Part shown: one piece after another, positions 1 through 31,141 of the stretch
Numbering within the stretch: the stretch's first letter is position 1
Layout: each line of letters begins with the position of its first letter
DNA from: Calothrix sp. NIES-2100
GTDB lineage: Bacteria; Cyanobacteriota; Cyanobacteriia; Cyanobacteriales; Nostocaceae
Direction: 5' to 3'
Length of the DNA stretch: 31,141 nucleotides
NCBI GenBank assembly: GCA_002368195.1
Contig: AP018178.1
Span: 5,050,145 to 5,081,285, forward strand
The notes under the pieces: generated by a model
What the model was told of the DNA's origin: nothing
The model's input: only the letters and a program-made list of their open reading frames with translations
The model's database searches: none
Program-made: the position numbers and the translations under genes

Positions 1-1605
1 TAGGGCAGATGCCGCAATTCTACGCACATCGGAGTCTTCATCTTCGAGGAATTGATTTAGATAAAGAATAGCTTTGTCCGATTTTGTTAAACCTAAAAGC
101 CGGATTTTAAATAACAGAGGAATTTCTAACTCAGCAACTAAATTAACTGTCTGCTGCTGTAATTCTGACTTTACTGCACATGCTAACCTTGCCCCTAATT
201 GCCAATCTACCTCTAAGGCTAACTTCACCACTCGCAAAGCCTGCACTTCATTATCCAGCAATTCCAGCATCAATACTAGGGGTTCTGTCCATTTCAAATA
301 ATTCAAATACTCTAGCTTGAGACAGTCATCGCTAAGGTTTGGTAACTGCTTGAGCAAGCATTCGGCGGTGTAATATTCCTGAATTAGTTGGTGGCGAAAT
401 TCAATTTGGTTATTTGCACCAAGTTGAATTAAATGATGGTTGAGTAAATCTTGCAACCATTCTAATGCTCTGTCACGGGGTCGATCAAATTTCTCAGCTT
501 GCAAAAACTGCGTTAAAACTTCTTCTGCTTCTGACCTGGGTATGGCAACATTTAAGTCTATCAGCTTATCCCCTTTGCTCATGTGGAAAGCCAGATGTTT
601 TAATAACGGAAACCACCACCGCCGAGACTCATCTGTAACTGGGATATCTTGGCGGAATTGACGCTCATAGCTTTGGGTAAACTGGCGAAACACTAAACCC
701 AAGTTCGGCGGTATGTCACCTGTGGCGTTAAATAATGAACAAAGCATCATCAGCAGCAGTGGCGTTTCTCCAAACTCCCGCAACCTGTCGCCTAACTTCT
801 GCAACATCTGCTCTCCCTGTTCTGGGAGATAGGCGCGGACAAACTGCTGCATTTGTTCTGCTGTCAGGGGTTGCATTTCCAGCTTCTTGGTAATGCCCAA
901 ATCGCCCCCCACGCCTAAATCCCGCGTGGTGAATATCATCGGCGTGGTTTTTTGGTAGTCTTGCCGGAATTTATACAAGTCTTGTCGCGCTGCTTCTGAG
1001 GGCAATTCGTTGATACCATCGACTAACAGCAGTAAGTCGCCAGCAAATAGCAGTTGTTCTATGGTTGTAGTATCCAGCAGTAGGCGATGGCGTTTGCAAA
1101 AGTCTCGAATTAAATCCAGTATGGAAGTCTGGTAATAGCGTAACTCTACCAGCACAGGGATGGGTGAGTCCGCCAGGGAATTAATTCCCTGGCTCATAGG
1201 TGAAGTCCGTTGAAACGGACTGATAGCAGGAGATTCAGTTGTCTTGAGACGACTTTCGCTATTAGCCGGGAAATTCATTTCTCGGCAGGCTTGGGACTCT
1301 TCGAGCAATAACCGCGCTAAGGCTGTGGATTTCCCGGAACCAGGACGCCCTACTAGTAATACGTGTTCTTTAGCATACTTCCGCAAGCCTTCCAGCACAT
1401 CCAATCGCTCGGTTTTCTCCTGTGCTGCGTTGGGTTCTCCCTTGGCTGGCTTGAGAGTCTCCACTATAAAATCTAGCAGAAAGGGCGATCGCTTTTGTTC
1501 AACTCGCTGGTGTCCAATTACATCTGTCAGCGTGTAAGCATTCAACCATTGTACGTATTTATCATCATTGCAGAGCGATTCTAAATAGCCAGTCCAGTCA
1601 ACCAT
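1..1605 (-). CDS. NACHT-family P-loop NTPase with C-terminal HEAT-like repeats. The N-terminus lies in the window; the C-terminus runs off the left edge.
   Basis: I translated the minus strand by hand from the ATG at 1605: MVDWTGYLESL.... It contains a Walker A (GRPGSGKST), a NACHT-type Walker B (LLLLVDGINELP) and a downstream TTR sensor motif (IFTTRDLG). HEAT/PBS-lyase-like repeats follow (e.g. EDEDSDVRRIAASAL) near position 1. There is no stop in the window, so the provided ORF track does not list it; the plus-strand ORFs at 74-1537 are antisense artefacts. Confidence 0.7.
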   Translation of the reverse strand, partial: MVDWTGYLESLCNDDKYVQWLNAYTLTDVIGHQRVEQKRSPFLLDFIVETLKPAKGEPNAAQEKTERLDVLEGLRKYAKEHVLLVGRPGSGKSTALARLLLEESQACREMNFPANSESRLKTTESPAISPFQRTSPMSQGINSLADSPIPVLVELRYYQTSILDLIRDFCKRHRLLLDTTTIEQLLFAGDLLLLVDGINELPSEAARQDLYKFRQDYQKTTPMIFTTRDLGVGGDLGITKKLEMQPLTAEQMQQFVRAYLPEQGEQMLQKLGDRLREFGETPLLLMMLCSLFNATGDIPPNLGLVFRQFTQSYERQFRQDIPVTDESRRWWFPLLKHLAFHMSKGDKLIDLNVAIPRSEAEEVLTQFLQAEKFDRPRDRALEWLQDLLNHHLIQLGANNQIEFRHQLIQEYYTAECLLKQLPNLSDDCLKLEYLNYLKWTEPLVLMLELLDNEVQALRVVKLALEVDWQLGARLACAVKSELQQQTVNLVAELEIPLLFKIRLLGLTKSDKAILYLNQFLEDEDSDVRRIAASAL

Positions 1606-1989
1606 AGGGCGGGACAATATGGGGTGGTTGGGTAGAGAGTAAGCGGTGGTGATTGCTGATTGGTAAGGAAAACGCAGCTTATTATAAGTTTAGCGTCGCA
1701 GATTATGTTGTTGAGGGTGCGTGACGGCGTTTTGCTTGAGGTAGCGTAAAATTTCGTGAAGGGGATAATAAAATATTAGTTATAGCGGTTATCGGTTGAG
1801 TCCACACAATCTTAAGGGCACGGCAGTGCCGATGCCCCTACAGGGGACGATATAATTTTGGATTGTATGCAAGTGAGAACGGCTATATTTGGTGAGTGGG
1901 GGGATGGCGGAGAAAGATTTTTGGTGAAGCAGATTTGCGATCGCATCCTTGCCCCTATAATTGCGGTATTTTTGTAATTGAATGTCTCT

Positions 1990-2289
1990 AATGAGGCTTT
2001 GAACTCCATTAATGAGGCTTTGAACTTCATTAATGAGGCTTTGAACTCCGTTAATGAGGCTTTGAACTCCGTTAATGAGGCTTTGAACTCCGTTAATGAG
2101 GCTTTGAACTCCATTAATGAGGCTTTTAGCTTCGTGAATGAAGCTTTTAGCTTCGTGAATGAGGCTTTGAACTCCATTAATGAGGCTTTGAACTCCGTGA
2201 ATGAGGCTTTGAACTCCGTGAATGAGGCTTTTAGCTCCATTAATGAGGCTTTGAACTCCATTAATGAGGCTTTTAGCTCCGTGAACCAG
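1990..2289. repeat. 21-bp tandem repeat with about 14 copies. The unit is TAATGAGGCTTTGAACTCCAT with point variants.
   Basis: Direct inspection shows a head-to-tail 21-mer array. Both strands are open across it: plus reads as NEALNSI heptads, minus as EFKASLM heptads. Confidence 0.9.
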
Positions 2290-2396
2290 TATTAAATACT
2301 CAACCAGAATTAATTACACAATGTCATTGCGAGTGAAGCGATCGCAATGACTGTAAATATTTTGGCTCATCTAGGGACTTACAAAAAATAAATTAC

Positions 2397-2551
2397 CCAT
2401 ATAGCGCAATACGGTTCAGTTAAGATCCCCCCGCCTGCGGCGACCCCCTTAAAAAGGGGGTAAAAGAGGGTTATTAGCCCCCCTTTTTAAGGGGGGTTGG
2501 GGGGATCTTCAGAAGATTAAAACGTTAACTGAACCGTATTGCCATATAGCG
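2397..2551. mobile_element. MITE-like element: 17-bp terminal inverted repeats (CAATACGGTTCAGTTAA / TTAACTGAACCGTATTG) around a palindromic GC-rich core, flanked by a perfect 10-bp direct repeat CCATATAGCG
   Basis: Left direct repeat at 2397-2406 and right at 2542-2551. The TIRs lie at 2407-2423 and 2525-2541. The interior carries nested palindromes (CCCCCTTAAAAAGGGGG and CCCCCCTTTTTAAGGGGGG). Confidence 0.7.
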
Positions 2552-2940
2552 ATTCTCAGTTGGATGCAATACAAAATTATATCGTGGCGGGTAGGGGCAC
2601 GGCACTGCCGTGCCCTCAAGAGTGTATTAGACTCAACCGAAAACCGCTATATTCCGTAGTGCGAGCATCTTGCTCGCTTTTGAACACCAGCGAGCGAGAC
2701 GTTTGTCCTTCCCTGCGGGAGGCTGCGCCCTAAGCGTAGCTATGCCGCAGGCTTTACGGACACGCTACGTCAGACATCGCTCCGAAGATTTGGAAATAGG
2801 GTAGTCTCAATGCAAATGGGCTGATAGCATTGGGCATTGAAAATAAAAGTGCGATCGCTTACTTCTTTATCGATAAAATATGGCCACTTCCGGCTAGGTC
2901 TTGTATCGTAAAAGGTAATGGCAATTACAGATATAAAAAT

Positions 2941-3147
2941 ATGGATAGTAGACAACTGGCTCGATACATGGAAGCTACGGATGGTATCGCTAAACCTTGG
3001 TTATTAGTGCAACTTCGCCTCAAGAAACTCCAAGAACGTCAAGCCTTGATTCCTGAAGATGACTATGCTGAGGAATTACAAGATATTTTCCAAGACTTGA
3101 TGAATTTGGGCGAATGGTGGCGCGGTATTGAAGATGAGGTATTTTGA
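2941..3147 (+). CDS. Small hypothetical protein, 68 aa (MDSRQLARYMEATDG...EWWRGIEDEVF)
   Basis: Internal ATG of the 2830-3147 ORF. The upstream part of that ORF overlaps repeat DNA. The product is acidic and helical-looking. No family recognised. Confidence 0.35.
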   Translation: MDSRQLARYMEATDGIAKPWLLVQLRLKKLQERQALIPEDDYAEELQDIFQDLMNLGEWWRGIEDEVF

Positions 3148-3289
3148 TTAGTTGATAGTCAAGATAACCGAGAGTTAGCAGTTGAGTGTACTCCTTGAGA
3201 GATGTTGTACACGCGATCGCACTTCCAGTTAATTTAATCATCTCTCAGTGATCCTCCCTGGCTTACCTTTTATCAGGCTAGCAAGGGGG

Positions 3290-3470
3290 GATCAATTGTG
3301 AGTAGGGGTTAGGGGGGATGAGGGGTATGAGGGGGATGAGGGAAGGGGGACAAATGACTATTGACTATTGACCATTGACCATTGACTATTGACCATTGAC
3401 CATTGACCATTGACCATTGACAAATGACCAATGACAAATGACAAATGACAAATGCCACCTGATATAATCT
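3290..3470. repeat. STRR block of tandem heptanucleotide repeats (GGGGATGA/GGGGTAT type, then CCATTGA / CTATTGA / CAAATGA units)
   Basis: Visible 7-nt periodicity. This is typical of Nostocales STRR sequences. Confidence 0.85.
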
Positions 3471-3495
3471 CATCAAAAGACTCGCAGAAATATAA

Positions 3496-5127
3496 ATGGA
3501 TTGGATTACCTTACTGCGATCGCTACAGTCTGATTTTATTAAGAGGTTAACGTCTGGTTGTCTGCTTCATTGTGAAACAGAAGGGCAATATAGTGAATTA
3601 ACTATAATCTCTGGCGAAAGGTTAAAAGCACTACGGGACTTTTGCTGGCAGATGGCAGAAAAATATAAACGTACTTCGCCTGTGCGTGATGTTTTTATTA
3701 ATAATTTAAAGGGCAAACTCGGTGAGGAGGTTGTTAAGGAACGGTTAGCTGATTTTATTACCGAAGTAGATTATGAAAAACGCTTCGGTGGTGATGGTAA
3801 AATTGATTTTACTCTGACTTCTGACCCAGCGATTGGGGTTGAGGTGAAATCTCGCCACGGCAGTATTGATAAGGTGAGATGGTCTGTGAGTTCGGAAGAA
3901 GTGGAAAAAAATGCAGTTGTTGTCTGTATTTTAATCCAAGAAGAGGTGCATGAAGCCCAACCGGAATATCATCTTTTCTTGGCTGGCTTTCTACCGACGC
4001 AAATGATTAAACTCAAAAGGGGGAAAATTTCTTTTGGGATTAATCAATTACTTTATGGTGGTGGTTTGTGGAGTTATTTAGAACAGTTACAAGCTGAGAA
4101 ACCGATTGAGAAACCATCGGCAATTGATAATTACAATCATCAGCGAGTTACACCAAGTCATCAAAATAATCATCAAATAACTAAGCTTTTAGCATCTCCG
4201 AAAAAAGCAGATGTTTTTTTAGAACAAGAGCCTAATTTAAATTTATTGTATGTCAACTTAGGTGATAAATCTTTTGAGCAAGGCGAGTCGGATACAGCGA
4301 TTACCAACTACAACCAAGCCTTGCAACTTGATCCTGATAATGCGGAAGTGTATTACAAACGGGGTATGGTGCGCTATCACCTGGGGGATTACGAAAGTGC
4401 GATCGCAGATTATACTCAGGTTATCCAAATTAATCTAAATCACCCTAAAGCTTATCATCAGCGTGGTTTAGCTCGTTATCAGCTAGGAGATTATCATTCA
4501 GCCATTGATGATTATACTCAAGCTATCAGAATTAATCCTCATGTTGCCCTGACTTATAGAAACCGTGCTGATGCTCGTTCCCATATTGGCGATCATCAAG
4601 GTGCAATTGAAGATTATACTCAGGCTATCAAAATTAATCCCCATTATGCCATTACTGACAAAAATAGCAGTATTTCTCGTTATCTGCTTATAGAACAACA
4701 ACAATTTACCCAAGCAATCAAGATTAATCCCCATGATGCTGTTGCTTATTATAATCGTGCTAAAGCCCGTGCTGATTTAGGAGATTATGAGGGGACAATT
4801 GCCGATTATACGCAAGCAATTAAGATTAATCCTCGCTATGCCGATGCTTATTATAGCCGTGGTAATGCTCATTTTGACTTAGGCGATTATCACAGTGCCA
4901 TGAAGGATTTTACTCAAGTAATTAAGATGAATTCTAATTATGTAGATGCCTATTATAACCGTGGTCATGCTCGTTTTGGGCTAGGAGATAAGCAAGGCGC
5001 ACTAGAAGATTTTCAAAAAGCCGCACACATTTATTGGCAAGAAGGAAAGATAGCCGAACACAACGATACAAGGGAAAAAATTTTAGATTTAGAAATTGAA
5101 CAATCTTTAGATATTTTAAATTTTTAG
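3496..5127 (+). CDS. Mrr-type restriction endonuclease-like (PD-(D/E)xK) N-terminal domain fused to about nine TPR repeats
   Basis: The N-terminal roughly 200 aa contain GGDGKIDFTL...IGVEVKSR, matching the Mrr_cat signature GDGGID...vQcK (D ... E-x-K). From about aa 250 there are tandem 34-aa TPRs (xxDYTQAIKINPxYAxAYYNRGxAxxxLGDYxxAI). Confidence 0.75.
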   Translation: MDWITLLRSLQSDFIKRLTSGCLLHCETEGQYSELTIISGERLKALRDFCWQMAEKYKRTSPVRDVFINNLKGKLGEEVVKERLADFITEVDYEKRFGGDGKIDFTLTSDPAIGVEVKSRHGSIDKVRWSVSSEEVEKNAVVVCILIQEEVHEAQPEYHLFLAGFLPTQMIKLKRGKISFGINQLLYGGGLWSYLEQLQAEKPIEKPSAIDNYNHQRVTPSHQNNHQITKLLASPKKADVFLEQEPNLNLLYVNLGDKSFEQGESDTAITNYNQALQLDPDNAEVYYKRGMVRYHLGDYESAIADYTQVIQINLNHPKAYHQRGLARYQLGDYHSAIDDYTQAIRINPHVALTYRNRADARSHIGDHQGAIEDYTQAIKINPHYAITDKNSSISRYLLIEQQQFTQAIKINPHDAVAYYNRAKARADLGDYEGTIADYTQAIKINPRYADAYYSRGNAHFDLGDYHSAMKDFTQVIKMNSNYVDAYYNRGHARFGLGDKQGALEDFQKAAHIYWQEGKIAEHNDTREKILDLEIEQSLDILNF

Positions 5128-5298
5128 TAGCTGAAGAAATTCGTAGTCAGGACTTGAGTGTTGTATTTTCAGCACCGAAGTGCTGACTACAAAACTTTTA
5201 CCCTGTTTTTGAGCGATCGCTTTTTTTATAGACACTCAGCATTATTTGCTACTAAAATTGAATTAAAAGTTAAGTATTTATCTTTAAATAGGTGGTTG

Positions 5299-5871
5299 AT
5301 GATGATTTTAGGTTTCAAATATTTCACTGCTGCTTGTACCGCACTTTTGCTAGCCAGCACTAACAGTTTACCGGATGCAGCTATAGCATCTGTAAACAAT
5401 CAAGGTCAAAAAATTGCCCAAAGCCAAGTTCAAACAAGTACTACTGAACCCAATCTAGTTTTTAGACCGATTCTTGCTAAATTAAAGCAAAAAAGCCGAA
5501 TTCGGATTTTATTACCAAAGTTTGTTCCTGAGTCGGATGGAGAAAACAAAGTTTACGCAATTGTAGAAAACGCTACTCTAAAAAAATACGAAATATTACT
5601 AGGTTTTAGTCCCGATTGTACTGGGGGAACTGCTTGCCGTTTAGGTATTGTCACGGCGGAAGCTGTAACACGTAAAACACCTCGCCTAACTGGGAAACCT
5701 GTTACGTTAGCCAAAGGAATCAGAGGCTATTTTGTTGATGCTACTTGTGGTGCTAATTGCTCAGATTCTACCTTGACTTGGCGGGAACGGGGAGTGCAAT
5801 ATACTGTGGGAATAAAAGCAGGCGATCGCGCTTCGTTGATCAAAATGGCTAATTCTGCAATTAATCCCTAG
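5299..5871 (+). CDS. Secreted or periplasmic hypothetical protein of about 190 aa, with an N-terminal signal peptide and Cys residues in the mature part
   Basis: Internal start MMILGFKYFTAACTALLLASTNSLPDAAIA (hydrophobic core followed by A-x-A). No recognisable domain. It lies between two nuclease-like genes on the same strand. Confidence 0.55.
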   Translation: MMILGFKYFTAACTALLLASTNSLPDAAIASVNNQGQKIAQSQVQTSTTEPNLVFRPILAKLKQKSRIRILLPKFVPESDGENKVYAIVENATLKKYEILLGFSPDCTGGTACRLGIVTAEAVTRKTPRLTGKPVTLAKGIRGYFVDATCGANCSDSTLTWRERGVQYTVGIKAGDRASLIKMANSAINP

Positions 5872-5949
5872 AGTATCGATGCAGTTGTGCAGTGGCTTGT
5901 TGGTGTAGATTTTAAGGAGATAGGAAGGCGATATAGAAGGCAAAAAATT

Positions 5950-6576
5950 ATGATTCAAGCCTTACGGAAGCTAGTAACATTTGATGAATTTATCGCTTGG
6001 TATCCAGAAAACTCCCAACAACGCTATGAACTGCATGATGGAGTAATTGTTGCAATGTCCCCACCTACAGGCGATCATGAAGAAATTATCGGTTTTTTAG
6101 TTGGAGAAATCGTTGCAGAATATAAACGTTTGAAACTACCTTACTTTCTTCCCAAAACAGCATTCATCAAACCATTAGAAGGTGATTCTGCTTATTCACC
6201 TGATGTGTTGCTATTAAATCAGCCTAATTTAGTGAATGAACCGCGATGGAAAAAAGAATCAACTGTTAGCCAAGCTGAATCAATTCCCTTGGTAATTGAG
6301 GTGGTGAGTACAAACTGGAGAGATGATTATTTAAAAAAAGCGGCTGACTATGAGGCGGTAGGTATCCCCGAATACTGGATTGTCGATTATGCAGCGTTAG
6401 GTGGTAGGCGGTTTATCGGTAACCCCAAACAACCGACTATCTCAGTTTATTCGTTAGTTGAGGGGGAATACCAAGTTCAGCAGTTTTTACAAGGAGAACG
6501 GATCATCTCACAAGTTTTCCCCGAATTAAATTTGTCTGCTGAACAAATTTTTCAAATTGGCGGTTTACCAAGCTAG
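5950..6576 (+). CDS. Uma2-family (DUF820) putative restriction-endonuclease-like protein
   Basis: MIQALRKL...FDEFIAWYPENSQQRYELHDGVIV.M...IEVVS....D...K..Y...GIPEYWIVD is the canonical Uma2 layout. The start is taken at the internal ATG, 21 codons into the ORF. Confidence 0.8.
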   Translation: MIQALRKLVTFDEFIAWYPENSQQRYELHDGVIVAMSPPTGDHEEIIGFLVGEIVAEYKRLKLPYFLPKTAFIKPLEGDSAYSPDVLLLNQPNLVNEPRWKKESTVSQAESIPLVIEVVSTNWRDDYLKKAADYEAVGIPEYWIVDYAALGGRRFIGNPKQPTISVYSLVEGEYQVQQFLQGERIISQVFPELNLSAEQIFQIGGLPS

Positions 6577-6824
6577 TACCGCAATTCAATAGTCTGTAGG
6601 GGCGGGTTCTGTGAGATATGTATCGAGAAAACAGATATGTTGGTTAAACACACCCTTACTTTAGGAGATTTTCAGAAAAAATTGTCCCAATTGTGATTGT
6701 GCCCTTACACTGCGCACCCTTAGACACCGCACCCTTCGACTTCGCTCAGGGTGCGGTGTTGGCTGAGCGAAGTCGAAGGCTAAGGGAACTCCAAAAAATA
6801 AATTATGCCAAATTGTAGGGGCGG

Positions 6825-7042
6825 GGTTACCCATTGGTGTCAACTTAAGTCAAAACGCTTATTCCACAGGCATTTTACCCCACCCCTCAATCCCCTCCCC
6901 GTTTACGGGGAGGGGACGTTTTGCGTCAGCAAAACTGGGGTGGGGTAGCGCGGATCTTGGTGGTACGTGATTTTGTATCAAATCATATCCAGGCAAGGGT
7001 TTCACGTTAAGTTGACACCAATGGGGGTTACCCCGCCCCTAC
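6825..7042. mobile_element. MITE-like element with about 34-bp imperfect TIRs (GTAGGGGCGGGGTTACCCATTGGTGTCAACTTAA ... TTAAGTTGACACCAATGGGGGTTACCCCGCCCCTAC)
   Basis: The inverted repeats are seen directly. The interior has G-rich palindromes (GGGGAGGGGACG...). The same TIR core (TGTCAACTTAA) recurs at about 16100 and at 17526-17726. Confidence 0.7.
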
Positions 7043-7242
7043 GAGTTGCGGGTTTGGTAAGTTAATGATTGGAATATTTTTTTATTTGGAAGTCCCTAAG
7101 CGAAGTCGTTGGCTGAGCGAAGTCGAAGCCAACACCCGGCTGGTAGATTATTTTTCAAAAATCGCCTTATCATTCAAGACAGTCGCTACGCACTTTATTC
7201 CCATGCATAATTCAGGACTGAAGTCCTGACTACAATAAATTA

Positions 7243-7278
7243 AACCCCTCTTCGTGTGCGAGGAGGGGTTTAACTTTA
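7243..7278 (-). terminator. Hairpin (AAACCCCTC-loop-GAGGGGTTT) just 3' of the PRC-barrel gene
   Basis: Perfect 9-bp stem. The trailing sequence is AT-rich rather than a clean U-run. Confidence 0.4.
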
Positions 7279-7347
7279 AACTTAATTACGAATTACGTTA
7301 GCGAAGCGGTAGCGAGGACCGAGCGTCATTACAAATTACGAATTATT

Positions 7348-8328
7348 TTAATATCCTTCTTCTTCGTATTCTGGCTGTTTCTCTTTGACTTTCTTAGGAA
7401 TATTCACAGGCTGTGGTTCATCTTCCCAAGCATCGCCTTCTACGTCATCGTAATTGTCGTATTCATCGACGTATGGCTTTTTGTAGGGTTGCGCTTCAAA
7501 TTTAACAGGCTGTTGATACCTGTCTTTGTCTGTCGCCTCACTCCAGTTGTCTTCTTCTTCGTCTTCTTCGTATTGAATTGATTCGTACTGACGCGCTTGC
7601 ATGACTTGGCGCTGGGGTCTTTCTTCTTCTACATAGTCTTCATCCCATTCTTCCCGCGCTACGGGTTCGGGGGCGCGGACTTTGGGCTTGGGTGGCTGTA
7701 ATGGTACACCACTTGGGAGTTGATTTCCTGGGGCGACGGTACGAGGTGCGGCGTAGTATTCTTCATCAGCATCTCTTTCCCAAGGTGGTTTACCAATACC
7801 GAGACGTTCTAGGACTCCAACTGTCAATTGATTGGTTCTTTCTTCAGCGCCTTCAAAAACAATCAATCGACTGGGGCCTGTGCTGACGATTTCCTCGATT
7901 GAAAGTTCGTAAGTACTTAGCACTTGCTCAGGAATTTGTGGTAATCCCAAAGAAGCGATGACTATGGAGTGGAGTTTGCCATTTTCACCATTGAATTTAA
8001 AGCCCCGCACTCTTCCTAGTACTTCACCGGTTTCTGTAATTACTTCCCAGTTAATCAGGTTGCTTAAGGTTTCAACTTCAATATCTTCGATTACGTCCTC
8101 GTTATCTACCAGGATGACATCCCCAATCTGGCTGATACTGCTCAGATACATATTGCGTGGTATACCAGAAATAGAGATCAGGCTGTCTCTCAAGCCAAGA
8201 GCCACAACCTCTCGTTGGTCAATATCCACCCAAACTTGACTAACGATACCTACTCGCTTACCGTTGTCGCGGGTAATCACCTGGGTATTTAATATGTCGG
8301 AACGCCTAATTATCTGTTCAGAGGTCAT
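7348..8328 (-). CDS. PRC-barrel domain protein with two PRC barrels and a Pro/acidic-rich C-terminal tail
   Basis: The N-terminus VITRDNGKRVGIVSQVWVDIDQREVVALGLRD is typical of PRC-barrel proteins. It lies immediately downstream of smc on the same strand. Confidence 0.8.
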   Translation of the reverse strand: MTSEQIIRRSDILNTQVITRDNGKRVGIVSQVWVDIDQREVVALGLRDSLISISGIPRNMYLSSISQIGDVILVDNEDVIEDIEVETLSNLINWEVITETGEVLGRVRGFKFNGENGKLHSIVIASLGLPQIPEQVLSTYELSIEEIVSTGPSRLIVFEGAEERTNQLTVGVLERLGIGKPPWERDADEEYYAAPRTVAPGNQLPSGVPLQPPKPKVRAPEPVAREEWDEDYVEEERPQRQVMQARQYESIQYEEDEEEDNWSEATDKDRYQQPVKFEAQPYKKPYVDEYDNYDDVEGDAWEDEPQPVNIPKKVKEKQPEYEEEGY

Positions 8329-8387
8329 TCTAATACCGAGTCCTGATCTCGAATCCGGTTAATCTATACACTATTATTAACAAAAAC

Positions 8388-11300
8388 TCAAGCAGATGTA
8401 TGGTCGGTTTGCAATTTAATTCCCAAAACTTGGGTGTAAGCTCCCCGTGCTTGAGTAACGCCTATTGTGCGTTCGGCTGATTCTATCATCGGTCGGCGCA
8501 AACTCACAACTATAAATTGTGCTTGTTTTGCCTGTTGTTTAATCATTTTAGCTAATCGTTCTACATTTGCCCCGTCCAAAAACATATCGACTTCGTCAAA
8601 GGCGTAGAAGGGAGAGGGGCGATAACGCTGGAGGGAAAAGATAAAGCTTAGGGCTGTGAGGGATTTTTCACCCCCAGACATGGAGGCTAATCTTTGGACT
8701 GGTTTTCCTTTGGGGTGGGCGACTAAGTTTAAGCCGCTGCTAAAGGGATCTTCAGGATCATCTAGTTGCAGGTAGCCGTCGCCTTCGGAAAGGGTGGCGA
8801 AAATTGATTGGAAGTTTTCGTTCACTGCGTCGAAGGCTTCTTTAAAGGCACGCTGACGCAATGTAGTAAAGTTTTCAATCCGCAAAAGTAGTTCTGTACG
8901 TTCTGCTTCTAAGGTTTCGAGCTTTTGTGTCAGTTCTTGCAGGCGGTTTTGGGTGCGTTCGTATTCTTCTAAGGCCAGCATATTTACTGGTTCCATTGCC
9001 TGTAAACGTTTGGCAAGCGATCGCAATTCTTTCTGCAATTCTTCTAAGTCTACTTGATCGGGTACTTCTGGCAGTGGATCGGGTAATTCTGGGGCTAAGG
9101 TTTGCAGTTGTTCTCTGACGTTAACTAATTCTTCTCGCTTTGCTACCAGGGTTTCTTGGAGTTTTTGCAGTTCCCATTCTAGTTGTTGTTGACGCAGTAA
9201 ATGCGATCGCAGTTCTTGTTCGGTGCGATCGCGTTTTTGTTTCTCTTCGCCTAAATTCAGTTCCATCTGGCTCAATCTCGCCTTTATTTCCGTGATTTGG
9301 GCGCTGAGTGCTGAATGTTGGCTATTGATTGTCGTTAATTGATTTTGCTGTGTCTCTTGCTCCTGATGGTACTGGGTAATTCTTTCCTCAGCTTCTTGGA
9401 TTTTTTCTTGTAAGCGTTGCTGTTGATTTTCCAGATTTCTTAATCTTTGTTCCGCTTCCCGTAAAGAAGTTTCTCTTTGTTGTAATTGTTGCTCTTGGGT
9501 TTTAATGGTGGCTTGGATTTGTTGCCATTCACTAGGGGTTTGGGAGGCTTCTAACTCGGCTAAAGTATGTCGCAATTGTTGCAACTGATTTTCTTGACCT
9601 GGTAATTCCCGATCCAAAATCTCCAACCGGGATTGAGAAGTGGCGAACTTTTCACTATTTTGCCCTAATTGCGATCGCGTATTTTCTAACTGCGTCGTCA
9701 AGGTTTTAATTTCTTTTTGCAACTGTTCTAATTGCAGCTGTTGTTCTCGCCTTGCTTGACGGGCTTCTGTAACTTGCTGCGTCAAGGTTTTGGTTTTGGC
9801 TGCGAGAGTATTAATAGCTTCACCACACCGTTCTAAAACTCTCTCAATTTCCCCTAAGCGTCGGCGTAAAGCGGCGACTTCTTCCGGTTCTGCTGTTTCG
9901 CTGTTTCCAAAGCGCAAGGATGAACGCTGGTTGTTACTACCGCCAGTCATCGCCCCGCTAGTTTCCAACAATTCCCCGTCTAGGGTGACGATACGGTATA
10001 AGCCGAGGTTTTTCCGCGCCTGTTCTAGGGTGGAAAAGACGACGGTGTTACCAAAAACATAACTAAAGACATCTTGATAACGGCGATCGCACTCAACTAA
10101 GTTCACCGCGTAGTTCACAAAACCACTGGCTAAACGTAGGGTAGCATCTTGGGTAAATCTGGGAGGGTTAATTTTATTTAAGGGTAAAAAGGTGGCTCTA
10201 CCGGCGCGTTTCTGTTTCAACAGTTCAATTCCCGCAGCGGCGATTCCGTCATCTTCCACCACTATATGTCCTAAACGCCCACCGGCGGCAGTTTCCAAAG
10301 CTAGTTGAAACCGGGGTTCGACTCTGCCTAACTGTACCACTAAACCACAAAGTCCCGGCATTCCCGATTGCAAAATAACTTTACTGGCTTGGGTTCCTTG
10401 AATTTCTTGCTGTGCTTGCGCCTGTGCTTCTAGTTTATCTAACTGGCGTTGTTTTTCCCGCTGTTCTTGCAGTAAGCGCTTCTGGGTATCTTGTTGAAGT
10501 TGCAGTTCTTGTTCTGTGGCTGCGAGATTTTGCGCTAAATTTTGGATGGGTTCGCTAGCGGCGTTAAATTCTGTTTCTAGGCGACTACAATCAGCTTGTT
10601 TTGTGGCTAATTCTGGTTCTAAACTAGCAACAAGCTGGGTTTGTTCTTGAATTTGCTGCTGTAGCTGATCGTTCCGTTCTCTTAGCTGCGCTTGTTCGGT
10701 GCGTTGGGGTTCGAGAGTTTGCAACAGCGTTTCAATTTGTCGGTTTAACGCCGTTTGTTGCTGTACCCAAGCTTCCGAAGCCGAAGCAATTTCCGCCGCT
10801 GCTTGGCGAGAAGTTTCTAAAGCTTGTTGCGTCTCATCTCGTTGCTGCTGACAGTAAACGATTGATTGCTTTTCTACAACCTGAGTTTGAGCAATTTGTT
10901 CTAGGGAACGTTGATGTTGTTGAATTTCTTCCTGACTTTGGGTTTGGCGTTTCGTCGTTTCTTGAATTGCGGTTTCTAATTCGCTGCGCTGACGCTGGAG
11001 TTGTTTGTGTTCTGCTTCTTGGGTGGCGAGGGTAGATTGTACAGCTAATAGTTCCTCTTCCCCCAAAGCTTTTACATGGGCATTGAGTTGATCTAATTCA
11101 ACAGTGGTTTGCTCAATTGTAGTATTCAGCGTGGTCAATTCAGTAGAAAGTTCTTGAGATTTGCGATCGCCATTTTGAATTTGGTTAGCTAATTTTTCTT
11201 GCTGTGCTTGGAGGGAACGCCAAGATAAAACTGCTTCCCAGGATTGTTTAGAAAGATATTCCGTGCGGAGTTTTTGATATTTTTCCGCTTTGGCGCGGTC

Positions 11301-12068
11301 TTGAGCCAGGCGATCGCGTTGTACAGTTAATTCAGTTTCAATAATCCGACAACTGTCTTCCTTCTCCTTTACCTCATCTAAAGTCGCCTTCGCTTGGTGA
11401 ATTTTTCGATCAAACGCCGCTACTCCCGCCAATTCATCAATAATTTCTCGCCGTTCTCTGGCGTTCATGGAGATAATACTGGTAACATCCCCTTGCAGTA
11501 CCACGTTATAGCCTTCAGGATAAATCCGCAGTGTCTCTAAGGCTTCATGTAACTCTGTCAGGGTACAAGATGCACCATTGATATAATAATTCGATGTATA
11601 AGTTCCTTGGTGTGTGACACGCAGCTTTCTGGTAACACTCCACTCTGCTGAAGTTTCTGGATTGGGAAATTTTGAGTTTGACTTGTCTTCCTCAACTTCC
11701 TCAACGTCTTCAACTTCTTCCACCTCCTCAACTTCTACTACTTCTACTTCCTCTAGGTTTTCATAGCTTTGCGGCTTGGTATCGTTGAGAGAAACTGCAT
11801 CAGTGATATCAAACGTCACCGTCACGCTAGCTTCCACAGTCGCCCGACTTTTAGCCGTTTGAGTATTATTAACCAAATCCGGTAAGCGATCAGCGCGCAT
11901 TCCCTTAGAACTGGCAAGCCCTAGACAAAACAGCAGCGCATCGAGAATATTAGATTTACCAGAACCATTAGGCCCAGATATGACAGTAAACCCCCCCAGT
12001 AAAGGAACTTGGGTAGTACCACCGAAGGACTTGAAGTTGGTAAGTTCGACGCGCTTTACATGAACCAT
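8388..12068 (-). CDS. smc: Chromosome segregation protein SMC
   Basis: N-terminal MVHVKRVELTNFKSF...ISGPNGSGKSNILDALLFCLG (Walker A), long coiled coils, a hinge, and a C-terminal signature/Walker B region (LSGGEKSLTALSFIFSL...FYAFDEVDMFLD). Length is 1226 aa. Confidence 0.95.
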   Translation of the reverse strand: MVHVKRVELTNFKSFGGTTQVPLLGGFTVISGPNGSGKSNILDALLFCLGLASSKGMRADRLPDLVNNTQTAKSRATVEASVTVTFDITDAVSLNDTKPQSYENLEEVEVVEVEEVEEVEDVEEVEEDKSNSKFPNPETSAEWSVTRKLRVTHQGTYTSNYYINGASCTLTELHEALETLRIYPEGYNVVLQGDVTSIISMNARERREIIDELAGVAAFDRKIHQAKATLDEVKEKEDSCRIIETELTVQRDRLAQDRAKAEKYQKLRTEYLSKQSWEAVLSWRSLQAQQEKLANQIQNGDRKSQELSTELTTLNTTIEQTTVELDQLNAHVKALGEEELLAVQSTLATQEAEHKQLQRQRSELETAIQETTKRQTQSQEEIQQHQRSLEQIAQTQVVEKQSIVYCQQQRDETQQALETSRQAAAEIASASEAWVQQQTALNRQIETLLQTLEPQRTEQAQLRERNDQLQQQIQEQTQLVASLEPELATKQADCSRLETEFNAASEPIQNLAQNLAATEQELQLQQDTQKRLLQEQREKQRQLDKLEAQAQAQQEIQGTQASKVILQSGMPGLCGLVVQLGRVEPRFQLALETAAGGRLGHIVVEDDGIAAAGIELLKQKRAGRATFLPLNKINPPRFTQDATLRLASGFVNYAVNLVECDRRYQDVFSYVFGNTVVFSTLEQARKNLGLYRIVTLDGELLETSGAMTGGSNNQRSSLRFGNSETAEPEEVAALRRRLGEIERVLERCGEAINTLAAKTKTLTQQVTEARQARREQQLQLEQLQKEIKTLTTQLENTRSQLGQNSEKFATSQSRLEILDRELPGQENQLQQLRHTLAELEASQTPSEWQQIQATIKTQEQQLQQRETSLREAEQRLRNLENQQQRLQEKIQEAEERITQYHQEQETQQNQLTTINSQHSALSAQITEIKARLSQMELNLGEEKQKRDRTEQELRSHLLRQQQLEWELQKLQETLVAKREELVNVREQLQTLAPELPDPLPEVPDQVDLEELQKELRSLAKRLQAMEPVNMLALEEYERTQNRLQELTQKLETLEAERTELLLRIENFTTLRQRAFKEAFDAVNENFQSIFATLSEGDGYLQLDDPEDPFSSGLNLVAHPKGKPVQRLASMSGGEKSLTALSFIFSLQRYRPSPFYAFDEVDMFLDGANVERLAKMIKQQAKQAQFIVVSLRRPMIESAERTIGVTQARGAYTQVLGIKLQTDHTSA

Positions 12069-12401
12069 AGGCGCTATGCTGCTGGGCTAATGAAGTAAAA
12101 GTGTAGCAAGTAAATATAGATTGTCTACTATTTCAGCGAGAGAATTTAGGATTTATTGAACCACTCCCGGCGCAAACAACCCACATGAAACTCAGGAGAT
12201 TTAATTAACACTACTAATTAATCGGTATACTTTTACTCTGTCTTTGGGCATTTCTATTTCCGTGAGTGAGTAAAATCCTCAAGCATTTTCCTGTAATGCT
12301 CCTGCTGAACATTTGTACTATAGTTTAGACAGCAGCCTTACTTATATCATGTTTGCAAAATAAATATTCACAAATCAAAGCTTTTCCTTTGCTTAGAGGT
12401 A

Positions 12402-12482
12402 GTAGGGGCGGGTTAACCTAGATCTGTGTAAAAAATTGATAATATCTGTGAACCCGCCCCCACCGCTTGTGAGAAATGCGGG
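12402..12482. repeat. Inverted-repeat element GTAGGGGCGGGTT...AACCCGCCCCCAC followed by CGCTTGTGAGAAATGCGGG
   Basis: A 33-nt segment is nearly identical at 30700-30732. Partial copies of the GTAGGGGCGGGTT arm sit at 6596 and 6825. Confidence 0.7.
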
Positions 12483-12584
12483 ATATGCAGCAATGAAACT
12501 TTATAAAATAATTTTCAACTGATATTATAGACACAGTTTTAATTTTTGTAAAATTATCTTAGCTGTTAAATAATCAGGTAAATT

Positions 12585-12944
12585 ATGCAACTAGAAGATT
12601 ACTTTGATTTTCAGCGTCCTGATGACATTCGACTCAAAGGTACAAGAGTAGGAATTGAAACTATTCTTTATGAATACATCTATCGTGCCCGAACGCCAGA
12701 AGAGATTGCCAACATTTATACTTCATTAACATTAGAACAAGTTTACGCCACTATTCTTTATTACCTGCATAACAAAGAAGCTGTCAGCAATTATATAGCT
12801 GATTGGTTAGAGTGGAGTCATAAAATGCAGGAAGAACAAAGACGTAATCCTCCACCAGTTGTTGCCAAGCTGATAAAATTCAAAGCTGAAAGAGAAGCCA
12901 TGAAAAAAGCAAAGGACAATGACTCTCAAATATCTGCTGGATGA
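12585..12944 (+). CDS. DUF433-family protein (putative antitoxin-like partner)
   Basis: GTRVGIETILYEY....TPEEIANIY..LTLEQVYATILYY matches the DUF433 signature. It overlaps the next gene by 26 nt. Confidence 0.75.
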   Translation: MQLEDYFDFQRPDDIRLKGTRVGIETILYEYIYRARTPEEIANIYTSLTLEQVYATILYYLHNKEAVSNYIADWLEWSHKMQEEQRRNPPPVVAKLIKFKAEREAMKKAKDNDSQISAG

Positions 12945-13284
12945 AAATGTTGCTCCTCTGTTTCAAGTTCAACTCAGACGACAAAAACGTGATTTGGTTG
13001 TTTGGGCGGTGGGAGAACCTGCTACTCCTCCTAAAAGCACACTAGATCCAGAAATATTATGCTGGTGTGAGAAACACAACTTTATTTTAGTTACAAATAA
13101 TCGTAAATCCATGCCTGTACATTTGGCTGAACATATCGCCCTTGGGCAGAATGTACCAGGTATTTTTATTTTGAATGATAAATTAACTATTGGTCAAAAT
13201 ATTGATGAATTAATTATCATTGCTGAAGCCTCTTTTGATGATGAATATCAAAACCAAATAGTGCATTTACCATTGCTTCAGTAA
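12919..13284 (+). CDS. DUF5615-family (PIN-like) protein, the usual partner of DUF433
   Basis: MTLKYLLDENV...ILVTNN resembles the DUF5615 N-terminus (MKFLxDENL). The overlapping arrangement is typical of DUF433/DUF5615 pairs. Confidence 0.7.
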   Translation: MTLKYLLDENVAPLFQVQLRRQKRDLVVWAVGEPATPPKSTLDPEILCWCEKHNFILVTNNRKSMPVHLAEHIALGQNVPGIFILNDKLTIGQNIDELIIIAEASFDDEYQNQIVHLPLLQ

Positions 13285-13361
13285 AATCAAAGCTAAATCC
13301 GCAATCCGCGATCGCTTCTGGATATTTTACCTCAGATACGGGGATGACTTACTGTGGTAAC

Positions 13362-13512
13362 CACAAGGTACGCTGTGGTCACTACAAGGTACGCTGTGGT
13401 CACTACAAGGTACGATGTGGTCACCACAAGGTACGATGTGGTCACTACAAGGTACGATGTGGTCACCACAAGGTACGCTGTGGTCACCACAAGGTACGCT
13501 GTGGTAACCACA
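13362..13512. repeat. Second 21-bp tandem repeat with about 7 copies (unit CTGTGGTCACYACAAGGTACG)
   Basis: Direct inspection. The unit differs from the 1990-2289 array. Each unit can form a small CCACA...TGTGG hairpin. Confidence 0.9.
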
Positions 13513-13805
13513 TGATGATTTTAAAGGTTTGTAGTGAGGACTAAAGTCCTCAAATAAGGACTGAAGTCCTTACTACGAAATGAATTAAGAGATTTTTACA
13601 TCGCAAAACACATAGTTAGATGCAATTACCGACTTACTTAGTCGTCATCAATGAAAATTTTTCTCCCCCTGCTTCCAGAAGCACCCCACACCCCCCAGAC
13701 TCTCCCTCACTTCTAGCTATAAGCTGATAAATCAGCCGCGATCGCCTTTATGTTGCTAAATTAACAAAATAGAATAAAATCAAAGCTAGCTAGCTGCAAT
13801 CGACA

Positions 13806-16040
13806 ATGGTATCTACTTCTACACCGTTCTCGGATATTAAAAACCATTGGGCACGCTTATTTATTGAAGCTTTATCAGGGTGTCGCGTTTTAAATGGGTA
13901 TCCAAACGGAACTTTTCGCCCAGATAACTCAGTAACTCGTGCGGAATTTGCTGCCATCATTGGCGCAGTCTTTACAGTACCGCCAAAACGGCAATATGTC
14001 GCTTTTACTGATGTCCCTACTAACCATTGGGCTTTTAGTGCTATACAAAAATCTTATGAAACAGGATTTATTAGTGGCTATCCCAATCGCACTTTCCTTC
14101 CTAATAATAGAATTTCCCGGGGCGATGTTTTTGTTGCCATAGTCAACGGCTTGGATATTGCTACTAAAATCAAACCTGACTTGGTAAATAAACTGCCGCA
14201 ATTATATCAAGATGCAACTGCGATCGCCGCCTATGCCAAAAATCAAGTAGCCATTGCTACGAGTACCGGGTTAGTAGCTAGCTATCCAAATATCAAATTT
14301 CTCAACCCCAATATCGCCGCCACTCGTGCAGATGTGGCAGTAATAGTTTATCAAGCTTTAGTCTATCTGGGGCGAGTAGACAAAATTACCTCAGCTTACT
14401 TAGTAATTCCACCCACGCCCACGCCCACACCAACGCCCACACCAACACCAAGCACCACGCCAACGCCCACACCCACGCCAACGCCAATACCCATTCCCAC
14501 ACCCACGCCAACGCCAATACCAACACCCACGCCAACGCCAATACCCATTCCCATACCTACGCCAACGCCAACCCCGACACCCACGCCAACGCCAATACCC
14601 ATTCCCATACCTACGCCAACGCCAACCCCGACACCTACCCCAGTACCATCAAATACAATCAGGGTAAATCATCAACGAGAGTTTCGCGGCGCTTGGGTAG
14701 CGTCAGTATGGAATAGTGATTGGCCTTCTAAAGCTGGACTACCTGTAGCGCAACAAAAATCAGAATTACTGGCGATTATCACCAAATTACAGCAGCTCAA
14801 TTTTAATGCGCTGATTTTGCAGGTGCGACCAGAAGGGGATGCGTTGTATGCTTCATCTTTAGAACCGTGGAGTGCTTGGTTGACAGGAACCCAGGGGAAA
14901 GCACCAGATCCATTTTATGACCCCTTAGAGTATGCGATCGCAGAATGCCACAAACGTAATATAGAACTTCATGCTTGGTTCAATCCCTATCGCGCTAAGA
15001 CTTCGATTCAGCAAGGGTCGAATGTCATTCCCCACATAGCTGTAACTAATCCCCAAGTTGTTTATAAATGGGGTAATCAGTTGTGGATGGACCCAGGATT
15101 AGAAATTGTTCAAGATAGGGCTTATAACGTAATTCTCGATGTTGTCCGCCGTTATGACATCGATGGCGTTCACTTAGATGATTATTTTTATCCCTACCCC
15201 ATCACAGGTCAAAGTTTCCCCGATAGTAAAACCTACGCAACGTATAAAGAAGCCGGTGGCGGACTCAGCTTGGCTGACTGGCGCAGAGAAAACGTCAATC
15301 TGATGGTACTGCGTCTGGCTGAGGGAATTAAAGCCGCCAAGACCCATGTTAAATTTGGCATCAGTCCCTTCGGTATTTACAGACCCGGACAACCGCCAGG
15401 AATTACCGGCTTAGATGCCTATGATGTCCTCTATGCCGACTCGAAAAAATGGCTAGAACAAGGTTGGATTGATTACATCGCCCCTCAACTCTACTGGCGT
15501 ACCGACCAAACACAACAAAGTTATCCTGCCTTACTCAAATGGTGGACACAGGTAAACACTAAGCAAAAACACGTTTACGCTGGTAACAATTTAACAGAAC
15601 CAAGTAACAAGAGTCGGGAGAGTGAAGAGATTGAAAAGCAGGTAATAATTAGCCGTAGCCAAACTGGACAGTTTTCATTAGGGAACATCTTCTTTAATGT
15701 GGGCGTTTTAATGGAAAACAGTCAAGGCATTGCGGATAAATTCCAAAGTCTGCTTTATAAAAAGCCTGCCTTACCGCCAATTTTGCCTTGGCATGATACC
15801 ACACCACCAGCACCCCCCACCGCCTTGCAATATGTTAACGGTAAACTCAATTGGCAACCTGGTGATAATCAACCAGTTCGTTCTTGGGCGCTTTATCGAC
15901 AAGTTGGGGATAATTGGGAAATTCAGCGACTTTTATCGGCTGGGACAAACTTTGCCACTGTGGGGCCAGGTATCTATGCAGTTTCCGCAGTTAATAGATT
16001 AGGGAGTGAGAGTTTAGGAGTGGTGATTACTGTTAGTTGA
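13806..16040 (+). CDS. S-layer-homology (SLH) domain protein: N-terminal SLH repeats, a long Pro-Thr linker, and a C-terminal GHL10/DUF187 (YngK-like) glycoside-hydrolase-like domain
   Basis: SLH motifs (F.D....HWA...I......G...GYP.G.F.P....TRAE) occur three times. The (TP/IP)n linker lies at about aa 200-280. The C-terminal [13 protein letters not shown]...[17 protein letters not shown] is the DUF187 signature. Confidence 0.8.
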
Positions 16041-16196
16041 TGGTTGACAGTTGTATTTACAAATCGCAAATGTAGGGGCACAACGGCAGTTCATACGTGT
16101 CAACTTAACGTGAAACTCTCTGTGTGACAAAGTTTTGCCCTCATCCCCTAACCCCTTCTCCCTCAGGAGAAGGGGAATTCCCTCACCCCCACCCTT

Positions 16197-16859
16197 CTAG
16201 GGTGAAAGCATAACCTTGTCATTATACGGGTTTGAATTTTTGAATGCTTCTGCCTTTTCGTAAGCACGAATTGTTGCCGGACGTGCCTTAATTGTCTCAA
16301 ACCAACGCTTTAAATTCGGAAAATCTTCTAAGTTTTGACTTTGACGTTTATAAGGCACAATCCAGGGATAAGCAGCAATATCAGCAATGGAATAATCGCC
16401 AGCTACAAATTCTCTATCTGCCAATCTTTTATCTAACACTCCATACAAGCGTCCTGTTTCTTTGACGTAGCGGTTGATAGCATAGTCAATTTTTTCTGGT
16501 GCGTATTCGCTAAAGTGGTGGTTCTGACCAGCCATTGGCCCTAAACCTGCCATTTGCCAGAATAGCCATTGTAAAACCTCTAGGCGCGCATCTTGAGGAA
16601 TTAACTTCCCAGTTTTTTCTGCTAAATACAGCAGAATAGCACCAGATTCAAAAATAGCAATTGGCTCACCTCCATTTACAGGTTCATGGTCAACAATTGC
16701 CGGAATACGATTGTTAGGAGAAACCTTGAGAAAATCCGGATTGAATTGCTCACCAGCCATAATATTTACTGGAATAATATTGTAAAGAAGTCTAACTTCT
16801 TCCAAGAAAATTGTGATTTTATTACCGTTTGGTGTTGGCCAATAATAAAGGTCAATCAT
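16197..16859 (-). CDS. Nu-class glutathione S-transferase (YfcG/YghU-like), copy 1
   Basis: MIDLYYWPTPNGNKITIFLEE...ISPNNRIPAIVDHEP..GGEPIAIFESGAILLYLAEKTGK resembles E. coli YfcG closely. Confidence 0.9.
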   Translation of the reverse strand: MIDLYYWPTPNGNKITIFLEEVRLLYNIIPVNIMAGEQFNPDFLKVSPNNRIPAIVDHEPVNGGEPIAIFESGAILLYLAEKTGKLIPQDARLEVLQWLFWQMAGLGPMAGQNHHFSEYAPEKIDYAINRYVKETGRLYGVLDKRLADREFVAGDYSIADIAAYPWIVPYKRQSQNLEDFPNLKRWFETIKARPATIRAYEKAEAFKNSNPYNDKVMLSP

Positions 16860-17392
16860 GGGTTATTCTCCCGAATTTTTGTGATTGTTTTGAGAACTTA
16901 GACTTCTTTTGCTGCTAGTAGTCCACCACAATAATTTCTTAGTCAGCGCTTCAGTCCTTATTTCCAGGACACTGCTGACTAGGTATCTGTAAATAATTAA
17001 TGACATAAACCACTAGCCAATGTTGTTGATGAATGCGATGATTTAGCGATCGCACCCCAAACTCTATGGTGAACTGGGAAAATCGGTGTCGGATATTTTT
17101 CTGGCAATTTTGATTATTCTAGGAGTCACACACCCACTTATGATGCGCTTTTCTACTAGTTGCATGGTTGTACTGTAGATATCGACTCTTGGTCATATAT
17201 TAAACACCAGCACTTGTAAGTACATGAAACCTTAACATTACCGCAAAATTTTGCTGATATTTGCGTATATATTAACTATTTTAGTATTTTACCGTATTTT
17301 CACTCAGGCGATCGCTTCGCTTTCGTCAAAAGTCAAAATTAATAAATATTTACTTTTGACTTTTGACTGAAGCGAAGGGTTTAAGAGCTAGC

Positions 17393-17812
17393 CGCCATGA
17401 TAAGGTACAAACTTTGCCCCTGTGGGGACAGGAACCTATGCTGTATCCGCAGTTAACAGGTTAGCAAGTGAGAGTTTATACCGTTTAACTTTAATTATGA
17501 TACAAATACATTGGTAGGGAACAATGCCCATTGGTGTCAACTTAACCTGAAACCCGCTTGGTGAAAAGGTTTCGCCCTCACCCCCAGCCCCTCTCCCCTG
17601 GGGAGAGGGGAGCTAGAAATCCAATTCCCCAACTCCGGTGGGGAGAAGGGGTTAGGGGATGAGGGCGTGGGAATTTGTACAACGCTTGCCCGATATAGCT
17701 TTCGGCTTAAGTTGACACGTATGGGCAATGCCGTGCCCCCGACGCGAAATCTATATGTATCAGCGTTTTAGTGAAATGGTATTAGGAGTGGTGATTACAG
17801 TCAGTTAATGAT
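17393..17812. pseudogene. Decayed duplicate of the 3' end of the SLH/GHL10 gene, interrupted by a MITE
   Basis: 17393-17478 resembles 15946-16031 (...CAAACTTTGCC.CTGTGGGG.CAGG.A.CTATGC.GT.TCCGCAGTTAA.AG.TTAG..AGTGAGAGTTTA). 17785-17812 resembles 16032-16045 and onward (GGAGTGGTGATTAC.G). Confidence 0.6.
17479..17784. mobile_element. MITE insertion of about 306 bp with a TGTCAACTTAA-type TIR core at 17526-17726, inside the duplicated gene fragment
   Basis: Comparison with the intact parental 3' end places the insertion between ...AGTGAGAGTTTA and GGAGTGGTGATTA. TTA is present at both junctions and may be a TSD. The TIRs are GCCCATTGGTGTCAACTTAA / TTAAGTTGACACGTATGGGC. Confidence 0.6.
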
Positions 17813-18164
17813 TGATGTCGCTTGTACATCTTCGTGTGATTGTATTGATAACACGGGGATTGTTTGACATTGCAGCCATAGGTGTTAAGTATGAACGATG
17901 TCCAGCGGTGCAATCGCACTATTAGGCATCTTAATTTACAGCGAAACTAGGGGTAGTTCAGAGTCGTAGATATAAACGATACACCGTTTTCCTCCCAGGA
18001 CGCTGCATTCAAAAACCACTCAGACTATCAAAACATAATGGGAGCGTGAGAACCCCTGCCTTTACATGAGGGGATGAAACGCGACTCAACAGGATTTATC
18101 CTGTTTGCTTTATTAATAGAGAAAGGCTGCCGCTGAAACTAGTCAAGCGGCAATTTGGATTTAC

Positions 18165-18863
18165 CTAACGTTGAATAGTCTGCGCAGATTGATTAAATAA
18201 TAAATCCCGTGACTTTTCAATATCTAATGCCTGATTTTTAAACTCTTCTGCCTTTTCGTAAGCGCGAATTGTTGCCGGACGTGCCTTAATTGCCTCAAAC
18301 CAACGCTTTAAATTCGGAAAATCTTCTAAGTTTTGGCTTTGGCGTTCATAAGGCACAATCCAGGGATAAGCAGCAATATCAGCAATGGAATAATCGCCAG
18401 CTACAAATTCTCTATCTGCCAATCTTTTGTCTAACACTGCATACAAGCGTCCTGTTTCTTTGACGTAGCGGTTGATAGCATAGTCAATTTTTTCTGGTGC
18501 GTATTGGCTAAAGTGGTGGTTCTGTCCCGCCATTGGCCCTAAACCTCCCATTTGCCAAAATAACCATTGTAAAACTTCAACACGTTTGGGCAAATCTTGG
18601 GGAATTAACTTCCCAGTTTTTTCTGCTAAATACAGCAGAATTGCACCCGATTCAAAAACAGAAATCGGCGCACCGCCATTTGCAGGTTCATTGTCAACAA
18701 TTGCCGGGATACGATTGTTAGGTGAAATATTGAGAAACTCTGGCTTAAATTGGTCGCCAGCACCAATATTTACCGGAATAATATTGTAAGGAAGTCCAAC
18801 TTCTTCCAAGAAAATTGTAATTTTATGACCGTTGGGAGTTGTCCAATAATAAAGGTCAATCAT
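18165..18863 (-). CDS. Nu-class glutathione S-transferase (YfcG-like), copy 2 and paralog of 16197-16859
   Basis: The start is taken at the internal ATG (MIDLYYWTTPNGH...), which has a GGAGA RBS, rather than at the ORF-track start 10 codons upstream. Roughly 95% nt identity to copy 1 over the 3' half. Confidence 0.85.
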   Translation of the reverse strand: MIDLYYWTTPNGHKITIFLEEVGLPYNIIPVNIGAGDQFKPEFLNISPNNRIPAIVDNEPANGGAPISVFESGAILLYLAEKTGKLIPQDLPKRVEVLQWLFWQMGGLGPMAGQNHHFSQYAPEKIDYAINRYVKETGRLYAVLDKRLADREFVAGDYSIADIAAYPWIVPYERQSQNLEDFPNLKRWFEAIKARPATIRAYEKAEEFKNQALDIEKSRDLLFNQSAQTIQR

Positions 18864-18894
18864 GGTGATTTCTCCTGATTTGTCAATAGTCAAT

Positions 18895-18958
18895 AGTCAG
18901 TTGTCAGTTGTAAAAAAGGCGAACAGTCAACCGTCAACCGTCAACCGTCAACAGTCCC
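18895..18958. repeat. STRR heptamer block (CAATAGT / CAGTTGT / CAACCGT units)
   Basis: Visible 7-nt periodicity. Confidence 0.8.
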
Positions 18959-18966
18959 CTCATCTT

Positions 18967-19656
18967 TTAAAAACGCTCAACCCAAGGGCGCAATTCTACT
19001 TCCCAAGTCCAAGCGCTGCGGGGTTGATTTAAAATGCTGAGATAAGTTTGAGCGATCGCATCCGGATCGAGAGTACTATCAGGGTTATCGGCTGGATCTT
19101 GGCGTTGGGCGGAACGAATAGCACCATCAATTACAAAATGCGCTACATGAATATTCTTAGGTGCTAATTCCCTCGCAATGCTTTGAGCCAAACCCCTGAG
19201 GGCAAATTTACCCATTGCAAACGGTGCAGATTGCGGATAACCCTTAACACTAGCTGAGGCTCCGGTAAAAAATATCGCCCCACCTCCCTGCTGTAACATC
19301 CTTTTAGCGGCAGCCTGGGCAACCAAAAAGCCACCATAGGCAGTGATTTCTAGGGTTTTGGCAACTTCGCTGGGGTCTAGTTCAATTAGCGGCCCCCGGA
19401 CTCGAAAACTGGGATTGTAAACAACAACTGTCGGGTTACCAAGTTTATTTTCGACATCGATAAATAACTGGTTTACCTCCTCTGGTTTTGCCGCATCAGC
19501 AGCGAAGCTAACCGCACCGATTTCACTACTAAGCTGAGTCAGTTTCTCAATGCTACGAGATGCTAAGGCTATTTTCAGTCCTTCCTTGGCAAATAAGCGA
19601 GCGATAGAAGCACTTAATCCATTACCTGCTCCAACTATCAAAGCTGTTTTTGGCAT
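18967..19656 (-). CDS. Short-chain dehydrogenase/reductase (SDR)
   Basis: N-terminal MPKTALIVGAGNGLSASIARLFAKEG Rossmann motif. Length is 229 aa. Confidence 0.85.
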   Translation of the reverse strand: MPKTALIVGAGNGLSASIARLFAKEGLKIALASRSIEKLTQLSSEIGAVSFAADAAKPEEVNQLFIDVENKLGNPTVVVYNPSFRVRGPLIELDPSEVAKTLEITAYGGFLVAQAAAKRMLQQGGGAIFFTGASASVKGYPQSAPFAMGKFALRGLAQSIARELAPKNIHVAHFVIDGAIRSAQRQDPADNPDSTLDPDAIAQTYLSILNQPRSAWTWEVELRPWVERF

Positions 19657-19679
19657 AGGTGCAATTGTCCTTTTGCTGA

Positions 19680-20978
19680 CTAGGGATTAATTGTGGCTGA
19701 AGATAAAAGTGAATTACTCTTAGTAGGATTTTGACCAATTCGCAGTACTAAGACTGCTGCTATTAAGCACAAAACACCTGACAAAATAAATGCTTGAACA
19801 TAAGTACCTTGCCAAGTTCTCAGCGCTCCGGCTCCGAAGGCGGCTGTAGCTGCACCGAGTTGATGTCCGGCGACAATCCAGCCGAACATAACGCCGACAT
19901 TCTCTTTGCCGAAGACGTTGGCTACAAGGCGAACTGTCGGCGGTACAGTAGCAATCCAGTCGAGTCCGTAAAAGACGGCAAAGATTGAGAGTCCGTAGAA
20001 TGAGAAGTGAAAACTGAAGGGTAGGAAAATTAGGGATAAACCCCGCAATCCGTAGTACCAGCAGAGTAAGTAGCGATTGTTCCACCTATCAGACAGCCAA
20101 CCGGAGAGAGTTGTCCCAAAAAAATCAAAGATGCCCATAATCGCTAACAGTCCCGCAGCCTTAACTTCAGGGATGCCATGATCAATGCAGGCGGGAATTA
20201 GATGAGTGCCGATAAGTCCGTTAGTACTCGCACCACAGATAAAAAAACTACTAAATAACAACCAAAAGTCACGAGATTTGCAGCCCTGCCAGAGTTTGCT
20301 GAGTGTGGAAGTGATGGAATTTGCCTTTGGCGGTATTAATTCCACAGTTTCGCTATTATCTCCAAAAGCTCGCAAGCCAACTTCCACTGGCCGATCGCGC
20401 ATGAATAAGGCGATCGCCGGAATCACTAAAACTGCAACGCCAGCCAGGGCTAAAGTAGCTGTTCGCCATCCAAATCTCTCCACTATCGACGCCAACATGG
20501 GCAGAAATACTAATTGCCCGGTAGCTGTACTGGCGGTAAGCATCCCCAGAACCAAACCCCGCCGCTCTACAAACCAGCGATTGACAACAACCGCACCTAA
20601 TACTAAGGCGATAACTCCGCTACCACTACCGACAATGATTCCCCACAGCAATACTAACTGCCAGGAAGCTGACATGAAAGTGGTCAAGCCAACGCCAATA
20701 GCGATGAAAGCCAATGCGAATACCATTGTCCGGCGAATACCGATGCGCTCCATGACAGTGGCGGCAAAAGGGCCGATCAATCCATACAGTACTAAGTTGA
20801 TGGAGATTGCTAAGGATATAGTAGCTCTACTCCAGCCAAACTCCTGCTCCAAAGGCACGATGAGAACTCCTGGTGCAGAACGAATCCCGGCGGCTACTAA
20901 TAGAGCTAAAAATGTTAAACCCGCTACGAGCCAGCCATAATGAAGCGAACGACGTGCTAAAAACGAGGCTAAGGACAT
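19680..20978 (-). CDS. MFS transporter
   Basis: 432 aa with about 12 hydrophobic segments and an MFS-like D-R-x-G-R-R region (MERIGIRRT). The stop is 23 nt upstream of the SDR start. Confidence 0.8.
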   Translation of the reverse strand: MSLASFLARRSLHYGWLVAGLTFLALLVAAGIRSAPGVLIVPLEQEFGWSRATISLAISINLVLYGLIGPFAATVMERIGIRRTMVFALAFIAIGVGLTTFMSASWQLVLLWGIIVGSGSGVIALVLGAVVVNRWFVERRGLVLGMLTASTATGQLVFLPMLASIVERFGWRTATLALAGVAVLVIPAIALFMRDRPVEVGLRAFGDNSETVELIPPKANSITSTLSKLWQGCKSRDFWLLFSSFFICGASTNGLIGTHLIPACIDHGIPEVKAAGLLAIMGIFDFFGTTLSGWLSDRWNNRYLLCWYYGLRGLSLIFLPFSFHFSFYGLSIFAVFYGLDWIATVPPTVRLVANVFGKENVGVMFGWIVAGHQLGAATAAFGAGALRTWQGTYVQAFILSGVLCLIAAVLVLRIGQNPTKSNSLLSSATINP

Positions 20979-21080
20979 GGTTCCAAGGGATTTGGGATAG
21001 GGAAGAGATAAACACAGATATTCATCTGTATTTATCTGTGGCCTAATTTCTACAATTCTGATAGCTGAGACAACAAAAAA

Positions 21081-21746
21081 TTACCCCTGATAAGGGTTAC
21101 CAATTCTATCTACAGAAACGTTAGCAGACAAAGGCAAGCGACCGGGATTGAGGCGGGGTTCTGCGGGATAACCAACAGGTACTAAAACTGCGATCGCTAA
21201 ATCTGGATCGTCTGCTGCACCAATCACAGCCTTCACTTGCTCTTCAATCCAACCATTCATAAAGCAGGTGGATAAACCTAAACTTTCGGCTGCAAGTACT
21301 AAATGAGTAGCCGCAATGATTGCATCTTTGATCCCATATTCGCGCCGCTTGTCTGCTAAACCAGCTTGAAATTGGGGTATAGCATTTTTAAAGTAGTTGA
21401 CTGTACCTTCATTCCATGCCCCAGTTTGCAGTGCTTGCTCATAAACCGGTGTTAAGTCTTTTTCTCCCGCATAGGGATCGGCTGCAAATACAAATGTCAC
21501 AGGTGCTTGGACAATTTGTTGTTGATTCCAAGATGCTGCTGACAATGCTGCTTTTTGCGCTTCATCTTGCACCAGGATAATTTGCCAACCTTGCATATTA
21601 AAACTGCTAGGTGCGGCTACGGTTAACTCTACTAGTTGCTTGAGTATTTCCTCTGGTATAGGGTCTGATTTGAAAGTTTTAATGGAACGACGCTGAAGAA
21701 TAGCACTGGGTACATCTAAGACTTGAGTTTGTGCGATCGCACTCAT
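21081..21746 (-). CDS. Nitroreductase-family protein
   Basis: LQRRSIKTFKSDPIP...matches the nitroreductase N-terminal signature. Length is 221 aa. Confidence 0.85.
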   Translation of the reverse strand: MSAIAQTQVLDVPSAILQRRSIKTFKSDPIPEEILKQLVELTVAAPSSFNMQGWQIILVQDEAQKAALSAASWNQQQIVQAPVTFVFAADPYAGEKDLTPVYEQALQTGAWNEGTVNYFKNAIPQFQAGLADKRREYGIKDAIIAATHLVLAAESLGLSTCFMNGWIEEQVKAVIGAADDPDLAIAVLVPVGYPAEPRLNPGRLPLSANVSVDRIGNPYQG

Positions 21747-21851
21747 GAGATTCTCCTGATTGTTGAACTTCCTACGCTGTAATAGCGCTTTTCATTATCA
21801 ATCTAAATGCTTTTTTGGTGTAAAAGGTTGCCACCCAACACGCCAGAGTAA

Positions 21852-22964
21852 TTATAGACTGACTACTTGTTCCCCAGCAGCCGACCAAAACGGATAGTCT
21901 GTATATCCCTGTTCACCACCACCATAGAAGCTTTCTTGATTTGGCTGATTCAACGGTGCATTTAAAGCCAAGCGTCGGGGTAAATCTGGATTTGCGATAA
22001 ATAGAGTGCCAAAGGCGACTAAATCGGCTTCTTTGTTAGCTAAAACAGCATTGCCCGTTTCATTTGTATAGCCACCACAAACAATCAGTGTACCTGTATA
22101 CCTTTCCCGTAAATAATCGGTTGGTACTGCCGTCCCACCATGCCTGATATCTGCGTCTGTGGACTCAATAATATGCAGATAAGCTAAATTAAATTGATTC
22201 AGTACTTGCGCAGTGTAACCAAAGGTTTCTAAAGGATTAGAGTCACGCATATCGTTAAATGTCCCGCTAGGCGAAAGCCTAACTCCTACCCGTTTACTAT
22301 CCCAAACGCTAGTAACTGCTTCTACAATGTCTAATAAAAATCGCACACGGTTCTCAATACTACCGCCATACTTATCTGTCCGTTGATTCGTACCATCCCG
22401 GAGAAACTGGTCAATTAAATAACCATTAGCTCCGTGAATTTCTATGCCATCAAACCCAGCCGCTAGAGCATTGACTGCCCCTTGACGGTATTGTTCCACA
22501 ATATCTGGAATCTCGGAAGTTTCCAAAGCGCGGGGAGTAACATAAGGTTTGAATCCCTCGAATGTGAATGCTTGACCTTGCGGTGTAATTGCCGAAGGTG
22601 CTACAGGTAAAGCCCCATCTGGTAGCAAGTCAGGGTGAGAAATTCTGCCTACGTGCCACAGTTGCAGAAATATTTTTCCTCCCTGCTGATGCACAGCATC
22701 GGTTACCAACTTCCAACCCGCCACCTGTTCTGGTGAATGAATACCTGGTGTATTCGGATACCCCAGTCCTTGAGGAGAAACTTGAGTTGCTTCTGCAATA
22801 ATTAGTCCAGCCGAAGCGCGTTGCTCATAGTATGTAGCATTGAGCGAATTGGGTACATTTCCCTGACCTGCTCTTTGCCTAGTTAGGGGAGCCATAACTA
22901 TCCGATTGGGTAGTTCTAAATCACCTAATTGGTAAGGAGAGAACAAGTTGATATTAGTATTCAT
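21852..22964 (-). CDS. Old Yellow Enzyme family NADH:flavin oxidoreductase (NemA/OYE-like alkene reductase)
   Basis: LGDLELPNRIVMAPLTR.RA...EATQVSPQG.GYP.TPGI.S.EQ...WK.V.DAVH..GG.IFLQLWH.GR, with a C-terminal GYTDYP region. Length is 370 aa. Confidence 0.9.
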   Translation of the reverse strand: MNTNINLFSPYQLGDLELPNRIVMAPLTRQRAGQGNVPNSLNATYYEQRASAGLIIAEATQVSPQGLGYPNTPGIHSPEQVAGWKLVTDAVHQQGGKIFLQLWHVGRISHPDLLPDGALPVAPSAITPQGQAFTFEGFKPYVTPRALETSEIPDIVEQYRQGAVNALAAGFDGIEIHGANGYLIDQFLRDGTNQRTDKYGGSIENRVRFLLDIVEAVTSVWDSKRVGVRLSPSGTFNDMRDSNPLETFGYTAQVLNQFNLAYLHIIESTDADIRHGGTAVPTDYLRERYTGTLIVCGGYTNETGNAVLANKEADLVAFGTLFIANPDLPRRLALNAPLNQPNQESFYGGGEQGYTDYPFWSAAGEQVVSL

Positions 22965-22987
22965 TGGTCACATCTCCAAATAAGTAA

Positions 22988-23095
22988 TCGACCGAATTAT
23001 GCCACCATCTAGTCGCAGAGGGACAAGGGGGACAAGGGGAAAAAGGGGAAAAGGGGAAATGACCATTGACAAATGACCAATGCCCACTGACTATT
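22988..23095. repeat. STRR heptamer block (GGGGACAA/GGGGAAAA units, then ATGACCA/TTGACAA units)
   Basis: Visible periodicity. Lies between the OYE and thioredoxin genes. Confidence 0.8.
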
Positions 23096-23157
23096 CAAAA
23101 AAAACAAAGATTCCCCTATTTTGAGTCTGTCAATCAGCTGACTCTAGGCAGTTAACT

Positions 23158-23484
23158 TTAAGAAATATGCTGTGCTAAAGTCTTAGCTAAAGTGGTTTTG
23201 GGCACGGCACCCACGACCGTATCGACTTGTCGGCCTCCCTTAAATACCATTAACGTGGGAATGCTCCGAATACCATAATGGCTGGCGACGGTGGGATTTT
23301 GATCTGTGTTCAGTTTCACTACTTTCACCTGGCCGTCGTATTCGGTAGCTACCTCATCGACAACCGGAGCCACCATTCTGCAAGGGCCACACCAAGGTGC
23401 CCAAAAGTCAACTAGGACTGGAACTTGGCTTTCAAGGACTTCTTGCTTAAATGTAGCTTCTGTGACATTTGTAACGGATGACAT
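23158..23484 (-). CDS. trx: Thioredoxin
   Basis: WCGPC active site. 108 aa, typical of TrxA-like proteins. An AGGAGG RBS sits 6 nt upstream of the ATG on the minus strand. Confidence 0.9.
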
Positions 23485-23508
23485 AATCGTCCTCCTGATT
23501 TAATTCTA

Positions 23509-23529
23509 TTATTCGATAATATCGAATAA
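23509..23529. promoter_or_regulatory. Perfect 10-1-10 palindrome TTATTCGATA-A-TATCGAATAA, centred between the divergent trx and ArsR-family genes. Candidate operator.
   Basis: I checked reverse-complement identity position by position. It lies 25 nt upstream of the trx ATG (minus strand) and 36 nt upstream of the regulator ATG. Confidence 0.55.
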
Positions 23530-23564
23530 GTAAAATATATGCCATTTTATGAGATAGTGCAACT

Positions 23565-23915
23565 ATGAGATTTTTGTATCATCCAGACCGAAAAGATATA
23601 TCGTTAGCGGGAGTGCTATATGCCTTAGGCGATCCGGTAAGGCTAGAAATTGTGCGGCTTTTAGCAACGAAGGGAGAGCAATGCTGTGCGGGGTTTGATT
23701 TTGCGATCGCCAAATCAACCATGTCCAATCATTTTAAGATTTTACGGGAGTCAGGCGTAGTACTGACTCATAAAGAAGGAACACAGCACATCAACCAATT
23801 GCGGCGAGAAGATTTAGAAGCCCTATTCCCTGGATTATTAGATGCAGTCTTACAATCAGCCCAACCATTAAATATTTGTGTTTCGGCTGATAAGCAAACA
23901 GCTTCAAAAGTTTAG
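23565..23915 (+). CDS. ArsR/SmtB-family HTH transcriptional regulator with a Cys-Cys pair in the predicted alpha3 helix
   Basis: LGDPVRLEIVRLLA..GEQCCAGF......STMSNHFKILRESGVV aligns with the ArsR alpha1-alpha4 layout. The CC sits where ArsR carries its C-x-C sensing site. Confidence 0.75.
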   Translation: MRFLYHPDRKDISLAGVLYALGDPVRLEIVRLLATKGEQCCAGFDFAIAKSTMSNHFKILRESGVVLTHKEGTQHINQLRREDLEALFPGLLDAVLQSAQPLNICVSADKQTASKV

Positions 23916-23924
23916 GGCATTGGG

Positions 23925-23968
23925 CATTGGGGACAACTGACAACTGACAACTGACTATTAACCAATTT
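23925..23968. repeat. STRR heptamer block (GGGCATT, then GACAACT units)
   Basis: Visible periodicity. Confidence 0.75.
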
Positions 23969-24761
23969 GGGGTGGTTGAAAGTGATAAATATCGCGAATA
24001 ACTTGCACCCAGCCATCACAGAGGGATTCGAGGATGCGATCGCCTTTTTCTTTGGTAGCGGTTGTTGCATCCCCAATGACACCAGTTTTACTGATATCTT
24101 TTGTTACCCAAGCTACAGGTAATTGACCTTCCCAACTCAGCAATGTACTTTGTGGTTGTTCTGGCGGATACTCAGCCACAACTTTATCTAGTTTTACCTG
24201 CTCTGGTAAAAGTGCCAACATCAAACTAGTTTCCGCATCACCAGCGTGCATACCTAACTTAGCTTCCTTGGGCGTTAGTAATTCCTTGGTAATATTAGGC
24301 GCACGCCAGGTGAACAACGGAAACACCGAAAAATCACCATATTTTACATGTAAATCCCGCGCTGCCATTTGCATAACTTGCGGCTGTCCGCCGTGGGAGT
24401 TCATCAACACTAATTTTCTAAACCCAGCTCGGTAAATACTATCTCCCACCTCCATAATTGTTGCTGTGAGAGTTTCTGTACTCAAGGTAATCGTGCCGGG
24501 AAAGTTCCAATGTTCGTTAGATTTACCATAGTTAATACTGGGTAAAGCATAAGCGGGAATACTAGCTTCAAGTTTTGCCAAAGCTTTTCCCAACACCCCA
24601 ACGCCAATAGCTGCATCAACAATTAGGGGTAGATGGGGGCCATGTTGTTCAATTGCGCCCACTGGTTGAATAATTACCACATTTTCCTTATTTGGCATCG
24701 CTTGGATGTCAGTCCAACTGAGGTAGGGAAAAAAGCGTTCTGGGGGTATGAAGCTATGCAT
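23958..24761 (-). CDS. Creatininase-family amidohydrolase
   Basis: IIQPVGAIEQHGPHLPL.VD near the N-terminus and a central GGQPQV...H region match the creatinine amidohydrolase fold. Confidence 0.75.
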   Translation of the reverse strand: MHSFIPPERFFPYLSWTDIQAMPNKENVVIIQPVGAIEQHGPHLPLIVDAAIGVGVLGKALAKLEASIPAYALPSINYGKSNEHWNFPGTITLSTETLTATIMEVGDSIYRAGFRKLVLMNSHGGQPQVMQMAARDLHVKYGDFSVFPLFTWRAPNITKELLTPKEAKLGMHAGDAETSLMLALLPEQVKLDKVVAEYPPEQPQSTLLSWEGQLPVAWVTKDISKTGVIGDATTATKEKGDRILESLCDGWVQVIRDIYHFQPPQIG

Positions 24762-24784
24762 TTGATTAATATCGCGCCATTGTT

Positions 24785-24895
24785 ATCTTAATGGGATGGG
24801 GGGCAGGGGAAAAGGGGAAAGGGGACAAGGACGCAGAGGAGGAATAACTATTGCCCAATGCCTAATGACAATTGAAAGATTTTCTAAAACTGTGA
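24785..24895. repeat. STRR heptamer block (GGGGAAA/GGGGACA units, then CCAATGC-like units)
   Basis: Visible periodicity. Confidence 0.75.
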
Positions 24896-25691
24896 TCTAG
24901 AATACCGACTATTAAGAGAACGGGTGATATTGTTTAGTTGTGTGTGAGGAGCAAGTTAAAACGAAAAACACCCGGGGTGGAAACACGGCAACACTCCCAG
25001 GTGTTTTTTGTTTCATATACACAAAGAATTGCTTTTAGTAAGAATAGTCAAGGCGATCGCTACTTTAGATTTCCCCTAAGAAAAAGCTTGAAATAGTTCT
25101 AAGATCTTTACCTTGAGTGCTGCGATGCCTACCCTTCTCCTGACGGAGACGCTACGCGAACGGGAACGACTTTGTCGAACGGGAACGTCAAAGACGAACG
25201 CCTTTTGTAAAGTCTCACCTGGAATAGGCGGGAAGGGTGGAAGCCCCGTAACTTCAGCTACCTATTCCCCTCACGGGGATGGAAAGGAAATTTTTTCTGG
25301 GAAATGGTGTCTGAAATCATTGCAAAATTTATCTTCTGCACCACCCTTTGTTGCTGCACTGCGATCGCCATCAGGAAGAACAGTTTTACTGAGTGCTTCT
25401 AGTAACAATTTGTAGCGCAACTCTGCTACTCTTTCGCGGCGCTGGACTGCTTTTAATCTTTTTTGAGGCTGACTTTTATTATTAGTCTTAACAGTTATTA
25501 TTCGAGTTTACCGAACCACAGGATTCGAGTAAACCGTAATATAACTTCCTGCGTAATTTAGTGCGGTAATCATGAAATATTCGGTGATAACAACCGAATT
25601 TACACAACTTTATATCATGGTTAATATAAGAATCAAAGCAACAAATTACATCTTGAATCAAGTAGATAAACAGTTAGAGGGTAAACATAAT

Positions 25692-26111
25692 ATGGCTATT
25701 GTACGTTACAATCCTTGGGCTGAAATGACTGCACTACAAAATCAAATTGACAGAATGTTTGAAGATTTACAAGTACCAACATTTAAAACTCCAGCAGCCG
25801 AATTGACTGAAACTGAAGATGCATTGCATCTGAGACTCGAACTTCCTGGTGTTTCAGCAAAAGATGTAGATATTGAAGTTACCGAGAATGCAGTTAAGGT
25901 GATAGCAGAACGCAAATTAGAAAATAAAGAAGGAACTCGTTCTGAGTTTTACTATGGCAAGTTCCAGCGTGTAATTCCTCTAAAAGCCAGAATTCAAAAT
26001 ACTAATGTCACCGCCGAATACAAAGATGGGATTTTGAATCTAACACTGCCTAAATCCGAGCAAGAAAAGAACAAGGTAGTTAAAGTTAATCTGGAACAAC
26101 CTGCTGCTTAA
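25692..26111 (+). CDS. hspA: Small heat-shock protein, Hsp20 / alpha-crystallin family (HspA-like)
   Basis: MAIVRYNPWAEMTALQNQIDRMFEDL...AELTETEDALHLRLELPGV...KDGILNLTLPK shows the alpha-crystallin domain. The start is taken at the internal ATG 40 codons into the ORF (GAGGG RBS), which matches the N-termini of cyanobacterial HspA. Confidence 0.85.
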   Translation: MAIVRYNPWAEMTALQNQIDRMFEDLQVPTFKTPAAELTETEDALHLRLELPGVSAKDVDIEVTENAVKVIAERKLENKEGTRSEFYYGKFQRVIPLKARIQNTNVTAEYKDGILNLTLPKSEQEKNKVVKVNLEQPAA

Positions 26112-26151
26112 GGTGAAACTATTTTTCTCCAATGATTGATTGAGATAGCTA

Positions 26152-26186
26152 AGAGCTTGGTCAAAATAACCAAGCTCTTTTTTTAT
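26152..26186 (+). terminator. Rho-independent terminator after hspA
   Basis: Stem AGAGCTTGGT/ACCAAGCTCT with loop CAAAATA, followed by TTTTTTTAT. Confidence 0.65.
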
Positions 26187-26300
26187 AATTGTTTGGGGAG
26201 CATCCCAAATATGTAAATTTATTTTTTTGTAGTGATGGTTCCCTTGGCGCTGACTTGACCAATGGGAGCAAGATGCTCCTACTACCAATTTATTAAGAAA

Positions 26301-27200
26301 TTAAGACGCAGCGGCGGTCAATTCCCGAATTACATTGAGAAATTCCTGTAAGACAGGTGAAGAATCTTCTTGTCGCCACACAACTACAATCTCTCGTGAG
26401 AAATTTGCACCTTTGATTGGTCGATAAACAACGCCTGTGCGTTGCAGGTTTTGCACGTTGCTAGGTAAAAGTGCTACTCCCATACCACCAGCAACTAAGC
26501 TAAGAACGGTGATCATCCAAGTAGCTTCTTGGACTACTTTAGGGAAAAAACCAGCTTGCTGACAGAGGTTAATAATCTCGGTGTAGGAAGGAACGATTTC
26601 TGGTGAGGGTAAAACAAAAGGTTCATCAGCCATTGCCGCGAGGGGAATTTCTGTTAGTTTGGTGAGGGGATGGGTAGCTGGTAATGCAATCACCAAAGAC
26701 TCGCGTGCAATTGGCAGATAACTCAAGTTAGGATTTTGTTGATGGGAATGGGGTAAGCGCTCAAATCCGACATCTAGACGGCGATTGAGCAGTTCTTGAA
26801 TTTGTTCGGAAGCTGTGAGTTCGCGCAATACTAGTTTGACATGAGGAAAGCGATCGCGGAATGTCCGCAACATTTCCGGTAAAACACTATTAGCAATAGA
26901 ACTATTAGTACCCACAATCATCTGTCCAATCTCGCCGCGACTAGCCCTTTGAGTTTGGAAAATGGCGCGTTCGAGTTGATTTAAAACTAATCTGGCTTCT
27001 TCTAAAAATACTTCTCCCGCAGATGTAAGTTGCAGTGGGCGCTTTTTGCGGTCAAATAATTTTACACCAATTTCCGCTTCGAGGGCGCTAATTTGTTGGC
27101 TGAGGGGAGGTTGCGCAATATGCAGACGTTGGGCTGCGTAGCTAAAGTTCTTTTCTTCAGCCACAGCAATAAAGTACCGCAAATGTCGAAGTTCCATCAC
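26301..27200 (-). CDS. LysR-family transcriptional regulator
   Basis: The N-terminal HTH MELRHLRYFIAVAEEKNFSYAAQRLHIAQPPLSQQISALE is canonical LysR. Length is 299 aa. It is transcribed divergently from 27363-28253. Confidence 0.9.
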   Translation of the reverse strand: MMELRHLRYFIAVAEEKNFSYAAQRLHIAQPPLSQQISALEAEIGVKLFDRKKRPLQLTSAGEVFLEEARLVLNQLERAIFQTQRASRGEIGQMIVGTNSSIANSVLPEMLRTFRDRFPHVKLVLRELTASEQIQELLNRRLDVGFERLPHSHQQNPNLSYLPIARESLVIALPATHPLTKLTEIPLAAMADEPFVLPSPEIVPSYTEIINLCQQAGFFPKVVQEATWMITVLSLVAGGMGVALLPSNVQNLQRTGVVYRPIKGANFSREIVVVWRQEDSSPVLQEFLNVIRELTAAAS

Positions 27201-27362
27201 TTGCCTGAACTACTATATTTATTACTATATTTTTTATATATAGTGTACTTGTGCAAAAAATATCTTAAATATAGTTGCTTTCCCTTACTATTGACAAATA
27301 GAGACTATTGATCGAGATTCATCCCCAGAACTTGTTAGTTTATCGGGGTAATCACTAGGACT

Positions 27363-28253
27363 ATGAGCAAAATCAAGCGTGTTGTGATTGTTGGTGGAAC
27401 TCACGGAAATGAAATTACAGGAATTTATCTAGTCAAAAAATTTGAGCGATCGCCTGATTTAATTCAGCGCTCAAGTTTTGAGAGTGTGACGCTGATTGGT
27501 AATCCGCAAGCCTGTGCGATCGGTAAAAGATATGTTGATACAGACTTAAATCGCTGTTTTCTGAGCCAAGATTTAGAAAACCCTAGTTTGACTAGTTATG
27601 AAGCACAACAAGCAAAAATAATTCATCAAACCTTTGGCTTTCAAGGTAGCCAGCCAGCAGATTTTGTCATTGATTTACATAGTTCTACAGCCAATATGGG
27701 GCTGTCTATTATTTTAGGTAATGAGAATTTATTAAATATTAGCTTAGCAGCTTATCTTACATCAATAAATCCCAAAGTTAAGATACTTTACTCCACAAGC
27801 CAACATAAAGTCAGACCTCACTTAGATTCAATTTGCGAATTTGGCTGTACCCTGGAAGTTGGTGCAGTTGCGCAAAATGTTTTAGATGCTGCCTTATTTC
27901 AGGAAACTGAAGCAATTATTCAGGAAATTTTAGATTATTTAGAAGCCTATAATCAGGGAACACCACCACTGACAAAAGATACCATCAACGTTTATCACAG
28001 CATTGAAACAATCGACTATCCCAGAAATGAGTTAGGAGAAATTCAAGCGATGATTCATCCTCAATTGCAATTTAAGGATTATCAACCACTTCATCCGGGA
28101 GAGCCGATGTTTTTAACTTTTGAGGGTAAAGAAATTGTTTATGATGGTGAATTGACTGTGTATCCTGTCTTCATCAACGAAGCAGCTTATTACGAAAAAG
28201 CTATTGCAATGTGTATAACGCAATTAAGCCATAGGAAGGTCAATAGTCAATAG
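27363..28253 (+). CDS. Succinylglutamate desuccinylase / aspartoacylase (AstE/AspA) family zinc hydrolase
   Basis: N-terminal VVIVGGTHGNEITG (GGxHGNE zinc-binding motif). Length is 296 aa. Confidence 0.75.
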   Translation: MSKIKRVVIVGGTHGNEITGIYLVKKFERSPDLIQRSSFESVTLIGNPQACAIGKRYVDTDLNRCFLSQDLENPSLTSYEAQQAKIIHQTFGFQGSQPADFVIDLHSSTANMGLSIILGNENLLNISLAAYLTSINPKVKILYSTSQHKVRPHLDSICEFGCTLEVGAVAQNVLDAALFQETEAIIQEILDYLEAYNQGTPPLTKDTINVYHSIETIDYPRNELGEIQAMIHPQLQFKDYQPLHPGEPMFLTFEGKEIVYDGELTVYPVFINEAAYYEKAIAMCITQLSHRKVNSQ

Positions 28254-28272
28254 TCAACAGTCAACCTGATAA

Positions 28273-29001
28273 CTAACTCTTGACAAACGTCCACTCCAAT
28301 ATTTTGATGGGTGCTTCTTGGAGGACTTGGGAAAGTTCACTGCTGCTTTTGAATTTCAACTGAGTTATATCGCAGGCTTCTATATTGACTGTAAATTTCT
28401 CGTCCTCAAAAGGCCAAGGTTTAACAGTTAATAAAGAATCGCTGCGTTGCATAATGTCATAACGTTCATCGTCAGGGCCTGTCGTAATTTCTAACCATCG
28501 TTCAGCATCAGGTAGTTGTTTTTGACAGAGAATCAACGACAAGCGATCGCACCATTGCATAAATGCATAAGCCGCATCTACGTCTTTCTTTTCAATATCT
28601 AATTCCTGAGTCCAAAGTTTTTGGTTTTCTAGTTGTTCATCTAAAAATTTGTCTAATTCTGGCATTTTGCCACGGCTTGGCTCTAACAACCAACTCATAT
28701 GTTTAGAAATTAATAAAGCTACCCATCTTCCTCGATAGCGAGCATTTTTCCCCAGATTCGCCATTCTCTCGATATCGATGTCTGGATTCAGCATGAAGTC
28801 CATTGGCGCACCAACTTCAGTGAGAAGATCCTCTTCCCATTCTTTCTCTAAATCGTCATGATGAGAGATGGCTGCTAGGGTTTCATATAACCTGGCTGGA
28901 GCATTTTTGCGTCGCCACTGTCCCGCTAATTGAGCCGCTAATAAAGCATGTGCGCGATGATAAATAATTTCCCAACCGTTGAGTGTAGGATTGACAATCA
29001 T
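28273..29001 (-). CDS. Conserved hypothetical protein (DUF3891-like)
   Basis: MIVNPTLNGWEIIYHRAHALLAAQLAGQW resembles DUF3891 N-termini. No catalytic motif recognised. Confidence 0.5.
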   Translation of the reverse strand: MIVNPTLNGWEIIYHRAHALLAAQLAGQWRRKNAPARLYETLAAISHHDDLEKEWEEDLLTEVGAPMDFMLNPDIDIERMANLGKNARYRGRWVALLISKHMSWLLEPSRGKMPELDKFLDEQLENQKLWTQELDIEKKDVDAAYAFMQWCDRLSLILCQKQLPDAERWLEITTGPDDERYDIMQRSDSLLTVKPWPFEDEKFTVNIEACDITQLKFKSSSELSQVLQEAPIKILEWTFVKS

Positions 29002-29034
29002 TAGTTAATTCTCCATAATCTAAATTTTAATTTT

Positions 29035-29075
29035 CCGGAAAAATGAGCCAGAGAATCAACTTCTAACTGGCTCAT
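29035..29075 (-). terminator. Rho-independent terminator after the Mn-catalase gene
   Basis: On the minus strand: ATGAGCCAG-(14 nt)-CTGGCTCAT followed by TTTTTCC. This is immediately followed by a GGAGA RBS for 28273-29001. Confidence 0.5.
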
Positions 29076-29097
29076 CTTATTCTCCTACTTCAGTTAA

Positions 29098-29790
29098 TTA
29101 GGAGTGCTTTTGTAGCGGATCGGCGATATATTTGAATGTGGGTTCAGAATTCCAAGGGCCGCGCTCATCATGACCATTACCATTTGTAGATAGGTTATAG
29201 TAGAGAGCAACGGTTTCATCAGGCTGAATATTCCCAAATAAGGGGTCGGTCAATTTACCCAGCGAATCCAGCGCCTTCATGAACATTTGGGTATGCGAAA
29301 TTTCTCTGGTTAACAGATGTACTAATGTTTGTTTAGTGCCATCATCTGTTGCTAATTTAATCAACTCTTCGTAAGTCTGACGCGCTCCAGCTTCGGCTGC
29401 AATATTAGCTCTCAAATCACGAACTACATCGCCACCCTCATTCAAGTAATTTGCAGTCCAAGCGCTACCCTGACTATCTAGAAAGTGAGGTCCTACTCCT
29501 CTGATAGCAAACAGGGTACTCTTATAAGCCTGTGTTTGATCGGTATTTTTGGTATGAGCTTCGATTAGTTTACCCACCATTTCTAAATGGCTAAACTCTT
29601 CAATAGCTATATCTTGGAGCATATCTTTAATGCCAGCATTTTCGACATGAAAAGATTGCACCCAATATTGTAGAGCAGCTGTAAGTTCTCCTGTGGCTCC
29701 ACCAAATTGTTCTAGGAGTAACTGAGCGAAACGAGGATTTGCATCACTAACGTTTACTGCATGAATTGGTTCTTTTTTATGAAAAAACAT
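29098..29790 (-). CDS. Manganese catalase (ferritin-like superfamily)
   Basis: LLLEQFGGATGELTAALQYWVQSFH and the downstream E...H motifs fit Mn-catalase. The 230-aa length matches the Anabaena KatA/KatB class. Confidence 0.85.
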   Translation of the reverse strand: MFFHKKEPIHAVNVSDANPRFAQLLLEQFGGATGELTAALQYWVQSFHVENAGIKDMLQDIAIEEFSHLEMVGKLIEAHTKNTDQTQAYKSTLFAIRGVGPHFLDSQGSAWTANYLNEGGDVVRDLRANIAAEAGARQTYEELIKLATDDGTKQTLVHLLTREISHTQMFMKALDSLGKLTDPLFGNIQPDETVALYYNLSTNGNGHDERGPWNSEPTFKYIADPLQKHS

Positions 29791-29909
29791 GTTTTGGTTC
29801 TCCCTAAAACAATGATGTGGTCAATGTAACTCGTAATTCGTACTTACAATCAATGCTGGCTGTTGGGAAACTGTACTTAATTTCATTACGAATTACGAAT
29901 TACTAATTA

Positions 29910-30188
29910 TTAAATCCTACTGCGTCTGCTCAATAGTCCCCACAGGTAAATAGCAATAATTGCACCAATTACAGCTATAAAAAGACCTGGTAGACTAAAG
30001 CCAGCACCAGCGGCAGTAATTTGTAGAGTTCCTGTTTGTAAAAGTGTGTACAGACTTCCACCAATGAAAGCGCCGACAATCCCTAATACCATTGTCGAAA
30101 GTATGCCGCCACCCTGATAACCTGGATAAATTGCTTTGGCGATCGCACCAGCTAAAAGTCCTAAAACAACCCAAGCAATAATATTCAT
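29910..30188 (-). CDS. GlsB/YeaQ/YmgE-family small membrane stress protein (transglycosylase-associated)
   Basis: 92 aa with two or three glycine-rich TM helices (GAIAKAI..G.....ILSTMVLGIVGAFIGG). Typical of the family. Confidence 0.75.
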   Translation of the reverse strand: MNIIAWVVLGLLAGAIAKAIYPGYQGGGILSTMVLGIVGAFIGGSLYTLLQTGTLQITAAGAGFSLPGLFIAVIGAIIAIYLWGLLSRRSRI

Positions 30189-30650
30189 ACAATCCTCAGA
30201 AATTTCATCTGGTTTGTACTTAATTTATCGAGAAAAAATCAAAATTGTTTCTACCAGTTGAGATAAATGTTACAGCCAGAAGATAGAGAAAATTCAGCCT
30301 ATTTTTTAGCAGCCTCTGGGTTAATTTATATTTGTCCATTTTGTGCTGTATTGCCAAATACTAAGAAAAATTTCGGCTGCTTATTTCTATCTTGAGAAAT
30401 AAAGAACGTATCTATCTTTTTATAGATGTATTAATGAAAATAAATCCTTTTAGATATGTATATTGTCTATTTAAGCTGCACAAAAAATTTGATTAATCTG
30501 TGTCAGTAGCAATTTAATTCAATCTCAATAAAATGAGACATAGGTGCTAAATGATTGATTGAAGATTTGAACTTTTTTGCTCATCGCGATAATAAGCCTT
30601 AACTAAACCTAACCTGGATTTCTCACAAGTTTGTTCGTTGTCAAAAAATC

Positions 30651-30732
30651 GTAGGGGCGGGTTCACAGATATGCTCCCATCATCTGCGACTATCTGCTTA
30701 AACCCGCCCCTACCGCTTGTGAGAAATGCGGG
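30651..30732. repeat. Second copy of the GTAGGGGCGGGTT...AACCCGCCCCTAC-CGCTTGTGAGAAATGCGGG element
   Basis: The 33-nt 3' segment matches 12451-12482. An outer inverted repeat ATTTCTCACAAG (30619-30630) is the reverse complement of CTTGTGAGAAAT. Confidence 0.7.
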
Positions 30733-30848
30733 CTAAGTGCCTTTTCAAGTCTTGAGTATCAAAAAGGAGAATCATTCTGTTGCAGTCAAGATGATGAAAC
30801 TCAAGTGCAGAATCCCCATTGATTACTCAACAACAATCAGGAGTTCTA

Positions 30849-31141
30849 GTGACTAGACGTGAAAACTACGGTTTAATTGAGCAGGTAGGATCGCCAGAAA
30901 TAGCTGCGCCCAAGCAATCGCTAACATTACCGGATGCTGTGGCGCTGATTGTCGGAGTTGTCATCGGGGCGGGGATTTTTGAAACCCCCGCTTTAGTAGC
31001 AAATTATGCAGGTAGTGATATTGCTGTTCTGCTGTTCTGGCTATTGGGTGGCGCAGTATCTCTAGTGGGAGCATTATGCTATGCAGAGTTAGCAACAACT
31101 TATCCTGATGTTGGCGGTGTTTATTATTATTTGAAACGGGC
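30849..31141 (+). CDS. APC-family amino acid permease, N-terminal part; runs off the right edge
   Basis: GTG start 7 nt after AGGAG. The translation VTRRENYGLIEQ...LPDAVALIVGVVIGAGIF.TPALVA..AGS....LFWLLGG..SL.GALCYAELAT.YP..GG.YYY shows a typical APC TM1-TM2 region. The frame is open to the window end. Confidence 0.7.
   Translation, partial: MTRRENYGLIEQVGSPEIAAPKQSLTLPDAVALIVGVVIGAGIFETPALVANYAGSDIAVLLFWLLGGAVSLVGALCYAELATTYPDVGGVYYYLKR

Follow-up and report, generated by a model that had tools for sequence, protein, structure and literature searches.

The tufA/tufB pair is the classic case of gene conversion between paralogs. Gene conversion and concerted evolution between bacterial paralogs are treated by Wang and Chen (2018; PMC6053082). 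Cyanobacterial MITEs include Nezha (130-170 bp), an Anabaena element of about 224 bp, and the Microcystis MITEs, which are described along with GTAG-tagged REP palindromes (PMC3184786, PMC3733652). E. coli YfcG and the Nu-class glutathione transferases (GSTs) are described as GSH-dependent disulfide-bond oxidoreductases (Wadington et al., 2009, as cited in PMC3995644), and a list of the active-site residues of the class is available (PMC3995644).

The window analyzed here, a stretch of 31,141 nucleotides, is part of the 9.9-Mb chromosome of Calothrix sp. NIES-2100. It contains two YfcG-like GST genes, GST1 and GST2, whose products are both 100% identical to proteins of the NIES-2100 chromosome record (P0017 in the case of GST2). 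The two are old, diverged paralogs, a short stretch of one having been overwritten later by the other. As a whole, an account in which the short lineage of GST1 originated by an old duplication, GST2 sequence was copied into GST1 by conversion, and a nested MITE was inserted is considered probable. The relevant features are the following, with positions counted from the start of the window.

13806-16040, plus strand: gene with SLH and GHL10 (glycosyl-hydrolase-like 10) domains, convergent with the GST genes (Pfam GHL10 3.6e-69, SLH 6.2e-31)
15942-16047, plus strand: repeat copy A, the live SLH/GHL10 3' end, last 33 codons and 7 nt (repeat search; alignment with the relic and orthologs)
16065-16193, no strand: truncated MITE-like element between the SLH stop and the GST1 stop, with one arm and a central G-rich hairpin, of the family of 17522-17739
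16197-16859, minus strand: GST1, a 220-aa short-type YfcG-like glutathione transferase, diverging paralog (GST_N and GST_C domains)
16197-16235, minus strand: short-type-specific 3' end, …SNPYNDKVMLSP and stop (pairwise and multiple alignments)
16299-16428, minus strand: core gene-conversion tract, long type into short type, outer limits possibly 16247-16507
16860-17403, minus strand: GST1's own upstream region (blastn)
17030-17107, minus strand: class-I methyltransferase relic, last 26 codons (blastx against the L086 methyltransferase, 77% over 26 aa, E = 4.6e-10)
17315-17377, no strand: strong palindrome with a ~22-bp stem, between the SLH relic and the GST1 upstream region (RNA fold -32.8 kcal/mol, z = -5.4)
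17404-17478, plus strand: repeat copy B part 1, non-functional SLH/GHL10 3' relic, 25 codons after stop codons (85% repeat; in-frame translation)
17479-17784, no strand: nested MITE insertion of 303 bp, followed by the duplicated TTA (17782-17784; inverted repeat of 31 nt at 84%; empty-site comparison)
17785-17815, plus strand: repeat copy B part 2, last 7 codons of the SLH relic, its stop (TAA, 17806-17808), and 7 nt beyond (88% repeat; translation)
17816-18164, no strand: ancestral SLH–GST spacer, retained by copy B (17811-17871 and 18106-18141 correspond to the spacer ends of Nostoc 106C, blastn 80% and 94%)
18165-18863, minus strand: GST2, a 232-aa long-type YfcG-like GST (95% aa identity to the single GST of Nostoc 106C)
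18864-18966, minus strand: short GST2–SDR intergenic region (heptamer AACCGTC repeated five times at 18922-18956; terminator-like hairpin)

Both genes were found to encode YfcG-like Nu-class GSTs, as a preliminary description of this DNA had proposed, with matches to PDB entries 3GX0 and 5HFK at E values of about 1e-76 to 1e-80 (against 3GX0, 8e-77 for GST1 and 7e-80 for GST2). NCBIfam PRK13972 was the top match for both, and the five conserved Nu-class active-site residues were intact in each. The N-terminal domain, mistakenly called substrate-binding at first, is the thioredoxin-like, glutathione-binding domain of GSTs. GST2 is predicted to be a YfcG-like GST of the glutathione-dependent disulfide-bond oxidoreductase type.

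GST2 is the conserved last gene of a redox/electrophile-stress cluster under ArsR control (ArsR–thioredoxin–OYE–nitroreductase–MFS–SDR), and its synteny was the same in more than 20 Nostocales loci. A single long GST was found beside SDR, MFS, NTR, and OYE genes in more than 30 cyanobacterial loci. For example, the order is SLH, spacer, GST, and SDR onward in Nostoc 106C (L001), and MFS, SDR, methyltransferase, and GST in Calothrix NIES-2098 (L086), with SLH/GHL10 orthologs downstream of the long GST in both. One GST appears to be the ancestral state at this operon position. Following GST2, a conserved terminator-like hairpin occurs at 18106-18141 (fold -21.9 kcal/mol, z = -3.1), and the gene is probably expressed with the operon or just after it.

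GST1 belongs to a separate, older lineage of short paralogs. Further members come from Calothrix NIES-2098, Mojavia pulchra, and four metagenome contigs, where the proteins of 220-222 aa all have N13, M34, and a common tail. This 12-aa tail, seen in L081, L082, L084, L092, L093, and L094 besides GST1, stands where the long type has a conserved 22-aa tail; the GST homology ends at 16236/18234, beyond which the 12 final codons of GST1 and the 22 of GST2 bear no relation to each other. A 2-codon deletion is present in the 220-aa members. In the phylogeny of codons 1-117, all seven short types, including GST1, were monophyletic with a bootstrap of 100 (trees were constructed by neighbor joining from 130-350 sites). 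Omega was 0.2-0.4 among short types (GST1 dN/dS, 0.2-0.3) versus 0.05-0.11 among long types, about 3-fold higher, which points to roughly three times faster protein change in the short lineage under persisting purifying selection. Unique amino acid changes numbered 17 in GST1 and two in GST2 (p = 0.0007). Because the evolution of the pair is so strongly asymmetric, the dosage advantage once suggested for it is unlikely, and GST1 is probably a second enzyme undergoing diversification, not a means of raising dosage.

Only ~22-27 nt next to the ATG are alike between the upstream regions of GST1 and GST2. That of GST1 is common to other short-type loci as far as 16985-17032 and to L092 at 17242-17350, and the gene is probably expressed from it; a promoter scan found seven sites, with 6.8 expected. 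Within this region, 17020-17108 was 84% identical (blastn) to L086 9795-9883, and an intact methyltransferase gene precedes the GST in the NIES-2098 operon. Methyltransferase relics of other genomes also aligned, and the NIES-2098 short cassette retains only ~13 nt of the relic. The GST2–SDR intergenic region (18864-18966) contains no methyltransferase relic and is homologous to DNA upstream of the short genes in L084 and L093. The fusion of a GST2-type upstream region to a short gene in these two contigs implies that both genes once co-existed, and recombination appears to have replaced the conserved copy by the short gene in these two metagenome strains.

The mosaic identity of the two GSTs that had been described was confirmed by alignment, with 328 of 345 positions (95.1%) identical in the 3' part (16236-16580 versus 18234-18578) and 243 of 276 (88.0%) in the 5' part (16586-16861 versus 18590-18865). 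Divergence was not uniform along the pair: a maximum chi-square breakpoint was located at nt 333 (permutation p = 0.007), third-position divergence was 22.5% in the 5' part versus 6.2% in the 3' part, and dS was 0.365 versus 0.110. The 3'/5' third-position ratio of 0.27 lies beyond the range of 0.59-2.33 among 91 ortholog pairs. For the triplet of GST1, m92, and GST2, 18 consecutive informative sites in 16299-16428 were GST2-like (permutation p ≤ 5e-6), and within this tract GST1 differed from GST2 at three of 130 sites, from m92 at 21, and from the NIES-2098 short type at 15. P0002, the closest relative in the 5' region, has short-type residues (…IVLYQRQKQNIEDF…) where GST1 reads GST2-like. 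In codons 118-204, support for short-type monophyly was down to 7%, while GST1, m84, m93, and GST2 grouped at 69% and the unconverted short types at 88%. These patterns support a non-reciprocal recombination in which at least 130 nt (16299-16428), and at most ~260 nt, of GST2 were copied into GST1, and this accounts for the mosaic identity.

Conversion had been thought to be ongoing and to cover the whole 3' half. Recombination between the paralogs is borne out by the tree incongruence and the 18-site run. However, the best-supported tract spans just ~130 nt, and since three differences already mark it and m92, a close relative, lacks the converted sequence, the conversion appears to be episodic and is not shown to be ongoing. 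A single event does not account for everything: the sister of GST1 was m92 in the 5' region (74%) and m84 in the 3' region (82%), and the tract differed from that of m84 at two of 130 sites, with the genomes 14-17% apart at third positions.

Two copies do exist of both the GST and the final ~106 nt of the SLH/GHL10 gene. The second SLH end, first placed at 17393-17478 and from 17785 on, is indeed a split relic, but its homology begins at 17404 and not at 17393. Identity was 85% between 15942-16016 and 17404-17478, and 88% between 16014-16047 and 17782-17815. Part 1 of the relic was 88% identical to the Nostoc 106C ortholog, and the relic, live, and 106C ends showed 13-16 differences per 99 nt (counted by hand). 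Excising 17479-17784 restores an in-frame second SLH end of 32 residues, comparable with 32 residues of the live gene. The relic and the live copy have a few derived bases in common (GTG, AGT, GGAGTGGTG), which suggests that the duplication is younger than the separation from 106C and NIES-2098; horizontal spread would then be needed for the short gene of NIES-2098, or else conversion between the SLH ends. The spacer, also reported as duplicated, is not: 16041-16196 and 17808-18164 have no homology beyond a MITE-like fragment.

The ~306-bp MITE that was said to split the gene fragment, with TTA at both junctions (17476-17478 and 17782-17784), was recovered and further found to be nested. Its outer element of ~100 bp has the ends TACC…GGTA, its inner element of ~218 bp occupies 17522-17739, and the insertion is one small mobile element within another. 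The inner element was 87% identical to copies on Fremyella/Tolypothrix plasmids, and a Nostoc UHCC 0926 plasmid carries the outer element by itself, 104 bp long and bordered by TTA at each end (L090 356-459). The empty site is present in copy 1 (...GAGAGTTTAGGAG...), and no insertion interrupts the orthologous SLH ends of Nostoc 106C and Calothrix NIES-2098 at this point. The truncated element at 16065-16193 includes an inverted repeat of 26 nt that is 100% complementary, and it matched the larger insertion in two segments (16097-16174 versus 17534-17610, 78%; 16137-16179 versus 17623-17666, 89%; blastn). Homology to the short-type loci of other genomes ends at 16191-16194.

In the proposed account, GST2 is the conserved 232-aa operon member and GST1 is part of the older 220-aa short lineage. 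This lineage was most likely born here by tandem duplication of a ~1.5-2 kb block, which would have comprised the spacer and the GST, flanked on one side by the last 106 nt of the convergent SLH/GHL10 gene and on the other by the 3' end of the methyltransferase gene upstream. The dead SLH end (17404-17815) and the 26-codon methyltransferase relic (17030-17107) would be its scars, and both fit an old in-place tandem duplication. The short gene may have spread later to other genomes as a small cassette. The nested MITE (~218 bp in ~100 bp) later entered a TTA of the dead SLH end, and another MITE-like piece took the place of the DNA immediately downstream of GST1. A clean tandem duplication is argued against by the lack of homology between the two spacers and, beyond ~25 nt, between the two upstream regions. 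Under this model, deletions or replacements must have followed: the methyltransferase relic would have been lost upstream of GST2, and GST1 would have acquired a different tail and different DNA downstream. The duplication junction is unreadable, as 17109-17403 had no identifiable match in the sequence comparison.

Alternatively, the short gene may have come from elsewhere and been set beside GST2 by horizontal transfer or recombination before conversion, for example by homology-assisted integration at the SLH end, in which case the tandem layout would mark an arrival site and not a birth scar. The short gene does appear mobile: NIES-2098 and Mojavia share an 884-bp cassette at 94% identity in otherwise unrelated surroundings, and the long genes of these two genomes have a third-position divergence of 25-42% and a dS of ~0.65-0.7 (by proxy, from each genome's own short-versus-long pair). 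Short-short dS between NIES-2100 and NIES-2098 was 0.23, as compared with 0.39-0.64 for long-long pairs, and the unrelated spacers and upstream regions also favor such a route. However, the 78-nt methyltransferase relic upstream of GST1, the longest among short-type loci, is collinear with the operon order of methyltransferase and GST, the SLH-end duplication is as predicted by a local tandem duplication, and the ancestral spacer is in copy B rather than copy A; this origin is regarded as unlikely. The model of the preliminary description, in which a recent within-strain segmental duplication produced identical GSTs that diverged while ongoing conversion kept the 3' half alike, is quite improbable. 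It agrees with the unchanged order of the direct repeats, with the one GST at this position in Nostoc 106C and over 30 other loci, and with the few derived bases of the SLH ends. Yet the 5' region of GST1 groups with the short types of other genomes, with which it has the deletion and the tail in common, its unconverted dS of 0.365 is as large as that between species (GST2 versus 106C, 0.425), the short type is already at other loci in NIES-2098 and Mojavia, and the tract has its three differences with m92 unconverted. The short-type clade largely refutes this model.

That no recombination occurred, the 3' part being merely more constrained by protein- or codon-level selection, is highly improbable. 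Codons 112-144 are highly conserved in every comparison, and the 3' third-position divergence is somewhat below the 5' value in some ortholog pairs (15.5% versus 22.1% for GST2 and 106C), but the ratio of the GST pair is outside the ortholog range, the tree topology differs between regions, and within the tract other short types are 11-16% from GST1 where GST2 is 2.3%. The triplet run test and the tree incongruence refuted this reading. For an expanded or chimeric repeat in the assembly, whose probability is negligible, nothing specific was found; palindromes and MITEs can break assemblies, and the L092 contig ends inside 17315-17377. In contrast, the copies are ~12% apart in the 5' part and differ in their tails and flanks, the 9.9-Mb chromosome record includes both genes, the independent metagenome contig L092 has the same GST1 and the same far-upstream sequence, and the L084/L093 fusion again implies that both genes co-existed. 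Both copies are considered real. Overall, the favored account of old duplication followed by conversion describes gene-family evolution of an ordinary kind, of modest interest, for which the documentation is unusually good here.

Compared with YfcG, both copies align over the full length with the two-domain GST fold, and both keep Thr9, Gln38, Glu71-Ser72, and the Arg of …NRY…GRLY…. They differ from it in scoring under the NCBIfam equivalog cut-off (268 and 280 bits versus 332), in the extra conserved 22-aa tail of the cyanobacterial long type, which is absent from YfcG, and in the different 12-aa tail of the short type. As in other cases of gene conversion between bacterial paralogs, within-genome paralogs are closer than orthologs in the tract, and the tract and its flanks give incongruent trees. 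Unlike in concerted evolution, conversion was partial, having affected ~130-260 of the 660 nt of the gene, and seems episodic, and the remainder of the genes diverges fast and asymmetrically, so that the pair as a whole is not in concert. The insertion resembles cyanobacterial MITEs in its features, being small and non-coding with terminal inverted repeats and a short TTA target duplication; empty and filled sites were seen, copies occur in other Nostocales replicons, and its center has a GTAGGGGCACGGCA…-type palindrome like those of the GTAG-tagged REP palindromes and MITEs. Unlike the Nezha, Anabaena, and Microcystis MITEs, it is nested. The locus also resembles a tandem segmental duplication followed by asymmetric divergence (neo- or sub-functionalization): the order of its direct repeats is unchanged, each end of the unit has one truncated copy of a flanking gene, and a fast-evolving daughter (GST1) lies beside a conserved one (GST2). 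It departs from a plain tandem duplication in that the junction and spacers were rewritten here, and in that the fast daughter appears to have spread to other genomes as a cassette and to have replaced the conserved copy in L084 and L093.

The gene cluster at this locus lies on the minus strand, where GST1 (the 220-aa, short-type YfcG-like gene) is the final gene in cluster order and GST2 (the 232-aa, long-type gene) precedes it. An ArsR-family regulator gene diverges from the cluster on one side, and an SLH and GHL10 protein gene lies on the other. The features, in window positions, were as follows.

Genes of the cluster and its flanks
23565-23915, divergent from the minus-strand cluster: ArsR-family regulator
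23158-23484, minus strand: thioredoxin
21852-22964, minus strand: OYE/NEM-reductase-like protein
21081-21746, minus strand: nitroreductase (NTR)
19680-20978, minus strand: MFS transporter
18967-19656, minus strand: SDR
18165-18863, minus strand: GST2
16197-16859, minus strand: GST1
13806-16040, plus strand: SLH and GHL10 protein

A lone GST of 230-235 aa adjoined SDR, MFS, NTR, and OYE genes in more than 30 cyanobacterial loci (one genome per species), with a form of ~210 aa found in two. In Nostoc sp. 106C, where the GST is 95% identical to GST2, the order is SLH, 2.5 kb, GST, SDR, MFS, NTR, and OYE. In Calothrix NIES-2098 it runs MFS, SDR, methyltransferase, and GST, and the SLH/GHL10 ortholog is located downstream, past a cupin gene and a transposase. 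The single-GST loci and the synteny of these two genomes indicate GST2 as the ancestral operon member and GST1 as the extra gene; NIES-2098 and Mojavia pulchra likewise carry a long-type GST in the operon. An uncultured Scytonema MAG (L010) encodes two tandem long-type GSTs past the SDR (8460-9155 and 10001-10696; 78% and 86% identity to GST2), apparently an independent duplication at the equivalent operon position.

Several features were also observed on the SLH side of the locus. A 21-nt tandem repeat, CTGTGGTCACCACAAGGTACG, occurs in 7.7 copies with 94% matches in the intergenic DNA ahead of the SLH/GHL10 gene (13352-13512) and gives rise to spurious ORFs on both strands. The SLH/GHL10 protein contains a Pro/Thr/Ile-rich linker (TPTPTPIP…) encoded at 14412-14642 by degenerate repeats of 6, 24, 30, and 54 nt, and its N-terminal ~280 residues, linker included, lack conservation in the orthologs from 106C and NIES-2098, to which tblastn matches begin from residue 280. 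Overlapping genes for DUF433 and DUF5615 proteins occupy 12585-13284, with an SMC-like ATPase gene on one side and the SLH gene on the other, an order kept in Nostoc 106C and NIES-2098. Such pairs are frequently annotated as toxin-antitoxin-like modules.

Both GSTs were identified as YfcG-like members of the Nu class, as had been proposed from the sequence. Each contains a thioredoxin-like N-terminal domain (Pfam GST_N, 2e-12 and 8e-14) and a helical C-terminal GST domain (GST_C, 4e-10 in both). The nearest solved structures were 4L8E, 3GX0, and 5HFK (E = 1e-76 to 1e-86, with residues 1-204/206 aligned), of which 3GX0 and 5HFK matched both proteins over the full length at E ~1e-76 to 1e-80; the YghU structure 3C8E was a weaker match (2e-48). 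The NCBIfam model PRK13972 (GSH-dependent disulfide-bond oxidoreductase) was by far the best family for both, with 268.0 bits for GST1 and 279.7 bits for GST2. Since these scores are below the 332-bit equivalog cut-off, the proteins are YfcG-like and are not certified equivalogs. The Nu-like active-site set in 4IKH comprises Thr28, Gln57, Glu89, Ser90, and Arg152 (PMC3995644). When aligned to YfcG, both GSTs carry the identical residues T9, Q38, and E71-S72, and they keep the two arginines of the NRY…GRLY segment, to which Arg152 of 4IKH would correspond. The class is characterised by disulfide-bond reductase activity and little conjugation of CDNB.

The duplication of the SLH end together with the GST, reported in the preliminary description, was borne out by direct repeats and by a split SLH relic. 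The live SLH end matches the second copy at 15942-16016 versus 17404-17478 (85%) and at 16014-16047 versus 17782-17815 (88%), and the GST genes match at 16236-16580 versus 18234-18578 (95.1%) and at 16586-16861 versus 18590-18865 (88.0%). In both copies the SLH end is followed by the GST on the same strands, and the two neighbouring direct copies agree in internal order. Once 17479-17784 is taken out, the second SLH end reads as an in-frame relic of 32 codons with stop codons before it. Its homology starts at 17404 and not where it had been placed before, and the spacer said to be duplicated is not, as 16041-16196 and 17808-18164 are unrelated. Beyond 16236/18234 the two GST genes are no longer homologous, which gives GST1 and GST2 different C-termini.

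The 306-bp insert that splits the relic was described earlier as a MITE with TTA on both sides, and its terminal inverted repeats, target-site duplication, and empty sites all agree with that description. Its ends read TACC…GGTA, the 31-nt inverted repeat is 84% identical, its coding content is limited to a spurious 63-aa ORF, and TTA flanks it at 17476-17478 and 17782-17784. This 3-bp duplication presumably resembles insertions of the IS5-family/Harbinger type. The empty site is uninterrupted in the live SLH end and in the orthologs of Nostoc 106C and Calothrix NIES-2098. The insert is nested, with an inner element of ~218 bp (17522-17739) within an outer element of ~100 bp. The outer element occurs alone, again from TTA to TTA, on a plasmid of Nostoc UHCC 0926 (L090), while 87% identical copies of the inner element were found on three plasmids (Fremyella/Tolypothrix) and a truncated inner-type copy (16065-16193) adjoins the GST1 stop. 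Among MITEs, Nezha is one named family (PMC3184786). A GTAG-tagged, REP-like palindrome core, GGGGCACGGCA, occurred five times (≤1 mismatch) versus 0.24 expected, with sites at 2594-2616, 1815-1825, 17729-17739, and 23199-23209; the same core makes up the centre of the outer MITE and lies downstream of the GST on metagenome contig L084. In 15500-19500, Rfam gave nothing but sub-threshold matches of hairpins to miRNA models, which carry no meaning in this setting.

Truncated copies of two flanking genes are present. Besides the SLH-end relic (17404-17815), the last 26 codons of a methyltransferase gene were identified upstream of GST1 at 17030-17107 (E = 4.6e-10). In the NIES-2098 operon the corresponding gene stands before the GST, and the relic and the 26 nt next to the ATG are collinear. 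No methyltransferase homology beyond these codons was found in 17108-17403, and 17109-17403 had no identifiable match. The spacer of the second copy matches 106C at its ends, namely at 17811-17871 and at a terminator-like hairpin (18106-18141). A count by eye gave 13-16 differences per 99 nt among the SLH relic, the live SLH end, and the 106C end. All three are thus at roughly equal distance from one another, suggesting that the duplication and those species splits are of similar age. Scans of metagenomes for the duplication junction (GATAAGGTACAAACTTTGCC) and for the uninterrupted relic (GAGAGTTTAGGAGTGGTGATTAC) returned no match.

Remnants of the methyltransferase 3' end were also seen upstream of the GST in several Nostocales (L001, the 106C locus, 9848-9877; L004/L005, 9742-9804; L016, 950-1013). 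An intact class-I SAM-methyltransferase gene lies between SDR and GST in Calothrix NIES-2098 (L086, 9106-9876), and the gene seems to have decayed repeatedly within the operon. Directly past the SDR stop, at 18922-18956, five STRR-like heptamer repeats (AACCGTC) make up a minus-strand hairpin with a T-run behind it; L084 has a shorter version of this tract.

Short-type proteins of 220-222 aa were found in NIES-2098 and Mojavia pulchra, each at an unrelated locus, and on four metagenome contigs. They share a 12-aa tail (SNPxxDKVxLSP), N13, and M34, with a 2-codon deletion in the 220-aa members, and all seven short types formed one clade in codons 1-117 (bootstrap 100). The dS between GST1 and GST2 in the 5' part was 0.365, a species-level value when set beside 0.425 for GST2 and 106C. 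Both the clade and this dS argue against GST1 being a fresh copy of GST2, and the idea of redundant recent duplicates was dropped. At the protein level the short lineage evolved faster, with 17 versus 2 unique amino-acid changes (p = 0.0007, 106C as outgroup) and an omega of 0.2-0.4 versus 0.05-0.11; as its omega is well below 1, the gene is maintained. An 884-bp cassette made up of 137 bp of upstream sequence, the short GST, and a hairpin-bearing 83 bp shows 94% identity between NIES-2098 and Mojavia pulchra (L081, 9864-10746, and L082, 9863-10746) in unrelated neighbourhoods. The long GSTs of these two strains are far more diverged, which indicates horizontal transfer of the short gene. To our knowledge, neither the short-type lineage nor its history appears to have been described.

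The GST pair probably arose by a tandem duplication of a unit comprising the SLH end, spacer, GST, intergenic region, and methyltransferase 3' end. The scars at 17030-17107 and 17404 and the 106C-like spacer ends are what such an event would leave. Homology was discontinuous across the unit, with unrelated spacers and upstream regions, and a head-to-tail junction was not readable; together with the unmatched stretch 17109-17403, this means that later rearrangements must be invoked. GST1 would have received a new tail and new downstream DNA, and the methyltransferase relic would have been lost upstream of GST2, leaving only 85 bp with the heptamer repeats. Alternatively, the short gene may have reached the neighbourhood of GST2 secondarily. 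Such an arrival is conceivable because the short gene is mobile, as the cassette in NIES-2098 and Mojavia illustrates, and we consider it unlikely.

The sequence comparisons support gene conversion between the paralogs as the source of the GST1/GST2 mosaic. The dS between the two genes was 0.110 in the part bearing the converted tract versus 0.365 in the remainder, and third-position divergence dropped from 22.5% to 6.2% (max-chi-square p = 0.007), a ratio of 0.27 compared with 0.59-2.33 across 91 ortholog pairs. In codons 118-204, monophyly of the short types fell to 7%, GST1 grouped with GST2 and the metagenome short types m84 and m93 (contigs L084 and L093) at 69%, and the unconverted short types grouped at 88%. 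The nearest relative of GST1 in the 5' region was m92 (contig L092), with P8, R23, L25, N40, and E65 in common (bootstrap 74). From 16428 to 16299, a run of 18 consecutive informative sites in GST1 carried the GST2 state and not that of m92 (permutation p ≤ 5e-6). Across this 130-nt tract GST1 differed from GST2 at three positions, from 106C at seven, from the NIES-2098 short gene at 15, and from m92 at 21, which leaves GST2 as the nearest long type (3/130 versus 7/130 for 106C). At the protein level, m92 reads IVLYQRQKQNIEDF, GST1 IVPYKRQSQNLEDF, and GST2 IVPYERQSQNLEDF. The direction is from long to short, as shown by converted positions that carry the states of long-type orthologs. This tract spans no fewer than 130 nt and no more than ~260 nt (16247-16507), and the remainder of the half described as 95% identical is merely a very conserved segment.

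Diagnostic-site calls with only NIES-2098 and Mojavia as short references were abandoned, as changes on their shared branch mimic conversion, and were replaced by trees and the m92 triplet. Only one derived site is shared exclusively by GST1 and GST2, so conversion is argued from donor-like states and not from new shared mutations. The tract is common to m84 and m93 and absent from m92, and the pattern among strains is reticulate. GST1 is closest to m92 in the 5' region and to m84 in the 3' region, where its tract differs from that of m84 at only 2/130 positions although the genomes differ by 14-17% at third positions. A single ancestral conversion was rejected as the whole story, since the tract identity with m84 conflicts with the 5' affinity to m92. 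Conversion as proposed in the preliminary description was upheld, while its being ongoing was not shown, GST1 now carrying three differences from GST2 in the tract.

Fusions in relatives provided a further view of the paralogs. In L084/L085 and L093 (L084, 2099-2260; L093, whole contig), the short gene stands straight behind GST2-type upstream sequence, which in L084 reaches an SDR 3'-end remnant. The L084 gene has a GST2-like start of ~8 codons, with ACA as codon 8, and is short-type from there on. SDR and MFS genes are missing between nitroreductase and GST in L084. These fusions look like products of paralog recombination that deleted the long copy. The L084-type structure is what recombination between tandem GST2 and GST1 would yield with the interval deleted, suggesting that the tandem state predates the NIES-2100 strain.

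A conserved hairpin follows GST2 (z = -3.1), and the MITE and a near-perfect palindrome (17315-17377; ~22-bp stem of AAAGTCA-type heptamers, z = -5.4) lie between the two genes. Given these three elements, GST1 is probably transcribed from its own upstream region; a promoter scan (seven sites versus 6.8 expected) was uninformative on this point. L020 and L024 contain similar palindromes, and metagenome contig L092 ends within the counterpart of this one.

Taken together, the observation behind the preliminary description stood, and its interpretation held for the conversion and the MITE and failed for the recent duplicate and the spacer. A more far-reaching reading, which we put forward tentatively as possible rather than probable, is that the window is the birthplace of the 220-aa short-type YfcG-like GST subfamily. 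Where a thiol/electrophile-stress operon ends, a tandem duplication would have left datable scars, and one daughter would have lost the conserved C-terminal tail, diversified its glutathione-binding domain, and spread among Nostocales as a ~0.9-kb cassette, still exchanging sequence with its parent through conversion and replacing it by paralog recombination in L084 and L093. If true, the locus would be a complete example in which a bacterial enzyme paralog can be traced from its birth through divergence and export to replacement.

For annotation, GST2 is the conserved enzyme of the operon, GST1 is a short paralog that evolves fast, is horizontally mobile, and has a distinct C-terminus, and they merit annotation and study as two separate enzymes. 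The locus also offers a compact, internally dated case of partial conversion, with the unconverted relative, the donor, and the recombinant-deletion derivatives all at hand. Comparing long, short, and chimeric proteins could reveal the role of the cyanobacteria-specific 22-aa tail and of the variable N-terminal surface in Nu-class GSTs. The GSTs are a well-known gene family, and public NIES-2100 protein records from a 9.9-Mb contig already exist for both copies, with identical sequences. The history of the short-type lineage is not surprising and nothing in the locus challenges current understanding: it is a known kind of event, combining duplication, asymmetric divergence, partial gene conversion, and MITE insertion.

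Follow-up and report, generated by a model that had tools for sequence, protein, structure and literature searches.

The small ArsR/SmtB-family regulator encoded at positions 23565–23915 (+ strand) of the window, the 31,141-nucleotide stretch of Calothrix sp. NIES-2100 DNA analyzed here, is, judging by its sequence, a Nostocales copy of the H2O2-sensing repressor RexT, and the pair it forms with the divergent thioredoxin gene is an already known redox switch. Taking the mechanism and operon inferences given below as one explanation, the locus is very probably the orthologue of the RexT–TrxA2 switch of Nostoc/Anabaena PCC 7120. In that organism RexT (alr1867) is an ArsR/SmtB repressor of trxA2 that is inactivated by H2O2 and re-activated by TrxA2; it was first described in 2012 (Ehira & Ohmori, as cited in PMC8960804), and its crystal structures (PDB: 7TXM, 7TXN, 7TXO) were published in 2022 (Li et al., PMC8960804). 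The original prediction of a thiol-switch ArsR-family repressor of the divergent trx gene therefore describes the established mechanism of RexT, to which the window protein is ~90% identical, while its remark that it recognized no characterized cyanobacterial regulator of such an architecture is answered by these two reports.

The regulator and its relation to RexT

The regulator is 116 residues long, contains the HTH_20/HTH_5 (ArsR) domain, and matches all three RexT structures; against 7TXM (E = 4e-60) residues 1–106 are aligned, of which 95 are identical. It belongs to the same length class as PCC 7120 RexT and departs from it in the C-terminal tail, after residue 102. All eight published functional residues of RexT (R26, C40, C41, K50, R61, T68, N77, and C105) are found in the window protein, and C40, C41, R26, K50, R61, and N77 are invariant among 80 distinct RexT orthologues. 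The vicinal cysteine pair in the motif EQCCAGF, pointed out in the original prediction, is indeed present as Cys40-Cys41, which in RexT forms a vicinal disulfide switch on alpha3; Arg26 and Lys50 are the published DNA-binding residues, and Arg61, Thr68, and Asn77 activate the reaction with H2O2. In the work of Li et al. (2022, PMC8960804), a neighboring divergent thioredoxin gene serves as the genomic signature of the RexT family, and 83 of the 84 Nostocales sequences combine the CC motif with an adjacent trx. Among the 80 related Nostocales loci compared here, all but one have the divergent trx at a constant distance of ~80 bp from rexT.

The window thioredoxin gene (23158–23484, - strand), the trxA2 orthologue, encodes a thioredoxin of the m type whose active site is WCGPC (TIGR01068, 137.7 bits versus a cut-off of 96.8). 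Its N-terminus agrees, in a by-eye comparison, with the PCC 7120 trxA2 start carried in the EMSA probe. In PCC 7120, trxA2 (all1866) is the characterized target of RexT, and TrxA2 is the reductant that re-activates it.

By analogy with the 90%-identical PCC 7120 orthologue, release of the window regulator from DNA would be H2O2-dependent and TrxA2-reversible. As demonstrated for the PCC 7120 protein, a reduced RexT dimer would occupy the intergenic palindrome and repress trxA2. H2O2 would then oxidize the peroxidatic Cys41, aided by Arg61, Thr68, and Asn77, and Cys40 would resolve the sulfenic acid to give a strained vicinal disulfide, which would distort alpha3, weaken the contacts between alpha3 and the wing, and take RexT off the DNA. 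Transcription of trxA2 would follow, and TrxA2 would reduce RexT, closing a negative feedback loop.

Several other regulators share parts of this scheme. In Corynebacterium glutamicum, the old-yellow-enzyme (OYE) gene cye1 is controlled by CyeR, an ArsR-family redox sensor that clusters with RexT by sequence similarity, has a cysteine equivalent to Cys41, and is inactivated by oxidants; however, its second cysteine is seven residues away rather than adjacent, its target is an OYE gene rather than a thioredoxin gene, and it reportedly functions as a monomer. We rejected a CyeR-type assignment for the window regulator, in which the cysteines are adjacent and the OYE gene is one gene removed, with trx between them, and lacks an upstream box. 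BigR, SqrR, HlyU, and YgaV likewise use the ArsR/SmtB fold as a dithiol switch and not as a metal sensor, but their cysteine pair bridges alpha2 and alpha5 and senses persulfides and reactive sulfur species; with the BigR model (cut-off 155), the window regulator reaches no more than 25.8 bits. OxyR, the proteobacterial LysR-type H2O2 sensor, is a functional analogue: Thr and Arg activate its peroxidatic cysteine, a disulfide serves as the switch, and the thiol system that OxyR induces returns it to the reduced state. In contrast to RexT, it has an unrelated fold, forms its disulfide between distant cysteines with a large conformational change, usually acts as an activator, and reacts with H2O2 roughly 20 times faster. 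Cysteine-based repressors beside electrophile-detoxifying flavin reductases are also known from other families (TetR, MarR/DUF24), including NemR-nemA in Escherichia coli, YodB/CatR in Bacillus subtilis, and QsrR in Staphylococcus aureus, which sense by S-alkylation or intersubunit disulfides.

Candidate operator and predicted promoter layout of the rexT–trxA2 intergenic region

The gap between rexT and trxA2 is 80 bp (23485–23564) and contains, as the original prediction held, a palindrome: a perfect 21-bp, 10-1-10 sequence, TTATTCGATAATATCGAATAA (23509–23529), which we regard as the candidate core of the RexT operator. It occurs once in the window, with 0.00 chance matches expected even when 3 mismatches are allowed. 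Nested within it is a perfect ATTCG-N7-CGAAT (23511–23527), a core that falls inside the published sequence used in binding assays with PCC 7120 RexT.

The published operator, ATTCG-N15-CGAAT, is not literally present in the window, where the outer arm reads AGAAT versus CGAAT in PCC 7120. This arm corresponds to a third, distal half-site (23503–23507; ATTCT on the + strand, AGAAT in the trx orientation). Across the related loci its ATTC is invariant, with the G present in only ~12 of 79, and the full N15 palindrome is found in only 10 of 79, whereas TTCG-N7-CGAA is kept in all 79. These comparative data point to the inner ATTCG-N7-CGAAT, with half-site centers 12 bp apart, as the most likely binding site of the RexT dimer. 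Because the outer arm is degenerate here, details of RexT binding may differ from those in PCC 7120.

Adjacent to the palindrome is a block of positions invariant across the related loci, TAAAATATAT (23531–23540), in which we predict back-to-back -10 elements, TAAAAT for rexT (+ strand) and TATATT for trxA2 (- strand). If so, the operator would coincide with the trxA2 start site or lie slightly beyond it in the direction of trxA2 transcription, and would cover the -35 region of rexT; with this layout, autorepression by RexT is also probable.

Genes on the thioredoxin side and their conservation

The remaining genes of the run are on the minus strand downstream of trxA2; each ORF of the original prediction was recovered at its coordinates and with its domains. 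The first (21852–22964) encodes an OYE-family ene-reductase (PF00724, E = 1.7e-85) that matches the Nostoc PCC 7120 ene-reductase structure (PDB: 6UFF; E = 6e-205, 684 bits) and the “All1865 protein” (PDB: 9QGB; E about 1e-198, 663 bits), and also resembles NemA (390 bits, below the cut-off of 403). Near-identity to the crystallized enzyme and a position after trxA2 both identify it as the orthologue of All1865/NostocER1. The following gene (21081–21746) encodes a nitroreductase-family flavoprotein, the best solved relative of which is 1NOX, and stands where PCC 7120 has all1864; the PCC 7120 genes all1864 and all1865 carry PF00881 and PF00724, respectively. PCC 7120 and the window are thus alike in the divergent thioredoxin gene across an 80-bp spacer, the core operator, and the OYE and nitroreductase genes after trx, but in place of all1863 and all1862 the window has additional MFS, SDR, and duplicated glutathione transferase (GST) genes.

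The MFS transporter (19680–20978) is of the oxalate-formate/monocarboxylate type (NF049980, 147 bits, below its cut-off); it was originally taken for an efflux protein, but it is closest to lactate and oxalate-formate transporters rather than to any recognized drug-efflux family. A classical SDR oxidoreductase gene (18967–19656) begins 23 bp after the MFS gene and is followed by a terminator-like hairpin (18949–18922). Next is a gene for a YfcG-like (Nu-class) glutathione transferase/disulfide reductase (18165–18893), assigned from domain and family profile matches, with its real start probably at the ATG at 18863. The two predicted GST genes both exist, but the second (16197–16859, - strand) lies outside the 18165–23915 region assigned to the run. 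It is a local duplicate, one copy of a ~2-kb segmental duplication (repeats 96% and 87% identical), and both proteins resemble YfcG-type GSH-dependent disulfide reductases; related loci have a single GST gene, which both window queries match. Nor is RexT the only regulator nearby, as had been claimed, since a LysR regulator is encoded 2.4 kb away (26301–27200).

The run is loosely packed, with spacers of 193, 105, 102, 23, and 73 bp, several filled with heptamer repeats. The 193-bp trx-OYE spacer (22965–23157, - strand) consists largely of short tandem repeats of 7–9 bp. Its minus strand showed neither a promoter-like nor a terminator-like site (fold z-score 0.39), with the proviso that simple consensus scans capture cyanobacterial terminators and promoters poorly. 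Between relatives the spacer cannot be aligned, the conserved block being the ribosome-binding site only; no conserved promoter or terminator was seen across the related loci, and of 77 distinct sequences only 4 have a terminator-like hairpin after trx.

We compared 64 Nostocales loci, each with at least 9 kb of flanking sequence. OYE (51 of 64) and nitroreductase (56 of 64) genes, wherever present, share the strand of trx and never change their order, whereas MFS (28), SDR (36), and GST (42) genes are variable members, giving 14 different gene combinations in the trx-side cluster. About two thirds of the relatives carry another SDR gene between trx and OYE. On the trx side, gene order and strand are kept across many genera; the opposite flank of rexT is not conserved, its creatininase gene being found in only 8 related loci.

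Extent of RexT control

The original prediction also called for a search for the palindrome upstream of the other genes in the run. No RexT box precedes the OYE, nitroreductase, MFS, SDR, or GST genes in the window or the 80 related loci, and a PWM scan of these 81 sequences (1.47 Mb) found no second box, only the one upstream of rexT. Since the trx-OYE spacer also lacks a conserved promoter or terminator, RexT could control the downstream genes only by read-through from the trxA2 promoter.

The lone operator bears directly on the proposal that RexT is a general thiol/electrophile-stress sensor (quinones, NEM, diamide, nitroaromatics) governing the entire trx-to-GST run as one regulon, which we consider improbable. 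The neighbors are plausible electrophile detoxifiers (NostocER1 has been assayed on maleimide, and a nitroreductase and YfcG-like GSTs accompany it), CyeR offers a precedent for control of an OYE gene within the RexT sequence cluster, and RexT-mediated induction in vivo requires more than 1 mM H2O2, leaving room for another natural signal. However, RexT is equipped with a dedicated H2O2 channel and activating tetrad, and electrophiles such as NEM, quinones, and diamide are not mentioned as its signals in the one RexT paper examined for them. The distal genes fit such a regulon poorly as well, given the patchy occurrence of MFS, SDR, and GST, the hairpin after the SDR gene, and the MFS protein not being a recognized efflux type; in PCC 7120, PEP-mutase-like and M23 peptidase genes follow all1864 instead. 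The view of the regulator as an ordinary ArsR/SmtB sensor of metals or arsenite, with the Cys pair as its ligand set, is already largely refuted, and we give it almost no credence. The family HTH domain is present, HMMER alignments place the Cys pair on the ELCVCD segment of ArsR/CadC-type proteins, and a preprint reports that Cd stress raises All1864 and All1865; but in profile comparisons the regulator does not reach the cut-off of any metalloregulator model (e.g., 29 bits against NF007528, cut-off 97), and its sequence contains no CXC/CXCXXC motif, N-terminal Cys, or DXHX10HXXE motif (the alpha3, alpha3N, and alpha5 metal sites), nor any visible His or acidic alpha5 site. An arsenite-sensing ArsR was rejected on the grounds that the regulator has only CC in place of a two- or three-Cys As(III) set. 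The window contains no ars or metal-efflux genes, and As(III), Cd2+, and Zn2+ left DNA binding by the 90%-identical PCC 7120 RexT unchanged.

A narrower arrangement, to which we assign just under an even chance, is that RexT controls only trxA2 and itself, with the OYE, nitroreductase, MFS, SDR, and GST genes forming separate units that have their own poorly conserved promoters and are nearby through redox/detoxification clustering and genome kinship. Consistent with this, trxA2 is the only RexT target named in the literature we found, the sole box lies before it, cluster membership varies, and the spacers are long (100–190 bp) and repeat-filled and could hide non-conserved promoters. Conversely, the conservation of order and strand on the trx side and not on the other flank, the trx-OYE interval bare of conserved signals, and the preprint, which terms all1866-all1865-all1864 a tricistronic operon (apparently an in silico prediction) with shared Cd induction, argue against so restricted a role. 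These signs of read-through are indirect and extend only to the OYE and nitroreductase genes, for which at least partial read-through from the trxA2 promoter is about an even bet.

Within the RexT–TrxA2 switch as we interpret it, the OYE and nitroreductase genes, lacking an operator of their own, would be expressed at least partly by such read-through, and MFS-SDR and GST would be lineage-variable accessory genes, probably transcribed independently. A bolder version, possible but rather doubtful, is that RexT–trxA2 heads a conserved though modular Nostocales operon of reductive detoxification (trxA2, an optional SDR, All1865, and All1864) under a single operator by read-through, that the exposed vicinal dithiol might also answer thiol-reactive electrophiles (maleimides, quinones, and lipid-peroxidation enals) and not only millimolar H2O2, and that the true operator is the inner, 12-bp-spaced palindrome. 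The small new point is that the conserved operator is TTCG-N7-CGAA, found in all 79 loci, against 10 of 79 for the published ATTCG-N15-CGAAT.

The rexT-trxA2 locus and its neighborhood

The ArsR-type regulator (23565-23915, + strand; 116 aa; Pfam HTH_20/HTH_5) carries the sequence GEQCCAGF, with cysteines at positions 40 and 41, in a segment that HMMER aligns with the ELCVCD stretch of CadC/ArsR-type proteins. Among solved structures there is one overwhelming match, PDB 7TXM/7TXN/7TXO (E = 4e-60), with 95 of 106 aligned positions identical. All three are structures of RexT from Nostoc sp. PCC 7120 (Li et al. 2022, PMC8960804). Ehira and Ohmori, cited there, had recognised this protein (alr1867) in 2012 as a redox-sensing repressor acting on thioredoxin A2 (all1866). 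Reduced RexT binds the rexT-trxA2 intergenic DNA and is released by H2O2; the switch is a vicinal Cys40-Cys41 disulfide in alpha3, with Cys41 as the peroxidatic residue and Arg61, Thr68, and Asn77 as its activators, while Arg26 and Lys50 contact DNA and TrxA2 re-reduces the protein (PMC8960804). The window protein has Cys40, Cys41, Arg26, Lys50, Arg61, Thr68, and Asn77, as well as Cys105.

The original prediction of a thiol-switch repressor divergent from trx was therefore right in its mechanism, as it matches that published for RexT and all the named residues are present. It recognised no characterised cyanobacterial regulator with this architecture, but RexT is one, as the RexT-TrxA2 system has been published and its crystal structures solved. 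The locus is a rediscovery of this system, and its core adds nothing new; the spread through the Nostocales had already been surveyed, with the CC motif found beside a trx gene in 83 of 84 sequences (PMC8960804). At the sequence level, the locus has every feature tested for RexT membership except the literal N15 operator discussed below, which most orthologues also lack.

Taking one genome per species, we collected 80 Nostocales loci encoding RexT proteins 80-97% identical, and in all but one of them trx lies divergent from rexT at a nearly constant distance. C40, C41, R26, K50, R61, and N77 are invariant among the 80 distinct orthologues, and T68 is replaced by Ser in two. C105 is retained in only 29, which agrees with the published view that it is dispensable. 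A protein homology search for more distant RexT or CyeR relatives yielded no new gene context: all 120 proteins listed are from Nostocales and at least 77% identical. Two contigs, L056 (CAZZZY010000011.1) and L024 (JBBSOP010000011.1), belong to MAGs labelled 'uncultured Acetobacteraceae bacterium' and 'Chroococcales'; the contig in the Acetobacteraceae MAG has a rexT-trx-OYE-NR cluster of Nostoc type whose RexT is 82% identical. Both labels are probably binning or labelling errors.

The ORF listing bore out all predicted gene coordinates, and the domain labels match Pfam and NCBIfam. On the minus strand, the run comprises a thioredoxin (23158-23484), an OYE-family flavoprotein (21852-22964), a nitroreductase-family protein (NR; 21081-21746), an MFS transporter (19680-20978), an SDR (18967-19656), and a GST (18165-18893). 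Of the two GSTs that had been assigned to this run, both exist, and the second (16197-16859) falls outside the range given for the run. The MFS protein, which had been taken for an efflux pump, resembles monocarboxylate/oxalate-formate carriers and no recognised efflux family. Nor is the ArsR-type protein the only regulator nearby, as had been proposed: a LysR-type regulator (26301-27200, - strand) lies 2.4 kb from rexT, divergent from a gene of the AstE/AspA family (succinylglutamate desuccinylase/aspartoacylase; 27363-28253, + strand).

Both GSTs are YfcG-like, and the second belongs to a segmental duplication some 2 kb long (15942-16877 versus 17404-18881), in which the DNA of the two genes is 87-96% identical. 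Behind each GST stands a copy of the final 75 nt of an SLH/GHL10 gene (13806-16040) together with its downstream sequence. The copy at 17404-17598 is a gene fragment, and only one GST is present at this place in related genomes. Intergenic gaps in the run span 23-193 bp, and several are made of 7-9-bp tandem repeats. Repeats of this kind occupy spacers at 18880-18956, 23020-23082, 23915-23955, and 24805-24830, with units that include AACCGTC, GGGGAAAA, AAATGAC, GGGCATT, and GACAACT. As homologous spacers in other genera contain different units, these stretches turn over quickly. An Rfam Cyano-1 RNA motif (RF01701) is found at 24938-25012 (+ strand; 52.9 bits, gathering score 41), between a creatininase-family gene and a small heat-shock gene.

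The RexT operator

Regulator and trx are separated by 80 bp, and this gap includes a perfect 10-1-10 palindrome, TTATTCGATAATATCGAATAA, at 23509-23529, which occurs once in the window, where none is expected by chance. The published RexT operator is ATTCG-N15-CGAAT (PMC8960804). Nested inside it, in both the PCC 7120 probe sequences and the close relative L065, is a shorter palindrome, ATTCG-N7-CGAAT. The published form occurs in only 10 of the 79 related loci compared, the distal arm being mostly AGAAT, as it also is in the window, where the region compared is 23502-23529; the N7 form is found in 60, and its core, TTCG-N7-CGAA, in all 79.

In the N7 palindrome, 12 bp, or approximately one helical turn, separate the centres of the two half-sites. 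In 12-2-12 ArsR/SmtB operators, such spacing is the span of one winged-helix dimer. Because this spacing fits a single dimer, the inner palindrome is the likely primary site. Judging from these alignments, the conserved RexT operator seems to be ATTCG-N7-CGAAT rather than ATTCG-N15-CGAAT, and we infer that the conserved distal ATTC is an auxiliary half-site at most. An invariant block adjoining the operator, TAAAATATA, probably comprises the back-to-back -10 elements of rexT and trxA2. The operator would then lie immediately past the trxA2 start and across the rexT -35 region, a position that would imply autorepression of rexT. The N7 definition matters for models of the RexT-DNA complex and for use of the promoter as an engineering part.

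The EMSA and anisotropy probes in Supplementary Table 1 of PMC8960804, as stored text, separate the outer ATTCG from CGAAT by 16 nt, and the two probe sequences disagree at one base. The text of that paper gives N15, and the spacing in L065 is 15 nt. A mistake in typing or text conversion may be the cause.

Genes downstream of trxA2

All1865 (NostocER1) is an ene-reductase that is well studied and in wide use as a biocatalyst. The window OYE is its orthologue (PDB 6UFF, 9QGB), and the window nitroreductase corresponds to All1864. This trx-OYE-NR triad is also found in PCC 7120, where unrelated genes come after it. In the 64 related loci whose flanks reach 9 kb or more, trx is present in 63, NR in 56, OYE in 51, GST in 42, SDR in 36, and MFS in 28, and these genes always lie on the trx strand in constant order. 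The opposite flank of rexT is unconserved, with a creatininase gene in only eight loci, so the linkage on the trx side appears to have been kept by selection and not by inheritance alone. About two-thirds of the related Nostocales loci have an additional gene, encoding a 264-aa SDR oxidoreductase, between trxA2 and OYE (for example, at 8581-9375 in L022 and at about 8380-9170 in L005). The window lacks it, and its trx-OYE gap consists of 193 bp of tandem repeats.

Several observations favor read-through from trxA2 into OYE. The spacer between them is made of heptamer repeats and is unalignable across genera except for the ribosome-binding site. A window scan of the spacer gave no promoter-like or terminator-like consensus match, and its predicted fold is in no way unusual. 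In a scan over all loci, fewer than 8% of distinct sequences have a terminator-like hairpin after trx, OYE, NR, or MFS, but 19 of 37 have one after SDR. The window scan, the fold, and the all-loci scan thus give no conserved intrinsic terminator between trx and OYE, although such consensus scans are crude and constitute weak evidence. A preprint states that all1866-all1865-all1864 is a tricistronic operon and that All1864 and All1865 increase under Cd stress. In the literature covered, trxA2 is the only RexT target named, and the 2022 structural paper does not mention electrophile signals or discuss the OYE and NR neighbors (PMC8960804). We judge the chances that OYE and NR are co-transcribed with trxA2 to be about even.

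Further RexT boxes were sought with degenerate patterns in the window and, on both strands, with a PWM built from the operators over 1.47 Mb, comprising the window plus 81 locus sequences. The palindrome, which the prediction had proposed looking for upstream of the other genes in the run, was not found there, and the only match besides the site upstream of rexT is a weak one. This single-operator picture counts against a multi-operator regulon, and control of MFS, SDR, and GST by RexT is unlikely. The weak match, TTATTCGAGTTTACCGAACCA (25498-25518; PWM score 18.7, maximum 35.9), is followed after 23 bp by a near-repeat, ATTCGAGTAAACCG, both within 25498-25539 and approximately 170-190 bp upstream of an Hsp20-type small heat-shock gene (likely start 25692) that is found in none of the related loci. 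A metagenome scan for ATTCGATWWTATCGAAT returned 120 contigs, just three of them rexT-trx loci. In the remaining 117 no RexT homologue is seen, and the origin of several, human gut for example, is clearly unrelated; most simply, they are chance matches, uninformative about the regulon.

Comparison with known redox and electrophile sensors

Several other identities were considered for the regulator. CyeR was rejected, as the window regulator has its two cysteines side by side and does not directly adjoin OYE. A metal- or arsenite-sensing ArsR was also rejected: the sequence has no such site, there are no ars genes in the window, and the published EMSA found RexT DNA binding unaffected by As(III), Cd2+, and Zn2+ (PMC8960804). 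For a BigR/SqrR-type sensor, the score of the window protein is 25.8 bits, below the cut-off of 155. The switch logic of RexT is like that of OxyR, but its fold is different, and any resemblance of the locus to the electrophile sensors NemR-NemA and YodB appears to be contextual.

Because OYE and NR trail a RexT-controlled trx in most loci, with neither an operator nor a conserved promoter of their own, their position suggests a role in the response to oxidative or electrophile stress. The remaining interest of the locus is for cyanobacterial redox control, through the physiological role of these downstream enzymes and the definition of the operator, both of them modest points.

Follow-up and report, generated by a model that had tools for sequence, protein, structure and literature searches.

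We analyzed a stretch of 31,141 nucleotides from Calothrix sp. NIES-2100, hereafter referred to as the window, in which a thioredoxin (trx) gene and a gene for an ArsR-family regulator are divergently oriented on either side of an 80-bp spacer, which separates the trx start codon at position 23484 on the minus strand from the regulator start at position 23565 on the plus strand (Table 1). The spacer contains the perfect 21-bp palindrome that the first-pass annotation had reported between these two genes. It has the sequence TTATTCGATAATATCGAATAA, with two arms of 10 nt around a single central nucleotide in an inverted repeat without mismatch. The symmetry breaks immediately outside the palindrome, where position 23508 is an A and position 23530 a G, and a looser inverted repeat of 21+1+21 has a complementarity of 76%. 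Genes for an old yellow enzyme (OYE)-family oxidoreductase, a nitroreductase, a major facilitator superfamily (MFS) transporter, a short-chain dehydrogenase (SDR) and a glutathione S-transferase (GST) are located downstream of trx on the same strand.

Table 1. Genes and sequence elements at the rexT-trxA2 locus, with positions in the window.
Feature	Position	Strand	Remarks
GST gene	18165-18893	minus	Variable cluster member
SDR gene	18967-19656	minus	Variable cluster member
MFS transporter gene	19680-20978	minus	Variable cluster member
Nitroreductase gene	21081-21746	minus
Terminator-like hairpin and T-run	21083-21097 (21097->21083)	minus	3' end of the nitroreductase gene
OYE-family NADH:flavin oxidoreductase gene	21852-22964	minus	Downstream of trx; Pfam Oxidored_FMN, 1.7e-85
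trxA2-type thioredoxin gene	23158-23484	minus	Divergent, predicted target gene; Pfam Thioredoxin, 4e-35
Conserved block TTAATTC	23500-23506		Invariant TTC; outer half-site position of the N15 motif
-10-like hexamer TAGAAT	23503-23508 (23508->23503)	minus	Adjoins the palindrome; putative promoter element of trxA2
Perfect 10-1-10 palindrome TTATTCGATA-A-TATCGAATAA	23509-23529		Candidate RexT operator; read from the sequence
Conserved core TTCGAT-N3-ATCGAA	23512-23526		Center 23519; variable central triplet of A/T only
TAAAAT (23531-23536) in the conserved block AAAATATA	23531-23539	plus	Candidate rexT -10 element (inferred)
GATAGT	23553-23558	plus	Ends 7 nt ahead of the rexT start (A of ATG); speculative alternative -10 element
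Predicted rexT ortholog	23565-23915	plus	116-aa ArsR-SmtB-family redox repressor; PDB match, HTH_20/HTH_5 domains

In a phmmer search of the PDB, the regulator matched RexT (Alr1867) in the entries 7TXM, 7TXN and 7TXO with an E-value of 4e-60 over residues 1-106 and about 10 substitutions (top chain 7TXM_A, 4.1e-60), as compared to only about 3e-4 for the relatives of known structure that scored next, a Listeria ArsR-type protein and SmtB. The residues Arg26, Lys50, Cys40-Cys41, Arg61, Thr68, Asn77 and Cys105 are all retained at the RexT positions. In RexT, Arg26 and Lys50 serve in DNA binding, Cys40 and Cys41, a vicinal pair on helix alpha3, form the regulatory disulfide, and Arg61, Thr68 and Asn77 take part in H2O2 activation (PMC8960804). 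The vicinal cysteines of the window protein are found in the segment GEQCCAGF, and among 30 homologs C41 is invariant and C40 is conserved in at least 90%. No His was identified in residues 78-116, which excludes the alpha5 site DXHX10HXXE/H, and the CXC metal(loid) motif is absent from the regulator, with alpha3 reading EQCCAGF; the definitions of the alpha5 and alpha3/alpha3N metal-site motifs were taken from the structural study of RexT (PMC8960804). Since it has neither the alpha5 His/Asp/Glu site nor the CXC motif, the regulator is not expected to sense metals or arsenite. RexT is described in that study as devoid of the metal-binding motifs of the ArsR family, and its EMSA tests included Zn, Cd and arsenite (PMC8960804). 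Judged by these sequence features, the adjacent ArsR-family gene is the ortholog of rexT, and the signal predicted for its product is oxidation by H2O2 or of thiols via the vicinal Cys40-Cys41 pair, not a metal or arsenite.

We compared the window to orthologous loci obtained from a scan with one genome per species, from which the best 80 of 444 relatives were taken, almost all from named heterocystous (Nostocales) genera. Together with Nostoc sp. PCC 7120, four more distant relatives and the window itself, this gave a set of 86 loci. The closest genome match in the species scan was Nostoc sp. T09. The trx gene, whose product is 91% identical to all1866 (TrxA2) of PCC 7120 (tblastn), is divergent from rexT in 82 of 83 loci, the exception being a locus (L079) from a metagenome-assembled genome. 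The OYE gene is syntenic in most loci and is probably co-transcribed with trx. The set of genes that follows trx (OYE, nitroreductase, SDR, GST, MFS, cupin) is reshuffled from one genus to another. In two loci, L001 (2612-3484) and L029 (2637-3431), an extra short-chain dehydrogenase gene is located on the same strand between trx and OYE, and a gap of about 1 kb between these genes in most other Nostoc loci suggests a similar extra SDR gene. A unit of trx, OYE and nitroreductase, comparable to all1866-all1864 in PCC 7120, would be bounded by the hairpin at the 3' end of the nitroreductase gene. The genes all1866-all1865-all1864 have been treated as a tricistronic operon, and the abundance of All1864 and All1865 rises under Cd stress (bioRxiv 10.1101/2022.09.23.509143).

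Repeated sequences are also present in and around this cluster. Tandem repeats with units of 7-9 bp, GGGGAAAA and AAATGAC, were identified at positions 23020-23082 between trx and OYE, and tandem GGGCATT and GACAACT units follow directly after the rexT stop codon at positions 23915-23955. We take these tandem repeats flanking the rexT-trx locus to resemble the STRR repeats of heterocystous cyanobacteria. Three further inverted repeats in the window are unrelated to the palindrome: one of 28 nt with 89% complementarity at positions 17315-17377, and two perfect ones of 17 nt at positions 2444-2495 (CCCCCTTAAAAAGGGGG) and 6733-6779.

The first-pass annotation had also called the palindrome improbable by chance, which holds for the spacer and is a weaker argument for the window as a whole. 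First-order Markov resampling of the 31-kb window gave an expectation of 0.22 for perfect palindromes whose arms are 10 nt or longer and whose loop does not exceed 4 nt, and 17% of the resampled windows contained one or more. About five other palindromes of the same class are present in the window, all of them G+C-rich. Restricted to the 80-bp spacer, the expectation drops to about 6e-4 (0.22 x 80/31141), and the exact palindrome pattern with at most 3 mismatches was found once in the window, as compared to 0 occurrences in 100 shuffles. A dispersed repeat, which had been named as an observation that would speak against an operator, was not recovered: the pattern has a single copy in 31 kb at up to 3 mismatches and one copy per locus in 83 loci, and the palindrome thereby differs from multi-copy families such as HIP1, STRR and MITE-like repeats. 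The decisive evidence for the site is its conservation over orthologous loci, not its improbability.

The core TTCGAT-N3-ATCGAA is matched at 12 of 12 positions in 80 of the 86 loci, at 11 positions in five loci and at 10 positions in one. The exact core was found in 78 of 83 loci, in each case as a single occurrence in a locus of 5-16 kb and constantly at positions -53 to -39 from the rexT ATG. Among the 54 unique sequences, eight of the 12 core positions are invariant and the information content is 1.5-2.0 bits per position, as compared to a mean of 1.14 bits at the third codon positions of rexT in the same loci, a difference that indicates that the core is under selection. The central triplets (AAT, ATT, TTT, AAA and ATA) consist of A and T in every case. 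Outside the core, positions -12, -11, -9, +11, +12 and +21 relative to the palindrome center contain about 1 bit or less in the same 54 sequences. The perfect arms are mostly 8 bp long (40 loci); arms of 10 bp were found in 10 loci including the window, and arms of 11-15 bp in seven. No symmetric covariation was found at the flanking positions +-8 and +-9 among the 54 unique sequences, where the left arm varies (A or G at -8, T or A at -9) and the right arm has a fixed T and A, so the full 10-bp arms in the window exceed the symmetry that is required by selection. The operator and rexT co-occur strictly across the loci, including the one without trx. In that locus (L079, 3620-4000), rexT and the operator TTATTCGATAAAATCGAATAA are kept, the upstream trx is absent, and the neighbor of rexT is an ORF of 359 aa on the same strand. 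The retention of the operator at a rexT gene that lacks trx fits with autoregulation of rexT.

The first-pass annotation had proposed a genome-wide search for the palindrome and for half-sites upstream of genes for OYE, nitroreductase and GST, and we searched the window for such additional sites. None emerged there: no further operators or half-sites beyond chance were found before the OYE, nitroreductase, MFS, SDR or GST genes, with 12 half-sites observed as compared to 9.8 expected in the whole window. Any response of the downstream genes to RexT would have to result from read-through. Allowing 3 mismatches to the box, there was one match (25500-25516) as compared to 1.7 expected. This match (ATTCGAGTTTACCGAAC) has a TTCG-N7-CGAA skeleton like that of the RexT box, at chance level; within the segment 25500-25540 it is followed by a direct repeat of ATTCGAGTAAACCG at positions 25524-25537, and both are found ahead of an HSP20 gene (25572-26111, plus strand), about 50 bp upstream.

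The RexT/trxA2 system was reportedly described by Ehira and Ohmori in 2012. Structures of RexT (7TXM, 7TXN and 7TXO) were published by Li et al., 2022 (PMC8960804), who consider a divergent trxA2 beside rexT to be the genomic signature of RexT. In PCC 7120, RexT in its reduced form binds to the DNA between rexT and trxA2 and keeps trxA2 repressed, H2O2 abolishes DNA binding through an intramolecular vicinal disulfide, and TrxA2 re-reduces the oxidized RexT (PMC8960804, PMC5923263, PMC13421787). The rexT-trxA2 spacer of PCC 7120 (BA000019.2) is 77 bp long, CAT-ATTACTTGCCCCTTAATTCGTTTATTCGATATTATCGAATAATAAAAATATAATTTATTTTCAGAGATAATGCAACT-ATG, and holds the sequence TTATTCGATATTATCGAATAA, which is as far from the rexT ATG as the palindrome is in the window. 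The palindrome of PCC 7120, TTATTCGATA-T-TATCGAATAA, is the version found in the window with the center base complemented, and it is located within two pieces of DNA to which RexT was shown to bind, the EMSA fragment of 325 bp and the anisotropy probe of 35 nt (PMC8960804). The window and PCC 7120 are identical at 29 of 35 positions over the probe and at 20 of 21 over the palindrome. This comparison was made with the genome sequence and not with the machine-read text of the probes. The EMSA and anisotropy probes as given in Supplementary Table 1 of PMC8960804 are one base off the PCC 7120 genome (L082, 7930-7975) after ATTCG, an extra G or A that is probably a text-conversion or typing error. 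RexT orthology, the published binding of RexT to the trxA2 upstream region and the same palindrome in PCC 7120 lend support to the initial proposal that the site is a dimer operator of an ArsR-family protein that controls the neighboring gene.

The RexT motif has been published as ATTCG-N15-CGAAT (PMC8960804; 2026 review PMC13421787), and it differs from the element that is conserved here. In PCC 7120, the N15 motif is composed of one arm of the palindrome and an outer ATTCG (in TTAATTCG), and the inner arm at a distance of N7 is skipped. Only 8 of 83 loci, three of them copies of PCC 7120, have an intact N15 motif at the operator, and the motif can therefore not define the RexT system. ATTCG was found as the outer 5-mer in 9 of 86 loci (about 10%), and ATTCT in 62 of 86, including the window, in which positions 23502-23506 read ATTCT and the published motif is broken. 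From the sequence alignments we infer that the conserved operator element is instead ATTCG-N7-CGAAT of 17 bp. Written as ATTC-N9-GAAT, this inner palindrome spans 17 bp, as compared to 25 bp for the N15 version. In SqrR, the operator core ATTC-N8-GAAT is bound with a dimer:DNA ratio of 1:1 at successive major grooves (bioRxiv 10.64898/2026.05.15.721447), and the consensus for NolR is (A/T)TTAG-N9-A(T/A) (PMC8960804). An ArsR-type dimer contacts successive major grooves, and the 17-bp N7 box thus fits the geometry of a single dimer, while the 25-bp N15 motif does not.

It is accordingly improbable, in our assessment, that the functional RexT site is the published motif, with one arm pairing with the outer element at about 23502-23506 and the inner arm being incidental. 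N15 is the motif stated in the structural study, including its Supplementary Table 1, and repeated in the review (PMC8960804, PMC13421787), and the outer TTAATTC block is well conserved with an invariant TTC; this block is located at positions -19 to -13 from the palindrome center (L001-L083), 9 bp from the left arm. However, the complete motif and the outer ATTCG are found in the small minorities of loci given above, the inner arm is essentially invariant, and with a span of 25 bp the half-sites are separated by about two turns of the helix, which is not the case in SqrR and NolR. The published probes carry both candidates and do not discriminate between N7 and N15. On the minus strand, TTAATTC reads GAATTAA and resembles a third half-site; it might be a degenerate half-site, a promoter element or another kind of element.

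The candidate promoters were proposed on the basis of conservation only, since a consensus promoter scan gave three matches as compared to 2.0 expected, which is at chance level. Position 2 of the TAGAAT hexamer on the trxA2 side is an A in only 65% of the unique sequences. On the rexT side, the AAAATATA block is near-invariant at positions +13 to +20 from the palindrome center, and nAAAAT or AAATAT was found in 50-51 of 54 unique sequences. If TAGAAT and TAAAAT are the -10 elements, the operator would fill the spacer and the -35 zone of both promoters. The palindrome had initially been placed across the -35/-10 space of both promoters, and the part of this claim that stands is that the palindrome covers the spacer and the -35 zone of each of the candidate promoters; the hexamers themselves are candidates suggested by conservation. 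Most loci have GATAAT where the window has GATAGT, at a fixed position and in 51 of 54 unique sequences, and the sequence in front of the start codon, GAGATAATGCAAnTATG (23553-23564; -12 to -1 from the rexT ATG), is highly conserved with no clear Shine-Dalgarno motif. The rexT mRNA may be leaderless, as GATAAT ends 7 nt before the ATG and a clear Shine-Dalgarno motif was not seen; more speculatively, GATAGT could serve as the -10 element that makes it so.

That the palindrome arose by chance or is one copy of a dispersed repeat family has a probability close to nil. Perfect palindromes do arise in resampled windows at the rate given above, and the 17-mer ATTCGAT-N3-ATCGAAT arises by chance in many unrelated metagenome contigs. 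None of the at least 120 matches listed for this 17-mer in JGI metagenome contigs adjoins a homolog of rexT or trx, and their central triplets show no restriction in composition, which marks the matches listed as chance occurrences. By contrast, the palindrome has a single copy at a fixed position in the window and in each locus, and it is conserved in 86 loci from many genera of heterocystous cyanobacteria. The chance or repeat reading is effectively refuted by these conservation data.

It is very unlikely that the site serves mainly another regulator, such as LexA, a FUR-family protein or NtcA, or that it is simply a shared A+T-rich -10 region of two overlapping divergent promoters. An AnLexA box has been predicted upstream of all1866, and the Cd induction of All1864 and All1865 points in the same direction (bioRxiv 10.1101/2022.09.23.509143), but the NtcA motif GTA-N8-TAC is absent from the site, and the site tracks rexT strictly, even where trx is missing. 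The central ATAATAT reads -10-like on both strands, and the promoter scan picked TATTAT at 23521->23516; yet the invariant bases are TTCG and CGAA and the would-be -10 center varies, and overlapping promoter elements agree with, and are to be expected at, the operator of a repressor. There is also only a minute probability that the palindrome functions at the RNA level, as a hairpin in the 5' leader of the trx or rexT transcript, with effects on attenuation, stability or translation. A stem of 9 bp with a loop of 3 nt is possible on either strand, but the folds of -6.9 kcal/mol (z -1.5) and -9.3 kcal/mol (z -1.8) barely beat those of shuffled sequences, and the site may not even be part of a transcript. 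It is the sequence of the arms that is conserved: compensatory changes were not seen, and the variants at +-8 and +-9 break the symmetry. The hairpin reading was rejected, as the folds are weak and not significant.

We consider it highly likely that the palindrome is the operator of RexT, a redox-sensing repressor that belongs to the ArsR-SmtB family and is the product of the neighboring gene. The site, its conservation, the orthology of the regulator and the retention of its functional residues were observed in this analysis, and DNA binding, sensitivity to H2O2 and repression are carried over by analogy from PCC 7120. In the proposed mechanism, a homodimer of reduced RexT would insert its recognition helices into successive major grooves on the two ATTCGAT arms (ATTCG-N7-CGAAT) and block the back-to-back candidate promoters of trxA2 and, probably, of rexT itself. 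Oxidation of Cys41 by H2O2 would lead to the vicinal Cys40-Cys41 disulfide, upon which the oxidized RexT would leave the DNA and allow transcription of trxA2, probably along with the OYE and nitroreductase genes. Newly made TrxA2 would then re-reduce RexT and close the loop.

The RexT/trxA2 system is already known, and the site is a rediscovery with a small refinement of the published motif. A genuine operator can thus be detected by reading the sequence alone, and the site itself brings no new biology. The N7 box matters for the modeling of RexT-DNA complexes, for minimal probes and for RexT-based synthetic promoters in heterocystous cyanobacteria. The conserved linkage of trxA2 to the OYE, nitroreductase and GST genes suggests a regulon beyond the single target given in reviews; if so, RexT would be a general switch for the detoxification of oxidants and electrophiles rather than a regulator of a single thioredoxin gene. 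The joint proposal, that the RexT operator has been mis-assigned and is in reality the 17-bp ATTCGAT-N3-ATCGAAT of the SqrR/BigR type, and that RexT controls the variable trxA2-led cluster (OYE, nitroreductase, SDR, GST, MFS) by read-through from the one promoter under operator control, has in our estimate slightly better than an even chance of being correct.

Compared to PCC 7120, the window has an orthologous regulator, a divergent trx, a spacer of similar length (77-80 bp) and a 10-1-10 palindrome at equal distance from rexT, as well as the Cys40-Cys41 pair, Arg61, Thr68 and Asn77, and OYE and nitroreductase genes downstream. It differs in the center base of the palindrome (A, as compared to T in PCC 7120), in the outer half-site (ATTCT, as compared to ATTCG), and in the downstream cluster, which is longer in the window with the addition of MFS, SDR and GST genes, whereas genes for a PEP-mutase and a peptidase follow in PCC 7120.

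RexT has been reported to form a separate cluster in the ArsR family network (PMC8960804). With the persulfide sensors of the SqrR/BigR type, the predicted system has in common the ArsR-SmtB fold and a thiol-based switch that does not depend on metals. The half-sites are near-identical to those of SqrR (ATTC...GAAT) in a two-fold operator, which in SqrR is bound by one dimer, but the spacing is N9 here and N8 in SqrR. Also, the sensing cysteines of SqrR and BigR are located on alpha2 and alpha5 and the inducers are persulfides, whereas the vicinal pair of the RexT type is located on alpha3 and the inducer is H2O2. In Corynebacterium glutamicum, the ArsR-type regulator CyeR (cited in PMC8960804) is reported to be a Cys-based redox repressor that controls an old yellow enzyme gene, a logic similar to that of the trx-OYE cluster. 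The canonical ArsR/SmtB metalloregulators act on operators with imperfect inverted repeats. SmtB, CzrA and ArsR resemble the predicted system in the winged-helix dimer, the location of the operator over the promoter, derepression by a ligand and frequent autoregulation, but the window protein has neither their alpha5 His/Asp/Glu site nor the CXC motif in alpha3, and it matches SmtB with an E-value of only 3e-4.
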